Shown here: positions 1 to 54,168 of the stretch, piece by piece
Position numbering within the stretch: the first letter of the stretch is position 1
How the letters are laid out: every line of letters starts with the position of its first letter
Source: Planctomycetota bacterium
Lineage (GTDB): Bacteria; Planctomycetota; MHYJ01; JACQXL01; CAKKQI01
DNA: 54,168 bases
Assembly: GCA_030633885.1 (NCBI GenBank)
Contig: DAOWBV010000001.1
Location: 1 to 54,168 of the forward strand
Reading direction: 5' to 3'
Notes under the pieces: generated by a model
Told to the model about the DNA's origin: nothing
What the model saw: the letters and a program-made list of their open reading frames with translations, nothing else
The model's database searches: none
Translations under genes and position numbers: made by a program

Positions 1-183
1 ATAATAGCTGGTCGCGTCAAAATCAAATACCGGACTGCGGGTATCAATCGGTCCGAAGCGATCAGCCAGCGCTCGTTCAACATCACTGGGAACATCCGTC
101 ATTATTTCGGGTAAATAATCAACTCGACCGGAAATCATTCCGATAAAAAGTTTAACCGGCTGAGAGGGCTGAATTTCACCCAT
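1..183 (-). CDS. DUF4416-like protein, N-terminal part (continues past the window start)
   Basis: Reverse-strand ATG at 183-181 overlaps the stop of the upstream ORF (ATGGGTGA overlap). Translation is MGEIQPSQPVKLFIGMISGRVDYLPEIMTDVPSDVERALADRFGPIDTRSPVFDFDATSYY. The PVKLF.G...FGPID..S..FDF..T.YY pattern matches my recollection of DUF4416 proteins. The frame stays open to the window edge. Confidence 0.4.
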   Translation of the reverse strand, partial: MGEIQPSQPVKLFIGMISGRVDYLPEIMTDVPSDVERALADRFGPIDTRSPVFDFDATSYY

Positions 184-484
184 GTTTTAATGCGGCCAAA
201 ATCCGGGCCGCGCTGACTTCGACCTTCTCGTCAGTTTCATAACGGCCGGCTTGAACCAAGGCCTTGATCGCCTGTACCCGTTGCTTTCTAATTTGAGCAA
301 CGTAAATAAAGTCTTTCAGGAATTGAACGGCCGCGAAAGCGACCGCGGGCCCGTTACAACTTAAGACACTGCGAGAAGTACCGGAATTGCTTTTGACAGG
401 GTTGATTTTGTGACGCCGGTGAGTGGTTATGCCCCTCTTTCCATGATAACAGCCATCAATATCGAAACAATCTCTCTTTTTCAT
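176..484 (-). CDS. FlgM-like anti-sigma-28 family protein (putative)
   Basis: 102-aa ORF. The C-terminal RKQRVQAIKALVQAGRYETDEKVEVSAARILAAL resembles the FlgM signature (R..V..lK..I..G.Y.vD...vA..il). The N-terminal half is Cys/His/basic-rich with no recognisable domain. Confidence 0.45.
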   Translation of the reverse strand: MKKRDCFDIDGCYHGKRGITTHRRHKINPVKSNSGTSRSVLSCNGPAVAFAAVQFLKDFIYVAQIRKQRVQAIKALVQAGRYETDEKVEVSAARILAALKHG

Positions 485-623
485 CGTCCCCTCCCCTCGT
501 AATTCAGGTTAGATATGCGATTGATTTCTCTCATCTATATTATCGTGATTTTCGAGAGGAAACTTGATAATTAACCAAGGTTTTTATTGAAAAGATACTG
601 GATTTAGATAGACTAATATCACC

Positions 624-2342
624 ATGTCAACAGAAAATAATCCTTATTCAAACCGCTTTGCCAGAGCTTCAACCCCGACCCCATCCGGGACGAACCTCCC
701 GCCGAATGGCGAGGCTCGCCCAAAGGGCGGGAAACAAGCCCCCCGATATTCATCGGGGAGGCAAGCCGGTTTACTTTTTTTTACCGTTGTCTTATTAGCC
801 CTATTAGGACTGATGGCCCCACTGGGTATCGCTAATCCAAATGAGTTCCGGACCGGAAAGACAATATTAGAAACACCGCCGCCGGTCAAACCACCGATAA
901 CTGACACCGAACCGGCCACGGAAGAAGAAACGGCCACGTCGGACTCGTCTGACGACCGACCGGCCAACAAAGTTAGACAAGTAAAACCGATCTTCCAAGA
1001 AGTACCGGCCCTGGAAAAATTGATCAGCCAACGACGAGGTCTACCTTTCAAAAAACATGTCCGGGTCGGCGTCACAAACAGCCAGGAACTCCGGAAAAAG
1101 ATACTGGAAAGCTATAAAGAAGACCTCGCCCAAAAAGAATTACTTAAAATAAAAAAAGCTCTGGTTAAATTCGGGTTAATCCCGGCCGACTTGAACCTGG
1201 AAAAATTCATGATCGACCTCTTAACTGAACAAATCGCCGGTTTTTACGATCCGATTGCGAAAGAACTTTATTTGGTCGAAAATACCAGCTCAATCACCGG
1301 CAACCTGATAGACGAAGAGTTTCAAGAATATTTCGGGGTTTCCTGGAGCAAATTGGCTGTCATCCATGAGTTAACTCACGCCTTACAGGATCAAAATTTT
1401 GACCTGCTTACCCTACCGTTGGATGATCCGGACAATGATGATCTGGCCACCGCCGTCAAATCAGTCGTGGAGGGCGAAGCAAGCTTTATTATGTATGATC
1501 ATTTATTCAAAAAAATTGATCGCGACCTAACGTTATACCCGGATATTTCCAGTTTAATGGCACCCGCAGGGACGGGCAGGCAGGCAGGCGCGTTTAGCGA
1601 ACCGACCACCCGGAACGAAACTTTAATGGCCCGGGCCCCTCTCTACATTCAGGAAGGATTACTTTTCCCTTACGCTCAGGGATTAAATTTTATCCAGAAA
1701 GTAAAAGCGGCCAAAGGCTGGGACGGGGTCACGAATCTTTATCAGGACCTCCCGGCTTCCACCGAACAGATCATGCACCCCCAGAAATACCTGGATGAAA
1801 AACGTGATTACCCCATCCGGATCACCCTGCCGGACCTAACCGATATCCTGGAAGAAAAAGAGTGGGAATTATTATTGAAAAACGTCATAGGTGAATTAAA
1901 TACCAAAATTATTTTCAAAGAATTTATGCCGAACCGTCAGACTGACCGGCTGGCCAGCGGCTGGGACGGAGATCAATTCGCAGTTTGGGAAAACAAAACT
2001 ACCGGACAGGTCCTGATGCTCTGGCTGACCACCTGGGACTCTCTCAAGGATACCCGGGAATTCACCCGGGCTTACCTGAAATTAATTAAAAAGAAATATC
2101 CTCAGGCAGTCGAACTGGCCAGTGATGATTGGTTCAAAGCGAAACCGGGCACGACCCGTAAAATATGGTCAACCGAAGAAGATTTCGTGCTGATTGAAAA
2201 AAAAGAACTCGATGTATTAATCATTGAAAGCGCCCCGGCCGACCAATTGATCGAAATACGCGATCGGGTTTGGAGCAAAACTCATAAAGAAGAATTAAAA
2301 AAAGTCAATCGGGTTCAACCTGGGCCCGAAAAAAAAAGATAA
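624..2342 (+). CDS. membrane-anchored HExxH zinc metalloprotease (uncharacterised family)
   Basis: 572-aa ORF with one N-terminal TM helix (LLFFTVVLLALLGLMAPLGI) and HELTHALQDQNF followed by VEGEASF (gluzincin-like third ligand). The N-terminal cytoplasmic tail contains a translated GC palindrome at 697-732. Confidence 0.6.
   Translation: MSTENNPYSNRFARASTPTPSGTNLPPNGEARPKGGKQAPRYSSGRQAGLLFFTVVLLALLGLMAPLGIANPNEFRTGKTILETPPPVKPPITDTEPATEEETATSDSSDDRPANKVRQVKPIFQEVPALEKLISQRRGLPFKKHVRVGVTNSQELRKKILESYKEDLAQKELLKIKKALVKFGLIPADLNLEKFMIDLLTEQIAGFYDPIAKELYLVENTSSITGNLIDEEFQEYFGVSWSKLAVIHELTHALQDQNFDLLTLPLDDPDNDDLATAVKSVVEGEASFIMYDHLFKKIDRDLTLYPDISSLMAPAGTGRQAGAFSEPTTRNETLMARAPLYIQEGLLFPYAQGLNFIQKVKAAKGWDGVTNLYQDLPASTEQIMHPQKYLDEKRDYPIRITLPDLTDILEEKEWELLLKNVIGELNTKIIFKEFMPNRQTDRLASGWDGDQFAVWENKTTGQVLMLWLTTWDSLKDTREFTRAYLKLIKKKYPQAVELASDDWFKAKPGTTRKIWSTEEDFVLIEKKELDVLIIESAPADQLIEIRDRVWSKTHKEELKKVNRVQPGPEKKR
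697..732. repeat. GC-rich nested palindrome inside the CDS
   Basis: TCCCGCC (697-703) pairs with GGCGGGA (726-732), and inner GGCGAG-G-CTCGCC lies at 708-720. The 15-mer GCGAGGCTCGCCCAA (709-723) recurs identically at 19617-19631 inside the leader of a pseudopilin gene. Confidence 0.8.
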
Positions 2343-2354
2343 GGGAGAAAAAAC

Positions 2355-2687
2355 ATGAATCTGACACTTGATTTTGCTCAACAGGATAAAGTCTACGTTA
2401 TTAAATTACACGGTCGGTTTATCGGAAAAGAAAGCTCTGATTTCCAGGATCAGATCAGCGAAAATATCGGTTCGGACGGCAAAAATATCGTGATCGATCT
2501 GGGTGAATTGCATTATATCGGGAGTCAAGGCGCTTCAGCTCTGGTCGCCTTAACCGTTAAACATAAAGTCAAACTGGCCAATCTTTCTAAACAGATCAAG
2601 AATACTTTTGATTTGTTAAAACTGGAAGAGATTTTTGAAATCTTTGATACGGTTGACGCCGCTGTCACCAGTTTTGGCTCCGCCTGA
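2355..2687 (+). CDS. STAS-domain anti-sigma factor antagonist (SpoIIAA/RsbV-like)
   Basis: 110-aa ORF with a GGGAG RBS 8 nt upstream. It has the typical STAS layout, with IDLGELHYIGSQGASALV and a C-terminal F.IFDTVDAA motif. Confidence 0.8.
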   Translation: MNLTLDFAQQDKVYVIKLHGRFIGKESSDFQDQISENIGSDGKNIVIDLGELHYIGSQGASALVALTVKHKVKLANLSKQIKNTFDLLKLEEIFEIFDTVDAAVTSFGSA

Positions 2688-2713
2688 AATCTTCGCTGAG
2701 ACCAACCGGTAAG

Positions 2714-5700
2714 CTAGACGGCCAGTCTCTGTTCGGAGGAATCTTCTGATTCGGACACGCTGTCTCCCAGAATTGACGGTTCAGCCGGTTTTTCCAGCTT
2801 CATCAAACGTCGCTTCGGGAAACCCGTCCCGCAGGGAACAATATGACCCAGAATGACATTCTCTTTAATGCCACGTAAAGGATCACGTCGACCGGCCAAA
2901 GCGGCTTCAGTCAAAACGCGGGTCGTTTCCTGGAAAGAAGCCGCGGCGATAAAGCTTTCTGACTGCAGACTGGCTTTGGTAATACCCATCAACAAGGGCT
3001 TAGCCGTCGCCGGTTTGGAACCCTTCTTGATCATTTTCTGGTTGGCTTCCTGGAATTTAAATTTATCAACGATACTGCCCGGCAACAGATCCGTATCACC
3101 TGAAGTCTGCACCTTGACTTTCCTCAGCATTTGCCCGACAATGATCTCAATATGCTTGTCATTGATGGTAACACTCTGAGAACGGTAGACATTCTGGACC
3201 TCCTGAAGAAGATAACTCTGTACGGCTTCGATACCACTGATTCGCAAAATATCGTGAGGGACGCGCGGGCCGTCAACCAACGGTTCCCCGGCCTTAACCC
3301 GATCGCCACGATGGACTCTTAAATGCTTGCCTTGCGGAACAAAATGTTCGCGTTCCATACCGCTTTCTTCATTACGGATAATGATTATTCGTTTACCGCT
3401 TTTCTTTTCACCCAGAGCAACAATCCCGTCAATCTCAGCCACAATGGCCGGATCTTTCGGCTGCCGGGCTTCGACTAATTCAGTCACCCGCGGCAGACCA
3501 CCGGTGATGTCCTGAGTACCGAGCAATTCGCGGGGCATCTTGGCCAGCAAGGTACCTGAATCGATCTTATTACCTTCATTAACTTCTAAATGCGCTTTTT
3601 CCGGAACGGCGTAGACCCCCAGAATCGTCCCTTTATCATCTTCAATCACGACCTGCGGATGCAGGTCACCTTTGTGCTCAATGATAACTTTCCGTTTGAT
3701 CCCACTCCGCAACTCCACCTCTTCTTTCATGGTCACATTTTTAATGATGTCTTCGTAGCGAACCTTACCGCCTTTTTCGGCCAAAATAGGAATATTATGG
3801 GGATCCCAAGTAACCAGGACCGTCCCGGCCTTGACCGGTTTCCCTTCCTTGACCATCAGAATCGAACCGGACGGAACCACATACTGTTCCAATTCCCGAT
3901 TCTTATCATCCAAGACTATCAGTTCACCGTTCCGATTGACCACTACGGTTTCACCTTTTTTAGTCACGGCGGCTTTAATATTATTAAACTTAACCACCCC
4001 GGCACTCTTGACGACAATCCGGGATTCTTCGATCGTTCGCGACGCTGTTCCACCGATATGGAAAGTTCTCATGGTTAACTGTGTTCCCGGTTCCCCAATG
4101 GATTGGGCGGCAATAATACCGACCGCTAATCCTTCTTCCACTAATTTACCGGTGGAAAGATCCATCCCGTAGCATTTAGCGCAGAGGCCAAAAGGCGACT
4201 CACAAGTCAAAGTCGACCGAACACGGACTTTGGGTAAACCTAAATTTTCTATCCGCTTGGAAATTTCCTCGGTAATCAACTCATTTTCTTTCACCACAAT
4301 CTCATCGGTAACAATATCCACGATATTATCGCGAGCCACCCGACCAAAAATACTTTCACTCAAGGAAATGTCGATTTTTTCACCCTTGTAAATAATTCCT
4401 TTGGTTACGCCGTTCAGAGTACCGCAATCATCTATCGTTATGAACATGTTCTGAGTGACATCGACCAGTTTCCGAGTCAGGTAACCGGCGTCGGCCGTTT
4501 TCAGCGCTGTATCGGCCAATCCTTTACGCGCGCCGTGAGTGGAACTGAAATATTCCAGCACGCTTAACCCTTCCCGGAAATTAGCTTTAATCGGCGTTTC
4601 AATGATCTCACCGGACGGTTTGGCCATTAAACCACGCATCCCGGCTAACTGCCGAACCTGGTCAATACTGCCCCGAGCACCGGAAAAAACCATTAAATTG
4701 ATCGGGTTAAGATAAGGCTGACCATCCCGAACATCGTTCTTAAAGCCATTGATCATAACTTCAGCCACTTTTTCCCGAGCCGAAGTCCAGCAATCGATAA
4801 TCTGGTTATAACGCTCGCCGTCCGTGATCACCCCCTGGCGATAATTCTGCTCGATCTTGACTATTTCCAGTTCGGTTTCTTTGATGATCTTTGGTTTTTC
4901 CGGCGGTATCCGTAAATCATCTTTGCAAATCGACAGACCGGAAAGCGTCGCTGCTTTAAAACCTAGTTTTTTAATATCATCCAATAATTCAACAGTCGCT
5001 TCCCGCCCATTCTGTTTGTAACAATTATTAACGATTCGGCTGGCATCCTTTTTGGTGACCTCAAAGTTATAAAAACCCAGATTGTCCGGAATAACCTGAT
5101 TAAATATCAAACGACCCACGGTAGTATTATAAACAGTACTATTAGGGGATTTAGGTTCGTCCGGCTGACCGTTCTTTTTAAGAACTTTAACATCCGACTC
5201 AAATTTAACCGGAATTAAACCGTTTAACTTTACCTTCTTATTATCGTACGCCAGCAAAGCCTCTTCCGGGCTGGAATAGTAACCCTGAAGCTTTTTCCAC
5301 CAATCGTCTTTACTTTTGCCTTGCTTTTTATTTTCGTGTTCCTGGGTTTGTTCCGGACGTTCCAGGGTCAGGTAGTTAATGCCTAAAACAATATCCTGGG
5401 TCGGCGAAATACTCGGACTGCCGTGCGCCGGAGAGAAGATATTCTGGGTAGACATCATGAGCATGCGCGTTTCCACCAGGGCTTCCCAGGAAAGCGGCAA
5501 ATGAACGGCCATCTGGTCACCGTCAAAATCAGCGTTAAACGCCGGACAGACCAGCGGGTGAATTGAGATCGCGTTCCCTTCGACCAGGATCGGTTCAAAA
5601 GCCTGGACCCCCATCCGGTGCAAGGTCGGCGCGCGGTTCAAAAGAACCGGATGATCTTTAATAACTTCATCGAGCACATCCCAGACGCCTTCGTCGCGTC

Positions 5701-6898
5701 GTTCCAGCATTTTCTTGGCGCTCTTAATGGTGTCGGCCCGGCCCAGTTCTTTCAGCCGGCGAATAATAAAAGGCTGGTAGAGTTCCAGAGCAATACGTTT
5801 AGGTAACCCGCACTGATTCAGCGTCAAATCCGGCCCGACCACAATAACCGAACGGGCGGAATAATCAACGCGTTTCCCCAGCAGATTTTCCCGAAACCGG
5901 CCCTGTTTCCCTTTGATCATATCGGTCAATGATTTCAGGGCCCGGCCGTTAGCACCCAGCACCTGCCGACGGCAACGTTCATTATCAAACAACGCGTCGA
6001 CGGATTGCTGTAACATCCGCTTTTCATTCCGGATGATCACTTCCGGAGCGTTTAACTCCATCAGTTTTTTTAAACGATTATTCCGGTTGATCAAACGTCG
6101 ATAAAGATCATTCAAGTCAGAACTGGCAAAATTACCGCTTTCCAGCAGAACCAACGGTCGCAAGTCCGGCGGGATCACCGGGACCGTCTCCAGCACCATC
6201 CACTCCGGCTTGTTCCCGGAATTGAGGAAAACTTCCACCAGCCGAAGCCGTTTAATGATATCTTTTTGTTTCTGGGCCGAAGCAGTTTCTTTCAAAGCTT
6301 TCTTTAATTTTTTTGCCAGATCTTTTAAGTCAAGGTCCTGCAAAAGTATTTTGACCGCCCTGGCGCCAATCTCTACCTTAAAATCGTCTTTGTAACGCTT
6401 GTTATACTCATTGAGACGCTCTTCGTTCAAGACCTGCCCCACCTGTAAAGTACACTTTTTGCTCTTGACCTGGGTAACGACATAATCCTGATAAAAAATC
6501 ACCCGTTCCAGGGCAGAAGTCTTTATATTAAGCAAAGTCCCGATGGGCGACGGAATGGTCTTAAAAAACCAGATATGGGTCACCGGCGCGGCCATGTTGA
6601 TATGGGCCATGCGTTTCCGCCGGACCCGGGAAAGAGTGATCTCCACGCCGCATCGATCGCAAATGATTCCTTTGTATTTTATCCCTTTGTATTTGCCGCA
6701 AAAACACTCCCAGTCCTTTTCCGGACCAAAGATCCGTTCGCAAAAAAGACCGTCTTTCTCGGCCCGGTAAGTCCGGTAATTAATCGTCTCCGGTTTCTTG
6801 ACCTCACCGTAAGACCAGGACTTGATCTCTTCCGGCGAAGCAACTTTGATGGAAACAGCGGAAAATTCATTGACCCTATCAGAAGAAAAATCTACCAT
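2714..6898 (-). CDS. rpoC: DNA-directed RNA polymerase subunit beta'
   Basis: 1394-aa ORF with the zinc-binding CxCGKY...CDRCGVE motif, the catalytic NADFDGDQM motif and conserved trigger-loop/bridge-helix regions. It lies directly downstream of rpoB. Confidence 0.98.
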
Positions 6899-6988
6899 TC
6901 AGTCTCTCCTTCAATGAGCCCCGCACCTTTGATATATTCATCCTGAATCCGATAAAGGTGCGAGGTAAATCAGCTACGCATAATTTTA

Positions 6989-9900
6989 TTAATCGATAAT
7001 CTTTTTTTCTTTTTCCAGTTTTAAATTCAAGCAGAGGCCTTTGATTTCATTATTTAAAACTTCAAAGGAGACTGGGGTGCTCGGTTCCAGTAAATTGTCT
7101 CCCTTGATCATGGATTCATATATCTTGGTTCGGCCATCAACATCATCGCTTTTCACGGTTAACATCTCCTGCAGGGTATTGGAGGCGCCGTAGGCTTCGA
7201 GAGCCCAAACTTCCATTTCCCCAAAACGTTGGCCGCCGTAACGGGCTTTACCGCCCAACGGCTGTTGGGTAATCAAAGAATAAGGACCCGTCGCCCGGGC
7301 GTGAATCTTATCATCAACCAAATGATGCAACTTCATAATGTAAGCGTACCCGATCATGATCCGTTCATCAAATGGTTTACCGGTCCGGCCATCAAACAGA
7401 GTGACTTTCCCATCCATCGCCAGGCCGGCTTCCTTCAGCGTATCGGTAATCTCTGCTTCCGTGGCGCCGTTAAAAACCGGTGTCAGCGCCTGGAAATTCA
7501 ACTTTTTCGCCGACCAACCCAAATGGGTCTCCAGAAGCTGGCCAACGTTCATCCGGGAAGGCACGCCCAACGGATTAAGAATTATGTCAACGTGCGTCCC
7601 GTCACTCATAAAAGGCATATCTTCAAGCGGTAAAATTTTCGCGATCACGCCTTTGTTCCCGTGACGACCGGCGATTTTATCACCCACCGATAAACGGCGC
7701 TTACTAGCGATCGTGACCTTAACCATCTCCAACACGCCGGTGGGTAGATCATCACCCCGCATCAAACGATTGATCTTTAACTCCCGTTCGTTTTCTAACT
7801 TTTCCGCTTCGGCCACCAGCTCTTTGATATGGGCGATTGCCACATCTTTATCCTTCCGGCTTTCAAACTCGAACTGCTCGATATTTAATTTCCCCTTAAG
7901 CTGTTCGATACTTTTGATGCTGCCGCGCGGACCGTAAGCGATCGGTCGGGCCACTAACCGCTTTCGGACGATCCGTTCGATACTGCGAATCCCTTCTTCC
8001 AGCAAAGCGGTCAACCGGACGTTAATATCCCGATCGATCTTTTTCATCTTTTTATTGGAAAGTTTTTTCTCTTTTTCACTCTTCAACACTTTTCGGGTGA
8101 AACGCTGGGTATCGATCACGATCCCATCCACGCCGGGCGGCACTTCCAATGATTCATTCTTCACATCTTCACCGGCTTTACCGAAAATAGCGTGCAATAA
8201 TTTTTCTTCCGGTGTCAATTCGCTTTTACTTTTCGGCGTGATCTTACCAACCAGAATATCTCCCGGCTTGATTTTTGTCCCGACCAGAATAATCCCGTTT
8301 TCATCAAGGTTCTTCAATGCTTTTTCGGAAACATTGGGAATATCCCGGGTAAATTCTTCCTGTCCCAGTTTGGTTTCCCGGGCCTCGACTTCAAAATCTT
8401 CGATATGCAGGGAAGTAAAAACATCATCCTTTAGTAATCTTTCGCTGACGATAATGGCGTCTTCGAAGTTGTACCCTTCCCAAAGCATAAAGGCAACCAG
8501 CACGTTCCGACCGAGGGCCAGCTCGCCCTGAGCAGTGCCCGCTCCATCGGCAATGACCTGATTACGTCTGACCCGTTGCCCAATCTCAACGATCGGTTTC
8601 TGGTTCAGGCAAGTTCGTTCGTTCAAACCGACAAATTTCCGCAGATTATATGTATTGATCTTCGTCGCGCCGTTGGTTTCAGTACCGATAATGATCTGAT
8701 CGGCCGTCACCCGGTTAACCACGCCCTCTTTGACAGCCGTTACCACCATGGAGGAATTAGCGGCGGCGTGTTTTTCCAGACCAGTCACAACCAGAGCTGG
8801 TTCGGTATTAAGCAACGGTACGGCCTGGCGCTGCATATTAGAACCCATCAGAGCCCGGTTCGCATCGTCATGTTCCAGAAATGGGATCAAACCGGCTGAA
8901 AGACCAACCATCTGGTTCGGAGAAACATCAATGTAGTCAATCTTTTCCGGAGTAACAAACTGGAACTCACCGTTATACCGGGACAGAACCTTATCTTTCG
9001 CTATCCGGCCGGTCACATCCCGGGCATCGGCCGGGGCGATCACTTTATCCTTTTCCTGATCAGCCCGCAGATAAATAAGTTGCTCCTGCACCCGGCCTTT
9101 CTTGACCGGATAATAAGGGGTAACCAGGAACCCGTATTTATCCAAGGCGCTGAAGATAGTCAAAGAGGCAATCAAACCGATGTTTACGCCTTCGGGCGTT
9201 TCTATCGGACAGATCCGGCCGTAATGAGAAGTATGAACATCACGCACTTCAAACCCGGCCCGCTTCCGGTTCAGCCCGCCCGGCCCGAGCGCGCTTAAAC
9301 GTCTTTCGTGCGTCAACTGATCCAGCGGATTAGTCTGGGAGGCGACCTGAGATAATTCACCCTGTTCAAAGAAATAATTGATCGCCGCGGAAACCGGTTT
9401 CGAATTGATCAAGGTTCGCGGCGTCATGACAGCCAGGTTACTAGACCCGAGATTCAACCGTTCCGTAATGATCCGTTTTAAACTGAGGAACCCGCGCCGG
9501 ATCTCCTCCAGGATCAATTCATCGATCGTCCTCACCCGACGGTTACCCAGATGATCAATATCATCCGTTTCGCCGATCCCTTTACGTAAATTAATGATAT
9601 ATTTAACGGCGTTGATCACGTCGCCGGGCAGCAAGGTCTGTTCGCTTTCCGGAATCTCCAGCCCGAACTTGCGGTTAAGTTTGAATCGACCAACCCGGCC
9701 CATCTGGTAACGCTGTTTATCAAAAAACCGTTCCCGGAAAACAGTTTTGGCCTGCTCCAGTTGAAGCGGCATCCCCGGTCTCAGACGAGCGTAGATCTTT
9801 AAAACTGATTCTTCGTGCGAATGGCTGGTATCTTCGGTCAACGTGTTCAAGAGCAGCCAATCATCCGGCTCGCTCAGCACTTCGATCTCTTTTAAGCTCT

Positions 9901-10678
9901 CAATAATGAACTTAGCAGTACTTTCAGAGACTTTCTGTCCACCTTCTAAAACCACTTTCTTGCTATTGGGATCTTTAATATCATCAACTATATATTTCCC
10001 ATTCAGCACGGACTGATTCATATGGCGGGTAATTTTAATTTTTTCAGTTTTGTAGAAGACTCGGAGAATTTGAGCGGTGGTGGATAATTTTTCATCCATG
10101 GCCCGTATGAAAGTGGTCAGCGGGATCTTACCGCCCTGATCGATTTTGATCGTCAAGTTCTCCTTTTTCCCGGTAGCAATCTCGATCCAACTACCACGTT
10201 CCGGAATGATCCAGGCGGAGTGCAATTTTCGATCGCCCACCTTGGATTCGGTAAAGTCGATCCCCGGAGAACGATGCAACTGGTTAACGATCACCCGTTC
10301 AACGCCGTTAACAATAAACTCCCCACCACCAATCATAAGCGGCACTTCGCCCAGATAAACGTCCTCTTCGACCGGTTCGGGTTTATTTAAACGAAGCCTG
10401 GCTTTAAGGGAGGCGCCGTAAGTGATCTTTAGCGCCCGGCATTCTTCTTCCGTATAACGGGGCTGGCCAATCTCATACCAGAGATAATCAATAGAAAGTG
10501 ACCCGTCATAGGACTTAACCGGGAATATTTCCCGGAATAATGATTCCAGGCCAATACTTTTGCGGCGGGTATGATGAACTAATCTTTGTAAAAAACGTTC
10601 ATAAGCGTCATGTTGGATACGAACCAGGTTGGGAACGGAAAAAACAGCTTTGGACTTACGGTAATTCCTTACTTCCAT
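6989..10678 (-). CDS. rpoB: DNA-directed RNA polymerase subunit beta
   Basis: 1229-aa ORF with conserved blocks GPGGL, RHGNKGV, NPLGVPSRMNVGQ and GGQRFGEMEVWALEAYGA. Confidence 0.98.
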   Translation of the reverse strand: MEVRNYRKSKAVFSVPNLVRIQHDAYERFLQRLVHHTRRKSIGLESLFREIFPVKSYDGSLSIDYLWYEIGQPRYTEEECRALKITYGASLKARLRLNKPEPVEEDVYLGEVPLMIGGGEFIVNGVERVIVNQLHRSPGIDFTESKVGDRKLHSAWIIPERGSWIEIATGKKENLTIKIDQGGKIPLTTFIRAMDEKLSTTAQILRVFYKTEKIKITRHMNQSVLNGKYIVDDIKDPNSKKVVLEGGQKVSESTAKFIIESLKEIEVLSEPDDWLLLNTLTEDTSHSHEESVLKIYARLRPGMPLQLEQAKTVFRERFFDKQRYQMGRVGRFKLNRKFGLEIPESEQTLLPGDVINAVKYIINLRKGIGETDDIDHLGNRRVRTIDELILEEIRRGFLSLKRIITERLNLGSSNLAVMTPRTLINSKPVSAAINYFFEQGELSQVASQTNPLDQLTHERRLSALGPGGLNRKRAGFEVRDVHTSHYGRICPIETPEGVNIGLIASLTIFSALDKYGFLVTPYYPVKKGRVQEQLIYLRADQEKDKVIAPADARDVTGRIAKDKVLSRYNGEFQFVTPEKIDYIDVSPNQMVGLSAGLIPFLEHDDANRALMGSNMQRQAVPLLNTEPALVVTGLEKHAAANSSMVVTAVKEGVVNRVTADQIIIGTETNGATKINTYNLRKFVGLNERTCLNQKPIVEIGQRVRRNQVIADGAGTAQGELALGRNVLVAFMLWEGYNFEDAIIVSERLLKDDVFTSLHIEDFEVEARETKLGQEEFTRDIPNVSEKALKNLDENGIILVGTKIKPGDILVGKITPKSKSELTPEEKLLHAIFGKAGEDVKNESLEVPPGVDGIVIDTQRFTRKVLKSEKEKKLSNKKMKKIDRDINVRLTALLEEGIRSIERIVRKRLVARPIAYGPRGSIKSIEQLKGKLNIEQFEFESRKDKDVAIAHIKELVAEAEKLENERELKINRLMRGDDLPTGVLEMVKVTIASKRRLSVGDKIAGRHGNKGVIAKILPLEDMPFMSDGTHVDIILNPLGVPSRMNVGQLLETHLGWSAKKLNFQALTPVFNGATEAEITDTLKEAGLAMDGKVTLFDGRTGKPFDERIMIGYAYIMKLHHLVDDKIHARATGPYSLITQQPLGGKARYGGQRFGEMEVWALEAYGASNTLQEMLTVKSDDVDGRTKIYESMIKGDNLLEPSTPVSFEVLNNEIKGLCLNLKLEKEKKIID

Positions 10679-10890
10679 TTACTCTCCTTTTACTACACCG
10701 GGCAATAAATTAATATTTCGGCTGAGTAGAAGATACTTTGGGTTCGGAAACCAAGTTGATTATTTGCGTCAGAGGAAGACGTTGATAGCCAAAACCCCGG
10801 CCAGCGGTTAATCCAGCCGAGAAAACCGGGTCACGGACCGGTTGGTCACCACGCATAATAGATACAGATAGAACCATCTTTAATCGTAAA

Positions 10891-11011
10891 CCCCGTTAGA
10901 GATAGGTCGTCCATTCGGAACGACCGTTGTTTGGGATATTCTCTAAGGGCGGTTTTTGTATTTCCTATGTCTAAATATTTTCGTTAGAAATTTTAACCAT
11001 CTCTAACGGGG
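10891..11011 (-). mobile_element. MITE-like TIR element (CCCCGTTAGAGAT family), copy in the rplL-rpoB spacer
   Basis: CCCCGTTAGAGAT at 10891-10903 and ATCTCTAACGGGG at 10999-11011 are a perfect 13-nt inverted repeat. The element is flanked by direct TAAA at 10887-10890 and 11012-11015. A subterminal hairpin GGTCGTCC-attc-GGAACGACC next to the left end on the plus strand orients the element with the minus-strand genes. Confidence 0.8.
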
Positions 11012-11068
11012 TAAAGGCATTGATTAACCTGTCGCTTGCGGCTCAGGTAGAGTCAAGGGTCTGTCCGG

Positions 11069-11497
11069 TTACTTAATCTCAATTTTGGCGCCGGACGCTT
11101 CCAAGTCTTTTTTGATCTTTTCCGCTTCTTCTTTAGGAAGGCCTGTTTTTACTGGTTGGGGAGCACCGTCAACCAAAGCCTTGGCTTCTTTCAAACCGAG
11201 ACTGGTCACGACACGAACCACTTTAATGACCTGAATTTTATTAGCGCCGATCTCTTTAAGGACGACGTCGAAGGTTGTCTTCTCTTCCTGGGCAGGCGCG
11301 GCTTCACCACCGGCTCCGGCCGCTCCGACGGCCATCATGGGCATCGCTGCGGTCACTTCAAATTTTTCTTCGAAAGCTTTCACGAAGTCTTTCAACCATA
11401 ATACGCTGGATTGGCTGATGACTCCCAATAATAACTCATTACGTTCTTCGTCTTTTAAACCTTTAATACTTTCGGTTAATTCGACTACGGTTGGCAT
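11069..11497 (-). CDS. rplL: 50S ribosomal protein L7/L12
   Basis: 142-aa ORF with the [14 protein letters not shown] dimerisation helix, an Ala/Gly/Glu hinge and the C-terminal domain [27 protein letters not shown]...AKIEIK. A strong GAGGAGGGGG RBS is present. It has about 17 extra N-terminal residues compared with typical L12. Confidence 0.92.
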
Positions 11498-11548
11498 AGT
11501 TTCCCCCTCCTCTGTATTCTTAATTTATCATAAATATAGAAACCCGTA

Positions 11549-11577
11549 ATTTAATCATAGGGTTCCCAAGAAGTCAA
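11549..11577 (-). promoter_or_regulatory. candidate sigma70-type promoter for rplL-rpoB-rpoC
   Basis: On the minus strand, TTGACT (11577-11572), a 17-nt spacer and TTAAAT (11554-11549) lie about 50 nt upstream of the rplL ATG. Confidence 0.35.
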
Positions 11578-11691
11578 GAAAAAAATAAAAAAATAGCGGA
11601 ATTTTTTGGAGGGTCCGGAACGGCCCCGGAAACCGACTGGGGAAGGAATAACCGCTGATTTTCCCGAACTTAACCCGGCAACCCAGCGGGC

Positions 11692-12438
11692 TTACTGATT
11701 TTCCAGTAATTGTTCAGGCGGAACGTTCTTGATCACCCGGGCCGGAACGCCTACCACCACCTTACGCGCCGGTACGTCTTTGTTCACGATCGAGCCGGCC
11801 CCGACTAAACCGTCCTCACCGATGGTCACCCCCGGCATAATGGTCGCGTTCGCGCCCACCCGGGCCCCTTTGAGCATGGTGACACCCTTATGATACTTAA
11901 AACGCTCCTTAGTCCGGGCCAGAAAATTATCATTAGTAAAAGTAACTTCTGGCGCCACAAAACAATTGTCCCCAATACTGGATAAAGCGCAAATGTAAGC
12001 CTCAGTCTCGATCTTGCATTTGACCCCGACCGAAGTTTTATTTTCAATCGTCGCCCCGCGACCGATGATCGTGTAATCACCAATAGTTACGTCTTCCCGG
12101 ACCGTAGCCATGTCAGCCACCAACACGTAAGGCCCGATCTTGGCCCCGGCATAAATAATTACACTCGCCCCGACAATCGCTTTCTGCCCGATCTCCACCG
12201 GAGGTAAAGCCTCGGTCGAACCACCGATTGCCGAAAGAGCCGCTTTCATCGGACGCTTACCGATTACCGTATGCTCATCGATCCGGACATTATCTCCGAT
12301 AATACTCCCCTCGCGAATAATCACCTGATGACCGATCTGGCAACCTTTTCCGATCTTCACGTTACCCTCAATGATGATCATTTCGCCCAGTTTCGTATCT
12401 TTCCCGATCACCGACGAAGAATCAATAATATTAGACAT
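11692..12438 (-). CDS. left-handed beta-helix (hexapeptide repeat) N-acetyltransferase, WbpD/WlbB-like
   Basis: 248-aa ORF made of imperfect hexapeptide repeats ([LIV]G..) throughout. It is adjacent to a Gfo/Idh/MocA oxidoreductase, as in UDP-sugar modification loci. Confidence 0.75.
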   Translation of the reverse strand: MSNIIDSSSVIGKDTKLGEMIIIEGNVKIGKGCQIGHQVIIREGSIIGDNVRIDEHTVIGKRPMKAALSAIGGSTEALPPVEIGQKAIVGASVIIYAGAKIGPYVLVADMATVREDVTIGDYTIIGRGATIENKTSVGVKCKIETEAYICALSSIGDNCFVAPEVTFTNDNFLARTKERFKYHKGVTMLKGARVGANATIMPGVTIGEDGLVGAGSIVNKDVPARKVVVGVPARVIKNVPPEQLLENQ

Positions 12439-12468
12439 TTTTTTACCTTTAAATTTTCATTTTGAAAT

Positions 12469-13473
12469 TCAGACTCTTACCGGTACCCCTCCCTGATCCA
12501 ACGACTTCTGCGCCGCGTTCAGTATCTTCACCACCTGCAATCCGGCTTCGCCGTCGGTTAACGGGGTTTTACCATCCTTAATACAATCAAGGAAATGCTG
12601 ACATTCGGTCTTTAACGGCTCAACCATTTTCAAGGCCGGGATTAACAGGTCCCCGAACCGCAAACTCAGGTATTCCGCGTAGGTCTCGTAACCCGGCACC
12701 TTTTCCACACCCTTGTCATAAATCTTAATCTTGTCCGCGGCCTCCATATCGTCAAAAACCACCATCTTCTTTGAACCAACCACGGTTAATTTCCGTTCCT
12801 TGTGGGGATCCAACCAACTCAGATGTACGTGGGCCATTTTTTTGTTCGGGAACTCCAAGTTAACGAAAACCACATCGGCGATCTTATTCTGCAGATAGTC
12901 CTCGCCGCGGGCGGTCACACTCACCGGTTCCTCACCCAGCAGATGAAGGATAACCGAAAGATCATGGGGAGCGAACGACCAGAGCGCGTTCTCGTCCTGA
13001 CGAATCTTGCCCAGGTTCACTCGCTGACAATAAATGTAATACAGGTCCCCGATCTCTTTTTTATCGATCAGTTCTTTCATTTTCGCCACCGCCGAGTGAA
13101 AAATCAACAGATGGCCGACCATCAAAACCTTTTTCTTTTTCTTGGCCAACTTAACCAGGTCCTCCGCGTCGCTTACTTTTAAGGTCAGCGGTTTTTCCAC
13201 GAAGACGTGTTTATCCGCATCCAGCGCCGCTTTGGCCAACGGATAATGACTAACGGCTGAAGAGCAAATGACCACCGCGTCGATTTTCGGGTCCTTGAAA
13301 ATGTCGTCGGCGTTCCTGGTCACTTGCAAATTCGGGTAGGTGTCCTTGACGTATTTCAGTCGTTTATCATCCTGGTCGCAACAAATGGAAAAATTCGCGT
13401 CCGGCAGTTGACTGAAATTACGAATATGGTTTTTTCCCCAGGCGCCCGCTCCGATGACAGCAACGTTAATCAT
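12469..13473 (-). CDS. Gfo/Idh/MocA family NAD-dependent oxidoreductase (WbpB-like sugar-nucleotide dehydrogenase)
   Basis: 334-aa ORF with the N-terminal Rossmann motif MINVAVIGAGAWGKNH, EKPL at the end of the NAD domain, and a C-terminal Gfo/Idh/MocA-type domain. Confidence 0.8.
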   Translation of the reverse strand: MINVAVIGAGAWGKNHIRNFSQLPDANFSICCDQDDKRLKYVKDTYPNLQVTRNADDIFKDPKIDAVVICSSAVSHYPLAKAALDADKHVFVEKPLTLKVSDAEDLVKLAKKKKKVLMVGHLLIFHSAVAKMKELIDKKEIGDLYYIYCQRVNLGKIRQDENALWSFAPHDLSVILHLLGEEPVSVTARGEDYLQNKIADVVFVNLEFPNKKMAHVHLSWLDPHKERKLTVVGSKKMVVFDDMEAADKIKIYDKGVEKVPGYETYAEYLSLRFGDLLIPALKMVEPLKTECQHFLDCIKDGKTPLTDGEAGLQVVKILNAAQKSLDQGGVPVRV

Positions 13474-13502
13474 GATATACCTCGTCTAAAATTATGGGCT
13501 TA

Positions 13503-13623
13503 GGTTTCGTTTGCGGTTGCGTAGCGTCCATCGGTTTCGGTTGGGGAATCGTCCAAACGAAACCCTTTTGCCAAACCGACCTACCTGCCGACAGGTACTC
13601 AACCGAAACCCAACCCGCAACCG
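13503..13623. repeat. cluster of interleaved inverted repeats in a divergent intergenic region
   Basis: GGTTTCGTTTG (13503-13) pairs with CAAACGAAACC (13554-64). GGTTTCGGTTG (13533-43) pairs with CAACCGAAACC (13600-10). CGGTTGCG (13514-21) pairs with CGCAACCG (13616-23). TACCTG-ccga-CAGGTA lies at 13582-97. The perfect partners are interleaved rather than nested. Confidence 0.8.
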
Positions 13624-13703
13624 ATTCTTTTATTAATGATATTCGTGTTAAAAGTTTAATTATATTATCACTTTTTCCCGCTTTGACAAGAAAAATTTAA
13701 AAA

Positions 13704-13731
13704 TTGACATGAGTTTAAAAAATAGTAGAAT
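13704..13731 (+). promoter_or_regulatory. candidate sigma70-type promoter for the IMPase gene
   Basis: TTGACA (13704-09), a 16-nt spacer and TAGAAT (13726-31). If used, transcription would start at about 13738, next to the internal ATG ATG at 13739-44. That would imply a near-leaderless mRNA and a start 10 codons downstream of the longest ORF. Confidence 0.3.
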
Positions 13732-14587
13732 CACGTTGATGATGCAAAATAATTCTCTTCGTCCCTATCTGAAATTCGCTCAAACCATTGCCCGACAAGC
13801 GGGTAAAAATCTCCACCGAATTATCCAAAAAAAGAATCGGATCGTGGCTTTTAAGGAAAGCTCGACCGACTTGGTAACCGAAGCGGACCGGTTAACGGAA
13901 AAATTTCTGATAAAAAAAATAAGATCTCGTTACCCCGACCACACGATCATCTCCGAAGAGAGCGCCGGTTCGCTTAACCAAAAAAGTTCGCACGCGGAGT
14001 TCAAATGGGTGTTGGATCCGCTGGACGGGACGACCAATTACGCCCATCAATACCCCTGTTACGCGGTCTCCATCGCCCTGTTAAAAGGCAACGAGCCCAT
14101 AATGGGCGTAGTTTATAATCCGAATCTGGATGAACTGTTCTACGGAACTAAAAATGGCGGTTCATTCCTGAACGGTCGGCGCCTGCGCATTTCCCGGGTA
14201 AAAAAACTGGTCCGGAGTTTCCTGGCGACAGGTTTTTCCTATGACCTGAAAACCAACCCGGGGAGAACATTTGTTTACTTCAAAAAATTCTGTCTTTCGG
14301 CCCAGGCCCTGCGTCGGGCCGGGTCAGCTGCTTTGGACCTGTGCTACCTGGCCGCCGGCCGGTTCGATGGGTTCTGGGAACGGGATCTCCATATCTGGGA
14401 TGTGGCCGCGGCCCAGGTGATCCTGGAAGAGGCGGGCGGGAAATTGACCCATTGGAACGGAAAAAAATATATCCTTGACCTGCCGAAAACAAATAACAGA
14501 AAAAAATACGAGGGAAAACAAACAAACGGCAGTCTGGCAAGTAATGGTTACATCCATAAGCAGATGATGCGGGTACTCAAGAAGTAG
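13709..14587 (+). CDS. suhB: inositol monophosphatase family protein (SuhB-like)
   Basis: 292-aa ORF with the IMPase motifs EESAG, WVLDPLDGTTNYAH and a WD.AA metal/substrate motif. The start may be the ATG at 13739. Confidence 0.85.
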   Translation: MSLKNSRITLMMQNNSLRPYLKFAQTIARQAGKNLHRIIQKKNRIVAFKESSTDLVTEADRLTEKFLIKKIRSRYPDHTIISEESAGSLNQKSSHAEFKWVLDPLDGTTNYAHQYPCYAVSIALLKGNEPIMGVVYNPNLDELFYGTKNGGSFLNGRRLRISRVKKLVRSFLATGFSYDLKTNPGRTFVYFKKFCLSAQALRRAGSAALDLCYLAAGRFDGFWERDLHIWDVAAAQVILEEAGGKLTHWNGKKYILDLPKTNNRKKYEGKQTNGSLASNGYIHKQMMRVLKK

Positions 14588-14635
14588 CTGCGACCCTTAC
14601 GGTCGCTTCGAAGCGGGGTCAAGCCCCGCAGCTAC
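14584..14635. repeat. REPIN-like doublet (two inverted REP-like hairpins with GTAG heads)
   Basis: GTAGCTGCG-ACC-cttac-GGT-CGC, a ttcgaa spacer, then GCG-GGG-tcaag-CCC-CGCAGCTAC. The two halves are inverted copies of GTAGCTGCG(NNN)CTT(NN)(NNN)CGC. The repeat overlaps the suhB stop codon (TAG 14585-87). Confidence 0.7.
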
Positions 14636-14663
14636 GACCTTCTTGGAATAATGGAATAGTCAA

Positions 14664-16034
14664 ATGATTAAAAAAGAAGTCATCAAAGAAATAAAGAAGA
14701 TCCTCGGAAATGAGAACGTGCTGGAAACGCCGGAAGACCGGTTAACGCATTCTTACGACGCTTCCCGTCAGTCGGCCGAACCGGACCTGGTGATCAAACC
14801 CGGGACCGCTGAAGAAATCTCAGCCCTTTTGAAATTAGCTTCCGAGCATAATATTCCGATGGTCCCGCGCGGGGCCGGGAGCGGACTGACCGGCGGCTCA
14901 GTCCCGGTGAAAGGCGGTATCGTGGTCGATCTGGCCCGGATGGACCGGATCATAAGTATCAGCCAGGAAGACCTGATGGCCGTGGTTGAGCCCGGAGTAG
15001 TCGCGTCTGACCTCCAGAAAAAACTGGAAGCCCGGGGACTTTTTTACCCGCCGGACCCGGCCAGCGCTGAATTCTGTACGATCGGCGGAAATGTGGCTGA
15101 ATGCGCCGGTGGATTGCGCTGTATCAAATACGGAGTTACCCGCGATTATGTCATGGGATTGGAAGTTGTCCTGCCGAACGGAGAGATCATCCATACCGGC
15201 AGTCACACTCTGAAAAGCGTCACCGGTTATGACCTGACGCGCCTTTTTGTCGGCTCGGAAGGCACGCTGGGTATCTTTACCCGAATTACGCTCCGCCTGA
15301 TCCCGAAACCGCAAAAGATCGAGACGATCCTGTCTTTTTTTGATGACCCGGCCAAAGCCCTAAACGTCACGACCAAAATTATGGAGTTAGGTATTCTGCC
15401 CCGGGCGCTGGAGTTCATGGACGAATCATCGATCAAGGCCGTGCAAAATTATTCGCAAGAATTTAAATTACCAACCGGGACACGTTCCCTCCTGCTGATC
15501 GAAGTGGACGGGGAACCTTCGGAAGTAACCAGCCAGGCGAAAAAGATCGTTGCTTATCTGGAAAAAGCGGATACGATCAAAACGATGCGAGCCAAAGACG
15601 AAGCTGAAGCGCAGTATCTCTGGTCCATCCGAAAAATCATTTCGCCCGCCCTCTATTCCATCACCGCCAAAAAAATCAGTGAAGATATCAGTTTGCCCCG
15701 GACTCAACTAGTCCCGATGCTCGAATCGATCCGCCGGATCGAATCTACTTATAATATCCCCATGGCCTCTTTCGGACACGCCGGTGACGGCAACCTGCAC
15801 GTGAATTTTCTTGTTTCCACCAGCGAGCAGGAAAACAAACTGCCCGGAGCGATTAAAGAACTTTTCGCCTCAACCATGAAACTTAAAGGCACTTTGAGCG
15901 GCGAGCACGGGATCGGCCTGACTAAAGCACATTATCTGGAAATGGAAATACCGCCGACAGAACTGAAGTTAATGAAGGAAATAAAAAAATTATTCGACCC
16001 GAAAGATATCATGAATCCGGGAAAGATATTCTAA
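14664..16034 (+). CDS. FAD-linked oxidase (GlcD / D-lactate dehydrogenase family)
   Basis: 456-aa ORF with an FAD-binding PCMH domain (VVPRGAGSGLTGGSVP) and a C-terminal FAD-oxidase domain ending SGEHGIGL.K...L.......LM..IK..FDP..IMNPGK. Confidence 0.88.
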   Translation: MIKKEVIKEIKKILGNENVLETPEDRLTHSYDASRQSAEPDLVIKPGTAEEISALLKLASEHNIPMVPRGAGSGLTGGSVPVKGGIVVDLARMDRIISISQEDLMAVVEPGVVASDLQKKLEARGLFYPPDPASAEFCTIGGNVAECAGGLRCIKYGVTRDYVMGLEVVLPNGEIIHTGSHTLKSVTGYDLTRLFVGSEGTLGIFTRITLRLIPKPQKIETILSFFDDPAKALNVTTKIMELGILPRALEFMDESSIKAVQNYSQEFKLPTGTRSLLLIEVDGEPSEVTSQAKKIVAYLEKADTIKTMRAKDEAEAQYLWSIRKIISPALYSITAKKISEDISLPRTQLVPMLESIRRIESTYNIPMASFGHAGDGNLHVNFLVSTSEQENKLPGAIKELFASTMKLKGTLSGEHGIGLTKAHYLEMEIPPTELKLMKEIKKLFDPKDIMNPGKIF

Positions 16035-16050
16035 ACGCGTCATGGGTCGT

Positions 16051-16137
16051 GTCCGCCAGAGGCGGATCCGTCCTTTCCGCCAGAGGACGGATCAGTCCTT
16101 CGGCTGATGGCGGACATCCCCGTGGCAAGTCACGGGG
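16051..16137. repeat. nested palindromic repeat complex
   Basis: Outer stem GTCCGCCA (16051-58) with TGGCGGAC (16108-15). Inner stem GGATCCGTCC (16064-73) with GGACGGATC (16085-93). ATCAG...CTGAT at 16091-16108. CCCCGTG-gcaagt-CACGGGG at 16118-37. The 11-nt direct repeat TCCGCCAGAGG occurs at 16052-62 and 16076-86. Confidence 0.8.
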
Positions 16138-16190
16138 TATTCGGGCGAAGGCAAATCAATCGTTTACCTCAAGACCTCGAAAAGATTGCG

Positions 16191-17453
16191 ATGAGTACAA
16201 TTAAAAAAAAACTGTTGAGCGAATTAGATAAATGCGCCCGCTGCGGGGCCTGCCGGGCGGTCTGCCCGATATTCAAAGACCTCTCGAACGAATCCCTGGT
16301 CGCCCGCGGTCGGCTGGCCCTGATCAAAGCCGCGCTCGAGAACGATCTAACCGTTAGCCGACACCTGACCAAAATCGTTGATTGCTGTCTCCTGTGTCTG
16401 CGCTGTCGGGAAAACTGTCCTTCCCTGGTCGATACGGGCAAGGTGATCCAATCGGCCCGGAACTGGCTGGCGAATAAACGGGGATTACCCCTGCCGATGC
16501 GCTTCGGGTTTCGGATGGTCCTACCGCACAAAAAAATATACGATTTTTTTATGGGCGTATTCCGGTTAGGGCAAAAATTATTCTTCTGGAGAAAGATCAA
16601 ACCTTCAGGAAAAACCTTGAGGCATATCCCTTTTGTTTTTTTGAATCTGTTCACCCTGAGCACCCACGTGCCGCGACTCCGATCCAAACCGGGCCTGCAA
16701 ATTTTACCGGGCAGTTTCCGGGGACGGAAAAAATTAAAAGTCGCTATTTTCAGCGGGTGCCTGAACAATTATGTTTATCCGCAGATCCTGGAAGCAACCA
16801 TCGACGTCCTTAAAAAATCCGGCATTTCTTTTATTTTACCCAGGGAACAATTATGCTGCGGCACCCCGGCCCTGGTCTACGGCGATACAGCTACCGCCCG
16901 GCGTCTGGCCATCAAAAATATCAGGGCCCTGCAGCCGGAAAAAGTCGATGTTGTCCTGACTGCCTGCTCCAGTTGCGGCCGCATGCTGAAAGATGAATAC
17001 CCCGCTCTGTACCGTGGCCAATCTGATACAGGGCGACTCGTCCAACATTTAAAAAATAAAGTCATGGACGTCATGGAATTCCTCAAGAAATATACTGATC
17101 ATCCTCTGGCGAAACAATCAGTCAGCACGACCTATCATGTCCCCTGCCATGCGATCTGGAACAAGTCCGCTGAATTGACCAGATCGCTCCTGAAAGATAT
17201 TTCTGATTACCGGACAACGGATAAGGAAGACCTGTGCTGCGGCGGTGGTGGCGCGTTCAGTTTCAAATATCAGGAGCTGGGGTTGAGTATCGGCCAGACC
17301 AAGATCGCCTCTTTACTGAAAAATCCCGTTGACCAACTGATCACCGGCTGTCCGGGTTGTATGATGCAACTGACCTGGCTGCTCCAAAAAGCTGGGGCCA
17401 ATCAAATCCGGGTCGCGCACGCGATTGAGTTCTACCGGAATTCTTTAAAGTAA
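16191..17453 (+). CDS. (Fe-S)-binding oxidoreductase with two CCG domains (GlcF/LutA-like partner of the FAD oxidase)
   Basis: Two ferredoxin-type motifs (CARCGACRAVCP and CLLCLRCRENCP) plus CCG motifs (CCGTP, CCGGGG). The longest ORF starts at 16107, but its first 28 codons translate the palindromic repeat. I therefore call the ATG at 16191 (MSTIKKK...). Confidence 0.8.
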   Translation: MSTIKKKLLSELDKCARCGACRAVCPIFKDLSNESLVARGRLALIKAALENDLTVSRHLTKIVDCCLLCLRCRENCPSLVDTGKVIQSARNWLANKRGLPLPMRFGFRMVLPHKKIYDFFMGVFRLGQKLFFWRKIKPSGKTLRHIPFVFLNLFTLSTHVPRLRSKPGLQILPGSFRGRKKLKVAIFSGCLNNYVYPQILEATIDVLKKSGISFILPREQLCCGTPALVYGDTATARRLAIKNIRALQPEKVDVVLTACSSCGRMLKDEYPALYRGQSDTGRLVQHLKNKVMDVMEFLKKYTDHPLAKQSVSTTYHVPCHAIWNKSAELTRSLLKDISDYRTTDKEDLCCGGGGAFSFKYQELGLSIGQTKIASLLKNPVDQLITGCPGCMMQLTWLLQKAGANQIRVAHAIEFYRNSLK

Positions 17454-17502
17454 GTTCGAAAATTCTCTGGTAAATTCGCCAAGGAACCGATATAATAATA
17501 TC

Positions 17503-18855
17503 ATGAAAATTCTTCTATCCGACGACGAAAAAAGCATTGCGATCACCCTTTCAGACGAATTAAAATCCGCCGGACATGAGGTGGTCACATCAGCCGATGG
17601 CAACAAAAGCTGGGACCTGATCCAGAAGACCAATTTTGATTGTATCCTGCTGGACATCAAAATGCCCGGGTTAGACGGATTAGAGCTTCTGAACCGGGTC
17701 AAAAAAATTCAGCCGGACCTGCCGGTGATAATTATTACCGGTTACGGCACGGTAGAATCGGCAGTCGGCGCTATGAAACTCGGAGCGGTTGATTACGTCC
17801 AGAAACCATTCCTGAATGAAGAGATCGTTCTCATCCTGGAAAAGATCCAAAAATTCCAGACCCTGCAAAAAGATTATAACCGATTGAAAGAACAGGTCGA
17901 AGAAAGAACTGAGTTCGGTAACCTGATCGGCAAAAGTAAAAAAATGCAGGCCGTTTACGAGTTGGTGGAAAGCGTCTCCAAAACCGAAGCCGGAATCTTG
18001 ATCCAGGGAGAAAGCGGAACTGGAAAGGAATTGATCGCTGAAGCTATCCATTATAACAGTTTCCGTAAAGAGGAGCCGCTAATCAAGATGAGCTGTTCGG
18101 TCTTTCCGGAAACTTTGATCGAATCAGAACTCTTCGGACACGAAAAAGGCGCCTTCACCGATGCCAAAGGCCAGAAGATCGGCCGGTTCGAAATGGCTAA
18201 TCACGGCACAATCTTTATTGATGATATCGACGATATGTCTCTGACCAGTCAGGTAAAATTACTCCGCGTCCTGCAGGAAAAAGAATTCGAACGGTTAGGC
18301 GGGACCGAGACCATTAAAGTCGATATCCGCATCATCGCCGCCACCAAGACCGACCTTTTATCCCGGGTAAAAGAAAACAAATTCCGGGAAGATCTTTATT
18401 ACCGTTTAAACGTGGTGACCATCAAACTCCCGCCGTTAAGGGAACGGGAAGGCGACATTCTCATGCTCCTCCAGCATTTTGTTCAGAAGCACAGTAAGGA
18501 ACGGGATCGGGAATACATCGTCGATCCGGAAACGCTGATCTCGCTGGATAATTATCCCTGGCCGGGAAATGTGCGAGAATTGGAAAACGCGGTCGAACGG
18601 GCGATCGCCTTGGCCGGCCCGTCCAATGTCCTGAAAAAAGAACATCTCCTCAAACAAAGCGCCCAGCAGGTGGCCCGGGAATCGGAAGAAAAAAACCTGC
18701 TGACCCTAAGCGAAATGCTGGAACAGACCGAGCGCGCCTATATCAAGAAAATCCTGGATCTCTGCCAGGGAAATAAAGGGGAAGTCATTAAGATCCTGAC
18801 GATCAGCCGGAAAAGTCTCTGGGAAAAACTGAAAAAATACGATCTGGAAGAATAA
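17503..18855 (+). CDS. sigma54-dependent response regulator (NtrC/PilR family enhancer-binding protein)
   Basis: 450-aa ORF with a receiver domain (phospho-acceptor D in ILLDIKMPGLDG), an AAA+ sigma54-interaction domain (GESGTGKE, GAFTDA, RVLQEKEFERLGG) and a C-terminal Fis-type HTH. Confidence 0.92.
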   Translation: MKILLSDDEKSIAITLSDELKSAGHEVVTSADGNKSWDLIQKTNFDCILLDIKMPGLDGLELLNRVKKIQPDLPVIIITGYGTVESAVGAMKLGAVDYVQKPFLNEEIVLILEKIQKFQTLQKDYNRLKEQVEERTEFGNLIGKSKKMQAVYELVESVSKTEAGILIQGESGTGKELIAEAIHYNSFRKEEPLIKMSCSVFPETLIESELFGHEKGAFTDAKGQKIGRFEMANHGTIFIDDIDDMSLTSQVKLLRVLQEKEFERLGGTETIKVDIRIIAATKTDLLSRVKENKFREDLYYRLNVVTIKLPPLREREGDILMLLQHFVQKHSKERDREYIVDPETLISLDNYPWPGNVRELENAVERAIALAGPSNVLKKEHLLKQSAQQVARESEEKNLLTLSEMLEQTERAYIKKILDLCQGNKGEVIKILTISRKSLWEKLKKYDLEE

Positions 18856-18867
18856 ATTCCTGCTTAC

Positions 18868-18895
18868 TTGATTTTTCTGATTGCGGTGGTATAAT
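18868..18895 (+). promoter_or_regulatory. candidate sigma70-type promoter of the pseudopilin operon
   Basis: TTGATT (18868-73), a 16-nt spacer and TGgTATAAT, an extended -10 (TATAAT at 18890-95). It lies about 35 nt upstream of the GGAGA RBS and the ATG at 18931. Confidence 0.5.
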
Positions 18896-18930
18896 TTAGA
18901 TAGAGCGCATTATAAATGGAGACGATGACA

Positions 18931-19536
18931 ATGAAAAATAATGGGTTTACCCCGTTAAAGATCAGGAAAATTTTTGCTAAAAGTATTTGGGACCTGGCAA
19001 CTAAACAAACCTTCGTTAGAAACTATACAATGCCGCGGTCGTTCCGGAAGAACGACCTATCTCTAACGGGGTTTACCCTAATCGAACTATTAGTCGTAAT
19101 AGGTATTATTGCCATCCTGGCCGGATTAATTATTCCCAACCTGATCGGCGTCCAGGGCAGCGCGGCCGAAGCTGGCGCCCGGACCGAGATCGCCGGTCTG
19201 GTCGAGGCCCTGACTATGTATGAAATGGATAACGGCGCCTACCCGGCCCACGATTCCAGCTTCTCCAGCCTGGTTCTGATCAACGAACTCAGCGGCGATC
19301 GCAACACGGATCCGCCGAAACCACGTTATTTTTCGTTTAAGAAAAAAAGAATTGAAGACAATTGGTATTACAGTCCCCTGAACTTTCCGTATTTTTATCA
19401 GGAAAACGCGTCAGACCCGGACAACATGACCGGCAAACATCACCCGCCTCATGATCCGGAAACGTTTGACATCTGGACGCGCAGCCGCAAAGATACCAAA
19501 GATGGTCTGAAAGACGGATTAAACAGTTGGAATTAA
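18931..19536 (+). CDS. GspG/PulG-like major pseudopilin with an element-expanded leader
   Basis: The ATG at 18931 lies 7 nt after GGAGA (the longest ORF starts at 18916). It reads MKNNGFT, then a 42-codon in-frame insertion, then GFTLIELLVVIGIIAILAGLIIPNL...EALTMYEMDNGAYP, a class III signal plus GspG-like body. An internal in-frame ATG lies at 19030. Confidence 0.85.
   Translation: MKNNGFTPLKIRKIFAKSIWDLATKQTFVRNYTMPRSFRKNDLSLTGFTLIELLVVIGIIAILAGLIIPNLIGVQGSAAEAGARTEIAGLVEALTMYEMDNGAYPAHDSSFSSLVLINELSGDRNTDPPKPRYFSFKKKRIEDNWYYSPLNFPYFYQENASDPDNMTGKHHPPHDPETFDIWTRSRKDTKDGLKDGLNSWN
18950..19071 (+). mobile_element. MITE-like TIR element, copy inside the pseudopilin 1 leader
   Basis: CCCCGTTAAAGAT (18950-62) and ATCTCTAACGGGG (19059-71), with direct TTTA at 18946-49 and 19072-75. 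Element plus one duplication is 126 nt, which is in frame. The subterminal hairpin is GGTCGTTCC-gga-AGAACGACC. Confidence 0.8.
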
Positions 19537-19540
19537 CCTG

Positions 19541-20323
19541 ATGAAGAATTCAGCGGGGTTCGTTCCGAATAAACCAAAAGAAGTATTAGTCCACGGTCCC
19601 TTCCCGCCTCTTTGGAGCGAGGCTCGCCCAACAAAGTTGGGCGGCGGGTTCACCCCGTTAGAAATCACTGAAATTTCCAATACAAGTAATGCAATAAACA
19701 TGCAAAACAAACAAATCCGTGACAGAAAGTATGCTATGCAACGGTCGTCACGACCGGACGACCTACCCCGACATAACGGTCGGGGCGGGTCTCTAACGGG
19801 GTTCGCTGAACGCGGTCCCTTCGGGTTCACCATTTTAGAATTATTGGTCATCATAACCGTTATTCTGGTTCTGACCACGATTACCGTCGTCGCTTTGGGC
19901 TCCCTGGGTGAAAAAGGTAATGTCACAGCAACTGAAGGATTAATCAAAAGCATCGAAATTGCCCTGACCAATTACAAAGAGGTTTTTCCGGAATACCCGC
20001 CCAGCGACCAGAGAACCTGGAAAGGATCTCAAAATCTTTATCACTACCTGACCAAAAAACTTGAGTATCACATGTTTTTCGATCCGGTCCTGGGAACTTC
20101 GGAGAAAAAAGAATTCCACGCCGGATTACGTTTTAAAAAACAGTATTTGGATCATGAAAAATACGTAATTGATCCCTGGGGTAACCGGCTAACTTACAAA
20201 AATCCCGGAACAAACCACCGGTCAAGCGGTGGCAAAAACAATAGTTCTTACGTGGATATTGAATCCAATGGTCCAAGCGCTGCGCCGGACGATAATATCA
20301 ACAACTGGTCTTTAAATAAGTGA
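19541..20323 (+). CDS. pseudopilin (G-like) with a 95-residue composite leader
   Basis: MKNSAGF, then 89 inserted residues, then GFTILELLVIITVILVLTTITVVALG. GGGTTC occurs four times in frame (19556, 19646, 19799, 19823). Only the last is followed by the hydrophobic helix with Glu at +5. Confidence 0.8.
   Translation: MKNSAGFVPNKPKEVLVHGPFPPLWSEARPTKLGGGFTPLEITEISNTSNAINMQNKQIRDRKYAMQRSSRPDDLPRHNGRGGSLTGFAERGPFGFTILELLVIITVILVLTTITVVALGSLGEKGNVTATEGLIKSIEIALTNYKEVFPEYPPSDQRTWKGSQNLYHYLTKKLEYHMFFDPVLGTSEKKEFHAGLRFKKQYLDHEKYVIDPWGNRLTYKNPGTNHRSSGGKNNSSYVDIESNGPSAAPDDNINNWSLNK
19556..19828 (+). repeat. tandem in-frame insertions between four GGGTTC repeats in the pseudopilin 2 leader
   Basis: Three units of 90 nt (19556-19645, carrying the GC palindrome and the hairpin GCCCAAC-aaa-GTTGGGC), 153 nt (carrying the TIR element) and 24 nt (19799-19822). 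The first and third units share GGGGTTCG...CGGTCCCTTC. Confidence 0.75.
19653..19801 (+). mobile_element. MITE-like TIR element, long variant, inside the pseudopilin 2 leader
   Basis: CCCCGTTAGAAAT (19653-65) and GTCTCTAACGGGG (ending at 19801). Flanks are TTCA (19649-52) and TTCG (19802-05). It has two internal hairpins (GGTCGTC...GACGACC and CCCCGAC-ataac-GGTCGGGG) and in-frame ATGs at 19700 and 19736. Confidence 0.8.
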
Positions 20324-20438
20324 GTTGTCAGGATATTTCTCCGACAGCTCACTCTGAGTGATAACGAAGGATCAATAAGGTTTTTTAACTCTTTAAGTTT
20401 CAGGATGATCTTGTATTGAAATAAAAAAACCGGGTTCA

Positions 20439-20610
20439 CCTCGTTAGAGATCACTGAAACCTGCCCGATTGTCCTGTCAGGCGGGTTTCCATTAAAAGTA
20501 TTTTAAACATGCAAAATAAACAAATCCGTGCCAGAAAATATGCTATGCAACGGTCGTCCCGACCGGACGACCTATCCCGACATAACGGTCGGGGTGGGTC
20601 TTTAACGGGG
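20439..20610 (+). mobile_element. MITE-like TIR element, long variant, separating the vestigial leader from pseudopilin 3
   Basis: CCTCGTTAGAGAT (20439-51) and GTCTTTAACGGGG (ending at 20610), with direct TTCA at 20435-38 and 20611-14. Length plus duplication is 176 nt, which is out of frame. In the upstream frame it carries TAA at 20504-06, and ATGs at 20509 and 20545 in the pilin frame. Confidence 0.8.
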
Positions 20611-21159
20611 TTCACCCTGATCGAACTGATAGTGGTCATCAGTATTATTGTCCTCATGACCTCCATCTCTATGGTTTTTGTTTCCAAATTCATCAAAAGC
20701 GAAAATCTTAAACATGGCGGATTGATTCTCCGGACAACTTTTATGAAAGTCCGCCAGTTAGCCGCTACCCAACGGATCATGCACTTTCTGGTTTTCGAAC
20801 CGAATACCTCTTCAATGACTATATATAAAGACATTAATGAAAATCAAACCTGGGACAAGAATACCGATGAACAAGTCGATGAAACTATTGGATTACCAGA
20901 AGGGATCAGTTTTTTGAGCGGGCCTGATGGTCCGCCGCTTTTTAATTTACCTGAGCCGTACCTGTACCTGGGCTTCCGGACGGACGCCTCCCTGATGATG
21001 CCAACCGGTATTTCTGATCAGTCCTTGGTCCACCCGCCCAAAATCAAGGAAACGGATATTGTTCTGAAACAGAAAAACCAACCGAAAACAAAAATGTATA
21101 TTGACTTCGAACGCGGAACCGCTAAAATAAGAGTGCTGTTTTTATACACGGAAAAATAA
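20509..21159 (+). CDS. GspH/FimT-like minor pseudopilin initiating inside the element
   Basis: MQNKQIRARKYAMQRSSRPDDLSRHNGRGGSLTG|FTLIELIVVISIIVLMTSISMVF, followed by a GspH-like body. All residues before the Gly-Phe cleavage motif are encoded by the inserted element. Confidence 0.8.
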   Translation: MQNKQIRARKYAMQRSSRPDDLSRHNGRGGSLTGFTLIELIVVISIIVLMTSISMVFVSKFIKSENLKHGGLILRTTFMKVRQLAATQRIMHFLVFEPNTSSMTIYKDINENQTWDKNTDEQVDETIGLPEGISFLSGPDGPPLFNLPEPYLYLGFRTDASLMMPTGISDQSLVHPPKIKETDIVLKQKNQPKTKMYIDFERGTAKIRVLFLYTEK

Positions 21160-21161
21160 TT

Positions 21162-21854
21162 ATGGATCATCAAAAAGGGCTCACCCTTATCGAAATCCTG
21201 ATTGCCATGATCATTCTCTCCGTGGGACTGATCATGGTCCTGACCATTTTTCCCGTCGGTATCCGAAGCACCAAAGAATCCACCGAGGATACTTATGCCG
21301 CTTACCTGGCCGATTCGATCGTCCAAGCTCTGACCCAGGCCATGAGGACAGCCACGTCGGAAGACCGGACCGGAAATAAAGCCGGACAAGTCACCCTGAT
21401 CCACGACGGCCTGACCGGCGCTAATGATTCCTATATCTTTGAATTACCTTTACCGGTCGATCCGCCCCTGGCTCAACCCAGATATTTTCTCTATCCCGAC
21501 CCGAATAACAACATCAAGGGTCAGCAAATCATACCACCCATTGAAAGTTTTGACGAAATATTTCACCTGGCTAACAGTCCGGTAATTGGTGACATTTTAA
21601 AAGAGGTGCGGGCCGGACCGGATCCGACTGATCCCTACGCCCAGTATGGATTTGCTTTTGTGGTCCGGCGGGTGGACGATACGCGACCGGCGACGGAAAT
21701 AGATACCAAATACACGCCGAAACCTTTTTTTGAATTCCGGATCTATATCTTCCGGGTTCCGATTCAAAGCGGCGGTAGCGGTTATGTCTCAACCGGCCCA
21801 AAAAAAATACCGCCCCCGATAAATTTTTTTATCATTCAATTAGCGGGACGATAA
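21162..21854 (+). CDS. GspI/PilV-like minor pseudopilin (uninterrupted leader)
   Basis: MDHQKG|LTLIEILIAMIILSVGLIMVLTIFPVG. This is the only gene of the five with an intact short leader. Its cleavage-site codons are GGG CTC ACC, which lack the TTYA core. Confidence 0.85.
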   Translation: MDHQKGLTLIEILIAMIILSVGLIMVLTIFPVGIRSTKESTEDTYAAYLADSIVQALTQAMRTATSEDRTGNKAGQVTLIHDGLTGANDSYIFELPLPVDPPLAQPRYFLYPDPNNNIKGQQIIPPIESFDEIFHLANSPVIGDILKEVRAGPDPTDPYAQYGFAFVVRRVDDTRPATEIDTKYTPKPFFEFRIYIFRVPIQSGGSGYVSTGPKKIPPPINFFIIQLAGR

Positions 21855-21858
21855 AAAT

Positions 21859-21948
21859 ATGGCAAGAAATAATAACGGTTTTACCCCGTTAGAGATCACG
21901 AAAACCTGCCCGACTGTCCGGCAGGCAGGTCAGGCGGGTCTCCATTAA
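21859..21948 (+). other. mini-ORF containing the ancestral prepilin leader of pseudopilin 5
   Basis: The ATG at 21859 lies 4 nt after the stop of the preceding gene. It reads MARNNNGFT, then runs into the element (PLEITKTCPTVRQAGQAGLH) and stops at TAA 21946-48, 13 nt before the ATG at 21962. Confidence 0.55.
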
Positions 21949-22039
21949 AAGTATTTTAACCATGCAAATTAAACAAGTTTTTGTTAGAACACAATCAATG
22001 CGACGGTCGTCCCGAAAAGACGACCTATCTCTAGCGGGG
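21884..22039 (+). mobile_element. MITE-like TIR element separating the ancestral leader from pseudopilin 5
   Basis: CCCCGTTAGAGAT (21884-96) and ATCTCTAGCGGGG (22027-39), with direct TTTA at 21880-83 and 22040-43. Length plus duplication is 160 nt, which is out of frame. It holds a nested CCTGCC...GGCAGG palindrome and the hairpin GGTCGTCCC-gaaaa-GACGACC. Confidence 0.8.
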
Positions 22040-22732
22040 TTTACCTTGCTGGAATTAATGGTCGCCGTTGGTCTGATGGTCCTGATCATGAGCATCGTCG
22101 CGATGATATTTTCTCAGACTTCCCGGGTCTATACCAACAGCGTGGACCGAATGAATATTTACGCTTCCGCCCGGGCGGTCTGTGACAGGATCACCACTGA
22201 CCTGAACGGTGCTCTACCGAAAAATAACCCGCAACAATTATTTAAGATTAACAAAGGAACAACGGCTCAGGATAAAAAAGGCCGAAGTTATGATAAAGAT
22301 CAGATATCGTTTCGTACGACCACTTCGGTTTTTGGTTCGGTCCGGGTGGCGGAAGTTCGTTATTTCTTAATCCCGGAAGTTGACCTCTCAATTCTCTCTC
22401 AAGTAGCCCGGGGCGGCGCACCGGAAACAACCAAAACCAAAAGAAAACTTTACGCTCTCCGCCGAGTCGTCAATGACTTTAACGGCACCCTCACCCTGAT
22501 CGATGAAGCTAACTTATGTCATTACGTCCTGGCAATGAAGATCGAGTATTTGGATTCCGCCACCAAGCGGTATCAAGACCCCCCGCCGCTTGGTCTTTTA
22601 ATAGACAAGAATAGCCCGCCTGATAAAAAATTACCCGGGGCCATTAGGATATCTCTCCGAGTGGTGGCCGGAGCGGCCGAAAGGCAGGAACGATTGATCA
22701 GCAAAGTCATCTGTATCCCAATGGGACAATGA
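21962..22732 (+). CDS. GspJ/PilW-like minor pseudopilin initiating inside the element
   Basis: MQIKQVFVRTQSMRRSSRKDDLSLAG|FTLLELMVAVGLMVLIMSIVAMIFSQTSRVYTNSVDRMN..ARAV.DRITTDL, a GspJ/PilW-like N-terminus. A second in-frame ATG lies at 21998. Confidence 0.8.
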   Translation: MQIKQVFVRTQSMRRSSRKDDLSLAGFTLLELMVAVGLMVLIMSIVAMIFSQTSRVYTNSVDRMNIYASARAVCDRITTDLNGALPKNNPQQLFKINKGTTAQDKKGRSYDKDQISFRTTTSVFGSVRVAEVRYFLIPEVDLSILSQVARGGAPETTKTKRKLYALRRVVNDFNGTLTLIDEANLCHYVLAMKIEYLDSATKRYQDPPPLGLLIDKNSPPDKKLPGAIRISLRVVAGAAERQERLISKVICIPMGQ

Positions 22733-22740
22733 ATCCCGTT

Positions 22741-23358
22741 TTACTTCATTTTCTGACTGATCTTTTGAAAAATATTCTTCACCATCGTCGCACTTTTCTT
22801 TTCTATCGACGCTAATTCCTTTTTTATCCGGGTGGAAGATCTTTGGTCATTTAAATATCGCAGATTAGTCTCCACATTCATTTTGCAACCGGCCAGCGCG
22901 CTCTCGGTCAACCGAACACCAACCATCAGGTCCGGCAACGCGTTCCGGGGACTGATTTCCGCCAATTTACTCATCAGGAACAGGTTATTCGCGCAGATCT
23001 TGAAGGCCCGGTAAGGAATATCCATGGCTTGTTTCATGGCGTGCTGGATCCGCTGACTCTTTTTCTTTTTCTGACTCTTGGTCCGGCCTCGCAAGCGGTA
23101 GACAGTGCAAACATCATCATAAGCCCGGGAATCCAGTTCCGATAACAAAGCCAGCAGATCATAATTCTCTTTTAATTGTTTCTGGGCATCACTTAAAGAC
23201 GGTAACGGCCTTTTCCTCACCGCCAAGCTGAGCACCATCCGGGCCAGGGCCGCGCCGAGGGCACCGGCGTAAGCGGACACACTTCCCCCACCCGGGGTCG
23301 GCTTTGGTTCGGCTATCATCCCTAAATACTGTAAAAGCGAAATATTTTTGTATTGCAT
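22741..23358 (-). CDS. cyclodeaminase/cyclohydrolase family protein (FTCD C-terminal domain)
   Basis: 205-aa ORF. The N-terminal L..Y......KPTPGGGSVSAYAGALGAAL..MV is the hallmark of the formiminotransferase-cyclodeaminase C-domain family. Confidence 0.8.
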   Translation of the reverse strand: MQYKNISLLQYLGMIAEPKPTPGGGSVSAYAGALGAALARMVLSLAVRKRPLPSLSDAQKQLKENYDLLALLSELDSRAYDDVCTVYRLRGRTKSQKKKKSQRIQHAMKQAMDIPYRAFKICANNLFLMSKLAEISPRNALPDLMVGVRLTESALAGCKMNVETNLRYLNDQRSSTRIKKELASIEKKSATMVKNIFQKISQKMK

Positions 23359-23439
23359 CCTCTCTCCTTTCCTGAATTTCCCCCATTATAACATCATTTC
23401 CTGATTTGGCAAATGTTTATAAATTAATTAATTTAAACG

Positions 23440-23467
23440 TTGACAAAACTTTTTATTCTATTATAAT
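23440..23467 (+). promoter_or_regulatory. candidate sigma70-type promoter of rpsB-tsf-pyrH-frr
   Basis: TTGACA (23440-45), a 16-nt spacer and TATAAT (23462-67). Confidence 0.55.
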
Positions 23468-23608
23468 ACTTGGTCTTGTGACTATTAATATGTTGGTCAC
23501 GCCACTACCAGTGGTGTGATTTATCGTAGGCGGCCGCGGGCCTATAATTTATGGCATCGGAAAATGACATAAATTATCTGCTCATTAAAAAAGGAATCAA
23601 AAAACTAT
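23468..23608 (+). promoter_or_regulatory. structured 5' UTR of rpsB (possible S2 autoregulatory leader)
   Basis: A leader of about 135 nt with hairpins: GTGAC...GTCAC, CCACT-acc-AGTGG and a long ATAATTTATG-g-CAT cggaaa ATG-a-CATAAATTAT (23544-23577). The RBS AAGGAA follows. Assignment to a known leader family needs a covariance-model search. Confidence 0.3.
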
Positions 23609-24412
23609 ATGACTTTGATCTCTGTTAAGGATTTAGTGGAAGCCGGCACCCATTTCGGGCATAAAGTCAGCCGCTGGCATCCAGCGATGAAACCGTACAT
23701 TTTCGGCAAAAGAAACCTGATTCACATTATTGACCTCAAAGAAACCGTCAAAAGCTTGATGGTCGCCTATCATTTTTTACTGAAAACAGCTCAACGCGGA
23801 GGGGAAGTCCTCTTCGTCGGCACCAAAAGACAAGCCCAAAACATTGTTGAAACCGAAGCGGCCCGGTGCGGCATGCATTACGTGAAAGAACGCTGGCTGG
23901 GGGGCACTCTGACTAATTTCGATACCATCCGGCGCAGTTTGAATAAATTAGCCGATCTGGAAACCAAGCAAAGTGACGGTTCCATGGAATCGTACACCAA
24001 AAAAGAAAGATCGTCTTTCATGCGGGAAATAAAAAAACTGAAGAAAAACCTGTCCGGCATCCAGAAAATGTCCCGCTTACCGGCCGCCATGGTCGCGGTT
24101 GATTACCGCCGGAGCAAAATCGCCCTGGCCGAAGCTAAAAAAATAGGCATCCCCACCATCTGTATTATGGATACCGACGGCAATCCGACCGATGTGGATA
24201 TCCCCATCCCGGCCAATGATGACGCCATCCGGGTCATCCAGATAATGATCGGTTCCCTGGCCGAGGCTATCATCAAAGGCAAAAGTAAATTATCCATTGA
24301 TGTGCAGCCCAAAGAACCGACCACCGCTTCTCAAACCAAAGAAAAAACAAAAAAGACAACCGGGGTGGCCCGCAAAAAGACCCAAACTGCAAGTAAGAAA
24401 TCAAAGACGTAA
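23609..24412 (+). CDS. rpsB: 30S ribosomal protein S2
   Basis: 267-aa ORF with LVEAGTHFGH..SRWHP.M..YIFG.RN..HIIDL and the remaining S2 core. It has a Lys/Thr-rich C-terminal tail. Confidence 0.97.
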   Translation: MTLISVKDLVEAGTHFGHKVSRWHPAMKPYIFGKRNLIHIIDLKETVKSLMVAYHFLLKTAQRGGEVLFVGTKRQAQNIVETEAARCGMHYVKERWLGGTLTNFDTIRRSLNKLADLETKQSDGSMESYTKKERSSFMREIKKLKKNLSGIQKMSRLPAAMVAVDYRRSKIALAEAKKIGIPTICIMDTDGNPTDVDIPIPANDDAIRVIQIMIGSLAEAIIKGKSKLSIDVQPKEPTTASQTKEKTKKTTGVARKKTQTASKKSKT

Positions 24413-24500
24413 AACATAAGAACCGGACGCGGGCAAAAAAACATTCGGCTGACCGGCAATTCGGATAATTGTTACTTCCACCCAAAGAAAGGATCGAGTT

Positions 24501-25397
24501 ATGGCCATCGCAGCAGAAAAAATCAAAGAATTGCGTGATACCACCGGCATCAGTATCATGAAATGTAAAGACGCCCTGGCAGAAACCAACGGCGACCTGG
24601 CTAAAGCGGTCGAATACCTCCAACGCAAAGGATTAAAAGTCGCCGAAAAGAAAAAAGATAAAGCGACCAGCTCCGGCCGAATCACTTCTTTCATTCAACC
24701 TGACGGGAAAATCGGCGTTTTATTAGAATTAGGCTGCGAAACTGATTTCGCGGCCAAAAACGATGAGTTTACCACCCTGCTTAATGACCTGAGCCGTCAA
24801 GTGGCCACCGTCGGGCCAACCATCGATTCCCCGGAAAAACTTATCGATCAACCTTTGCTCAATGATAACAAAATCAAAGTCGGCGACCTGTTAAAAAATA
24901 AGATCGCGAAACTGGGCGAAAATATCGTGCTCAAAAGATTTACCCGCTTCGAACTGGGTTCAACCGGCCTGATCGGTTCTTATATTCATGGTAATGGCAA
25001 GGTCGGTGTTTTGCTCGAACTGGCGAGTGACAGCGAGCCCGTGGCCAAAAATGAAGAATTCGCCGTCCTGGCCAAGGATCTCTGCCTCCAGATCGCCGCC
25101 CTGAGCGCGAAGTTCGTCTCCCGCGAACATATTACACCGGAAAATATAGAGAAACAAAAAGAATTTTACCGTCATGAAATGGAAAAAGACAGCGGTAAAA
25201 AGAAACCACCCCAAATAATCGAAAAAATCATTAACGGTAAGCTGGAAAAACTATTCTTTGCCGAAAATTGCCTACTCGACCAGCCTTTTATTAAAGACGA
25301 TAAACTGAAAATTTCCGGCCTCCTGAAAAACAAGATTGCTCAACTGGGCGGCCAGATCACGGTCAAAAGATTTGTCCGCTTTGAACTGAACGGATAA
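24501..25397 (+). CDS. tsf: elongation factor Ts
   Basis: 298-aa ORF with an N-terminal UBA-like IKELRDTTGISIMKCKDALAETNGDLAKAVEYLQRKG followed by the duplicated EF-Ts core. Confidence 0.97.
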   Translation: MAIAAEKIKELRDTTGISIMKCKDALAETNGDLAKAVEYLQRKGLKVAEKKKDKATSSGRITSFIQPDGKIGVLLELGCETDFAAKNDEFTTLLNDLSRQVATVGPTIDSPEKLIDQPLLNDNKIKVGDLLKNKIAKLGENIVLKRFTRFELGSTGLIGSYIHGNGKVGVLLELASDSEPVAKNEEFAVLAKDLCLQIAALSAKFVSREHITPENIEKQKEFYRHEMEKDSGKKKPPQIIEKIINGKLEKLFFAENCLLDQPFIKDDKLKISGLLKNKIAQLGGQITVKRFVRFELNG

Positions 25398-25411
25398 AAT
25401 ACTGATCCTCA

Positions 25412-26125
25412 ATGAAAAAATCTAAATACCGACGGGTCGTTCTGAAAATCAGCGGTGAAGGTTTTTGCAAAACCGGCCAGAAGGGTATTGACGTCAAGGA
25501 AATGAATTTCCTCGCCCGGGAAATCTTCCAGATCGCCCAGACCGGTATCCAGCTGGCGGTCGTCGTCGGAGGAGGAAATATCGTCCGCGGCAGTCAGTTC
25601 GCCAAATTCGGAGTCAGCAACGCCACCGGCGACTATATGGGCATGATCGCCACCGTCATTAATGCCCTAGCCCTGCAGGATGTCCTGGAAAAAATGGGCA
25701 CCAAGACCCGCCTGCTAACCGCCATCCCCATGGAAGCAGTCGCTGAACCGTTCATTCGCCGACGGGCCGTCCGCCATCTGGAAAAAGGCCGAACCATCAT
25801 CCTGGCTGCCGGAACCGGCAACCCCCACTTTACAACCGATACCGCCGCCGCCCTGCGCGCCGCCGAGATCAACGCCGACGTCTTCCTCAAAGCCACCAAA
25901 GTCGAGGGCGTCTATAACGATGATCCGACCAAGAACCGGAAAGCAAAAATGTACCACCAGATGAAATACATGGATGTCCTGCAAGGATATCTGCGTGTCA
26001 TGGATTCCACCGCGATCACTTTATGCATGGAAAACAAAATACCCATCATCGTCTTTAATTTCAAAAAACGTAATCATATCCTGAACGTCATCCAGGGGAA
26101 AAAAGTTGGAACCATTATTTCATAA
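25412..26125 (+). CDS. pyrH: UMP kinase
   Basis: 237-aa ORF with YRRVVLKISGE, VVVGGGNI.RG and AAGTGNPHFTTDTAAALRA motifs. Confidence 0.97.
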   Translation: MKKSKYRRVVLKISGEGFCKTGQKGIDVKEMNFLAREIFQIAQTGIQLAVVVGGGNIVRGSQFAKFGVSNATGDYMGMIATVINALALQDVLEKMGTKTRLLTAIPMEAVAEPFIRRRAVRHLEKGRTIILAAGTGNPHFTTDTAAALRAAEINADVFLKATKVEGVYNDDPTKNRKAKMYHQMKYMDVLQGYLRVMDSTAITLCMENKIPIIVFNFKKRNHILNVIQGKKVGTIIS

Positions 26126-26139
26126 CACAGGAGACCTTT

Positions 26140-26700
26140 ATGCCTTTCAATGATATTTATCAAGGTTCCGAGCAGAAAATGAACAAAGCATTGGACGTGA
26201 TGAAAGACGAATTCAAACGGATCCGGACCGGGCGGGCCACGCCGGGTCTGGTAGAAAACATCAAGGTCGATTATTACGGCACCCCGACCATGCTCAAACA
26301 GCTGGCTACTATCTCCATCCCGGAACCCAAATTGCTCATTATCAAGCCCTTTGACGTTAACTCCACCGGCGATATCGAAAAAGCCATCTTGAAATCCGAG
26401 ATCGGTATCACTCCGAATAACGACGGTAAACTAATCCGACTGGTCGTTCCACCCTTAAGCGAAGAACGCCGCAAGCAACTGACTAAAGGAATCAAGGAAC
26501 TGGTTGAAAAAGCCAAAATCAGTATCCGTAACATCCGGCGCGACGCTATCAAGCAGGGTGAAGACGAAGAGGAAAAGAAAATATTATCCGAAGACGATAA
26601 GTTCCGGTTAAAAGAAAAAATGCAGGAATTAACGACCAAAAAAGAAAAAGAATCCGGAGAACTGTTGGCCAAAAAAACCAAAGAAATCATGGGGATCTAA
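26140..26700 (+). CDS. frr: ribosome recycling factor
   Basis: 186-aa ORF with RTGRATPGLVENIKVDYYGTPTMLKQLATISIPEP..L.I.PFD and IR.IRRDA motifs. Confidence 0.97.
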   Translation: MPFNDIYQGSEQKMNKALDVMKDEFKRIRTGRATPGLVENIKVDYYGTPTMLKQLATISIPEPKLLIIKPFDVNSTGDIEKAILKSEIGITPNNDGKLIRLVVPPLSEERRKQLTKGIKELVEKAKISIRNIRRDAIKQGEDEEEKKILSEDDKFRLKEKMQELTTKKEKESGELLAKKTKEIMGI

Positions 26701-26946
26701 AATCATGAAAAATTACCCCCGGGGGAAATCCTGACCAACGGCGGCAAACAGGGCACCAATGATTTCCGGAAGATCGGTTACGGCGGCCCGGCCCCACCCA
26801 GCGGCACTCATCGGTACTATTTCAAACTCTACGCACTGGATACCAAGCTCGATCTCAAGCCCGGCGCCACCAAAAAAGAATTACTTCAGGCTACGAAAGA
26901 CCATATCCTCGCCCAGGGGGAACTGATGGGCAAATATAAAAAATGA
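26701..26946 (+). pseudogene. 3' remnant of a YbhB/YbcL (PEBP) family gene
   Basis: The frame is open from the frr stop to TGA 26944-46. It encodes ...GEILTNGGKQGTNDFRKIGYGGPAPPSGTHRYYFKLYALDTKLDLKPGATKKELLQATKDHILAQGELMGKYKK, the C-terminal half of bacterial PEBP proteins. No ATG/GVTG-type start lies upstream of the conserved block, and the N-terminal half of the domain is absent. Confidence 0.7.
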
Positions 26947-27506
26947 ACCCGGTAAGCCATTTTCTGATCGGTTGGCTAACGGCCAACAGCATCCGGCTCA
27001 ACCGACGAGAACGGGCCACGGTCACCCTGGCCGGTATCGCCCCGGATATTGACAGCTTGGGTATCGTCGCCGAAAAACTGACCAGCCACTGGGAAAAACC
27101 GCTCCTCTGGTGGACAGATTATCATCACGTCCTGGCCCATAATATCGGATTCGGTCTGCTGGTCACCGTCATTGGTTTTTTGATCGCCACCCAACGCTGG
27201 AAAACGGCTTTGTTTGCATTCTTAAGTTTTCATTTTCATCTCTTGGCTGATCTGGTCGGCGCGCGCGGACCGGAAGGCTACCAGTGGCCCATCCCCTATT
27301 TAAGCCCCTTTTCCCACGCCTGGCAATTAACTTGGTCCGGCCAATGGTTCATTGACGCCTGGCCGAACTTCGTCATCACCGCCGTCGCCCTGATCCTGAC
27401 ATTTTATCTGGCCTGGAAACGGGGCTATTCACCACTGGACATATTTTCATCCCGGGCCGATCAGGCCGTGATCAAAACCATCCATCACCGCTTCCCGCGA
27501 AAATGA
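26943..27506 (+). CDS. membrane-bound metal-dependent hydrolase (YdjM/DUF457 family)
   Basis: 187-aa ORF with an N-terminal SHFLIGWL motif, several TM helices and conserved His/Asp positions (PDIDS, YHHVLAHN), as in the YdjM family. ATGA overlap with the preceding PEBP remnant. Confidence 0.7.
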   Translation: MNPVSHFLIGWLTANSIRLNRRERATVTLAGIAPDIDSLGIVAEKLTSHWEKPLLWWTDYHHVLAHNIGFGLLVTVIGFLIATQRWKTALFAFLSFHFHLLADLVGARGPEGYQWPIPYLSPFSHAWQLTWSGQWFIDAWPNFVITAVALILTFYLAWKRGYSPLDIFSSRADQAVIKTIHHRFPRK

Positions 27507-27676
27507 AACCGAGGAAACCAGCAGAATCCTCAGACTTTCGTCACCCATATCGGCCAAATTTGGATGACGAAAACTGGAGCGGAAAACACTCCGTCACTCC
27601 AGCAAAGGACAGCTTGTCAACACCTTTATCACCGTCAGCAGTTACAGAATATTTAGTAAAGAAAAATAATTTTCTT

Positions 27677-27705
27677 TTGACTTTTATTGGATAATCGGCT
27701 ATATT
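27677..27705 (+). promoter_or_regulatory. candidate sigma70-type promoter of the FGE-family gene
   Basis: TTGACT (27677-82), a 17-nt spacer and TATATT (27700-05), about 38 nt upstream of the ATG at 27743. Confidence 0.45.
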
Positions 27706-27742
27706 TATTTAAATTAAGTATTTATTTTTAAGGGATAAAAAT

Positions 27743-28597
27743 ATGAAGTCTGAATTTTTCAGCTGGACCGTCATTATTTTACTCGGTCTCTTCCTATTCC
27801 AGAATACCTCACTAACCCAGGAATCAGAAGAAGAGGCAAAACCAAAGGTCATTGACTCCGAAGGAGACGAGATTATCGAACAGGAGATGATCCTGATCCC
27901 GGGCAGCAACTTCCAGATGGGTAGCAAAAAAAAGGAAGGCGAGATCAATGAAAACCCCCGACACCGGGTTCATGTCAGTGATTTTCAGATCGATAGATAC
28001 GAGGTTTCCAACGCCATGTACGCAAAATTCATCAAGGAAACCAAACACGAAGTGCCGCCTCATTGGTCGGATGGTAAGATTCCCTTCGGCCAGGAGAACC
28101 ATCCAATCGTGAACGTTTCTTGGACAGACGCGGTCGCTTACGCCGAATGGGCCGGCAAGCGGTTACCGACCGAAGCGGAATGGGAAAAAGCGGCCCGGGG
28201 CGATGACGCTCATGTCTATCCCTGGGGTAATGAATGGGACAAGCTCAAATGTCGCAATAAATTTTCCAATATCAGAAATACGAGCGAAATCAATGAATAC
28301 GAAGGTGGCCAAAACCAAACTGGTTGTTTCCAGATGGCCGGAAACGTGGCGGAATGGGTCAATGATCGTTACGACTGGCGTTACTATAAACGCAAACCCG
28401 TCCCCGGCCGTGATCCGAAAGGACCAGGCGATGACGAATTAACCATCAAAAACAAAATCCGTTATCAGTTAAGAGTAATCCGCGGTGGTTCCTGGAATGA
28501 TAACAAAAATGAAATACGGTGTGCGAAACGGATGGGTCAAAATCCGGAGTATAAATCTTTAACGCTCGGTTTCCGCTGCGCCAAAGACACCGAATAA
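27743..28597 (+). CDS. formylglycine-generating enzyme (SUMF1/FGE-sulfatase) family protein, secreted
   Basis: 284-aa ORF with a signal peptide, then the FGE-sulfatase domain (V.V..F.ID.YEVSN..Y..F, NHPVVNVSW.DA.AYA.WAGKRLPTEAEWEKAARG, RVIRGGSW). Confidence 0.85.
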   Translation: MKSEFFSWTVIILLGLFLFQNTSLTQESEEEAKPKVIDSEGDEIIEQEMILIPGSNFQMGSKKKEGEINENPRHRVHVSDFQIDRYEVSNAMYAKFIKETKHEVPPHWSDGKIPFGQENHPIVNVSWTDAVAYAEWAGKRLPTEAEWEKAARGDDAHVYPWGNEWDKLKCRNKFSNIRNTSEINEYEGGQNQTGCFQMAGNVAEWVNDRYDWRYYKRKPVPGRDPKGPGDDELTIKNKIRYQLRVIRGGSWNDNKNEIRCAKRMGQNPEYKSLTLGFRCAKDTE

Positions 28598-28627
28598 AAA
28601 TCACTTATTTTCTTCCGCGGGAATCAC

Positions 28628-30463
28628 TTACTTACCCGGCAATTTAAATTTATCTTTCAATCTTTTTACGCCCTGTTTCTTAATCCTTTTTTCCAGAGAA
28701 CTCACCTGATTTTTTGCCATGCTGGTCACTTCCGTCAAGACGGATTTTTTAGACGCGATCAGCCCTTCCATCACGCCCTTTTTCTGGTTAAACTGACCCA
28801 TTAACTGCTTCTTCGGCTGGTTGATTAACTGATCGATCCTCTGTTTCACCATCTTCTTGGTTTCATCCACCCGCGTCTGAAGCATCTTTTTTAAACGGTC
28901 CATCAATAATTGGTCAATATTGGAATCGAGTTTTAATTTTAACCGCTCGCCTTTCCGGCCGGACAGGGTCCCGCTGATCTTCAGAGGCTTCTGAGCCTCC
29001 TTTTTGCTAGCCGTGGTCAGCACAGTTACAATCTCTTTAGCCGCGTCACCTTCCGGGATATCGGCCGGGTTAAAAATCAAATCACGCGGCCGGATGATGA
29101 TATCCAGAGTCAGTTCTTCACCCTCGGCCACCAGATTGACTTTGATCTCGGCCTGACCGGACGCGATCTTACCGGGCAATAAAGATGACTTACCGAGCGA
29201 AAAATCTTTCAGGTCGATCCCGGTCATGTTCAAATCAAAAGTATCCCGGCTGACCGGACCGGTATGGTCCAGATTCCCGGCCAATGTAAAATCAGGATTT
29301 TTTCCCTGCGCGGAGATGACGATCGGTTTGGCCGTCAGGACCGGATCGGAAGAAATATCGGTCACCTGCCCCTGAAAAGTTAATTCACCCTCAGCGCCGC
29401 CGGCGCTTAACAAAGCCTTTTTCAGAAAAAAAGCCGGATAACTTTTTTCTTTGGGGAAAGCAATCGTCGTTCCTTCAATCCGTTTCCAAGCCTCGGCCTT
29501 TTTTTCTTTTTCATCAGCCGTCGGCATGAATTTCTGGTACTTGTCCAACCAGTAAAGCCAATCGTTGGCCCGATCCATCCAGACCGGCCCGAAAACCAAC
29601 TGAGCCATCTCGGATTTATCTACGTTCTTCATGTCAAGCTTGCTGACGATCGCCTGGTAATCATTCTCCTTCGCCTGCTCCACATTATTGATCGCCTGCT
29701 CAATCGCCTTATAATCCGTCCGGATCCGGGTGGTCGTCTTATCAACCTGGCTTTTTAACGTCTTGATATTCTTGTTGATCTTTTTGACTTTTTTTAATTC
29801 TTTCTTGAGCTTCCGGACATCTTTCTCTTTCAGGTTCACGGTCGCCAGCTGCTGTTTAATGGCGGCCGCGCGGGTGGTCACATTCAATTTATTCAGTGAA
29901 TCGTTCCAATTTTGGCTATTGGTGTTGATCAAAGTCTGAGTCTTGGTAAACTCAGCCGGGGCGGTCAGCTTAACCGGATCGACCAACCCGCTCACGTCGA
30001 CCTTTTCCTTCCCCTTCAGCATCTGGCGGGCCGGCAATTGTTGTAACTCATCGGAAATCATATCCTGACCCTTACTCCAAGCCTGACCTAAAAATGATTC
30101 GTCCTCTTCGGATAATTTTCCGGAAGTTTTTCGCGTCGTCCCGACCCGGATGCCTTCGATCGCCGTGTCTTCAATGGAAATCTTCTTTTCCAACAACTGG
30201 GTCAACCCCAATTGAAAGCGGATCTCGCGGACTTCAACCAGATTCTTCATATAGTCGTCCGAATCCGTCACCTGCAACCCCTCTAATTTCAAGGAGAGTT
30301 TAGTGAAAGATATTTTCACATCAGCCAATTCCACTTTGGCCCCGACAACACTGCTGCCTAACGATTCAATCACACTTTTTGTCATTCCTTCGGCACAAAA
30401 GAAACCGAAGACAGACAGCAGCACGTTAACGACAATAAAACCGATTATCCCTTTGATGCGCAT
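28628..30463 (-). CDS. large membrane-anchored coiled-coil protein (AsmA-like; I recall the family as TIGR03545)
   Basis: 611-aa ORF with an N-terminal TM anchor, AsmA-like beta-rich ends and a central Lys-rich coiled region. It is paired with the small membrane protein upstream. The family name is from memory and needs an HMM check. Confidence 0.45.
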   Translation of the reverse strand: MRIKGIIGFIVVNVLLSVFGFFCAEGMTKSVIESLGSSVVGAKVELADVKISFTKLSLKLEGLQVTDSDDYMKNLVEVREIRFQLGLTQLLEKKISIEDTAIEGIRVGTTRKTSGKLSEEDESFLGQAWSKGQDMISDELQQLPARQMLKGKEKVDVSGLVDPVKLTAPAEFTKTQTLINTNSQNWNDSLNKLNVTTRAAAIKQQLATVNLKEKDVRKLKKELKKVKKINKNIKTLKSQVDKTTTRIRTDYKAIEQAINNVEQAKENDYQAIVSKLDMKNVDKSEMAQLVFGPVWMDRANDWLYWLDKYQKFMPTADEKEKKAEAWKRIEGTTIAFPKEKSYPAFFLKKALLSAGGAEGELTFQGQVTDISSDPVLTAKPIVISAQGKNPDFTLAGNLDHTGPVSRDTFDLNMTGIDLKDFSLGKSSLLPGKIASGQAEIKVNLVAEGEELTLDIIIRPRDLIFNPADIPEGDAAKEIVTVLTTASKKEAQKPLKISGTLSGRKGERLKLKLDSNIDQLLMDRLKKMLQTRVDETKKMVKQRIDQLINQPKKQLMGQFNQKKGVMEGLIASKKSVLTEVTSMAKNQVSSLEKRIKKQGVKRLKDKFKLPGK

Positions 30464-30466
30464 AAA

Positions 30467-31003
30467 TTATGTTATTTTCCCTCGAAAATCACTGACCTTT
30501 TTATACCATTTATATATTGTGGTCCCTTTAAACAGCTTAAAGATCTTCATTTTTTCCAGTTTCGGTTGAACTGAAGTGCGATAAGCTATTACACCTTTCC
30601 GAGATAAAATCAAATTCGGATAAAATATAACCAGTGAAATGATCAATCCGCCGAGAGCGACCGTATTATTGAAATTAGTCAGCGGTAAAAGCGGCAGGTT
30701 GTAAAGCGTGGTCCAAAACGGCGTCAGGAATTCCCATTTAACCAGAAGGAGATACCCCAACGGATGAGACAAATAAGGATCAACTACATAACCAAGCAGC
30801 TTAAAAATCGCCATGGAAAAAATAGCCGAGCTGACATTAACCCGGATAATACATATTAATAAGAGAACAATAAGGTTATGGAGGCTCAGGACCGGGGTCA
30901 GGCCCAGGATCGCGCCGAAAGCAATACCTGCTGCAATCTGATGCGGTGAAATATCACCGTTAAGGATCTTGAACAATTTCCTGATGAATTTTAACCAAAG
31001 CAT
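30467..31003 (-). CDS. small polytopic membrane protein (DUF2062-like; I recall the family as TIGR03546)
   Basis: 178-aa ORF with SPHQIAAGIAFGAILGLTP and 3-4 TM helices. A 3-nt gap to the downstream 611-aa gene implies an operon. Confidence 0.45.
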   Translation of the reverse strand: MLWLKFIRKLFKILNGDISPHQIAAGIAFGAILGLTPVLSLHNLIVLLLICIIRVNVSSAIFSMAIFKLLGYVVDPYLSHPLGYLLLVKWEFLTPFWTTLYNLPLLPLTNFNNTVALGGLIISLVIFYPNLILSRKGVIAYRTSVQPKLEKMKIFKLFKGTTIYKWYKKVSDFRGKIT

Positions 31004-31092
31004 GGCTAAAACTTACCAAGAGCACAATTGATTGTCAAGAAGATTTTAAGTGGTTGTTCAAACAGGTGAATTGCAAACAAGAAATGAAGATC

Positions 31093-33468
31093 TTATTCCG
31101 GCTCGTTCTTCAGGTTAGCTTTGCGCCCGGCCCATTCTTCCGGCGTCATCATGACCTCACGGGCCTTACTGCCCTTGTATTCGCCCACAACGCCGATTTT
31201 GGCCATCATATCAACCAACCGGGCCGCCCGGGTATAACCGATCTCCAACCGGCGCTGGAGGAGTGAAACCGAACCACGCTGGGTCTCGACCACGATCTGG
31301 GCGGCTTCATCAAAAAGTTCGTCCTTGCCCATATCTTCAAAGTCATTGTTCGTCTCAATCGCCACCAGTTCCCGGTCAAACTGCGGCTTACTCTGCTTCT
31401 TAAGAAAATCAACCACTTTCTTGGCTTCCGTATCACCGATAAAAGTACAGAGCGCCCGGTGCAACTCCGTCGCCGGCGGCATGAGCATAAGCATATCACC
31501 CTTACCCAGTAATTTTTCGGCCCCGTTGCGATCCAGGATCGTTCGCGAATCAACCTTTGAAGCGACTTTAAAAGAAACCCGGGTGGGCATATTAGATTTA
31601 ATCAAACCGGTAATGACATCGACCGACGGCCTTTGGGTGGCCATGACCAGATGCAAACCGACCGCCCGTGACTTCTGGGCTAACCGGGTGATCGCCGTTT
31701 CCACATTATCCGAAGCGGCCATCATCAAATCAGCCAACTCGTCGATCATGACCACGATATAGGGTAACCGGGTCGGCACGTCACCCGGGATCTCGCCGTC
31801 TTCGATCAGCCGGTCTCTGATTTTGCTTTCACCCAACTGGTTATAGGTCTCGATCTTTTTCACGCCCACGCGCAGGAAAAGTTCGTATCGTTCTTCCATG
31901 GTCCGCACCAGCCATTCCAGTACGGCTGGGGCCCGGCGCATATCGGTCACCACCGGACTGATCAGATGAGGAATATCCTTAAACACCGACAGTTCGACCA
32001 TTTTCGGGTCGATCAATAATAATTTCATCTCATCCGGTTTGCGGTTCATGAGCAGACTCAAAATAATGCTGGCCACGCACACGGATTTACCCGCTCCGGT
32101 CGTCCCGGCGATCAGCAGATGCGGCATACTCCGCAGATCCCGGATCAGCGGTTTACCGGCCACGTCTTTGCCCAGATATAACGGTAACAGGTATTTATGT
32201 TTTTCATCGGAGGAGGGCGCGGTGATCAGTTCTTTCAACCGCACGATCCCTTTGGAAATGTTCGGAACTTCGATACCAACCGTGGATTTACCCGGAATGG
32301 GCGCCACGATCCGCACATTGGATGACTTCAGCGAAATGGCCAGATCGTCGGACATGCCGGCCACCCGGTGCACGCTAATGCCCGGCCCGAGCTCGATCTC
32401 GTACTTGGTCACGACCGGACCACATTCGACATCGACTACCCGGGCTTCGATATTGAAATTAGTCAGCGTTTTTTCGATCGTATCGATCCGTTCCTTGACA
32501 TCTTTATCATCCTCGGAAAGCTGGGTAGCTTCGGGATTATCCAGCAGATCCAGCGGGGGTAATTTAAAATCAACCGGCGGAGGCGCGGGCAGCATCGCCA
32601 CCGGCGTTTCTTTTTTACCCGCCCCAACTGATTTCGACGCGGCCGACTCTTCCGGTGGTGCCGCTTCCAACGACTCCTCTTCCGGCGGAACGACTTCCGG
32701 TTCTTTTTCCGCCACCGCTGTTCCGGTCTCCGGTTCCGCTACCGGCACTTCAAAGATCGGAGCGGCGGTCGCCGCCATCTTTGGATCGCCAACTGACATC
32801 GGCGCCAACCGTTGCTGTTCAGCCTGTTTCACTAATTGACGTTTCGCCCGGTAACGTTTAATCTTATCAACAATAAATGAACCATGCCCTATGACCACCC
32901 CGAAAAATCGCCTTAAATATTGACCCATTTTCATAATGCCTTCATAAACGATCCAGTCGGTGACCAGCACGGCAGCCATTAAAAGAACAAAAACTGACAG
33001 GACGAAAGCTCCCCAGAACCCGAAATAATTGGTCATGACCGAACTCATCAGATCACCGGTCAGGCCGCCGAAAGATTCCATGCTCCGGGCCAGAGCCCAA
33101 TCGGAAAAACGGATCGGGCTGATCAGCCCGCAAAGAGTAACTGCAGCAATGATAAAAAGCGCGACACTGGTCAGTTTGATCGGTAGGGAACCCAGGGGTC
33201 GGCGCCGGATCAGGAAAAAACCCCAAAGACCCAGTAAAAGAGTTACCGGATAAGCCACTAAACCAAAGGCCAGAAAAAGGAAGTCGGATATCGCCGCGCC
33301 GATACTACCGGCTTTATTATGTAATTCAGCATTCGGCGGGTAAACGCGGGCACTGTAATCAGCCGGATCGTGGGTGACCAGGCTGAGTAATAGAAAAACC
33401 GTTATCAGGATGAGAAAAATACCCAATAATTCCGGTAGTCTTTGCGATGGCTGTTTTTTTGAGGGCAT
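31093..33468 (-). CDS. ftsK: DNA translocase FtsK/SpoIIIE
   Basis: 791-aa ORF with N-terminal TM helices, a Pro/Glu/Ala-rich linker, a motor domain with Walker A GTTGAGKS and Walker B VVMIDELADL, and a C-terminal gamma wHTH (SVSLLQRRLEIGYTRAARLVD.M). Confidence 0.95.
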   Translation of the reverse strand: MPSKKQPSQRLPELLGIFLILITVFLLLSLVTHDPADYSARVYPPNAELHNKAGSIGAAISDFLFLAFGLVAYPVTLLLGLWGFFLIRRRPLGSLPIKLTSVALFIIAAVTLCGLISPIRFSDWALARSMESFGGLTGDLMSSVMTNYFGFWGAFVLSVFVLLMAAVLVTDWIVYEGIMKMGQYLRRFFGVVIGHGSFIVDKIKRYRAKRQLVKQAEQQRLAPMSVGDPKMAATAAPIFEVPVAEPETGTAVAEKEPEVVPPEEESLEAAPPEESAASKSVGAGKKETPVAMLPAPPPVDFKLPPLDLLDNPEATQLSEDDKDVKERIDTIEKTLTNFNIEARVVDVECGPVVTKYEIELGPGISVHRVAGMSDDLAISLKSSNVRIVAPIPGKSTVGIEVPNISKGIVRLKELITAPSSDEKHKYLLPLYLGKDVAGKPLIRDLRSMPHLLIAGTTGAGKSVCVASIILSLLMNRKPDEMKLLLIDPKMVELSVFKDIPHLISPVVTDMRRAPAVLEWLVRTMEERYELFLRVGVKKIETYNQLGESKIRDRLIEDGEIPGDVPTRLPYIVVMIDELADLMMAASDNVETAITRLAQKSRAVGLHLVMATQRPSVDVITGLIKSNMPTRVSFKVASKVDSRTILDRNGAEKLLGKGDMLMLMPPATELHRALCTFIGDTEAKKVVDFLKKQSKPQFDRELVAIETNNDFEDMGKDELFDEAAQIVVETQRGSVSLLQRRLEIGYTRAARLVDMMAKIGVVGEYKGSKAREVMMTPEEWAGRKANLKNEPE

Positions 33469-33474
33469 CAGCTT

Positions 33475-34257
33475 TTAGATTCCAAACAATCTCAGGATTA
33501 AAACAATTAGGCCGGCGGCCAAACAGTAAAGGCCAAAAATATACAGCTGGCCCCGCTGTACCATTTTGACCAATAACTTGATGGCCAGTAAACTCACCAC
33601 AAAACAGGCGAAACCACCGGCTAATATAGCTATCGGCTGAAACCCCTCCATAATTTTACCGAAATCTTTGAGTTTGACAAAACTTGCTCCGAGGATGATT
33701 GGAACGGAAAGGAAGAAAGAAAAGCGGACAGATGATTTTTTATCCAAACCGGTCAGCAAACCGGTGGAAATAGTCAGCCCGGAACGGGAAAGACCGGGAA
33801 TAATGGCCACCGCCTGGGCAATCCCGACCCAAAAAACACTTATAAAACTGGCGTTTTCCAGGGGACTAACTGACCGGCCCCACCCTAATTCACCAAAACA
33901 AAGAAAAATACCGGTCAGGATCAATGCCACCCCGACCAGCGTCAGGTTACCACCAAACAAACCCTCGATCTGATTATGCAATAACAGCCCGACCAGAGCG
34001 GCCGGTATGCTACCGATCACCACCATGATCAATACCTGGAAATTCCGGCCGAATAACTCGCGAATCTCGCTGAAAAAAGCAACGATTACCGCCAGAACTG
34101 AAGTGAAATGCAGAAAAACAATGAAACTCAGGTTGGCCTCAGGATCAGACAACCCGAATAAATGCTGGGCAATGGTCAAATGACCGGAACTGCTCACGGG
34201 CAGAAATTCCGTCGCCCCTTGAATGATCCCTAAAATAATAGCTTCCAATAAGGTCAT
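33475..34257 (-). CDS. uppP: undecaprenyl-diphosphate phosphatase
   Basis: 260-aa polytopic ORF with the BacA/UppP motifs GIIQGATEFLPVSSSGHL and PGLSRSG.TI. Confidence 0.93.
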   Translation of the reverse strand: MTLLEAIILGIIQGATEFLPVSSSGHLTIAQHLFGLSDPEANLSFIVFLHFTSVLAVIVAFFSEIRELFGRNFQVLIMVVIGSIPAALVGLLLHNQIEGLFGGNLTLVGVALILTGIFLCFGELGWGRSVSPLENASFISVFWVGIAQAVAIIPGLSRSGLTISTGLLTGLDKKSSVRFSFFLSVPIILGASFVKLKDFGKIMEGFQPIAILAGGFACFVVSLLAIKLLVKMVQRGQLYIFGLYCLAAGLIVLILRLFGI

Positions 34258-34259
34258 GA

Positions 34260-34880
34260 TTACCGGCTATTTTTTTCAACTAATTTAATGATCGCTTCGC
34301 TTAATTTATCTTTAGAGATGTTCTTGAATTTTTTCAGGCACCCCCGGCCGTTGAATATCTGGGCGTCAACCCGGTCCCGGCCAAAAGCCCGCGGCGTGTT
34401 CATGACAATATAATCCAGTTTTTTGGCCCTTAATTTTTTTCGGGCGTTGCGGGAAAAATCCCTGGTCTCCAACGCGAAACCGACCAGAGTCTGGTTGACC
34501 TTATGGCGAGAGATCTCTTTGAGAATATCCGGATTCCGAACCAAATCACAACGTAACTGGTTTCGTGTTTTTTTGACTTTCCCGCGGCTAACCTTCCGAG
34601 GCCGGTAATCACTGACCGCCGCGGCCATGATCAAACAATCGCTTTCAGGAAAGTAACGCCGGACCGCCTGCTGCATCTCACGGGCGGTGGTGATCTCAAC
34701 AATGTCTATCTTCAACGGGCGGGGCAAATCCCCCGGTCCGGTCACCAGCCGGGGCCGGTGACCAAGTCGACGGGCCACCCGGGCCAGGGCGAAACCCATC
34801 TTGCCCGTGGATGGATTCGATAAATAACGAACCGCGTCAAAATATTCCCGGGTCGGGCCAGCCGTGATCAATATCCGCAT
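34260..34880 (-). CDS. coaB: phosphopantothenate-cysteine ligase (CoaB domain, stand-alone)
   Basis: 206-aa ORF with ILITAGPTREYFDAVRYLSNPSTGKMG and AAAVSDYRP motifs of the Dfp C-terminal domain. The ATG lies 5 nt after the coaC stop with no obvious RBS. Confidence 0.88.
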   Translation of the reverse strand: MRILITAGPTREYFDAVRYLSNPSTGKMGFALARVARRLGHRPRLVTGPGDLPRPLKIDIVEITTAREMQQAVRRYFPESDCLIMAAAVSDYRPRKVSRGKVKKTRNQLRCDLVRNPDILKEISRHKVNQTLVGFALETRDFSRNARKKLRAKKLDYIVMNTPRAFGRDRVDAQIFNGRGCLKKFKNISKDKLSEAIIKLVEKNSR

Positions 34881-34885
34881 GACAT

Positions 34886-35446
34886 TTATCTTTTTTTTCT
34901 TTTATTCTTTAAAGCCGATTGGATCGCCTTGACGATCTTTTCCCTCGTAGCCAACCGACCCCGACCCTGCTGGCCGCAGGCCAGATAACCGCTATCCGGT
35001 TCAATAATCACCCGGCCGGCTTTTTTTAATTTCTTAATATTTTCCTGAACTATCGGATTCTCATACATATTAACATTCATCGCCGGGGCGATCAGGACCG
35101 GCACCCGCACGGCCAGGATAAAAGTCGACAGCAGATCATCGGCGATCCCGTGCGCTAACTTGGCAATAATGTTAGCGGTCGCCGGCGCGATCAAAACCAC
35201 GTCCACCCGGTCGGCTAAAGAAATGTGCGCGTAATCGTAAGAGGCTTCGTCATCAAACATCCGGGTATAGACCCGGTTACCGGAAAGGGCCTGAAAAGTC
35301 AAAGGCGTGACAAACCTGGCAGCTGACTCGGTCATGACCACCGTTACCCCCATACCCTGCTGACGCAAACAAGAAACCAAATCAGCCGCTTTATAAGCCG
35401 CGATGCCACCGGTCACTCCGATGATAATCTCTTTTGATTTCAGCAT
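34886..35446 (-). CDS. coaC: phosphopantothenoylcysteine decarboxylase (CoaC flavoprotein domain, stand-alone)
   Basis: 186-aa ORF with IIIGVTGGIAAYKAADLV, PAMN..M and other HFCD flavoprotein motifs. It ends ...KNKRKKR within an A8 run. Confidence 0.88.
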   Translation of the reverse strand: MLKSKEIIIGVTGGIAAYKAADLVSCLRQQGMGVTVVMTESAARFVTPLTFQALSGNRVYTRMFDDEASYDYAHISLADRVDVVLIAPATANIIAKLAHGIADDLLSTFILAVRVPVLIAPAMNVNMYENPIVQENIKKLKKAGRVIIEPDSGYLACGQQGRGRLATREKIVKAIQSALKNKRKKR

Positions 35447-35452
35447 AATTGA

Positions 35453-35659
35453 TTACTTTTTTTCCTTGGGACGGGAAATCTTGATTTTATCAGTCCGGAT
35501 CTCTTCCAACACGGATTCCATCAGGGAATGAGAATTTTCCGTTGAAGTCGTCTTGACCCCGCTCCGGGCCAGGTCCCGTAACCTTTTCTGAGTCAAAACC
35601 ACCAGGTCAAACCGGCCACCGGCTTTTTTCCTTAATTCTTCCAGGTTTAACTTACCCAT
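35453..35659 (-). CDS. rpoZ: DNA-directed RNA polymerase subunit omega
   Basis: 68-aa ORF with GGRFDLVVLTQKRLRDLARSG, the typical omega core. It sits in the common gmk-rpoZ arrangement. Confidence 0.85.
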   Translation of the reverse strand: MGKLNLEELRKKAGGRFDLVVLTQKRLRDLARSGVKTTSTENSHSLMESVLEEIRTDKIKISRPKEKK

Positions 35660-36242
35660 CTGTTTCTGCCTCCTCTTCGGTTTTTTTATTCATAAAAAAG
35701 TTATCTTCCAGAATATTTTTCACTTCCCGGACCGCCTCGTCTAATTTATCGTTGACCACCCGGAAATCATATTCCGACTGCCGTTTCATCTCTTCGGTCA
35801 CCTGCTGAAAACGTTTCTCCAGGCTGTCCGTGGAACTCCCTCGTCCTTTTAACCTTTCCTTCAAAACCTCGAGCGAAGGCGGCAGGATAAAGATAAACAG
35901 CCCCTGATAACCAAGTTTCCTCAACACCTGAGCGCCTTGAACATCAATCCGCAGTAATGGCGTCTGGCTCGACTGCCAAATATCGTCGATCGATTTTTCC
36001 GGGGTTCCGTAATAAGCGTCAAAAAGTTTTACGTGCTCGATAAATTCGTTATTTTTTATTCCGGTTTCGAATTCCGCCGGACTCATAAAATGATAATCCT
36101 GCCCAGCCACCTCACCGGTCCGGGGCGCCCGCGTCGTGGCCGTAACGCATAACCTGATTCGCGGCTCGTTGGCCACCACCCGTGCGCAAAGCGTGGTTTT
36201 ACCCACGCCGGATGGACCGGAAACAACGATGATCTTTTTCAT
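35652..36242 (-). CDS. gmk: guanylate kinase
   Basis: 196-aa ORF with the P-loop GPSGVGKTT, TTR.PR.GE..G.DY.F and YYGT motifs. Confidence 0.95.
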   Translation of the reverse strand: MKKIIVVSGPSGVGKTTLCARVVANEPRIRLCVTATTRAPRTGEVAGQDYHFMSPAEFETGIKNNEFIEHVKLFDAYYGTPEKSIDDIWQSSQTPLLRIDVQGAQVLRKLGYQGLFIFILPPSLEVLKERLKGRGSSTDSLEKRFQQVTEEMKRQSEYDFRVVNDKLDEAVREVKNILEDNFFMNKKTEEEAETDG

Positions 36243-37129
36243 TCTATATTCTGTACCTGCTCTTTGATCTTTTCAATAGTGTTTTTCAGGTTAACCGCCT
36301 GCAGAGAGATCCGGGCATCGTTCGCTTTGGCCGCAATGGTATTAACTTCCCTTAACATCTCCTGCGTTAAAAAATCGAGCTTCTTGCCGATCGGTGTTTC
36401 CACCCCTAAAGAACGGTTAAACTCAGCGATATGAGAACGGAGCCGGTGGATCTCTTCGGTAATATCCGATCGCTGGGCAAAAAAAGCGATCTCGTGCGTC
36501 AGGTTCGATTGAAAATGATCATCAAACGTAATCTTGTTCTTCTGAAGTAACCGGGCAATCCGTTTTTGCAGGGAAGCGGCGTGATTCCTGACCACTCGCG
36601 GCTGGTAATATTCGATCAGCTTGACTAAACCGTTCATCCAACTCAAGATCTTCTTCAATTCATTTTTTAACCTGGTCCCTTCCCGCTGCCGCATGCGCCG
36701 AAGATCGACTAATGAATTCTTGATCGTCTTCTGGACCGGCGCCCAGAGCCAGGTCAATCCGGCCGGTGGCCGGTTGGTCTCCATCACGCCGGGCAACCGG
36801 AGAATCGTTTCCAGGGAAACATGATTTTTTAGTTTTAATGATCGCTGTAAGCCTTTCAGTTTCTGATGATAGTATTTGATCACTTTATTATTGAACTCCG
36901 GCAACTTCACCGACTCAGGCAACTCCAACCGGACAACCAGATTAATTGTTCCACGACTGATGAACTGGCGGACCATCCCTTCGATCGTCCGTTCGTGATG
37001 ACTGATCGATTCCGGAACATTGGTCTTAAGGTAAAAAAACTTATGGTTCACGCTCCGCACCTCGGCCTTGACAACCAATCCTTTTTGTTTCAGGCTGGCG
37101 GAACCGTACCCGGTCATACTTTTCAACAT
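36239..37129 (-). CDS. yicC: YicC family stress-induced protein
   Basis: 296-aa ORF with the N-terminal MLKSMTGYG, the C-terminal D..EE..RL.SH...F and KLDFL.QEM.REVNTI..K motifs of YicC/TIGR00255. Confidence 0.9.
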   Translation of the reverse strand: MLKSMTGYGSASLKQKGLVVKAEVRSVNHKFFYLKTNVPESISHHERTIEGMVRQFISRGTINLVVRLELPESVKLPEFNNKVIKYYHQKLKGLQRSLKLKNHVSLETILRLPGVMETNRPPAGLTWLWAPVQKTIKNSLVDLRRMRQREGTRLKNELKKILSWMNGLVKLIEYYQPRVVRNHAASLQKRIARLLQKNKITFDDHFQSNLTHEIAFFAQRSDITEEIHRLRSHIAEFNRSLGVETPIGKKLDFLTQEMLREVNTIAAKANDARISLQAVNLKNTIEKIKEQVQNIE

Positions 37130-37149
37130 AGATTTTTCTTTCTCAAAAG

Positions 37150-37740
37150 TTATTTCAATTTTCGCGACCCGGGTTTAACTAAAGGAATCTTCCCGGTCCG
37201 GCAGAAAGGACAATTTCTTTTATCGTATAACGGCGGGCTGATCTGAAGCAGAGTATTTAACTTCACCCCGGCTAAATGGGTCCGGTTAGCTTTTCCGCGG
37301 TTGACCAGCGCGGCCACCCCCATCACCCGGGCCCGTAACTTTTTTATCACCCGGACCACTTCTTTAACGGATCCGCCGGTCGTGACCACGTCTTCGACCA
37401 CCAGTACCCGTTCGCCCGGTTTAACGGTAAACCCGCGCCGGAGGACCATGGTCCCCACCCGTTCCAGGTAAATCGCCCGGGCATTGAGGATCCGGGCCAC
37501 TTCGTACGCCATGATGATCCCGCCCACGGCCGGGGCGGCGACCACGTCAATCTTCGACTGGCGTCGGCTGGACCAGGGACGCACCATCTGTCCGGCTAAC
37601 CGGGCCAACACCCGCGGCTGTTCAAGCACCCGCGCACATTGCACGTAAGTATTACTGTGTAAACCAGAAGTTAACAGGAAATGACCGGATTGAACGGCCT
37701 TTAAACGATAAAATAATTTTTTAATCTCAGGCTTTTTCAT
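37150..37740 (-). CDS. pyrE: orotate phosphoribosyltransferase
   Basis: 196-aa ORF with G.F.L.SG..S..Y and the PRPP-binding VLVVEDVVTTGGS motif. Confidence 0.9.
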   Translation of the reverse strand: MKKPEIKKLFYRLKAVQSGHFLLTSGLHSNTYVQCARVLEQPRVLARLAGQMVRPWSSRRQSKIDVVAAPAVGGIIMAYEVARILNARAIYLERVGTMVLRRGFTVKPGERVLVVEDVVTTGGSVKEVVRVIKKLRARVMGVAALVNRGKANRTHLAGVKLNTLLQISPPLYDKRNCPFCRTGKIPLVKPGSRKLK

Positions 37741-38165
37741 TCAGTTTTTTCAGGTTGCTCCGATGTTTTCCCTTCAGCCGGTGGTGGCGGCGGTGTTTCT
37801 TCAACCGGCGGGGCCGTCCCCTGGTCATCCGCGGGTGGTGGTGTTTCAGTCGGTTCTTCCGGTGGGGCCACCGGAGCGGTCGCCGGCGGTTTTTCCGCCT
37901 CGCGATTCATGACGCTCCGGCCTTCTTGTCCAACCGGTACTTTGTTCAATAGAATCGAAAGAACAATAAAAATAATAGCCAGTAAAACAGTGATCTTGGT
38001 CGCGACAGAAACCGTCTTGGTGCCGAAAAACGATTCGCTACCGCCGCCGCCAAACGCGCCGGCCAGACCGCTTTCACTGTGATGCGGCTGCACCAGAATA
38101 ATGATGACCAGTAAAATAGCCACCAGGACAAAAATAACTGATAGAATCGTAAAAATAAAACTCAT
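37737..38165 (-). CDS. secG: preprotein translocase subunit SecG with a Pro-rich C-terminal extension
   Basis: 142-aa ORF with two TM helices flanking the LVQ....GL.GAFGGGGSESFFG SecG signature. About 60 extra Pro/Glu/Thr-rich residues follow. Confidence 0.85.
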   Translation of the reverse strand: MSFIFTILSVIFVLVAILLVIIILVQPHHSESGLAGAFGGGGSESFFGTKTVSVATKITVLLAIIFIVLSILLNKVPVGQEGRSVMNREAEKPPATAPVAPPEEPTETPPPADDQGTAPPVEETPPPPPAEGKTSEQPEKTE

Positions 38166-38230
38166 GATCTAATTACCTCCGTAAAAACTTAGAATATCAT
38201 AAATTATCCGGACAATTCAGAAAATTCCGG

Positions 38231-39121
38231 TTAACGTTTAGTGATTGACCTTATTTTTTCCCGGGCCAGTAATTTTTCCAGGTCCTTAACGATCTTAACC
38301 GGCGCGGCCGGATCGACCAGCGTGGCCGTCCCGATCTGCACGGCCCGGGCGCCGACGGCCATGAATTCCAGCACGTCTTCGGCGGTCATGATCCCACCGA
38401 TCCCCATAACCGGCACTTCTACCGCTTGCGCGACCCGCGCCACTAACCATAAGGCCATCGGTTTGATGGCCGGACCGGACAAACCACCGGTCACGTTCCC
38501 TAACAGGGGTTGACCGGTCCGCCAGTTAACAGCCAACGCCCGAAAGGTATTAACTAAAGAAATAATATCCGCCCCGCCAGCGACGGCTGATCGGGCGATC
38601 TTAACGATGTCCGTAACGTTCGGCGAAAGCTTTACGATCAGCGGACGCCGCGTTGCCCGCCGTACTTTTCGGACAACCTCTTTGGTAGCTGTCCCTGAAA
38701 CACCGATCGTCAATCCGCCCTTCGCGATATTAGGACAGGAAATATTCAACTCCAGCGCGTCGATCCCTTTTTTTCGATCCAGGACCGAAGCGATCTGCTT
38801 GAATTCTTTGGCCGTCTCACCAGCAATACTGACGATCCGCGTGGTTTTCTGTTTTTGTAGCCAAGGTAAATATTCCCGGCAGAAAATTTTCAGGCCCGGG
38901 TTCTCCAACCCGATGGAATTAATCACTCCGGCCGTCGTTTCAACCAGACGCGGCGGCAAATTACCGGCCCGCGGTTCCAGGGTGACACTTTTGGTTACCA
39001 CCCCACCGACCCGCGCCGGCCGAAAGTACCGGCCCAACTCCGGACTAAAAGTACCCGAAGCCAGAACAACCGGATTTTTCAGCTTTAACGGTCCAACGGA
39101 AACTTTCAGATCAGGCAACAC
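38231..39121 (-). CDS. pyrD: dihydroorotate dehydrogenase, class 1 catalytic subunit
   Basis: Motifs are LKNPVVLASGTF, GGVVTKS.T, NSIGLENPG, LELNISCPN, LSPNV and GGI. The longest ORF reaches 39208 but overlaps lspA by 98 nt with an atypical N-terminus. I favour the in-frame GTG at 39121 (M-LPDLKVSVGPLKLKNP), preceded by GGAG. Confidence 0.88.
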   Translation of the reverse strand: MLPDLKVSVGPLKLKNPVVLASGTFSPELGRYFRPARVGGVVTKSVTLEPRAGNLPPRLVETTAGVINSIGLENPGLKIFCREYLPWLQKQKTTRIVSIAGETAKEFKQIASVLDRKKGIDALELNISCPNIAKGGLTIGVSGTATKEVVRKVRRATRRPLIVKLSPNVTDIVKIARSAVAGGADIISLVNTFRALAVNWRTGQPLLGNVTGGLSGPAIKPMALWLVARVAQAVEVPVMGIGGIMTAEDVLEFMAVGARAVQIGTATLVDPAAPVKIVKDLEKLLAREKIRSITKR

Positions 39122-39602
39122 TATGATCTTCCGACTCCTGTTTTTTTTCCGGAATAAACAAACTAACCAAAAGAATAATAACTCCGACGGTAATATAGGT
39201 GTCGGCAATATTAAAAACAGCCCAGTTGATCAGATAAAAATCAAAAAAATCACGGACCGCCCCGTACACGATCCGATCGAAAAGATTCCCAATCGCCCCG
39301 GCCAAAACCAGCCCGAAGGAAACTGTTAACCACCAGTTGATATTTTTTTGCAGCCGGAAAAGCAGAACGATTATCGGAATAGCCAAACCGGACAGAATCA
39401 GAAACAGAATGTTATTACCCGGAAATAACCCCCAGACGATCCCTTCGTTAGTCACCCAGCGCAAACCGAAAACACCGGGAATCAAGTCAAGTATCCGGCC
39501 CGGCTGATCTTTCAAGATAACAAAAGCACCTGATTTAGAAACCAGATCAAGCACCGCTCCGGTTAAAGCGATAAGAAAGAAGGCGAGTCGATATTTCTTC
39601 AT
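39111..39602 (-). CDS. lspA: lipoprotein signal peptidase (signal peptidase II)
   Basis: 163-aa ORF with four TM helices, the catalytic Asp motifs N.G..WG and GA.GNLFDR...G.V.DF, and FNIAD. Confidence 0.92.
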   Translation of the reverse strand: MKKYRLAFFLIALTGAVLDLVSKSGAFVILKDQPGRILDLIPGVFGLRWVTNEGIVWGLFPGNNILFLILSGLAIPIIVLLFRLQKNINWWLTVSFGLVLAGAIGNLFDRIVYGAVRDFFDFYLINWAVFNIADTYITVGVIILLVSLFIPEKKQESEDHSVA

Positions 39603-39680
39603 AAAATATTATGGTCTCACCCCGAACCGGGCATCCGGAGCGTGGATCGATCGAGCGGTCCCCGTCAATGGGAGTCTGAC

Positions 39681-40172
39681 TTATTCGCTCTCTTCTTTTT
39701 CTTTACAACTGATGCACAACCGAGCGTAGGGGATGGCGTCGAGCCGTTTGGTGGGGATATATTTGGAACATTTGTCACAGACACCATAAGTCTTATCCGT
39801 GATCCGTTCCAAGGCAGAATCGATCTCACGAAGTTCCTGGTCTTCGTTTTCGATCAGGCCTAACGTGAAATCCTGTTCGAAATTATCAGTGCCGACATCG
39901 GCAATGTGAATCGGCACGTTAGAAAGGTCGCCCGAAGCTTCCTTTCTGGATTTTTTCAGAGCTTCCTCTTCCATCTGGGCAACGTTACTCTTTAATAGTC
40001 TTCGCCGGTTCAGCAAAGCGTTTTTGAATTTATTTAAAGATTTAACTGCTAATTTAGTCTTTACTTGCCGAAGCGGTGTTACATCCAGTGACTCCGGTTT
40101 AATTTTTTTCCGGACGACCTGACTTTTGGTCCGACGGACCTTCTTTTTAATGCTTTTCTTACGCTTGACCAT
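39681..40172 (-). CDS. DksA/TraR family C4-type zinc-finger protein with a long basic N-terminal extension
   Basis: 163-aa ORF. The C-terminal CDKCSKYIPTKRLDAIPYARLCISCK is the DksA/TraR four-Cys finger, preceded by a coiled-coil region. The first 40 or so residues are Lys/Arg-rich. Confidence 0.8.
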   Translation of the reverse strand: MVKRKKSIKKKVRRTKSQVVRKKIKPESLDVTPLRQVKTKLAVKSLNKFKNALLNRRRLLKSNVAQMEEEALKKSRKEASGDLSNVPIHIADVGTDNFEQDFTLGLIENEDQELREIDSALERITDKTYGVCDKCSKYIPTKRLDAIPYARLCISCKEKEESE

Positions 40173-40193
40173 AATTCCCCTCTTTTACCTCTA

Positions 40194-40305
40194 CCCCGTT
40201 AGAGACCTACTGCAACCGTTACGTCGGAGTAGATCACCTTGAAATATATGCCTGTTAATCGTAATTTCAACTTTTGACCATTCTGAAAACCCGTCTCTAA
40301 CGGGG
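40194..40305 (-). mobile_element. MITE-like TIR element, copy in the rpmC-dksA spacer
   Basis: CCCCGTTAGAGAC (40194-206) and GTCTCTAACGGGG (40293-305). The right end is 1 nt from the rpmC stop codon (40307-09). Flanks TCTA and CTTA are only approximately duplicated. The subterminal hairpin (CTACT...AGTAG) has a different sequence but the same position. Confidence 0.7.
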
Positions 40306-40306
40306 C

Positions 40307-40525
40307 TTACGCTTTCTTTTCAGCGGCCGCGGGTGGGGAAAAAGAACGTTCTTTGATTACCGTCTTCATCCGGGCGATCTCTTTTTTAAGCTCCCGCACC
40401 AGGCTTGGATTCTCGACAATATCGGTCACTTGACGAAAACGTAACTTGAATAGCTCTTCTTTTAATTTGGCTATTTCCGCCTTTAGTTCTTCGTCGGTTT
40501 TCGCGCGAATATCTTTTATTTTCAT
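40307..40525 (-). CDS. rpmC: 50S ribosomal protein L29
   Basis: 72-aa ORF with IRAKTDEELKAEIAKLKEELFKLRFRQ, the typical L29 sequence. Last gene of the S10-type cluster here. Confidence 0.93.
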   Translation of the reverse strand: MKIKDIRAKTDEELKAEIAKLKEELFKLRFRQVTDIVENPSLVRELKKEIARMKTVIKERSFSPPAAAEKKA

Positions 40526-40938
40526 TATAGTTGTTCCCGTTTAACCATTTTCATCCGGAAAGGCATCTTGTGGGTCACGCCGCACAACACTTCCCGCGCC
40601 AGGTTCTCGTCAATGCCACTGACTTCATACAGGATCTGACCCGGCCGGATGACTGCGGCGTAAAATTCCGGCTCGCCTTTACCTTTACCCATCCTCGTTT
40701 CGGCCGGTTTGGCCGTCACTGATTTATGAGGAAAAATACGGACCCAGGCTTTACCTTTGGTAGCCATCGTATGACTCATAGCCACCCGGCCCGCCTCGAT
40801 CTGCCGGGCACTCAACCAGCCGGAACCCAGGGACATCAAGCCGTAATCACCAAAGGCGACTTTATTTCCCCTGGTCGCCGGCCCCTTTATTTTCCCCCGC
40901 TGGGACTTGCGGTACTTTATCCTTTTCGGCATTAACAT
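40525..40938 (-). CDS. rplP: 50S ribosomal protein L16
   Basis: 137-aa ORF starting MLMPKRIKYRK.QRG, with the conserved L16 core. Confidence 0.96.
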   Translation of the reverse strand: MLMPKRIKYRKSQRGKIKGPATRGNKVAFGDYGLMSLGSGWLSARQIEAGRVAMSHTMATKGKAWVRIFPHKSVTAKPAETRMGKGKGEPEFYAAVIRPGQILYEVSGIDENLAREVLCGVTHKMPFRMKMVKREQL

Positions 40939-41602
40939 CGGGTTTGAACTCCTTGAGTTTAGCTTTTTTCTTAGCCTCTATTTTTTCACCTGTATAGATC
41001 CAGACCTTGACCCCGATCGTGCCCTTGTTCAGAACGGCCGTGGCCAGAGCGTAATCAATCTCTGCCCTTAAAGTATGCAACGGTACTTTCCCTTTAAGGA
41101 ATTTTTCTTTACGGGCGATTTCGGCTCCGCCGATCCGGCCCGATAAAAGTATTTTGACCCCCTCGGCCCCGGCCGCCAGCACCGTTTCGACCGCTTTTTT
41201 TATGGTCCGCCGGAACGAGGACCGCTTTTCTAACTGCTCGGTGATCGATTCGGCGATCAACTGCGCGCTTAATTCCGGACGTTCCACTTCAATGATCTTC
41301 AAATCGACCGGCGAATTGACCAGTTGCACCAAATCATCGGTCAATTTATTCACCTTGGCTCCCCGTCGTCCGATGATCACGCCCGGCCGGGCGGCGTGAA
41401 TAATAACCGTGGTCTTCTCTCGGGTCCGTTCAATCACGATCTCTTTGATCCCGGCAAAGCTGTAGTCCTTTTTAACGAATTTCCTGATCTTCTGATCTTC
41501 GACAGCTAATCGGCCATAATCTTTTTTCGTGGCATACCAGCGTGAACTCCAAGTGCGGGTAATGCCGAGTCTGAAAGAAATCGGTGATACTTTTTGACCC
41601 AC
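40862..41602 (-). CDS. rpsC: 30S ribosomal protein S3 with a C-terminal extension overlapping rplP
   Basis: 246-aa ORF with MGQKVSPISFRLGI and the KH plus S3-C domains. The last 25 or so residues are read in an alternative frame across the first 77 nt of rplP. Confidence 0.95.
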   Translation of the reverse strand: MGQKVSPISFRLGITRTWSSRWYATKKDYGRLAVEDQKIRKFVKKDYSFAGIKEIVIERTREKTTVIIHAARPGVIIGRRGAKVNKLTDDLVQLVNSPVDLKIIEVERPELSAQLIAESITEQLEKRSSFRRTIKKAVETVLAAGAEGVKILLSGRIGGAEIARKEKFLKGKVPLHTLRAEIDYALATAVLNKGTIGVKVWIYTGEKIEAKKKAKLKEFKPDVNAEKDKVPQVPAGENKGAGDQGK

Positions 41603-41661
41603 GTTAGTTTTGCTCCTTTAATAAACATATAACTTAGTTTCGCTAAGTTATATCCTCATTA

Positions 41662-42177
41662 CTATTTTGATTTTTTTGTTTTCGAACTACTTTTATCAGA
41701 AGCCGGTTTGGCCGGGGCCGCTTTCTTGGCCGCCGGTTCGACTGGCTTGACTTTTTTCTTTTCCGCGCCCGCCATCGCCGCTTTATCCTTCGGCGTTTCA
41801 ACCTTCCGGGCCTTGCCTTTTTTGACCGGCGCCGTCTTGGCTTTCTTGTGTTCCGTCAAACCAATCGTTACGTGACTGGTCCGTTTCTGGATCGGTGCGG
41901 CGCGGCCCATGGCCGCCGCTTTAAATCTTTTGAGGATCGGGCCGTCCCCGACCATGATCAAATTGATATATAGCTGTTCCACGTTCACGTCCGGGTTCTG
42001 AGAAGCATTAGCCACGGCCGAACGCAGAAGTTTCTGCAAAAACACCGCGCCCCGCCGGTTGGAAAAATGCAAATCATCCAGGGCCTGGTTAACATTCTTG
42101 CCCCGGATCAAGTCGGCCACTAACCGCATTTTCCGGGCTGATATCCGTGCGTAACGTAACCTCGCTGAATATTCCAT
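41662..42177 (-). CDS. rplV: 50S ribosomal protein L22 with a Lys/Ala-rich C-terminal tail
   Basis: 171-aa ORF with the L22 core (RISARKMRLVADLIRGK.V..AL..L.F) and a basic tail of about 55 residues. Confidence 0.95.
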   Translation of the reverse strand: MEYSARLRYARISARKMRLVADLIRGKNVNQALDDLHFSNRRGAVFLQKLLRSAVANASQNPDVNVEQLYINLIMVGDGPILKRFKAAAMGRAAPIQKRTSHVTIGLTEHKKAKTAPVKKGKARKVETPKDKAAMAGAEKKKVKPVEPAAKKAAPAKPASDKSSSKTKKSK

Positions 42178-42188
42178 AACTTTTACCT

Positions 42189-42488
42189 TTAACTGGGTCC
42201 GCTTCTGGACGCACTTTCCTCAGTCTTCCTAATACCCGGATGGCCGCGAAAAAAACGAGTCGGAGCGAATTCACCTAACTTATGGCCGACCATATCTTCG
42301 GTGACAAAAACTTTCAAAAACTTGTTGCCATTATGCACCATGAAAGTGTGCGAAATGAATTCCGGGATGATCGTGCAACTCCGGGCCCAGGTCTTGATCG
42401 GCTCGTGCCCGCCCGAATCTTTCTGCTTGTTCACCTTCTTGAGCAATTTCACGTCAACGTAAGGACCTTTTTTTGCTGATCTCGACAT
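42189..42488 (-). CDS. rpsS: 30S ribosomal protein S19
   Basis: 99-aa ORF with [32 protein letters not shown]. Confidence 0.96.
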
Positions 42489-42517
42489 TTTTTTTCCTTA
42501 AATCAAATTTTTGTCCG

Positions 42518-43348
42518 CTATCTCCCTTTACGTTTCCGGACAATAAAAATATTACTGTGCTTGTTCCTCTTGCGGGTCTTGCCGCCTTTGGCCAGTTTCC
42601 CGGTTGGGGAGCAGGGGTGCCGCCCACCGCCGCGTCGACCTTCACCGCCGCCCATCGGATGGGCGACCGGGTTCATGGCCGAGCCGCGGACCGTCGGCCG
42701 GATACCGCGCCAGCGAGAACGTCCGGCCTTGCCCCACCAGATCTTGTTCCAGTCAATGTTCGATAGCTGGCCAATCGTCGCTTTGCAGTTCTGGTCGACT
42801 TTCCGGATCTCGCCGCTGGGCAATAATACGTGCACATACTTACCTTCTTTAGCCATGATCTGACCGAAACTACCCGCGCTGCGAATCAACTGGCCGCCTT
42901 TTTTTAATTTTAACTCCAAGTTATGGACTAACATCCCCAGGGGAATATTTTTTAACGGCATACAATTGCCGGTTTTCGGTTCTACTTTTTCTCCGGCCAG
43001 AACGATCTCGCCCACCTGCAGTTCCTTCGGAGCCAGGATGTAACGACGTTCGCCATCCTGATAACACAGTAAAGCGATAAAACAAGTCCGGTTCGGATCG
43101 TACTCAATGGACTCCACCCGGGCCGTGATATCAACCTTATTTCGCTTGAAATCGATCCGGCGATACTGGTTTTTATTGCCCCCGCCAATGTGCCGGCAAG
43201 TGATCCGGCCCTGATTGTTTCGCCCGCCAGTCTTGCTCAACGGTTCGATCAGGCTCGGTTCCGGTCTTTTCTTCGTCAATTCTCGGTAATCGACGACACT
43301 CGCGAAGCGCCGGGCCGGACTGGTTGGTTTATATTGTTTTACTGGCAT
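42518..43348 (-). CDS. rplB: 50S ribosomal protein L2
   Basis: 276-aa ORF with GRNN.GRIT.RH.GGG.K..YR.IDF and [15 protein letters not shown] motifs. Confidence 0.97.
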
Positions 43349-43363
43349 ATATTTAACCGATCC

Positions 43364-43651
43364 CTAAATAACATCTATCCGGTGCCCTTCCTTCAAAGTC
43401 ACCATCGCTTTTTTCCAACCGGGCTTTGTACCCATCATCATCCGGTACCTTTTCGGCTTCCCCTTAAGATTAAGGGTCCGGACCTTTTCCACTTTGACCG
43501 AAAAAATACTTTCGATCGCTTTCTTTATTTCCGGTTTATTCGCCTGACCGCTGACCCGAAAACCATAGGTGCGGGCCTGTTCAGCCCCCTTCATTACCTT
43601 TTCGGTTACCAGCGGCTTGATAATAATATCATGAGCGGTTTGCAGTTTCAT
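43364..43651 (-). CDS. rplW: 50S ribosomal protein L23
   Basis: 95-aa ORF with IIKPLVTEK, F.V...A.K.EIK.A.E..F.VKV..V.T, the typical L23 sequence. Confidence 0.95.
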   Translation of the reverse strand: MKLQTAHDIIIKPLVTEKVMKGAEQARTYGFRVSGQANKPEIKKAIESIFSVKVEKVRTLNLKGKPKRYRMMMGTKPGWKKAMVTLKEGHRIDVI

Positions 43652-43653
43652 TT

Positions 43654-44292
43654 TTATTTACCTTTGGCCTCCTGGCGCTGGTCCATCAATGACTGCAGAG
43701 CTTCTTTGGTCAACAATAATCTCTGGTATTTCAGGACGTCGTAAGCGTTCAGGTCGCAAACCCGTTTCAGCAAAGTCCCCCGTATATTTCGCGTGGAGAT
43801 ATGCAGGTTACGATGCTCGCCTTTAACACCGATCAGGCAGGTCTCTTTGATCCCAATATTTTTCAGAACGCTGACGACCTCTTTCGTCTTCGCTTTTTCG
43901 GCCGTTAACGTATCGATCACCAGAGTCTCTTTATCCTGAAATTTGGAAAGGAGGGCCGAATTCAAAGCACTCCGTTTCATTTTTTTCGGCATCGAGTAAG
44001 AGTAATCGCGCGGGTGCGGACCGAAAACAATGCCGCCGTGCCGCCAGATTGGTGACCGGACGGTCCCGACCCGGGCGCGGCCAGTACCTTTCTGTTTCCA
44101 AGGTTTCTTAGAACTGCCTTTAACTTCACTGCGCCGTTTGGTTGAAGCCGTCCCGGACCGCTGGTTCGCTTCGTACATGACGATCACGTCACGCAGCAAC
44201 TTGGCCCGGACCTTACTCCCGAAAAGGGCTTCGTCCACTTTAACTTTATCGACCTTTTTGCCTTCTTTATTGTAAACAGCTAATTCTAACAT
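43654..44292 (-). CDS. rplD: 50S ribosomal protein L4
   Basis: 212-aa ORF with ...GTASTK.R.EV.GS.KKPW.QKGTGRAR.G..RSP.WR.GG..FGP motifs. Confidence 0.96.
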   Translation of the reverse strand: MLELAVYNKEGKKVDKVKVDEALFGSKVRAKLLRDVIVMYEANQRSGTASTKRRSEVKGSSKKPWKQKGTGRARVGTVRSPIWRHGGIVFGPHPRDYSYSMPKKMKRSALNSALLSKFQDKETLVIDTLTAEKAKTKEVVSVLKNIGIKETCLIGVKGEHRNLHISTRNIRGTLLKRVCDLNAYDVLKYQRLLLTKEALQSLMDQRQEAKGK

Positions 44293-44295
44293 AAT

Positions 44296-45006
44296 TTATT
44301 TTCTCTGCCCATGAACGCTTTTTTTCTTGGTCTCGGCCTTAGGCGGTGCAGGACGAACCAAGTTCGTCTTGTGCACAACTACGTAACCGCCGTTCGGACC
44401 GGCCACGGCGCCTCTGACCAGCATAATATTTTTATCTTTGTCGATCCGGATAACTTCCAGATTGAGAACCTTCACGGACTCAACCCCGTAATGACCGGGC
44501 ATGTGTTTCCCGGGCCGGATATGGGTCAACCGCGTATCCGAACCGGTACTGCCGATCTCGCGAACGTTATTGGAACCGTGCGTTTCCTTACCCCGGGATT
44601 TATTCCATCGTTTGATCATGCCCGCAAAACCGCGGCCCTTGGTCACGCCGGTCACGCTCACTTTATAGATCCCGTCAAAAATATCGACCTTGAGCTGGTC
44701 GCCTAATTTAAATTTTTCCAGCTCTTTGGATCCGGTTTCGCCATCCGCGAAACGGACCTCACGGATCACCCGCTGGGGATGTTCAATCTTGGATTTTTTC
44801 AGATGGCCGGCCATGGGTTTCTTTAGGTTCTTCTTTTTGCCCGCGCCGAAGCCCACCTGAACCGCGTTATAACCGTCGGTCTTGTCAGTTTTTATCTGCA
44901 GGACCGGGCAGGGACCCACTTCCAGTACCGTCACCGGTACCACGTCGCCGTTTTCGGCGAATACCTGGGTCATCCCGATCTTTTTTCCTAATAGTTCAGT
45001 GACCAT
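44296..45006 (-). CDS. rplC: 50S ribosomal protein L3
   Basis: 236-aa ORF with LLGKKIGMTQVF and GVTKGRGFAG..KRW motifs. Confidence 0.96.
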   Translation of the reverse strand: MVTELLGKKIGMTQVFAENGDVVPVTVLEVGPCPVLQIKTDKTDGYNAVQVGFGAGKKKNLKKPMAGHLKKSKIEHPQRVIREVRFADGETGSKELEKFKLGDQLKVDIFDGIYKVSVTGVTKGRGFAGMIKRWNKSRGKETHGSNNVREIGSTGSDTRLTHIRPGKHMPGHYGVESVKVLNLEVIRIDKDKNIMLVRGAVAGPNGGYVVVHKTNLVRPAPPKAETKKKSVHGQRK

Positions 45007-45072
45007 CTTTAAATCCTTCGTTTCCTGCCCCGAAATCTTTCGGGGCGCTCAGGATGACAACTTCGTTGTCAC

Positions 45073-45381
45073 CTATGCTTTAATCCTGATATCCACGCCC
45101 GCGGGCATGTTTAGGTTCTTCAGGGCATCGATCGTTTTCGCGGTCGGTTCGGTCAAATCGATCAAACGCTTGTGGATCCGGATCTCGAACTGTTCCCGTG
45201 ATTTCTTATCCACGTGCGGTGACCGTAAAACCGTGTATCGCTCTATTTTGGTCGGTAGCGGAATCGGCCCGCAAACCCGGGCTCCGGTCCGCTTGGCCGT
45301 GTTAATGATCTCGCTCACGGACTTATCCAGAACTTTGTGATCGTAAGCCTCGATCCGGATCCTGATTTTCTGGTCTGCCAT
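45073..45381 (-). CDS. rpsJ: 30S ribosomal protein S10
   Basis: 102-aa ORF with [16 protein letters not shown]...I...A.RTGA...GPIPLPT and [21 protein letters not shown] motifs. Confidence 0.97.
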
Positions 45382-45435
45382 TGCTTGATTTTATCTCCGC
45401 AATTAAATTAATCCAGTCCTGGGACGAAACTTCTT

Positions 45436-45463
45436 ATTTTAGTAATAAATCAAATATTGTCAA
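45436..45463 (-). promoter_or_regulatory. candidate sigma70-type promoter of the S10 operon
   Basis: On the minus strand, TTGACA (45463-58), a 16-nt spacer and TAAAAT (45441-36), about 50 nt upstream of the rpsJ ATG. An A/T-rich tract lies upstream. Confidence 0.5.
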
Positions 45464-45514
45464 TAAAAAAGGGTGTTTTTAAAAAAAAATTTAGGGGTGA
45501 ATAAGAGGGATTTA

Positions 45515-45663
45515 TAGCTACGACCCTTGTCCGCCTTAGGACGGACTCGTCCTCTGGCGAGCAGTCGCCTTTTTAAGAAAACATTGTGGGCGGGGACCCG
45601 CCTGTCGGCGAGGCAAGCAAGTCCCGCCCTGTACCAGTTATCGGTACAGGGCCCCGCAGCTAC
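45515..45663. repeat. composite nest of palindromic repeats between fusA and the S10 promoter
   Basis: The outer ends TAGCTACGACCCTT...GGGCCCCGCAGCTAC resemble the 14584 doublet. Inside lie GTCCGCC..GGACGGAC, the 15-mer TCCTCTGGCGAGCAG (45550-64, identical at 51063-77), GGGCGGG...CCCGCCC (45588-629) and the perfect hairpin TGTACC-agttatc-GGTACA (45630-48). Confidence 0.75.
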
Positions 45664-45685
45664 CGCATCGCAATATTGTCAACCT

Positions 45686-47782
45686 TCAAAAACTCAGCTC
45701 TTCAAACCGCTTTTTGATCTCCGGTGGCAGGGCCTGGTAATCGCTCGGCTCCAGACTGTACGAGCCCCGGCCCTGGGTCAGGGACCGCAAGATAGTCGCG
45801 TAGCCGAACGTTTCCTCGATCGGGATCGTTCCCTTGATGACCCGAATATTCTCCTGGTGGTCGATCCCGACGATCTCGCCCCGGCGCTTACCCAGATCAT
45901 TGATCACCTCACCCATGTAATCTTCCGGTACGACGATACTGAACTTCATGATCGGCTCAAGGATCACGCACCCGGCCTGGTCGATCGCCCGCCGAAAGGC
46001 ATCCGCCGCGGCCGCGCTATAGGACACCTCGGAAGAACGTTCCCGTTCATACCGCCCGTTAATAATGGTCGTTTTCAGATAGACCATGGGGAATCCCGCC
46101 GCCGCCCCGCTTAAGGTACTGCTCTTGAGACCATCCACGATCGCCGGGATGAACATCTTCGGAATAACTTCCTTCTCCACCTTGTTCTCAATATACGGAT
46201 GTAGTTGTTTCCGGTCCGGTTCCACCCTGATCACCACCTTGGCAAAATGTTCCTTATCACCGATCTTGCGATCGAACTTACCTTCCGCCTCGACCGCCTG
46301 TTCGACGGTCTCCTTGTAAGCTACTCTCGGTTCACCCACATTGGCCGCTAATTTGAATTCTTTCAACATCCGGTTCTTGATCACTTCCAGATGCAATTCC
46401 CCCATTCCGGAGATGATCAACTGACCGGTCTCTTCATCGGATTTTGTCTGGAAGGTCGGGTCGTCCTTGGCCAGCTTGGTAATCACCTCTAATAATTTAT
46501 CGCGGTCGGCCGAAGACTTCGGTTCGATCGCCATGGAAACCACGGTTTCCGGAAAGGCCATCCGTTCGTAAACTATCGGATGCTGTTTATCGCAGATGGT
46601 ATCACCGGTAAAAGTATGTTTTAATCCGATCACGGCCACGATCTCGCCGGCCCGGGCTTCTTGGGCCGCGTCTCGTTCGCTCGAATGCATGACAAATATT
46701 TTGGCGATCCGTTCCTTTTTATCGACCCGCGGGTTATAGACCATCGCCCCTTCGCGCACCTGACCGGAATATATCCGCAGGTAGGTCAGCTCCCCGTGTC
46801 GATCGGTCATGGTCTTGAAAGACAACGCGGAAAAATGTTCGTCCGTTTTCAATTCCCGTTTGATCTTCTTTTCCTTTTTCGGTTCGAGCCCCTCCACCGC
46901 CGGTAGATCGTTCGGGGTCGGTAAATATAAACAGACCGCGTCCAGCAACGGCTGGACCCCGATATTTTTCAGGGCGCTTCCGCAGAAGACCGGTGTCAGT
47001 TTACAGGCAATGGTCGCTTCGCGCACCGCTTTGATAACGGTAGTTTCATCGATATTTCCACCCGCTAAGTAAGGTTCCTCCAGCCACTCCACCTTATTAG
47101 CCAGGGTCTCGATCAAGTGCTGGCGTTGCTCTTCGGCTTTTTCGACGTGATCGGCCGGGATGGGACCCACTTCGAACTTAACCCCTAGCGATTCCTCATC
47201 AAAAGTGATCGCCTGCATCTTGACCAGATCGATCACGCCCTTGAGGGTACTTTCGATCCCGATCGGGATCTGCATGATCAGCGGGAGAGCGTTAAGTTTT
47301 TTTTGGATACTCTCGACGACACGCTCAAAGCTCGCGCCCACGCGGTCGAGTTTATTGACAAAGGCCAGACGCGGAACGTGATAGCGGTTGGCCTGATGCC
47401 AGACGGTCTCCGACTGGGCTTCGACCCCGGCCACACCGCAGAAGACACCGATGGCTCCGTCGAGAACGCGTAAGGAACGTTCCACTTCGGCCGTAAAATC
47501 CACATGACCCGGGGTATCGATAATATTTATGCGGTATTTATTTTTAGTCTTGAGTGGATAAGTCCAGTAGCAGGTCGTCGCCGCGCTGGTGATGGTGATA
47601 CCGCGCTGTTGTTCTTCCTCCATCCAGTCCATGGTCGCGGTACCCTCATGGACCTCACCCATCTGATGTTCCTTACCGGTATAGAATAACACCCTTTCAG
47701 TCAGGGTGGTTTTCCCCGCATCGATATGGGCGATGATGCCGATATTACGCATTAAATTGATATCGAACGCTGGCGCTTTCAT
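45686..47782 (-). CDS. fusA: elongation factor G
   Basis: 698-aa ORF with the G domain ([21 protein letters not shown]) and EF-G domains II-V. Confidence 0.97.
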
Positions 47783-47858
47783 ATAACTTCCATTTATTAA
47801 CAGGGACCTGCAAGAGACTGGTACGAGGATTATTCCTGACCAAAAAAGTTTTGCCTCT

Positions 47859-47889
47859 TAAAAGTCTCGTAAAAGTCTCGTAAAAGTCC
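47859..47889. repeat. tandem 11-mer (TAAAAGTCTCG x about 2.8)
   Basis: TAAAAGTCTCG at 47859-69 and 47870-80, and a partial TAAAAGTCC at 47881-89. They lie 80-110 nt upstream of the fusA start, in a spacer that looks AT-rich by eye. Confidence 0.8.
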
Positions 47890-48159
47890 CCGTGAAAAAT
47901 CTTATCTTCCCATAAACTTATCGCCTCGTCAATAAAAAACACGTTGAAACAAATCAGTGTATTGGGAACCAACAGAAGTAATCAGTAAAGAATGTTTCAC
48001 CATCCTGAGATTTCCCTGGTCACACAGTATAATGTTTGACGAAAATTCTGATCTGGTCTATCACGTAATCCACGAAGTGCGAGAATAAAAGCTTTGATGA
48101 ATCACTGAGCAACGTTGGATAAGTGCTGAAATCGGCGGTACTGAGCGGGGATCGACGGT

Positions 48160-49251
48160 CTATTTTTTCTTCGACTTGCGGATCTTTTCGACTTGCCGGC
48201 GGGCGTACTTGTTGGTCCGGTCCATGAGCAGAACCAGGATATATACCTCTTCGGCTTTCCGGTAATCTTGGGAAGCCATGCTCTGATTAGCCAGAGTCGT
48301 GAATTGACCGACGAACTCCTTGTTCAATTCAGCCAGGTCCCGATCAAACTGACCCAGCACTTCAAGCCGAACAACGACTTTTTCCTGACGGTCACGTTCC
48401 GGGCCGGACAATTCCTTTTTATTGGCCAGCGCGGCGGAGCAACGCCGGTAATATTTTAAAGCCAGGAGTTCATCCTGCTGTTCTTCGTAAGTCGCCCCGA
48501 GCAACCAGAGCGCCCGGCTGAAATTCGGATAGTAAACCAGCGATTTTTTCAACTGCTTGATGGCCTCCCCCGGATTATCCTCCCCGAGAAATTTTTCGGC
48601 CATCTCATAATACAAACCAATGACCTCTTTATCTTTTTCCGACGGACCTTCATCCACCGGTTTCGGTTTTGGTTCCGGCCTGGGTTCCGGTTCCGGTTCG
48701 GGTTCGGGTTCCGGTTCAGGTTCGGGTCGAGGTCTCAGCCGGAGCCCGGGCAAAACCGGTTTGGGTTTCGGCGGCTCATCTATCTTAATCACTTTCCGCA
48801 ACCGGAAAGATTTTGAAGCGGCATTAAGCCTGGCAATCTCCTTGTTTAGATTCTTAAGATCCTGACCGCTATAAACATCCATTACCTCCATGCAATCATT
48901 TTTGGACTTTTTGACTATCAAGATCGCTTTATTCAACAAGGTATTGGCCGCCTCACGGTCCCTACTTTTTATCTTAATAGCTTTTTCAAGCAAAGCCCTG
49001 GCTTCGGTCAGATCCTTTTCGGCATCTTTGATCACGACTTCAACCGATTGGTGAATGGACTTGATATTACTTCGCTTAATGGTCAAGTTCCCGAAATCGG
49101 TTTCAATCTCAACGGCCTCTTCGGTCCGGCTGATAATATCGCCTTTGATCTTACTGCCGTCATTAAGGATGATCAATTCCGCAGACGCCGTCAGCGGGCT
49201 GATGATAAAAACGAGCAGGAAAATAAAAAATTTTATGCGTCGCATGGTCAT
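48160..49251 (-). CDS. secreted protein with a (Pro-Glu)n linker and C-terminal TPR-like repeats
   Basis: 363-aa ORF with a signal peptide (FFIFLLVFIISPLTASA), a PEPEPEPEPEPEPEPRPEPKPKP linker and helical repeat regions. Its ATG abuts the stop of the upstream TPR gene (TAAATG). Confidence 0.65.
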   Translation of the reverse strand: MTMRRIKFFIFLLVFIISPLTASAELIILNDGSKIKGDIISRTEEAVEIETDFGNLTIKRSNIKSIHQSVEVVIKDAEKDLTEARALLEKAIKIKSRDREAANTLLNKAILIVKKSKNDCMEVMDVYSGQDLKNLNKEIARLNAASKSFRLRKVIKIDEPPKPKPVLPGLRLRPRPEPEPEPEPEPEPEPRPEPKPKPVDEGPSEKDKEVIGLYYEMAEKFLGEDNPGEAIKQLKKSLVYYPNFSRALWLLGATYEEQQDELLALKYYRRCSAALANKKELSGPERDRQEKVVVRLEVLGQFDRDLAELNKEFVGQFTTLANQSMASQDYRKAEEVYILVLLMDRTNKYARRQVEKIRKSKKK

Positions 49252-51042
49252 TTATCGACGTCTCCGGGAAGACGATCTCCTTTTACAATCTCTGATCAAA
49301 CCCGGCAAGCCCGGATTCTTATCGCCCAGTTCGCGGCTTCGTTCCAGATCCGGCAGAGCTTTTTCGAAATCACGCATCTGGTAATAAGAAAGCCCGCGCA
49401 GTGAGTATAAATCAAAGGAAGCCCCGCCCGGACCGGCCAGTGCAATGGCCCGGCTACAATCGCTGATAGCCTCTTTGTATTTTTGGCGCAGCATCCAGAC
49501 CGAAGCGCGATTACGATAGGCCTCGAAATATTCCGGATTGAGTTTAATGGCCTTAGTAAATTCTTCCAAAGCTCGGTTAAAATCATTGAGCTGAATATAA
49601 GCCGCCCCGTTAGCATTATAAACGTCCGGGAAATCCGGCTCCAGGTCCGCGACCCGGTTAAAGATCTCCGTCGCGCCCCGGGGATTCCCCTGCTTAATCG
49701 CCGTAAAACCATCGGCCAAAAGCCGTTCCGCTTCCCGGGAAATAGTTATCGGTTCCCGCAAAATATTGGCCAGCGTTTCGGTCGTCGGGCCCGACTTCTT
49801 CATATCCGCCACCCACTGTTCCGATAGCGTACCATTAAGAGAAAGATCGATGTAGCTCAATCCCTCCCAACGAGTGGAAGCCAGCCCAACATTGACCACC
49901 GGTGATTTGAGATACTTGGCGGTAGGAAAACTGAACACTTTTGTTCGGCCGGAAGTAACTTTGATGCTCTTACCCTGCAAAACGATAGTCACCGGTTGGT
50001 CATCGAAACTGACAGAAAAAAGTTTTTCTTCAAAGACCTGAATTGGATCCCGGGAATCATCACGTTCTTTGATCTTAAAGGCCTCAACGGCCCAGATGAT
50101 CCCGAACTGTTGTTTCGGGGCGCGCGGACCGGACTGAAGCTGTAACGTAAAAATCACCACATACCCGTTTTTTTTCTCAGGATCGGTCAAGAAAACCAAA
50201 CCGCCGAAATGAGTCAAAATTTCTTTTTCCGGATCGGGAAAATCCAACCGCAGAGTAAGTTTTTTTTTGGCATTAAAGACCGCTTTGTGCCAGTAGACAC
50301 GGCTAACGGAACCGACGTAATTAATGCCTCCGTCCCGGCCAAGGATATTTATCTGGGCGTTTCTCCTCTGCGCAACCCAATCAGTCGATTCTTTTATCGG
50401 TCGTTTTGAAAACGGGTAGACCAGGCCGATTTTATTTTTTGATGACGATTTTACTTTGCCGGTAAAAAAGTTTTTCGGATCAAAGCCAATCCCGCCAACC
50501 AGCATTCCCATTTTAACCGCGGCCTCCCGAGTGGTCTTGTTTTCCGGATCAAAGACCAGGGACCGCTTGATCGCCAACTCGGCAAAACGGGTCAGATCGC
50601 GTTCCCGGTACTTGTTGGCCAACTCGGTTAACCGAGCGGCATATTTTTTCTTGAGTTCCTCGAGATCACCGCTGACTGTGTCCAGATTCTTAACCGCCTG
50701 AGCAACGATCTTTTTTATCTTTTTCTGGTTTGAGGAAAGCGAATCCCGGCGCGCCAGGATCGAGAGACACTGACGGTAAGCGCCCAAAACCTGGCCTGGC
50801 CGACCCAACTTTTCACAGGTCAACCCTAATTGGTAATAAGCCTCAGCGTGGTTGGAATCATTCTTTACGGCTTTTTCAAGTTTGCCGGCGGCTTTTTCGA
50901 AATCACCTGACTCAAAAGCCCTGACACCTAGCTGATAATAAAGGTCGGCCACTTCGGAGTTGGGTTCGTCTTCGGCCTGAAGACCGAAAAAAGAAGTGAG
51001 TAGAAAAAGAATAATAATTAAAACGTTTTTTATTTTTGACAC
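49252..51042 (-). CDS. secreted TPR-repeat protein
   Basis: 596-aa ORF with a GTG start and a signal peptide (VLIIILFLLTSFFGLQA). TPR motifs lie at both ends (A..YYQLG......G.FEKA...L.KA and AY.NR......L..Y.EAI.D...AI.L), with a central beta-rich domain. Confidence 0.7.
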   Translation of the reverse strand: MSKIKNVLIIILFLLTSFFGLQAEDEPNSEVADLYYQLGVRAFESGDFEKAAGKLEKAVKNDSNHAEAYYQLGLTCEKLGRPGQVLGAYRQCLSILARRDSLSSNQKKIKKIVAQAVKNLDTVSGDLEELKKKYAARLTELANKYRERDLTRFAELAIKRSLVFDPENKTTREAAVKMGMLVGGIGFDPKNFFTGKVKSSSKNKIGLVYPFSKRPIKESTDWVAQRRNAQINILGRDGGINYVGSVSRVYWHKAVFNAKKKLTLRLDFPDPEKEILTHFGGLVFLTDPEKKNGYVVIFTLQLQSGPRAPKQQFGIIWAVEAFKIKERDDSRDPIQVFEEKLFSVSFDDQPVTIVLQGKSIKVTSGRTKVFSFPTAKYLKSPVVNVGLASTRWEGLSYIDLSLNGTLSEQWVADMKKSGPTTETLANILREPITISREAERLLADGFTAIKQGNPRGATEIFNRVADLEPDFPDVYNANGAAYIQLNDFNRALEEFTKAIKLNPEYFEAYRNRASVWMLRQKYKEAISDCSRAIALAGPGGASFDLYSLRGLSYYQMRDFEKALPDLERSRELGDKNPGLPGLIRDCKRRSSSRRRR

Positions 51043-51111
51043 GAGTTATCTAATTTAACCCTCCTCTGGCGAGCAGGCCGGTTAATAGTATCACGGCCCA
51101 AGGCTAAAAAA

Positions 51112-51139
51112 GTATAACAGATAACGATGGAATGTCAAG
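51112..51139 (-). promoter_or_regulatory. candidate sigma70-type promoter of the TPR gene pair
   Basis: On the minus strand, TTGACA (51139-34), a 16-nt spacer and TATACT (51117-12), about 70 nt upstream of the GTG at 51042. Confidence 0.5.
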
Positions 51140-51156
51140 AACGGAAAGAAAAAAAT

Positions 51157-51205
51157 CCCATTAGAGCTACCGGTCGTCAAGTAAAGACGACCTACCTCTA
51201 ACGGG
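51157..51205 (+). repeat. 49-nt miniature version of the TIR element
   Basis: CCCATTAGAG (51157-66), GGTCGTC-aagtaaa-GACGACC, then CTCTAACGGG (51196-205). It consists of the two termini plus the subterminal hairpin only. It is opposite in orientation to the surrounding genes and has no clear flanking duplication. Confidence 0.65.
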
Positions 51206-51244
51206 ACAAGCGGGAAAAATTTATCAGTGAATATCTGCGAAATC

Positions 51245-51283
51245 CCTGCCTGACCGCCAAAGGCGGGTAAACCGGCAGGCAGG
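51245..51283. repeat. CCTGCCTG...CAGGCAGG nested palindrome just downstream of rpsG
   Basis: CCTGCCTG (51245-52) pairs with CAGGCAGG (51276-83), and inner CCGCC-aaa-GGCGG lies at 51254-66. Related CCTGCC...GGCAGG units occur at 52946-63, 13582-97 and nested in the pilin elements (20460-85, 21905-40). No U-tract follows on the rpsG strand. Confidence 0.7.
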
Positions 51284-51296
51284 TGTGGCTAAAAAA

Positions 51297-51767
51297 TTAA
51301 GCGAAGTGAGCGAAGGCTTTGTTGGCTTCGGCCATTTTGTGCACGTTCTGACGGTTGGTCATGGCCGCGCCTTCTTTTTTATAAGCGGCGACCAGTTCAT
51401 CTGCCAGCTTCTGGTAAGCCGGACGGCCTTTTTTTCCGCGGACAGCTTTGAGGATCCAGCGGATAGCCAGACTGGTCTGTCTTTTCGTGGTAACCTGGAT
51501 CGGGACCTGATAAGTCGCGCCGCCGATGCGTTTGGAACGGACTTCGATGATCGGTTTGACATTACCTAAAGCGGTATTGAAAATATCCAGCGGATCGACA
51601 TCGCTGATCTTTTTCCCGGCCACTTCCAGGGCCTGATAGAAAATCTGCTGGGCGGTGGATTTCTTGCCCTTAAGCATCAGGTTGTTAATGAACTTGCCGA
51701 TCAGTTTGCTGTTGTAACGGGGATCGACTTCCAGTAAATGCTCAAAAGATTTAAATTTCTTAGCCAT
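51297..51767 (-). CDS. rpsG: 30S ribosomal protein S7
   Basis: 156-aa ORF with the typical S7 core (KFIN.LM..GKKS.A..I...A, P..EV.S.R.GGATYQVP.) ending A.AHF. Confidence 0.97.
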   Translation of the reverse strand: MAKKFKSFEHLLEVDPRYNSKLIGKFINNLMLKGKKSTAQQIFYQALEVAGKKISDVDPLDIFNTALGNVKPIIEVRSKRIGGATYQVPIQVTTKRQTSLAIRWILKAVRGKKGRPAYQKLADELVAAYKKEGAAMTNRQNVHKMAEANKAFAHFA

Positions 51768-51778
51768 TTAAGGATCCT

Positions 51779-52147
51779 TTATTTAGATTTCGTCCCGTAT
51801 TTGGAACGGCTCTTTTTTCGGTTCTCCACGCCGGCGCAATCAAGCACGCCGCGGACCACGTGGTAACGAACGCCCGGCAAATCGCGGACCCGGCCGCCGC
51901 GGATCATGACGATGGCGTGTTCCTGGAGATTGTGGCCCTCGCCGGGAATATAAGCGGTCACTTCTTTGTTATTGGTCAACCGCACCCGGGCAATCTTCCG
52001 CAAAGCGGAGTTGGGTTTCTTCGGGGTCATCGTTTTGACCATGATACAAACCCCTTTCCGTTGCGGGCATTCTTCCAGCACGACGGATTTGGATTTCTTC
52101 TTGATCGGTTTTCGGCCGCGTTTGATTAACTGGTTAATTGTCGGCAT
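51779..52147 (-). CDS. rpsL: 30S ribosomal protein S12
   Basis: 122-aa ORF with [27 protein letters not shown] and [16 protein letters not shown] motifs. Confidence 0.98.
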
Positions 52148-52174
52148 ATACTTTCCTATATTGGAAAAACGTGA

Positions 52175-52202
52175 ATTTTAGCATTTCTGCCGGGGAATGC
52201 AA
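52175..52202 (-). promoter_or_regulatory. candidate sigma70-type promoter of rpsL-rpsG
   Basis: On the minus strand, TTGCAT (52202-197), a 16-nt spacer and TAAAAT (52180-75), about 28 nt upstream of the rpsL ATG. Confidence 0.45.
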
Positions 52203-52255
52203 GAAAAATTTACTGGTTCCGGAAAAATTTTTTCGGCCGGCCGGATCTTATTATT

Positions 52256-52284
52256 TTGCGCTAAAAATAGAAATTAGATATAAT
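52256..52284 (+). promoter_or_regulatory. candidate promoter of the ECF sigma / anti-sigma pair
   Basis: TTGCGC (52256-61), a 17-nt spacer and TATAAT (52279-84), divergent from the rpsL promoter. Confidence 0.4.
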
Positions 52285-52325
52285 TAGCCTGAATCCGGTA
52301 TTAATCCGCCTGTCAACCAACACTA

Positions 52326-52913
52326 ATGGATAGGGACCGGTCAATGACTCAAAAAAACTTAAGTGATGGCGAACTGGTCCAGCGCAGCCGGCGCGGTTCC
52401 CGAAAATCATTTTATTATTTAGTCACGCGATACTCGCAGTTAGTGGCCGCAGTCGTCAATAATAAGATCTTCGGCTGTCCGGAACGGGACGATCTGGTTC
52501 AGGAGACATTCTTGATCGCCTGGAAATCACTGGATAAACTGAAAGATCCGGAAAAGTTCGCCAGTTGGCTTTACGGTATAACGCTGAATATCTGCCGGGC
52601 CTGGATAAGAAAAAAAGGGAAACAGGGCGTGTCGCTGGAAGAACTGGAAAAACACGGCTGGTCGGCCCCGGACCCGAAAACCGACCAGGACGCCAACCGG
52701 GTCACCGATCAGCAGGAAATGGTCCAGACGGCACTGGCCGGGATAAAAGAAGAATACCGGGAAGCAATTTATCTTTATCATTTTGAAAAAAGGTCTTATC
52801 AGGAGATAGCTGATTTCCTGGACGTTTCGACCGCGCTGGTCAACAAACGATTGACCCTGGCCCGGAAGGAATTAAGAATAAAAATAAAAAAAACCGTGGA
52901 TTCGGCCGATTAA
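52326..52913 (+). CDS. ECF-type RNA polymerase sigma factor (sigma-70 family, group 4)
   Basis: 195-aa ORF with region 2 (DDLVQETFLIAWKSL..L) and region 4 (SYQEIADFLDVSTALVNKRLTLARKELR). The start may be the ATG six codons downstream (MTQKN). Confidence 0.9.
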   Translation: MDRDRSMTQKNLSDGELVQRSRRGSRKSFYYLVTRYSQLVAAVVNNKIFGCPERDDLVQETFLIAWKSLDKLKDPEKFASWLYGITLNICRAWIRKKGKQGVSLEELEKHGWSAPDPKTDQDANRVTDQQEMVQTALAGIKEEYREAIYLYHFEKRSYQEIADFLDVSTALVNKRLTLARKELRIKIKKTVDSAD

Positions 52914-52990
52914 GTTGATTTTTTAATCCGTCCAATCAGCAAAACCTGCCTGCCATCAGGCAGATCAGCGGTTAAAAAAGGGGAATCAGA

Positions 52991-54168
52991 ATGAAATGTT
53001 ATTTTTATCAGGAACAATTTTCCGCTTATTATGACCGGGAACTGCCGCCATCGGCCCAAGCCGAAATGGCTACCCATCTAAGCCAATGTCCTGATTGCCA
53101 AACGGCTTATGAAAAATTCGTGACCGATCTGCAGTTAATCTCGGCCGTGATCCTGCCGCAGGTGCCCGATAAAGAAAAACTGGATGCCGGGATCATCAGC
53201 GGACTGGATAAATATTTCGACGCCACTAATGTGCCGAAAACCGAAACTCCGGACGCCGGCCGGGAAAAACCCTGGCCCATGCTCCGGCTCATACCAACCG
53301 CGGCCGTTTTATTGATCGGAGTCACTCTGGGTATTACATTATATGTAACGTGGCTGACCGGTCCACAAGAGATCCAGGCGGAAAAGATCGGCCAGATCAG
53401 CCATTACCGGGGCCAGGTGGAAACCAGCCCGGATAACAAAGTCTGGTCGCCAGTCAGTTTCCCGGGAAATCTGGTCAAGAACATCACCCTGCGTTCAAAT
53501 CAACAGGCCCGGGCGTTGTTTTCCATCGATCAATATACTTATATCGGCCTGAATGAAAAAACCGTTCTGAAATTGAAAAATAAAAGACACCTGTTCCTGG
53601 AACAGGGCGAGGCCTGGTTCTCCCTCAGCCAATCGACGGCCGAGCCGTTAAGAATCGATCTGAAAAGCGGCCACTTGGAATTAAGCGCGGGTGAAATGAA
53701 CATTCAAACCACCTCCGGGATAACCGTGGTCCTGGTCTATTCCGGTCAGGCGGTCCTGACCGGACCGGACGGCCTGAACCGGATCGAGATCAAACCGGGC
53801 ACGTACGGCGTGCTCCATCATCACGACGGCCATTTAGCCAAAGTCAAACTCGACAATTACCTGCACAGCCGGCAGGTTCTCTGGGTACCGGATATGCTGA
53901 CCAACAGTTATCGGAACCAGACTCAGCTAAAAAATATTCTCTGGCGGACTATTCCGTACCTGGCGCATCCGAAGTTGTCCCGACTAGCCGAGAAGGATAT
54001 TCGCCGTTTAGGCGCTACGGCGACCGGTCCCTTAACCGGATTTCTGGATCAGCAACTCCATAAATCACAACCGGCCCTGCGCCGCCAGGTGGTCCGTATC
54101 TTAAGCGATATCGGCGACAACTCTAAACTGGAAGCCTGGGTCACCCTGCTAAAAGATAAAGATCCAAC
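52991..54168 (+). CDS. anti-sigma factor (zf-HC2 N-terminus, one TM helix, FecR-like and HEAT-like periplasmic region), 3' end outside the window
   Basis: Absent from the ORF track because no stop is reached. The ATG at 52991 follows an AGGGGA RBS, and I read 392 codons by hand without a stop. Features are the zinc-binding anti-sigma motif H-x3-C-x2-C (ATHLSQCPDCQ), the TM helix LIPTAAVLLIGVTLGITLYV and a C-terminal VRILSDIGDNSKLEAWVTLLKDKDP HEAT-like repeat. Confidence 0.8.
   Translation, partial: MKCYFYQEQFSAYYDRELPPSAQAEMATHLSQCPDCQTAYEKFVTDLQLISAVILPQVPDKEKLDAGIISGLDKYFDATNVPKTETPDAGREKPWPMLRLIPTAAVLLIGVTLGITLYVTWLTGPQEIQAEKIGQISHYRGQVETSPDNKVWSPVSFPGNLVKNITLRSNQQARALFSIDQYTYIGLNEKTVLKLKNKRHLFLEQGEAWFSLSQSTAEPLRIDLKSGHLELSAGEMNIQTTSGITVVLVYSGQAVLTGPDGLNRIEIKPGTYGVLHHHDGHLAKVKLDNYLHSRQVLWVPDMLTNSYRNQTQLKNILWRTIPYLAHPKLSRLAEKDIRRLGATATGPLTGFLDQQLHKSQPALRRQVVRILSDIGDNSKLEAWVTLLKDKDP

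Follow-up and report, generated by a model that had tools for sequence, protein, structure and literature searches.

Inverted-repeat elements at the prepilin cleavage site of a planctomycetotal pseudopilin operon, and a widespread GIY-YIG unit with the same termini

Rickettsia palindromic elements (RPE) are short palindromic selfish DNA found in frame within coding genes, which they do not destroy. The Correia/NEMIS elements of Neisseria are bacterial MITEs that end in inverted repeats, duplicate a short target, occur in many copies and are transcribed into stable hairpins; Correia elements duplicate TA and are intergenic, and no coding partner is known for them. IS200/IS605-type elements rely on HUH tyrosine enzymes and insert beside a fixed tetranucleotide with no duplication, and piggyBac duplicates TTAA and has the termini CCCTAGAAAGATA. 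The Ssn/NTS system consists of SsnA, cd10448 GIY-YIG single-stranded-DNA nucleases, with flanking hairpin repeats; its architecture resembles an insertion sequence, and Rickettsia and Wolbachia are among the repeat-rich hosts (Chenal et al., 2025, PMC11893778). The NTS repeats rarely lie in genes (2%), their mobility has been put forward as a hypothesis only, and the same authors likened the system to IS200/IS605 and REP/RAYT-type systems (Chenal et al., 2025, PMC11893778).

Elements within a pseudopilin operon

In the window, by which we mean the whole stretch of 54,168 nt analysed here, four pseudopilin genes of one operon carry an element of 122-172 nt at their Gly-Phe-Thr codons, bounded by the termini CCCCGTTAGAGAT...ATCTCTAACGGGG (Table 1). 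We recovered all four where the first-pass annotation had placed them, with 12-13 of 13 terminal matches in each, and the 4-nt direct repeats beside them were as it had listed, including the imperfect pair of copy 2. With up to two mismatches allowed, the window contains the TIR string 14 times (1.4 expected), a count of at least 14 being reached in 0 of 100 shuffles. The copies fold as stable stem-loops (z-scores -2.3 to -5.2), and the whole element can be folded into a structure that brings its two junctions together at the base of a single stem. The fifth pseudopilin gene is uninterrupted, as had been described. Three further copies are present in the window, all intergenic, and the one between rpoB and rplL runs in the orientation opposite to the pilin copies.

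The junctions were recovered in independent assemblies of five other samples with 99.7-100% identity; this agreement across six independent assemblies led us to reject an assembly artefact. Contig breaks or runs of N frequently fall within copies, as expected for a multi-copy repeat.

Table 1. Features of the window. A caret marks the prepilin cleavage position.
Feature	Coordinates	Strand	Details
Intergenic copy	10887..11015	-	121 nt (10891-11011), between rpoB and rplL; TAAA/TAAA; hairpin 10905-10925
Pseudopilin gene 1 (GspG-like)	18931..19536	+	201 aa; 46-aa leader then G^FTLIELLVV; Pfam T2SSG 28.8 bits; N_methyl motif residues 47-67; NCBI name GspG
Copy 1	18946..19075	+	122-nt element (18950-19071) inside gene 1; TTTA/TTTA; in frame (126 nt = 42 codons); subterminal hairpin 19037-19057
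Pseudopilin gene 2	19541..20323	+	260 aa; composite long leader; functional G^FTILELL at 19823; Pfam T2SSG 26.4 bits
Copy 2	19649..19805	+	149-nt element (19653-19801) in leader of gene 2; TTCA/TTCG; in frame (153 nt); hairpin 19743-19763
24-nt strain-specific segment	19802..19825	+	TTCGCTGAACGCGGTCCCTTCGGG; encodes FAERGPFG; between copy 2 and functional Gly-Phe-Thr of gene 2
Copy 3	20435..20614	+	172-nt element (20439-20610); TTCA/TTCA; out of frame; nested hairpin module 20457-20488; subterminal hairpin 20552-20572; ATG 20509 now used by gene 3
Pseudopilin gene 3	20509..21159	+	216 aa; start and 34-aa leader encoded by element
Pseudopilin gene 4	21162..21854	+	230 aa; uninterrupted; leader MDHQKG^LTLIEIL from GGG CTC ACC; Pfam N_methyl 32.5 bits, residues 1-27
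Old start remnant of gene 5	21859..21948	+	ATG..GGT TTT ACC enters element, stops at TAA 21946-21948, 14 nt ahead of new ATG
Copy 4	21880..22043	+	156-nt element (21884-22039); TTTA/TTTA; out of frame; nested hairpin module 21902-21939; subterminal hairpin 22005-22025; ATG 21962 now used by gene 5
Pseudopilin gene 5	21962..22732	+	256 aa; start and 26-aa leader encoded by element
Intergenic copy	40190..40309		112 nt (40194-40305), between dksA-like gene and rpmC; flanks TCTA/CTTA, non-identical
Mini copy	51156..51206		51 nt; TCCC...GGGA terminal variant; GGTCGTC/GACGACC hairpin; intergenic

Of particular interest is the right junction. The 3' end of every copy is ...TCTCTAACGGGG, and because the element ends ...ACGGGG and is followed by the duplicated TTYA, the junction reads TCT CTA ACG GGG ^ TTY A^CC (Ser-Leu-Thr-Gly^Phe-Thr; the second caret marks the end of the duplication). 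The Gly(-1) codon is supplied by the element and the Phe(+1) codon by the duplication, with unchanged mature pilin sequence after them. A predicted prepilin-peptidase site is in this way re-created immediately ahead of the intact mature pilin. The prepilin codons GGN TTY ACN themselves match the insertion target.

The first-pass annotation had proposed that all insertions lie at the same prepilin position. Copy 2 now stands 24 nt short of the functional site of gene 2, separated from it by a segment that is absent from the sister strain L212 and the protein P0265; there the element adjoins GGG TTC ACC, with a perfect TTCA duplication on either side. Given these two cases, the ancestral position is common to all four copies, copy 2 included. 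The related proposal that removing an element restores a normal leader is borne out at gene 1, where alleles L211 and L212 encode MKNNGFTLIELLVV, and fails at copy 3, where no start codon is regained because a TGA lies four codons upstream.

A mobile family with a GIY-YIG form

The same two gene 1 alleles, L211 (an NCBI MAG) and L212 (an ENA scaffold), have flanks 98.5% identical to the locus here and lack exactly 126 nt, corresponding to the element and a single TTTA; they encode a protein of 159 aa, compared with 201 aa in this strain. Empty sites thus occur in the same pilin gene of relatives, as the first-pass annotation had anticipated, and these presence/absence alleles establish that the elements are mobile. 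Among more distant GspG-like orthologues, P0003, P0005 and P0006 are empty and P0004, P0008, P0011, P0052 and P0062 carry differing versions of the element. In L124, subtracting the element plus TTTA from two filled paralogues leaves them collinear with an empty one (ATGAAAAAATCATTTACGTTGGTTGAA). Other filled pilin sites were found in L065 (Riflebacteria, three genes), in L123 and L124 (Omnitrophota), and in several protein homologues.

The family inserts at T-T-N-A and duplicates those four nucleotides. Across genomes, identical 4-nt flanks border 44 of 114 short copies (7.9 +/- 2.6 expected) and 13 of 69 long copies (3.0 +/- 1.5 expected), the flanks being non-identical in 61% and 81%, respectively. 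Together with the empty alleles, the short-copy count upholds the original view of a selfish TIR element with a 4-nt target duplication. The target logo of 53 non-pilin sites (T 89%, T 91%, N, A 79%, with Y 89% at +1) gives a consensus of approximately R-TTNA-Y, worth only about 7-8 bits. A general GGG...CCC context, also proposed, had to be abandoned: most sites across genomes lack it, as do the intergenic copies of the window, and the non-pilin sites show only a mild enrichment of G ahead of the duplication and of C behind it (C 47% at +1).

The lengths of short copies modulo 3 are distributed 27/28/59 in favour of 3n+2 (chi-square p = 1.6e-4), and element plus 4-nt duplication therefore preserves the reading frame; copies indeed lie in frame within long non-pilin ORFs, a translational GTPase among them. 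In the genome collection, a 14-nt terminal pattern, with the flank left free, matched at least 119 stretches, over half of which had a paired left end 28-283 nt off. The hosts include Omnitrophota, Planctomycetota, Patescibacteria, Nitrospirota, Elusimicrobia, Riflebacteria and one Methanosarcinales MAG, and the family is very widespread and apparently undescribed. Interior sequences are not conserved across lineages. Tandem arrays, with a new copy set against the end of an old one and sharing one 4-nt junction, are common in other genomes (L057, L065, L094, L123, L204), in keeping with the tandem re-insertion suggested earlier.

An autonomous form with the same termini had also been suggested. 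We found a putative one, although it is not a classical IS: the full-length unit is about 279 bp long and consists of a single gene, for an 86-aa GIY-YIG nuclease, with the same inverted termini of 13-14 bp on either side. Four copies of about 280 nt, taken from different phyla, all code for a protein of 86 aa (pairwise 57-67% identical, Pfam GIY-YIG 53-59 bits). Both TIRs are present at 76 of 80 homologue loci, as units of 275-286 nt, these loci having been retrieved by peptide patterns independent of the termini, and the ORF extends into the right TIR. We found at least 4835 clusters of the protein, the majority exactly 86 aa long, and the best-scoring relative of known structure is a UPF0213 protein (1zg2, E = 1e-9). 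Full-length copies are joined in frame to pilins in L143, P0121 and P0194, and the 54-kb window has no GIY-YIG copy. The short copies look like internal-deletion derivatives of the full-length form; consistent with this, their hairpin corresponds to two palindromic 12-mers (GGAAGCGCTTCC) within the GIY-YIG ORF.

Explanations for the filled prepilin sites

We consider it probable, at roughly three chances in four, that the pilin segments are short non-coding MITE-like derivatives of the GIY-YIG-unit family, and that the prepilin cleavage site is a cost-free insertion spot where they accumulate. The element would enter a TTNA site in the GGN TTY ACN codons, duplicating 4 nt; the old start, the old Gly-Phe-Thr and the element would become an added leader, all of which the prepilin peptidase should remove, and where the frame is broken translation would restart at an ATG within the element. 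Since the cleavage site is rebuilt, the extra leader presumably removable and an internal ATG available, this may be one of the few intragenic places where an insertion costs nothing, and insertions would build up there. We infer that the long leaders (26-59 aa) are cleaved by the prepilin peptidase and that the GIY-YIG nuclease mobilises the elements. Counting against this reading are the lack of a GIY-YIG copy in the window and the non-identical flanks of most copies.

A more tentative possibility is active site-specific targeting, in which the machinery prefers look-alikes of its own end junction, GGGG-TTYA-CCCC, a junction that the prepilin GGG TTY ACC C mimics, so that pilin genes would be struck well beyond the rate predicted by so weak a consensus as TTNA. 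In the window, elements occupy four of the five prepilin sites that bear TTYA, compared with 3 of about 73 R-TTNA-Y sites between genes (Fisher p = 1e-4), a post-hoc comparison in a window picked for showing this very pattern. The frequent tandem arrays and the mild G and C enrichment point the same way, as do loci fetched via the GIY-YIG gene alone, where about half of the nearby pilin-like N-termini are filled. Against targeting, the GGG/CCC context is missing at most sites genome-wide, the window has six further GGTTYACC sites that carry no element (five of them inside genes), and tolerance alone predicts, by rough estimate, a share of a few percent, near the approximately 7% seen across genomes. 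Targeting of the signal motif is unsupported in its first wording, tolerance via the regenerated cleavage site accounting for part or all of the enrichment. Consensus fit and neutrality may nevertheless not be the whole story, because the consensus is so weak and prepilin and intergenic sites are so unequally filled.

It is rather unlikely that a classical DDE-type transposase (e.g., IS1380/piggyBac-like) moves the elements in trans, with the GIY-YIG gene as a frequent passenger. The 4-nt TTNA-like duplication and CCC...GGG termini do recall piggyBac, and GIY-YIG enzymes are known as nucleases rather than strand-transferases, none being known to us to perform transposition. However, in about 1.06 Mb surrounding some 190 copies we found no long unit between such TIRs whose ORF would be large enough for a transposase, and 76 of 80 GIY-YIG loci are exactly TIR-bounded, with an ORF reaching into the right TIR.

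We give little credence to the spread of one or two original insertions among pilin paralogues by gene conversion or recombination via the conserved N-terminal coding region. The four copies are mosaics of one another (copies 2 and 3 are 94% identical over 110 nt, those of genes 3 and 5 83% over the left part), and some exchange between them evidently took place; two L124 paralogues have identical 53-nt copies and identical left flanks, and L211 has a crossover between copies 2 and 3. The copies nonetheless differ in duplication (TTTA versus TTCA), length (122, 149, 172 and 156 nt) and internal modules, gene 1 is polymorphic independently, and the paralogues, 63-79% identical over 63 nt of N-terminal coding sequence, are a poor recombination substrate. 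Just as improbable is co-option, in which inserts would be retained for regulatory effects of the longer basic leader, the internal start or the strong hairpins on translation, mRNA stability or the ratios of subunits in the operon. Genes 3 and 5 do rely on an element-supplied ATG, the stem-loops are stable and filled sites recur in distant lineages, but sister strains have gene 1 with and without the insert, interiors are unconserved between lineages, and intergenic copies occur in both orientations. Finally, the reading without any insertion, as a conserved long leader or assembly artefact, for which we found no point in favour, is refuted by the empty alleles, the intergenic copies and the six concordant assemblies.

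Comparison with known systems

Ssn/NTS is the closest known system, though none of 183 copies of the element family (0 of 183) matches the repeat consensus published for it. In both, the gene for a GIY-YIG protein with a single domain and about 90 aa lies between two copies of a repeat that is multi-copy in the genome, and the spacing of the catalytic tyrosines appears comparable (Y5/Y16 here, Y6/Y17 in SsnA), with a glutamate near 62-64. The repeats here are simple inverted termini overlapping the ORF, whereas those of NTS are separate hairpins, and the present family has target duplications, empty alleles and frequent in-frame gene insertions.

The 4-nt TTAA-like duplication and CCC...GGG termini resemble piggyBac/IS1380, but the target is TTNA rather than TTAA, and no DDE transposase with these termini was seen in the approximately 1.06 Mb around about 190 copies. 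Like IS200/IS605 with REP/RAYT and palindrome-associated elements, the family ties small hairpin-rich repeats to a small nuclease-type protein; unlike IS200/IS605, its flanks are duplicated and the protein is GIY-YIG. With Correia/NEMIS it shares elements of 50-170 nt, inverted termini, a short duplication, multiple copies and stable hairpins, and it differs in having a GIY-YIG gene as partner and many copies in coding regions. The initial comparison with RPE is apt, given the bias to frame-preserving lengths and the in-frame copies inside long ORFs, including that of the translational GTPase. This likeness is one of description, sequence family and hosts being different, and the elements described here also duplicate a defined target, have a nuclease gene associated with them and share one processing site as a recurrent hot spot.

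A multi-copy element in the pilin genes and its empty sites

Downstream of a sigma-54-type response regulator, the window encodes five consecutive pilin-like genes, all five of which carry the class III signal motif G-[FL]-T-[LI]-[LI]-E with a hydrophobic stretch or helix after it; genes 1 and 2 also match Pfam T2SSG in a profile search (28.8 and 26.4 bits). Four of these genes harbour a segment that has CCCCGTTAGAGAT...ATCTCTAACGGGG as its ends and is flanked by 4-nt repeats, at the positions reported in the first-pass annotation. That observation is real, and its reading as inserted palindromic DNA was essentially right. The inverted termini agree at 12-13 of 13 positions in every copy, and the window contains 14 matches to the terminal string (up to two mismatches), where 1.4 would be expected. 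In all, seven small copies of 51-172 nt, without coding capacity of their own, lie within the 54 kb. As three of them are intergenic, the element sequence is not a pilin-specific coding feature. When the copies are folded as single strands, their termini pair as a closing stem that encloses internal hairpins (z-scores -2.3 to -5.2); a known RNA family was rejected, with no window match at any Rfam gathering score. Assembly artefacts at the junctions, raised as a concern at first pass, are countered by independent assemblies from five other samples, which reproduced all junctions at 99.7-100% identity. Several contigs stop inside copies or have runs of N there, as is typical of a repeat.

Element copies and neighbouring features in the window
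Feature	Coordinates	Context
Copy in gene 1	18950-19071	TTTA at 18946-18949 and 19072-19075
Copy in gene 2	19653-19801	TTCA at 19649-19652, TTCG at 19802-19805
Copy in gene 3	20439-20610	TTCA at 20435-20438 and 20611-20614
Copy in gene 5	21884-22039	TTTA at 21880-21883 and 22040-22043
Intergenic copy	10891-11011	Opposite orientation; rpoB-rplL gap, TAAA at both ends
Intergenic copy	40194-40305	Between genes
Intergenic copy, 51-nt variant	51156-51206	Between genes
Gene 2 leader upstream of copy 2	19556-19648	
24-nt segment after copy 2	19802-19825	In frame (FAERGPFG)
Second hairpin repeat	20457-20488	Nested in the copy of gene 3
Second hairpin repeat	21902-21939	Nested in the copy of gene 5
Second hairpin repeat	51245-51284	Free-standing between genes
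Second hairpin repeat, weaker matches	1573, 13579, 45596, 52944	
Imperfect palindrome, 52 nt	14584-14635	Intergenic; near 14599, where the BLAST alignment to fetched locus L001 dropped out

The second repeat in the table is a small GC-rich hairpin with the core CCGGCAGGCAGGT, which has nine matches (up to two mismatches) in the window against 0.8 expected. Similar modules adjoin the element termini in two fetched loci, L094 and L104.

Gene 1 belongs to a 90%-identity cluster that includes two members of 159 aa starting MKNNGFTLIELLVV, compared with 201 aa in the window. The DNA of these alleles, one in an NCBI MAG (GCA_023143775.1; L211) and one on an ENA scaffold from a different sample (L212), has flanks 98.5% identical to the window and lacks exactly 126 nt, corresponding to the 122-nt element and one TTTA, which is the empty site that had been forecast. 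The element has thus moved recently in uncultured bacteria, the filled and empty alleles being population-level proof. Among more distant GspG-like orthologues we found both an empty kind (MKNNRISAGFTLIELL, MLKLGKKNGFTLIELL, MRNKQGFTLIELL) and a filled kind with unrelated interiors and the same end-encoded peptides (...GFTPLEM...SLTGFTLIEI, ...GFTPFRDE...SLTGFTLIEL, ...GFTPLEFF...TLTGFTLIEL). The Omnitrophota locus L124 has a 53-nt copy in two paralogues and none in a third, with which the reconstructed empty sites are collinear. No empty alleles of genes 2, 3 and 5 were detected within their 90% clusters.

The proposal that all insertions share one prepilin codon holds for the ancestral position and fails for copy 2 of the window strain, which is separated by 24 nt from the functional GFTILELL. 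These 24 nt are missing in L212 and in a 252-aa allele (P0265), where copy 2 abuts GGG TTC ACC with TTCA on both sides, so all four insertions were originally at the same codon position. The 24-nt segment has GGTCCCTTC in common with 19595-19603, and could reflect either a footprint or a small duplication. The gene 2 leader is already long and unusual ahead of copy 2 (MKNSAGF/VPNKPKEVLVHGPFPPLWSEARPTKLGGGFT); this part has a hairpin (CGCCCAAC AAAG TTGGGCG), starts after another GGGG TTCG, and may represent the remains of an older insertion. In the sister MAG L211 (3578-3900, corresponding to window 19541-20660), the body of pseudopilin gene 2 is absent, with a crossover that falls within the left end of copy 2 and that of copy 3 (window ~19656-19663 and ~20442-20449), reflecting either recombinational deletion between copies or assembly collapse.

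The wider family and its full-length form

A scan of one genome per species for the 14-nt end TATCTCTAACGGGG, with the flank left free, returned at least 119 stretches, over half of which are paired with a left end lying 28-283 nt upstream. Hosts among the matches listed include Omnitrophota, Planctomycetota, many Patescibacteria, Nitrospirota, Elusimicrobia, Riflebacteria and others. Flanks and lengths were analyzed in 183 non-redundant copies (114 short and 69 long). Identical 4-nt flanks, the duplication expected of MITEs, occur in 44 of the 114 short copies (7.9 +/- 2.6 expected) and in 13 of the 69 long ones (3.0 +/- 1.5 expected); extended inverted flanks instead of a duplication were rejected, as exact inverted flanks are depleted (1/114 against 8.9 expected). 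At 53 non-pilin sites with perfect duplications, the target reads T (89%), T (91%), N, A (79%), with Y at +1 in 89% and R at -1 in 64%. Because G before and C after the target are only mildly enriched at these sites, the GGG...CCC context put forward at first pass is not a requirement. Short copies favour lengths of 3n+2 (59/114, p = 1.6e-4), so that element plus duplication keeps the reading frame. Many copies lie within long ORFs that stay open across them (for example at L040, L068, L090, L101 and L113), and a 59-nt copy in a Saccharibacteria MAG (L092, 2227-2285) lies in frame in a translational GTPase gene.

Four copies of ~280 nt, two from Parcubacteria and one each from Clostridia and Omnitrophota, each carry an 86-aa ORF. 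The four proteins share 57-67% identity among themselves; each matches Pfam GIY-YIG (PF01541) over its whole length, with scores of 53-59 bits. A metagenome scan with mid-protein peptide patterns gave at least 489 relatives among at least 600 stretches; 80 loci were kept, 76 of which have both termini in place, in units of 275-286 nt. The ORF starts ~10-20 nt inside the left terminus and passes through the right terminus, which encodes ...LSLTG; it has no stop of its own, this being usually supplied by the flank, mostly as TGAA or TAAA. Among loci L131-L210, full-length copies are most often flanked by TTTA...TGAA, which is not a perfect duplication, and the outermost terminal bases co-vary (TCCC...GGGA, ACCC...GGGT, GGCC...GGTC). 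In the ORF, a palindromic 12-mer present twice is the counterpart of the terminus-adjacent hairpin of short copies, and the short forms therefore look like internal deletions. The 86-aa family comprises at least 4835 clusters, mostly of 86 aa, annotated as 'GIY-YIG nuclease family protein', 'putative endonuclease' or, wrongly, 'excinuclease ABC subunit C'; its best solved relative is a UPF0213 protein.

The 54-kb window holds no GIY-YIG gene. The first-pass annotation had proposed a search for an autonomous IS with the same termini: a gene-bearing unit framed by them does exist, in the 76 loci, and it is not of transposase type. A classical transposase partner of the IS1380/piggyBac kind, an idea prompted by the TTNA duplication and the CCC ends, was rejected, as no transposase-type gene was found with element termini in ~1.06 Mb around ~190 copies, and distant TIR pairs enclose ordinary genes or belong to neighbouring copies. 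To our knowledge, the GIY-YIG gene product is not a known transposase. Phage carriage between phyla was also rejected, a viral contig collection containing one mini-copy and no GIY-YIG relative.

The prepilin cleavage site as a probable safe harbour

Both termini are one sequence, inverted, so the right end on the coding strand always reads ...TCT CTA ACG GGG in either orientation. Insertion at the TTYA of GGN TTY ACN would place the element's final GGG in the Gly(-1) codon position, and the duplicated TTY-A would supply Phe(+1) and the first base of Thr. As read from the sequence of the window and other loci, the right junction is ...S-L-T-G/F-T-L-I-E, with the mature pilin behind it unchanged; the leader would now comprise the original start, the original G-F-T and the element. 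The frame is open through copies 1 and 2 and closed in the copies of genes 3 and 5, which now begin at an element-internal ATG; the old start of gene 5 opens a 29-codon ORF that ends 14 nt before the new ATG. A programmed bypass, in which ribosomes would take off from one set of the repeated GGG TTY codons and land on the other, was rejected as unnecessary: the frame stays open through two copies, an internal ATG allows a restart in the remaining two, and the leader should in any case be cleaved off. With its site rebuilt and the mature pilin unchanged, the cleavage site would be a rare cost-free position inside a gene. Selfish DNA could in this way live in genes without cost, by landing on a signal-peptide cleavage site and rebuilding it. 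Because of the insertions, the Pfam N_methyl scores of genes 1, 3 and 5 (21.1, 17.4 and 16.2) fall under the gathering threshold of 21.2, compared with 32.5 for the uninterrupted gene, and automatic annotation will under-call interrupted pilins or place their starts wrongly.

Other pilin-site insertions were found in three pilin genes of a Riflebacteria contig (L065), one tandem pair among them, at L123 and L124, and in several pilin-like genes on Patescibacteria-type contigs. Full-length copies at prepilin cleavage sites produce in-frame GIY-YIG::pilin fusion ORFs (L143, 1975-2258; proteins P0121 and P0194) with the junction ...KNRLKRFLSLTG/FTLIELLVVIA, and in three Patescibacteria-type contigs (L158, L202, L210) the fusion passes through a second mini-element. 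In another protein, P0133, the GIY-YIG ORF continues into ...SVTG/QAMLDYVILTAIVIAVLL, which resembles the N-terminus of a Flp-type prepilin; class III signals of other types may receive insertions as well.

Tolerance certainly plays a part at these sites, and additional targeting is at most possible. In the window, insertions occupy 4 of the 5 prepilin sites that carry TTYA, compared with 3 of ~73 intergenic R-TTNA-Y sites (p = 1e-4); the comparison was made post hoc, since the window had been picked for its pilin pattern. Across genomes, pilin-like sites hold ~7% of copies, and tolerance alone would predict ~1% to a few percent by a rough estimate. Tandem re-insertion, suggested at first pass, is borne out by copies placed directly on an older copy's end, which are common and fit some preference for GGGG-TTNA-like contexts.

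The feature forms part of a widespread GIY-YIG-associated palindromic family, for which the prepilin cleavage site is a probable safe harbour. More tentatively, with a probability of roughly one in four, it may represent a minimal 279-bp transposon class with an 86-aa GIY-YIG protein as its sole gene product, whose termini evolved to encode ...Ser-Leu-Thr-Gly so that insertions at prepilin Gly-Phe-Thr rebuild the prepilin-peptidase site. Pilin genes would then be both safe harbours and expression platforms for the element, the nuclease of the fusion ORFs being translated as a cleavable N-terminal 'leader' of the pilin. Thousands of anonymous 86-aa GIY-YIG genes in Patescibacteria, Omnitrophota, Planctomycetota and others are now tied to the 279-bp unit and its short derivatives. 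Copies break metagenome assemblies, mislead gene callers on pilin starts, and may drive deletions between adjacent genes, as perhaps in L211.

Comparison with described systems

Our literature search found no description of the element termini or of pilin-site insertion; one paper remarks briefly that GIY-YIG genes seem to have spread from Patescibacteria by horizontal transfer. The closest system described so far is Ssn/NTS (Chenal et al. 2025). Its single-domain GIY-YIG proteins, of ~94 aa, cleave single-stranded DNA next to a hairpin repeat, which lies on either side of the gene and occurs in hundreds of dispersed copies; there the authors note an IS-like layout, put forward mobility as a hypothesis only, and find the repeats rarely in genes (PMC11893778). 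The layout is common to both systems (PMC11893778): a single-domain GIY-YIG protein, of 86 aa here and ~90 aa there, with a gene flanked on both sides by its own repeat, as in 76/80 of our loci. The element repeat does not, however, match the published Ssn repeat: the SRM consensus HGTCWYN(0-2)YYVSBRHN(0-5)WNVSBRGN(0-2)RNCYNB fits 0/183 copies and no window site. The termini here are also simple, inverted and overlap the ORF, target duplications and empty alleles occur, and copies often lie within genes. The idea of small Ssn-type GIY-YIG nucleases as engines of mobile repeats becomes directly testable.

In contrast to piggyBac and IS1380, no DDE transposase gene was found between the termini of the element (~1.06 Mb around ~190 copies). 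It shares with MITEs its TIRs, the 4-nt duplication, empty sites that lack the element and one repeat, and its small size and multiple copies. In behaviour it resembles the Rickettsia palindromic elements, which are likewise in-frame palindromes in ORFs, a likeness seen here in the 3n+2 bias and the read-through ORFs.

Follow-up and report, generated by a model that had tools for sequence, protein, structure and literature searches.

How do four pilin genes of one operon stay readable with a repeat of about 120 bases inside each of them, and is it the repeat that now supplies their start codons? The window, that is the whole 54,168-nt stretch of Planctomycetota DNA analysed here, carries seven copies of the repeat, four of which (c1 to c4) lie within pilin genes (Table 1). 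The first-pass annotation proposed that an ATG beside the hairpin of each pilin-resident copy opens a replacement prepilin leader, that selection had favoured this codon only in genes dependent on it, and that a mobile element had become a portable 5' gene end. The codons are where it placed them, with ATGCCGCGGTCG at 19030, ATGCAACGGTCG at 19736 and 20545 and ATGCGACGGTCG at 21998, all four in frame with the downstream pilin ORFs and giving the translations MPRSFRKNDLSLTG↓F, MQRSSRPDDLSRHNGRGGSLTG↓F and MRRSSRKDDLSLAG↓F as stated (arrow, point of cleavage); the additional ATGs (19700, 20509, 21962) are likewise confirmed, each of them in frame.

Table 1. Coordinates of the pilin operon, its element copies and the copies elsewhere in the window.
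Feature	Position	Strand	Remarks
Element copy, rplL-rpoB spacer	10886..11016	-	TTTAC duplication; no ATG at either position
Sigma-70-type promoter, pilin operon	18868..18895	+	TTGATT-16-TATAAT with TG; best promoter match of the region, 10/12
pil1	18931..19536	+	GspG-like major pseudopilin, 201 aa from ancestral ATG; T2SSG, N_methyl
Element copy c1	18946..19076	+	In-frame, stop-free 126-nt insertion; hairpin 19037-19057; ATG 19030
pil2	19541..20323	+	260 aa from ancestral ATG
Element copy c2	19649..19806	+	148 nt + TTCAC/TTCGC duplication = 153 nt, in frame; ATGs 19700, 19736
Element copy c3	20435..20615	+	176-nt frame-shifting insertion including TTCAC duplication; ATGs 20509, 20545
pil3	20509..21159	+	216 aa; its only possible starts are ATGs within c3
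Fifth pilin-like gene	21162..21854	+	Without element; MDHQKG↓LTLIEIL
Remnant ancestral pil4 start	21859..21948	+	Now a 29-codon upstream ORF, MARNNNGFTPLEITKTCPTVRQAGQAGLH and stop
Element copy c4	21880..22044	+	160-nt frame-shifting insertion including TTTAC duplication; ATGs 21962, 21998
pil4	21962..22732	+	256 aa; its only possible starts are ATGs within c4
Element copy, intergenic	40194..40305	-	Usual terminal repeats and second-hairpin module; no CGGTCG hairpin
Miniature copy, intergenic	51157..51205	+	Left repeat CCCATTAGAG, hairpin, right repeat CCTCTAACGGG; no ATG

The repeat is a MITE, a non-autonomous transposable element. It is short (121-171 nt) and has no transposase gene, its open frames being read-through peptide frames only, and it ends in terminal inverted repeats of 11-13 bp (CCCCGTTAGAG...CTCTAACGGGG), inside which lies a conserved subterminal hairpin. 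CCCCGTTAGAG(AT) pairs with (AT)CTCTAACGGGG in all copies, the variant ends CCCGTTAGAA/TTCTAACGGG covary, and compensatory changes preserve hairpin pairing across copies; the hairpin pattern has 5 matches in the window where 0.00 are expected. The target duplication is 5 bp, TTNAC (TTYAC in the pilin copies), with TTYAC, TTGAC or TTAGC duplicated at most copies and no clear duplication at the older copies L001, L010a and L011. Copies are dispersed, and others occur in two MAGs of Planctomycetota as well as in metagenomes from groundwater, sediment and elsewhere. An autonomous transposase with matching ends was not found in the DNA examined; an IS4-family gene in L027, considered as the cognate autonomous insertion sequence, does not lie between such repeats. 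Two groundwater copies form, together with their flank, the sequence TTGACC-17-TATAAT.

Mobility, which the first pass had supposed, is borne out by an empty pil1 site in the related assemblies L024 and L025, which reads GGGTTTAC followed by CCTAATC and encodes MKNNG↓FTLIEL. The difference between filled and empty alleles is exactly 126 nt, one TTTAC included, the flanks are 98.5% identical between the filled copy and these two assemblies, and in the filled allele TTTAC stands on both sides of the 121-nt element (18951-19071), at 18946-18950 and 19072-19076. Since closely related strains have the empty site, the insertion is recent, and the two alleles coexist in one population. Could the segment nevertheless be an invertible DNA switch for phase-varying pilin expression? 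Perfect inverted repeats flank it, pilins are classic targets of phase variation, the reverse orientation puts stops into the pilin frame in most copies, and several assemblies are broken or gapped at elements. However, an empty allele together with an exact duplication of 5 bp is what transposition leaves behind, not inversion, every copy keeps one orientation throughout the 5-7 assemblies that cover the locus, no recombinase occurs among the window ORFs checked, and the element is also found in intergenic DNA and, in frame, within a gene for an Fe-S enzyme, so that a switch of this kind is extremely unlikely.

What makes the insertion tolerable appears to be the place where it lands. The target is TTY-AC within the Gly-Phe-Thr codons of the prepilin cleavage site, and the motif G↓FT(L/I)(I/L)EL, with G at -1, F at +1, E at +5 and a hydrophobic helix, is visible in all pilin genes, all five of which in the window match Pfam N_methyl and/or T2SSG. 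The gene without an element has CTCAC at this site, not TTYAC. At its inner end the right repeat carries ..TCT CTA ACG GGG, and the duplicated TTYAC comes next, so S-L-T-G↓F-T is rebuilt at each insertion, directly abutting an intact mature pilin; in pil1 the N-terminus becomes MKNNGFT[PLKIRK...SLTGFT]LIELL. Because the right repeat and the duplication recreate this site, the added peptide would fall wholly within the leader that prepilin peptidase removes, and the mature pilin would be unchanged. Type IVb pilins have naturally long leaders, and by analogy with these the peptidase is assumed to tolerate leaders of 22-90 residues. In these three residues, in the hydrophobic helix and in its basic leader the rebuilt site resembles a class III signal peptide, but here the long leader is made by a transposon and contains, further upstream, a second pseudo-site G-F-T-P-L-E with no hydrophobic segment after it. 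The earlier statement that the leader ends at the cleavage Gly holds in so far as the right repeat codes up to that residue, but it does not hold for pil2, where SLTGF is not the cleavage site: the copy there reads ..DDLPRHNG.., and the real G↓FTILELL lies 8 codons beyond SLTGF. In pil2 a 267-nt in-frame block stands between GGGTTC repeats at 19556 and 19823, and the gene minus this block encodes MKNSAG↓FTILELL; c2 carries an extra 24-nt second hairpin (19766-19789).

Read-through from the ancestral start is the rule for such copies. The canonical insertion of 126 nt amounts to 42 stop-free codons, mostly basic, and the T-P-L-E...S-L-T-G frame is free of stops in 6/6 canonical copies examined; among 14 copies all 14 have open frames, where 5.6 are expected. 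Downstream of the operon promoter a GGAG Shine-Dalgarno lies at about 18918; the intact ancestral ATGs of pil1 and of L023, a fifth element-bearing pilin from the same sample that is likewise read through, have a GGAG or AAGGAG. G-F-T-P-L-E...[S/F]-L-T-G↓F-T-L-I-E-L is shown by 58 pilin-like proteins, those examined at the DNA level have the terminal repeats and the duplication, and besides pil1, pil2 and L023 more than 50 metagenomic pilins have the element read through from ancestral starts. The Fe-S oxidoreductase gene contains the element twice, in reverse orientation and in frame. In the rplL-rpoB spacer, stops interrupt the pilin-type frame of the element copy.

Do ribosomes perhaps skip the element, using the duplicated codons (TTY ACC) as take-off and landing sites? 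Such codons do stand on both sides of the insert, and the element is predicted to fold compactly, its paired terminal repeats forming a closing stem, at free energies of -36 to -74 kcal/mol; T4 gene 60 and the mitochondrial byps likewise have a structured insert between identical codons. Known translational bypasses span roughly 50 nt. The gaps here, of 121-171 nt, are far beyond that, and the take-off site is not followed by a stop codon. The canonical copies are maintained without stops, in frame and translatable, which would be needless if they were skipped, so that bypassing is hardly credible. A very unlikely, if less far-fetched, proposal is that the element has been domesticated, its structured RNA or long basic leader regulating pilin translation or processing to the benefit of the host. 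It recurs in many unrelated pilins, covariation maintains its hairpin, and its interior peptides are basic (R+K 25%, D+E 6.5%). Yet these interiors vary strongly, both in sequence and in length (11-74 residues), filled and empty pil1 alleles occur within one population, Rfam covariance models run over the whole window at gathering thresholds give 0 matches, and a conserved hairpin is equally expected of a transposase binding site.

Is the ATG beside the hairpin found where it is needed? Among the pilin-resident hairpin copies of the MAG population it is present in 5/5 (the four in the window and L023), against 0/10 of the other hairpin copies, a difference whose naive Fisher p of about 3e-4 ignores the kinship of five copies related by descent; within the population alone the comparison is 5/5 vs 0/2 (p about 0.05). 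Several observations speak against selection where the codon is needed. It occurs in pil1, pil2 and the L023 pilin, whose ancestral ATG is intact and in frame via a stop-free element, and it is absent from three pilin-resident hairpin copies of other lineages (one in L029, two in L030), which are read through. Moreover, c1 is recent and still polymorphic, and its ATG therefore came with the source copy. The comparison of copies suggests that the ATGs are an inherited trait of this population's element subfamily; no evidence of gene-by-gene selection was found among the copies compared. The intergenic copies cited in favour of such selection do lack the ATG, but the rplL-rpoB copy reads AAACAACGGTCG, not CAACAACGGTCG, and the copy at 40194 is missing the CGGTCG hairpin altogether and so has no equivalent position. 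The idea of a portable 5' gene end fares no better, as promoter, Shine-Dalgarno and short original leader are still ancestral.

What survives of the proposed dependence on internal starts concerns pil3 and pil4, the only two genes that need one, since pil1 and pil2 are read through from their ancestral starts. The spacing from TTYAC to TTYAC is 126 nt in c1 and 153 nt in c2, both in frame, vs 176 nt in c3 and 160 nt in c4; as the latter two are not multiples of 3, the ancestral start of pil3 and pil4 is out of frame or stopped. Copy c3 contains a 26-nt GC-rich hairpin insert (20460-20485) and a 24-nt second hairpin (20576-20599), and the in-frame codons upstream in pil3, TGA-AAT-AAA-AAA-ACC-GGG-TTC-ACC, offer no usable ancestral start. 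Copy c4, with its hairpin at 22005-22025, is the in-frame L023 copy with a 34-nt GC-rich hairpin insert (21906-21939) added, and the 29-codon remnant ORF stops 13 nt before the ATG at 21962. Judging by the reading frames, the pil3 and pil4 pilins can be made only from an element-borne ATG, and both genes are presumably expressed.

Folding predictions suggest which of the two ATGs in each gene is used. The hairpin-adjacent codons, which the first pass had emphasised as starts, are predicted to be poorly accessible, with opening energies of 11-16 kcal/mol, whereas genes of the window have a median of 6.3 and the upstream ATGs need 2-4, so the ATGs at 20509 and 21962 are modelled as likelier starts than those at 20545 and 21998. 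Gene callers place the pil3 start at 20509 in both L013 and L024.

Could the internal ATGs be incidental, all functional starts being ancestral, and pil3 and pil4 young pseudogenes made by secondary hairpin insertion? Read-through is the rule elsewhere, the hairpin-adjacent ATG is predicted to be hard to open, and no Shine-Dalgarno precedes any of the internal ATGs, although about half of the genome's genes also lack one and the upstream ATGs are among the window's most accessible start regions. The related strain L024 has lost pil2 through recombination between element copies, so the operon tolerates pilin loss, and the two ORFs may have been inactivated recently and not yet decayed, the window and L024 differing by only 6 synonymous and 3 non-synonymous changes. 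Against this, two strains retain both ORFs undamaged, at 216 and 256 codons, and the differences in pil4 are mostly synonymous. Pseudogenes are an unlikely explanation.

The account that probably holds is a MITE in the leader, with read-through as the default and a frame break in pil3 and pil4 rescued by the element's own ATG. The element has inserted in TTY-AC of Gly-Phe-Thr and displaced the short leader M-K-N-N-G-F-T upstream, translation continuing by default from the ancestral promoter, Shine-Dalgarno and ATG, as in pil1, pil2, L023 and the pilins elsewhere. Later a second, unrelated GC-rich hairpin of 26-34 nt may have entered the element in pil3 and pil4 and broken the frame, in pil4 also bringing a stop, and the element ATGs would have made this survivable. 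The AU-rich and unstructured starts at 20509 and 21962 would most likely be the ones used, 20545 and 21998 being less likely, and initiation at 21962 could arise by re-initiation after the remnant ORF.

The closest likeness in mode of action is to the Rickettsia palindromic elements (RPE), short palindromic repeats of ~100-150 bp that lie in frame in coding genes and are translated (PMC10969869). Like these, the element is translated in frame inside genes, as its canonical 42 stop-free codons and the Fe-S oxidoreductase copies illustrate, but the likeness is claimed for mode of action alone: the host is a planctomycete, there is no known sequence relationship, and clear terminal inverted repeats, a duplication of 5 bp and the empty site shown above set the element apart. 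RPE peptides remain in the protein, whereas the commonest coding niche here is a cleaved leader with a rebuilt site. Correia/NEMIS (Neisseria), ERIC, BOX, RUP and QMITE1 (Coxiella) are non-autonomous, multi-copy and co-transcribed, with inverted ends, and bacterial MITEs sometimes yield in-frame fusions or promoters (PMC10969869). The present element shares these properties, the TTGACC-17-TATAAT of the two groundwater copies being a promoter-like case. It differs from Correia elements, which duplicate TA, in its terminal repeat sequence and its 5-bp TTNAC duplication. In the literature searched there was no MITE at a prepilin cleavage site and none that restores the site of a signal peptidase.

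Most known cases of selfish DNA lying in frame within bacterial genes come from Rickettsia, and the tolerance of such inserts is still debated; here tolerance has a concrete and testable mechanism, in which the insert lies in the part that prepilin peptidase would remove and rebuilds its own cut site. As to annotation, a doubled G-F-T motif and a seemingly odd long leader recur in more than 50 metagenomic pilins, and pil3 and pil4 are called from starts inside a transposon. For genome dynamics, MITE copies drive pilin-gene deletions, as in L024. The locus offers a natural series, from empty site to in-frame insert to frame-broken insert rescued by an internal ATG, that suits the study of a mobile element turning into a gene 5' end. 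A broader idea, attractive but still tentative and somewhat short of an even bet, is that this MITE family is specialised for prepilin leaders across many uncultured lineages, the prepilin peptidase removing the insert much as introns or inteins are removed, but from the protein by the host's own enzyme. If so, the transposon would gain a safe harbour inside genes, and in this population it would supply the sole start codon of two pilin genes.

The repeat carried by the pilin genes is a transposable element. Seven copies lie in the window, four of them in pilins, and all share the ends CCCCGTTAGAG(AT)...(AT)CTCTAACGGGG; in most, the hairpin GGTCGTC-loop-GACGACC adjoins the right end (a pattern with 5 occurrences in the window against 0.00 expected), and direct TTYAC pentamers bound each copy. 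The same ends and hairpin, around unrelated interiors, recur in two Planctomycetota MAGs (L001 and L005) and in groundwater and other metagenomes (L007-L012). Four of six genome-collection matches to the hairpin pattern were chance occurrences inside GC-rich genes, and the plasmid collection yielded no similar DNA. Compensatory changes preserve the hairpin: one pair is T-A in the pil1 copy (c1) and C-G in the others, the arms read GGTCGCC/GGCGACC in the comparison copy L010b, and in L029, a pilin-resident copy from another lineage, they read GGTCACGCC/GGCGTGACC, with both sides altered at three pairs.

The decisive evidence for transposability is the empty site of pil1. In the source population (Planctomycetota bacterium MAGs from the ZHAN22-2 metagenomes, GCA_023135705.1), the 90%-identity cluster of pil1 holds proteins of 201 residues and of 159 residues, the latter beginning MKNNGFTLIELLVVIG... 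and shorter by exactly 42 residues. In DNA of the empty allele (L024, from GCA_023143775.1, and L025) ATGAAAAATAATGGGTTTAC is joined directly to CCTAATCGAA, whereas the filled allele in the window reads GGGTTTAC[CCCGTTAAAG...CTCTAACGGGGTTTAC]CCTAATC, with flanks 98.5% identical between the two. The insertion, recent and still polymorphic, adds 121 nt of element and a duplication of 5 bp. An N gap over the pil1 element in another assembly (L013), considered as an alternative allele, is merely a scaffolding gap. Could the element instead be an invertible DNA switch? The evidence is against it: there is an empty site with a target duplication, one orientation in all assemblies, copies outside pilins, and no recombinase among the window ORFs checked. 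The strain represented by L024 also lacks the body of pil2 (3578-3760, compared with 19541-20509 in the window): the element copies of pil2 and pil3 recombined, joining the 5' end of pil2 to the pil3 element.

Five pilin-like genes stand in a row at 18.9-22.7 kb, downstream of a gene for a sigma-54-dependent response regulator; the element lies in the 5' end of all but one of them. It has inserted at TTY-AC, within the Gly-Phe-Thr codons of the cleavage site of class III signal peptides. Its left end encodes, in the pilin frame, (F-T-)P-L-E, and its right end encodes S-L-T-G. Because S-L-T-G runs straight into the duplicated TTYAC, G↓F-T-L-I-E-L is rebuilt directly before the unchanged mature sequence, and the original short leader now lies upstream of the element. 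Prepilin peptidase would then remove the entire extended leader. Resemblance of insertion sites to the element's own end was considered as a cause of a possible preference for pilins; by eye ACC CCG TTA GAG is like ACC CTG ATA GAG, and the rplL-rpoB and L010b flanks look similar too, but alignment scores for the flanks are mostly background and no claim is made.

Features of the pilin locus, element copies and candidate start codons (predicted opening energy, -18 to +12)
Feature	Position	Value	Remark
Sigma-70-type promoter	18868-18895	good match	5' of pilin genes
pil1 element		TTYAC-to-TTYAC spacing 126 nt	frame kept
pil2 element		TTYAC-to-TTYAC spacing 153 nt	frame kept
pil3 element		TTYAC-to-TTYAC spacing 176 nt	frame broken
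pil4 element		TTYAC-to-TTYAC spacing 160 nt	frame broken
Element copy, rplL-rpoB spacer	10886-11016 (-)		
Element copy	40194-40305		
Element copy	51157-51205		
GC-rich hairpin in pil3 element	20460-20485	26 nt	
GC-rich hairpin in pil4 element	21906-21939	34 nt	
Further GC-rich hairpins	51245-51290, 52945-52975		
Hairpin-adjacent ATGs	19030, 19736, 20545, 21998	12.6, 14.0, 11.3, 15.8 kcal/mol	
Upstream ATGs	19700, 20509, 21962	4.1, 2.1, 4.0 kcal/mol	
39 reference gene starts	window	median 6.3, 90th percentile 13.4 kcal/mol	

Read-through from the ancestral start is the rule for pilin-resident copies. The canonical insertion elsewhere also measures 126 nt, and the T-P-L-E...S-L-T-G frame is stop-free in all six of the collected copies of that length; one reverse frame is stop-free as well in four of the six. 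Across 14 copies 14 frames are open, where shuffled interiors would give 5.6. When a doubled-motif profile was searched against 1.84 billion cluster representatives, about 50 proteins among the best 150 matches had the form M..K-K-G-F-T-P-L-E, a stretch of 11-74 residues that are mainly basic, and finally [S/F]-L-T-G↓F-T-L-I-E-L, and 58 such proteins are present among all those collected. Repeats and duplication were found in every DNA fetched for them (L018, L020, L022, L023, L026, L027, L029, L030). At the short extreme the L022 copy is 28 nt, just the two repeats; at the other, one pilin (L027 1705-3482; L028) carries two insertions in tandem, the first of a full element and the second of a mini element. 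This doubly inserted pilin has as neighbours paralogous pilins whose sites are empty (MIDKRRGFTLIEL), and the IS4-family DDE transposase gene adjacent to it in L027 is not bounded by element repeats. Autonomous relatives that might supply a transposase include IS1380-like elements (ends CC, 4-5 bp duplication) and the Tn3 family (5 bp duplication). An earlier search with the element-encoded leaders as query recovered only short generic pilin N-termini, three with the doubled motif, and missed the window's own proteins; generic pilins dominated a word-based search with the doubled-motif profile, which told nothing about taxonomy. Gaps of 121-171 nt and the maintenance of an open frame make it unlikely that ribosomes instead bypass the element between the duplicated codons.

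Coding use of the element extends to a non-pilin gene. A Planctomycetota MAG carries an Fe-S/GltD-type oxidoreductase gene (L005, 3407-4996, +) with two in-frame copies of 42 codons in reverse orientation (NPVRDRSSQRDDR...ISNG), one of them inside the 2Fe-2S-type N-terminal domain, and a third copy, lacking the hairpin, just upstream. These resemble the Rickettsia palindromic elements (RPE), which insert in frame inside protein genes (PMC10969869). A search with the reverse-frame peptide (NPVRDRSS...ISNG) for further non-pilin genes with in-frame copies gave no candidates.

In pil3 and pil4 the frame is shifted by secondary hairpin inserts. The pil4 element equals the in-frame copy of L023, a second pilin locus from the same sample (88% identical), plus a GC-rich hairpin, and the pil3 element holds a related one. 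In pil4 an ORF of 29 codons now runs from the ancestral ATG (21859) to a stop at 21946-21948; pil3 has no ancestral start left, its in-frame codons upstream starting with TGA. The sequence 5' of the pil3 element (20405-20434: ATG ATC TTG TAT TGA AAT AAA AAA ACC GGG TTC ACC) would, with one A deleted, give TTG-AAT-AAA-AAA-ACC-GGG (M-N-K-K-T-G↓F-T), and may be a decayed ancestral start. The claim of the first-pass annotation that a gene depends on the element's start codon therefore holds for pil3 and pil4: with the frame shifted and no usable ancestral start, translation, if it occurs, must begin inside the element. Both may also be young pseudogenes; differences between strains are too few for dN/dS. 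The hairpins nested in these two copies belong to a second small GC-rich family (CCTGCCYGA...CAGGCRGG, 26-34 nt), with further members in the window at 51245-51290 and 52945-52975. The groundwater contigs L007 and L008 differ by the presence of a 30-nt hairpin, in frame within an ORF (MDKKKA[CLCVNALRQA]IKYWLK).

Which ATG would be used, and was it selected? The four hairpin-adjacent ATGs noticed in the first pass are present and in frame with the pilins, as are the three further upstream ATGs. The reading of the pil2 leader as ending at the cleavage Gly needs correction: it runs ..DDLPRHNG.., and the true motif G↓FTILELL lies 8 codons past the element. That leader (19556-19828) contains a 267-nt in-frame block bounded by two GGGTTC repeats, removal of which gives canonical MKNSAG↓FTILELL; its outer 114 nt hold two GC-rich hairpins and are unrepeated in the DNA compared, and are not claimed as a mobile element. 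Against real starts, predicted opening energies (individual values in the table) were rated at or above the 90th percentile for the hairpin-adjacent ATGs and well below the median for the upstream ATGs. No Shine-Dalgarno precedes the internal ATGs, and about half of the window's genes also lack one. Greater accessibility, together with the commonness of that absence, favours 20509 and 21962 as the predicted starts of pil3 and pil4.

The proposal of a selected start codon is only partly supported, and selection solely where a gene needs it is not. Of the hairpin copies, 5/5 in the pilins of this population have a hairpin-adjacent ATG, against 0/10 of the others, but the five are related by descent. 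In three (pil1, pil2 and L023) it is dispensable because the ancestral start is in frame, in pil1 and L023 behind a clear Shine-Dalgarno. The pil1 copy is a very recent insertion that shares only 75-77% identity with every other copy seen, the spacer copy included, so its ATG was brought from a source copy not seen; canonical pilin-resident copies of other lineages (L029, L030) have no ATG at that position. Of the copies compared outside pilins, the rplL-rpoB spacer copy had been misquoted and reads AAACAACGGTCG, and the 40194 copy lacks the CGGTCG hairpin entirely, and with it any equivalent position. On the simplest view, an ATG already in place let the genes survive the frame break that came later.

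A regulatory role of the structured leader is possible but unlikely. A terminator scan found no T run after the element hairpin, an Rfam scan of the whole window gave no match, and a sigma-54 promoter search around the pilins, prompted by the adjoining activator, gave no plus-strand match and no enrichment. The rplL-rpoB copy and the 40194 copy, the latter upstream of a gene at 39681-40172 in a putative ribosomal-protein cluster, lie in the direction of transcription and would form part of highly expressed mRNAs. In three groundwater copies (L007 3554-3669, L010 7690-7812, L011 882-1002) the duplicated target is TTGAC, a -35 box, and TGnTATAAT lies in the interior 17 nt away, a promoter-like arrangement directed into the element; the L011 copy ends directly against a tRNA gene, at its 5' end.

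Neither the strings of the repeat nor GFTPLE occurred in any paper of the library searched, and a MITE review gives no pilin or signal-peptide case. Intragenic MITEs of the RPE type are a known kind, and the element is classed as RPE-like; what is new here is that its coding copies sit mainly in a leader that is cleaved off, and that the element itself rebuilds the cleavage site.

Follow-up and report, generated by a model that had tools for sequence, protein, structure and literature searches.

An extended pseudopilin leader probably built from small mobile hairpin repeats stacked at its Gly-Phe-Thr codons

The long leader of pseudopilin 2, the second gene of a Planctomycetota pseudopilin cluster, is probably a stack of small mobile hairpin repeats at its Gly-Phe-Thr codons, tolerated since they are cut off together with the leader. 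The gene lies in the window (the whole 54,168-nt stretch of DNA analysed), which comes from a repeat-rich, short-read MAG of 2 Mb in 241 contigs that is labelled Planctomycetota (hereafter the source genome). The initial annotation had read the start of this gene as three in-frame insertions between four GGGTTC repeats, and we recovered the same layout: GGGTTC occurs on the forward strand at 19556, 19646, 19799 and 19823, at spacings of 90, 153 and 24 nt, always in the frame of the ORF, and only the last copy is followed by TILELLVIITVIL. Read as annotated, with the ATG at 19541 as its start, the ORF has a leader of 95 residues that ends with the Gly codon (19823-19825). Four GGGTTC in 295 nt is far beyond chance (about 0.1 expected; the forward strand of the window holds 20 in 54 kb, below shuffled sequence). 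The proposal that the leader grew by repeated insertion is supported by the dispersal of the repeat families involved, by empty sites in relatives and by an allele that lacks the 24-nt unit.

All three units belong to repeat families dispersed elsewhere in the source genome. The outer two, unit A (90 nt) and unit C (24 nt), are two copies of one second hairpin family with ends reading GGGTTCG; the sequence that the initial annotation had seen in both is confirmed as CGGGGTTCG and CGGTCCCTTC, as is a GC palindrome belonging to unit A itself (CGCCCAAC/GTTGGGCG). Unit A is a composite that is also present as one unit on contig C200, where it aligns end to end with positions ~781-875, and it aligns partially with contig C73. 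With no more than one mismatch allowed, the genome contains 27 copies of the core of unit A's nested GC double hairpin, GCGAGGCTCGCCCA, one of them at position 708 of the window, while copies of the unit C family lie at C20:1573, at C50:1718 and on contigs C73, C105 and C197, the one on C50 being nested in another inverted-repeat element.

Table 1. Features of pseudopilin 2 and related elements, in positions of the window.
Feature	Positions	Strand	Description
Pseudopilin 2 ORF, GspG-like	19541..20323	+	260 aa from first ATG; Pfam T2SSG and NCBIfam GspG matches
Remnant of original short leader	19541..19561	+	ATG AAG AAT TCA GCG GGG TTC (MKNSAG/F)
Unit A (90-nt unit)	19556..19652	+	Composite hairpin repeat, GGGTTCG..CGGTCCCTTC frame, with nested GC double hairpin
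GC double hairpin nested in unit A	19603..19646	+	CCCGCC..GGAGCGAGGCTCGCCCAAC-AAA-GTTGGGCGGCG
Left target-site duplication TTCA	19649..19652	+	Right flank in allele L133 likewise TTCA
Unit B	19653..19801	+	Non-autonomous inverted-repeat element of 149 nt, or 153 nt including one copy of the duplication
Left terminal inverted repeat, 12 nt	19653..19664	+	CCCCGTTAGAAA, translated (T)PLE(I)
Internal ATG of element subfamily	19700..19702	+	Equivalents at 20509 and 21962 open pseudopilins 3 and 5
Second internal ATG	19736..19738	+	Peptide MQRSSRPDDL..SLTG..; ATG kept in most subfamily copies
Subterminal hairpin of element	19743..19763	+	GGTCGTC-acgaccg-GACGACC
Small GC hairpin nested in element	19766..19785	+	CCCCGAC-ataacg-GTCGGGG
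Right terminal inverted repeat, 12 nt	19790..19801	+	TCTCTAACGGGG, translated SLTG
Unit C (24-nt unit)	19799..19822	+	Short hairpin repeat GGGTTCGCTGAACGCGGTCCCTTC; missing from sister allele
Right flank TTCG	19802..19805	+	Formerly duplication copy TTCA; now first bases of unit C
Real class III signal	19823..19888	+	Gly(-1) 19823-25, Phe(+1) 19826-28, Glu(+5), hydrophobic helix FTILELLVIITVILVLTTITVV
Element in pseudopilin 1	18950..19071	+	122 nt, TTTA/TTTA, in frame, open
Element in pseudopilin 3	20439..20610	+	172 nt, TTCA/TTCA, out of frame (176 nt with duplication)
Element in pseudopilin 5	21884..22039	+	156 nt, TTTA/TTTA, out of frame (160 nt with duplication)
Intergenic copy, same subfamily	10891..11011	-	Lies between genes
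Intergenic copy of element family	40194..40305	-	Lies between genes

The middle unit, unit B, is non-autonomous and belongs to a family of inverted-repeat elements that duplicate 4 nt of their target (TTNA). It had been annotated as a TIR element, and its termini are indeed perfect inverted repeats of 11-12 nt (19652-19662 and 19792-19802). Unit B is non-coding, its only reading frame being that of the host ORF, and shares 91% identity with the 20439-20610 copy. Its flanks differ in the window, TTCA on the left versus TTCG on the right, and are TTCA/TTCA in the sister-population allele L133. The subterminal hairpin carries compensatory changes across copies (GGTCGCC/GGCGACC, GGTCGTC/GACGACC, GGTCACC/GGTGACC and GGCCGCC/GGCGGCC); it usually adjoins the right repeat, but in unit B lies 26 nt away, behind a nested small GC hairpin that is common only to the 20439-20610 copy and, in a longer form, to C24:8542. 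The terminal 12-mer is enriched in the window (16 matches versus 4.0 +/- 1.7 in shuffles), where the element is present in four of the five genes of the pseudopilin cluster. Genome-wide there are 54-70 paired copies (about 70), with identical 4-nt flanks in 45 of 69 that co-vary from copy to copy (TTGA, TTTA, TTAA, TTCA, TAAG, TTCG, TGAA). Flanks that co-vary as true duplications ruled out an IS200/IS605-type (PATE) model. Many copies have the promoter-like TTGACC-N17-TATNAT at the left end. Matches to the terminal 12-mer number 5-66 per genome in three families of the order, with essentially none in other orders.

Empty sites are found in relatives. Orthologues at the syntenic site in six genomes of the same order have ordinary leaders of 4-10 residues (MRKNRG/F, MKKNSG/F and MSKKG/F, which stand in the same position behind the same upstream gene end, as well as MSIRERG/F, MNKIKG/F and MDNKVNCKNG/F), and the orthologous clusters as wholes have mostly short leaders. 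Relatives with a conserved long leader, which the initial annotation had named as the observation that would count against insertion, were looked for among these orthologues and not found. The mature part of pseudopilin 2 aligns with the orthologues over its full length, stop-free and at 40-55% identity.

The comparison of alleles that had been suggested as a check yielded one from a sister-population metagenome (L133) that lacks exactly the 24-nt unit, 19799-19822; contigs L133 and L134 come from samples SAMN18200496 and SAMN18200497. Across the L133 junction, 11 of 30 21-mers are missing from the source genome, so the allele is not a mix of that genome's own sequences. Present in one and absent from the other of two closely related populations, the 24-nt unit appears to have been gained or lost recently. 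The sister allele is compatible with its arrival after the 153-nt unit, and its loss by slippage between GGGTTC repeats fits equally. L133 makes it unnecessary to assume that the 24-nt unit was already in place when the element entered at its 5' end, and is compatible with either order. The allele contigs are short-read assemblies of a repeat region, and in them SNP states are swapped between two neighbouring elements. Part of the allele picture could be recombination or assembly error, and recombination inside the pseudopilin cluster seems to be driven by the near-identity of the element copies in adjacent genes.

An assembly artefact in the source genome, with repeats wrongly threaded into the gene start, might be suspected of a 241-contig short-read MAG with many repeats, the more so as sister assemblies show odd joins in the same region. 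We nevertheless give it hardly any weight, as an identical 260-aa product is encoded on three more independent contigs (9, 41 and 54 kb), more than 100 unrelated assemblies show this architecture too, and the frame is intact through all three units.

The element family favours prepilin genes, both in the source genome and across phyla. In the source genome, the element sits at G/F in 8-10 of about 18 prepilin genes, all in sense orientation, and these are its only coding insertions; a few further copies fall within short open frames (106-125 aa) in which no gene is recognisable, and about 60 intergenic sites hold the family in both orientations. In other genomes, the right-repeat 12-mer abuts the Phe codon of F-T-L-x-E in more than 117 prepilin loci, spread over Omnitrophota, CPR, Planctomycetota and others. 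The left repeat is also found, at GGN-TTYA, in 99 of 129 sites, with 88 of those 99 in frame and 86 open. Flanks in the 99 loci co-vary, reading TTTA/TTTA in 76, TTCA/TTCA in 16 and discordant in 7 (92/99 concordant). GGG, GGT, GGA and GGC all occur as the left Gly codon; the right one is always GGG, as the search pattern itself fixes it. Element interiors range from 5 to more than 250 nt across loci with no conserved peptide, spacers being only 5 nt in some copies (L019), and tandem pile-ups recur, about 10 of 39 flagged loci being real tandem junctions. TTNAC by itself is so common a target that it cannot alone account for the pilin preference. Literature searches on repeats in prepilin genes and on GIY-YIG with pilin leaders found no description.

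Such regularity could instead reflect a selected functional module, either a hairpin in mRNA or DNA through which pseudopilin expression is controlled or a leader domain that has its own role. The terminal repeats are conserved in nucleotide sequence across phyla and always stand at the same codons, four of the five cluster genes carry the element, and the pseudopilin 2 region folds strongly (-105 kcal/mol over 310 nt). This reading is nonetheless improbable, given that the orthologues in six same-order genomes manage without the element, that neither interior length nor peptide is conserved, and that the same family occupies intergenic sites in both orientations. Co-varying flanks, moreover, are the mark of transposition, and a scan of the whole window at Rfam gathering thresholds gave no match.

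In programmed bypass, as in T4 gene 60 or mitochondrial byp, matched take-off and landing codons surround an untranslated gap for which an open frame is unneeded. Matched codons also lie on both sides of each insert in pseudopilin 2, with hairpins downstream of the first GGG TTC, a variable segment bounded by inverted repeats, and insert content that differs between alleles. Inserts might thus be skipped or removed, by ribosome hopping between the GGG-TTC codons, by RNA excision, or by a phase switch based on reversible DNA excision or inversion. Unlike in bypass, however, the gaps keep the frame and contain no stop, both in pseudopilin 2 and in 86 of 99 loci, a state that skipping would place under no pressure, and the would-be take-off codon is not followed by a stop; spacers of 5 nt cannot invert, and no recombinase gene was seen adjoining the cluster. 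In-frame statistics and 5-nt spacers ruled out the invertible switch and ribosome hopping, and we consider it very improbable that the inserts are skipped or removed at all.

Stacking of mobile repeats, the reading we prefer, would have begun with an original short class III signal, MKNSAG/FTILE, which repeats entered at GGG TTC ACC. With GGGG at its end and TTCA as its duplication, the element rebuilds GGG-TTC-ACC on both sides when it inserts into GG/TTCA/CC, keeping a Gly directly before the Phe and offering two fresh targets; rebuilding of GGG-TTY-ACC also explains the pile-up. The earlier suggestion that each insertion regenerates its target accordingly holds for the inverted-repeat element, which ends in GGGG, duplicates TTYA and has GGG-TTY-A at both junctions. 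Insertions would survive because the cytoplasmic leader upstream of the last Gly is removed by prepilin peptidase, a gene for which is present in the genome (Peptidase_A24 on contig C173, 71 bits, above cut-off). Only a sense insertion that is in frame and stop-free, or that brings its own ATG, would leave a working gene, which would account for the uniform orientation of the pilin copies.

Class III prepilin signals combine a short basic leader with Gly at -1, Phe or Met at +1, Glu at +5 and about 20 hydrophobic residues. The core of such a signal is found in pseudopilin 2 from 19823 (..GPFG/FTILELLVIITVILVLTTITVV, with Gly -1, Phe +1, Glu +5 and a hydrophobic stretch), but the short leader of about 5-30 residues is not. 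Besides the 95 residues from 19541, the ATGs at 19700 and 19736, which the initial annotation had offered as shorter alternatives and which are both in frame, give leaders of 42 and 30 residues, respectively. We know of no class III signal anywhere near 95 residues that is processed. Translation would most likely start at the ATG at 19541, 4 nt past the stop of the upstream GspG-like gene, and produce the 95-residue leader, and the element ATGs might serve in addition or instead. None of the candidate starts is preceded by a clear Shine-Dalgarno sequence, which this genome seldom uses.

After the same insertions, translation could instead start at 19700 or 19736, which would leave 19541-19699 untranslated or as a short upstream ORF and yield a signal of 30-42 residues. 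The element copy in pseudopilin 3 is out of frame, so that gene must start at the element's ATG; in both pseudopilins 3 and 5 the upstream frames are closed and the element ATGs are the only usable starts, the old leader of pseudopilin 5, ATGGCAAGAAATAATAACGGTTTT (MARNNNGF), having been left stranded upstream at 21859. An ATG followed by the basic peptide M(Q/R)RSSR..DDLSLTG is moreover a feature of the subfamily, intergenic copies included (the second ATG is present on C83, C155 and C116, for example), and a gene caller chose the element ATG on one contig (P0007), callers disagreeing on the start of this same gene (260, 252 or 207 aa). Against an internal start, the frame is open from 19541 over 47 inserted codons before 19700, which would happen by chance in about 1% of cases (a rough base-composition estimate that allows for the in-frame need), and the upstream frame is open in 86 of 99 copies across phyla, suggesting that translation usually runs on from the original start. 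The position of the ATG at 19541, 4 nt behind the upstream stop in the orthologues as well, also argues for its use, and we consider an internal start in pseudopilin 2 unlikely, though still deserving some weight.

The longer members of the family, one in the source genome and three elsewhere, encode solely a GIY-YIG nuclease of about 86 aa between their repeats. In the source genome this is a 280-nt member on contig C97, whose 86-aa product matches Pfam PF01541 (E = 3e-17) and has the UPF0213 protein 1ZG2 as its best solved relative (E = 3e-7); the ORF is flanked by CCCCGTTAGTGA and TTACTAACGGGG, and a further copy adjoins. GIY-YIG ORFs lie between the same repeats in other genomes at L034, L082 and L102, where they read through SLTG into the pilin, and a GIY-YIG paralogue on contig C149 is followed directly by one copy of the GC double hairpin family. 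No transposase is enclosed by any repeat pair 0.26-4 kb apart in the source genome. A candidate DDE-type autonomous element in another genome (G011), a 1.1-kb pair, resolved into two separate small elements on either side of an ExeA-like ATPase gene. The GIY-YIG nuclease is the likely mobilising enzyme of the element and probably recognises the terminal repeat and the subterminal hairpin together; to our knowledge, no GIY-YIG enzyme makes 4-nt duplications. We propose tentatively, and with somewhat less than even confidence, that these are cross-phylum, ultra-small DNA parasites, comprising a ~280-nt GIY-YIG form and 30-190-nt derivatives, which home to prepilin Gly-Phe-Thr codons, are made harmless by prepilin peptidase and stack there, and whose nuclease may represent a new transposase class that makes 4-nt duplications. 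Removal of the leader would then be the proteolytic counterpart of intein or intron removal.

Several known systems resemble parts of this picture. Bacterial MITEs, such as Correia elements, are about 100-200 nt long and have terminal inverted repeats, target duplication, many nested or tandem copies and outward promoter-like ends. At 149 nt, the element in pseudopilin 2 is likewise small and non-coding, with terminal inverted repeats, duplications, a dispersed distribution, nested and tandem arrangements, promoter-like ends in many copies of its family, and presence or absence among relatives; unlike in MITEs, the putative autonomous partner is a ~280-nt GIY-YIG-only unit rather than a DDE transposase, and the family strongly prefers to insert into coding sequence. 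Homing endonuclease genes, inteins and introns are selfish elements in conserved sites of widespread genes, and the GIY-YIG element, too, lies in highly conserved gene sequence with a product that would be removed from the host protein. This removal would be the work of a host signal peptidase and not of self-splicing as for inteins and introns, and the target duplications are a sign of transposition-like insertion, not of the homologous-repair copying of homing.

In Ssn systems, as characterised in the sections of the report drawn on here, a very small single-domain GIY-YIG protein of the cd10448 clade, which cleaves single-stranded DNA site-specifically at the repeat, is flanked and accompanied by tens to hundreds of NTS/SRM hairpin repeats (Chenal et al. 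2025, PMC11893778). Similarly, the C97 nuclease sits between repeats of its own ~70-copy family, and the C149 paralogue is adjoined by the other GC hairpin family. By eye, however, the repeats and hairpins described here share nothing with the NTS/SRM consensus CGTCATTCCCGCG..GCGGGAATC, and bounded elements, co-varying 4-nt duplications, empty sites and a coding target are features that those sections do not describe for NTS/SRM (PMC11893778). Rickettsia palindromic elements (RPEs) are selfish palindromic repeats that lie overwhelmingly in frame within ORFs and are translated while the gene survives, in many unrelated genes and at surface-compatible positions of the mature protein (PMC10969869). 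Short palindromic repeats in pseudopilin 2 are likewise part of an ORF as extra peptide in an intact gene. Unlike RPEs, the cases found here are confined to one codon triplet and one protein class, in a segment that would be cut off after translation, and the element family spans several phyla.

These findings indicate that the pilins and pseudopilins of Planctomycetota, Omnitrophota and CPR genomes can owe an odd or long N-terminus to insertional junk, so that it is not necessarily a domain. The stacked leader would be a clean natural example of site choice by a mobile element in which the product of the chosen site is thrown away post-translation. It also connects tiny GIY-YIG nucleases with the spread of hairpin repeats in a way that can be tested, and the insertions provide a natural series for asking what class III leader length prepilin peptidase accepts.

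Pseudopilin 2 contains GGGTTC at 19556, 19646, 19799 and 19823 of the + strand, spaced by 90, 153 and 24 nt and all in the frame of its ORF (19541..20323), and only the last copy leads into a class III signal core, G|FTILELLVIITVIL, as the initial annotation had noticed. The + strand of the window holds only 20 GGGTTC in 54 kb, and shuffled sequences give more, so four within 295 nt are not a product of chance. Gly(-1), Phe(+1) and Glu(+5) are all retained at the last site, and the protein body is GspG-like (Pfam T2SSG and NCBIfam GspG matches) and aligns at full length and without stops to its orthologues. The frame from ATG 19541 stays open across all inserts, which is unlikely by chance, and would give a leader of 95 residues, compared to 42 from ATG 19700 and 30 from ATG 19736; a Shine-Dalgarno sequence is absent at every candidate start of pseudopilin 2 and rare genome-wide in G000, the genome carrying the window. 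Our comparisons demonstrate that this leader is insertional in origin, with duplication of the target, regeneration of the insertion site, a bias towards in-frame insertion, and presence/absence differences among orthologues as well as among alleles.

The 153-nt unit, described earlier as a terminal-inverted-repeat element, is indeed one: it is 149 nt long with ends CCCCGTTAGAAA and TCTCTAACGGGG, flanked by TTCA on one side and TTCG on the other. Its terminal 12-mer is enriched in the window (16 matches versus 4.0 +/- 1.7 in shuffles), and G000 (2.04 Mb, 241 contigs, 47% G+C) carries 54-70 paired copies, 61-250 nt long, in both orientations. The 4-nt flanks are identical and co-vary in 45 of 69 copies (oriented counts: TTGA about 27, TTTA 8, TTAA 3 and TTCA 2, with TAAG, TTCG, TGAA and TCAG also seen), the mark of a duplicated target site rather than of a fixed element end, and compensatory changes maintain a subterminal hairpin beside one element end. 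Copies within coding sequence are confined to prepilin genes, bar a few in open frames of 106-125 aa without a recognisable gene. Among the roughly 18 prepilin genes of G000, 8-10 have it precisely at the Gly|Phe junction, every one sense-oriented, and four of the window's five adjacent pseudopilin genes contain it.

Repeat features in the window
Feature	Location	Coordinates
Inverted-repeat element	pseudopilin gene	18950-19071
Inverted-repeat element	pseudopilin 2	19653-19801
Inverted-repeat element	pseudopilin 3	20439-20610
Inverted-repeat element	pseudopilin 5	21884-22039
GC double hairpin of the 90-nt unit	pseudopilin 2	19603-19646
24-nt unit	pseudopilin 2	19799-19822
Another GC double-hairpin copy	outside pilin cluster	708-760
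Lone right end of inverted-repeat element (GGTCGTC-aagtaaa-GACGACCTACCTCTAACGGGA)	outside pilin cluster	51171-51206

The host target reads GGN|TTYA|CCN, and because the element starts with CCCC, has GGGG at its other end and duplicates TTYA on insertion, the left junction (GGN TTY ACC CCG TTA GAG, G-F-T-P-L-E) and the right junction (TCT CTA ACG GGG TTY ACC, S-L-T-G|F-T) are both target-like again; the proposal that insertion regenerates its target thus holds for the inverted-repeat element. G000 has about eight tandem junctions that read ..CTAACGGGG-TTGA-CCCCGTTAGA.., and such junctions are present in about 10 of 129 prepilin leaders elsewhere. As read from the sequences, the consensus end of a reversed element (..G TGA TCT CTA ACG GGG) brings a stop four codons ahead of Gly, which is why sense copies alone are seen in pilin genes. 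One prepilin leader in a Candidatus Jorgensenbacteria MAG (CPR; L015, 3094 region) contains a tandem pair of near-identical 80-nt copies, connected by GGGG-CTCA-CCCC.

Most intergenic copies in G000 are flanked by TTGA and then C[CA] (contigs C84, C137, C145, C157, C229, C54, C127, C71 and others). At these copies, the left junction TTGACC-N17-TATNAT, reading into the element, and the right junction TTGACA/TTGACC-N16-17-TATAAT, located in host DNA, each resemble a sigma-70 promoter, and the element seems to land in -35 boxes and rebuild them.

The 90-nt and 24-nt units have GGGGTTCG and CGGTCCCTTC in common, as previously observed, because both are members of a single hairpin family, (G)GTTCGCT..CGCGGTCCCTTCGGGTTC. 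The core of this family has 17 copies at <=2 mismatches in G000, and one family copy is nested within another inverted-repeat element on contig C50. The separate GC palindrome ascribed to the 90-nt unit is a double hairpin whose core has 27 copies in G000. Contig C200 has a copy that matches the 90-nt composite from one end to the other, and the composite therefore probably arrived as a single piece.

Syntenic pseudopilin 2 orthologues, found in same-order genomes with the mature protein as query, each lie directly 3' of a GspG-like gene ending ..INNWD* and have the leaders MRKNRG|F, MKKNSG|F, MSKKG|F, MDNKVNCKNG|F, MSIRERG|F and MNKIKG|F; in these genomes almost every member of the five-gene cluster has a short leader. 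Three relatives deviate at the site of the pseudopilin 2 insertions: G001, a family-level relative, has a different mosaic including the right end TCTCTCACGGGG, G014 a small GC hairpin, and G008 an unrelated inverted-repeat element with ends CCCAGCACATAA..TTATGTGCTGGG. The G008 element (L007 = G008:C132) likewise sits at GGG-TTTA-CC, upstream of the pseudopilin 2 orthologue, and yields MRRRGFT..(32 aa)..LCAG|FTLIELL; more than one repeat family is drawn to the Gly-Phe-Thr site. None of the relatives showed a long leader conserved despite diverged DNA, which would have pointed to a genuine protein domain, and this is in keeping with the insertion model. The fifth pseudopilin of the orthologous cluster (L008, L010) and the G000 loci C24:16230 and C190:1154 have leaders extended by GC-rich hairpin repeats (peptides ..RSSEN(K/E)GG.. 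or ..SRRSENRPRSG), so leader stacking by several repeat families seems general in the order.

At the allele level, where a search for forms with none to three insertions had been proposed, we found one form with two. The pseudopilin 2 protein cluster at 90% identity has six members, three of which, on independent contigs, are the 260-aa form; a 252-aa member from a different sample (contig L133) lacks exactly the 24-nt unit and has a perfect TTCA/TTCA element duplication. Since 11 of 30 21-mers over the L133 junction are missing from G000, the junction is not a k-mer mix of window sequences. The unit was thus either gained recently or lost recently by slippage between GGGTTC repeats, both of which fit the allele, and the allele is compatible with arrival of the unit before or after the inverted-repeat element. 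Compared to window 19695-20613, the element copy of pseudopilin 2 in L133 (ENA ERZ23498471) shows the SNP states of the pseudopilin 3 copy and vice versa. The 3' end of L133 passes from intergenic sequence into copy 3 (left part), then into copy 2 (core) and the 24-nt unit, and from there into the pseudopilin 2 body again. L134 (ERZ23498405), from a further sample, opens with the same copy 3/copy 2 join. The swap and the joins fit repeat-driven recombination (gene conversion) or tandem duplication between the two copies, which are 91% identical; they may also be mis-assemblies in repeats, and all genomes involved are short-read MAGs.

Three families of the order are rich in the terminal 12-mer, with 5-66 matches in each genome; it is essentially missing from two further families of that order, as it is from the remaining 25 genomes searched in the class. 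The junction TCTCTAACGGGG-TTYACN-YTN-NTN-GAR occurs at more than 117 loci in species-representative genomes labelled Omnitrophota (the majority), many CPR lineages, Planctomycetota, Riflebacteria, Ratteibacteria, Elusimicrobia, Nitrospirota and Auribacterota; this pattern fixed the right end, and the counts cover prepilin-junction sites. Taxon names follow the depositors, who entered G001 as "Candidatus Brocadiaceae bacterium" and a homologue at 53% identity as "Planctomycetota bacterium". At 99 of 129 junction sites the left repeat also follows GGN-TTYA, and here again the flanks co-vary: TTTA/TTTA (76), TTCA/TTCA (16) or discordant sequence (7). The left Gly codon varies like host codons, and the right is always GGG, as set by the search pattern. 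The left repeat is exactly CCCCGTTAGAG in 79 of the 99, and constraint on the P-L-E peptide alone would not keep these codons fixed. Interior length varies between 5 nt and >250 nt, without any shared peptide. The insert is in frame at 88 of the 99 sites, and 86 upstream frames are stop-free, suggesting that across phyla translation as a rule runs through from the original start. The element subfamily present in pseudopilin 2, however, comes with internal ATGs, which pseudopilins 3 and 5 have to use as starts.

Three loci (L034, L082, L102) hold a GIY-YIG ORF of ~86 codons between the same terminal repeats, which has no stop of its own and runs ..KRFL-SLTG|FTLIE into the pilin. The G000 nuclease copy, CCCCGTTAGTGA..86 codons..TTACTAACGGGG, lies at a non-pilin site (contig C97, about 3300-3900, - strand), where the flank supplies the stop and a 73-nt derivative then adjoins; it matches Pfam GIY-YIG (E = 3e-17), with a UPF0213 protein as closest solved relative. 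The C97 pair is bracketed by a ~50-nt duplication of a host gene 3' end (..IDNGFGAGYAAALI.. on each side). The GIY-YIG-bearing copy is likely the autonomous form of the element, and its nuclease would be the mobilising enzyme; the ..RFL-SLTG end is retained in many short copies elsewhere, as expected of deletion derivatives. Further small GIY-YIG paralogues occur in G000 on C149 (1217-1560), C211, C71, C170 and C210. The GC double hairpin of the 90-nt unit directly follows the C149 paralogue, a hint that each hairpin family has its own nuclease.

Full-text literature searches returned no description of repeats targeting prepilin cleavage codons. The closest known systems include MITEs such as Correia elements; Ssn nucleases with SRM repeats, which likewise pair a tiny GIY-YIG protein with multi-copy hairpins but differ in repeat sequence, the parts of the source we consulted describing neither a bounded element nor a target duplication for SRM (PMC11893778); and Rickettsia palindromic elements, which are also selfish repeats in frame inside ORFs but hit many genes and are kept in the mature protein (PMC10969869).

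Relative to intergenic sites, pilin sites show a roughly ten-fold excess of insertions, and TTNAC by itself occurs too often to account for it; either recognition reaches into GG..CC, or selection purges most other insertions. In type IV pilin biogenesis the leader stays cytoplasmic and is removed by prepilin peptidase, the gene for which is present in G000. Judging from this pathway, leader removal would make the Gly|Phe junction one of the few coding positions where added codons cost little.
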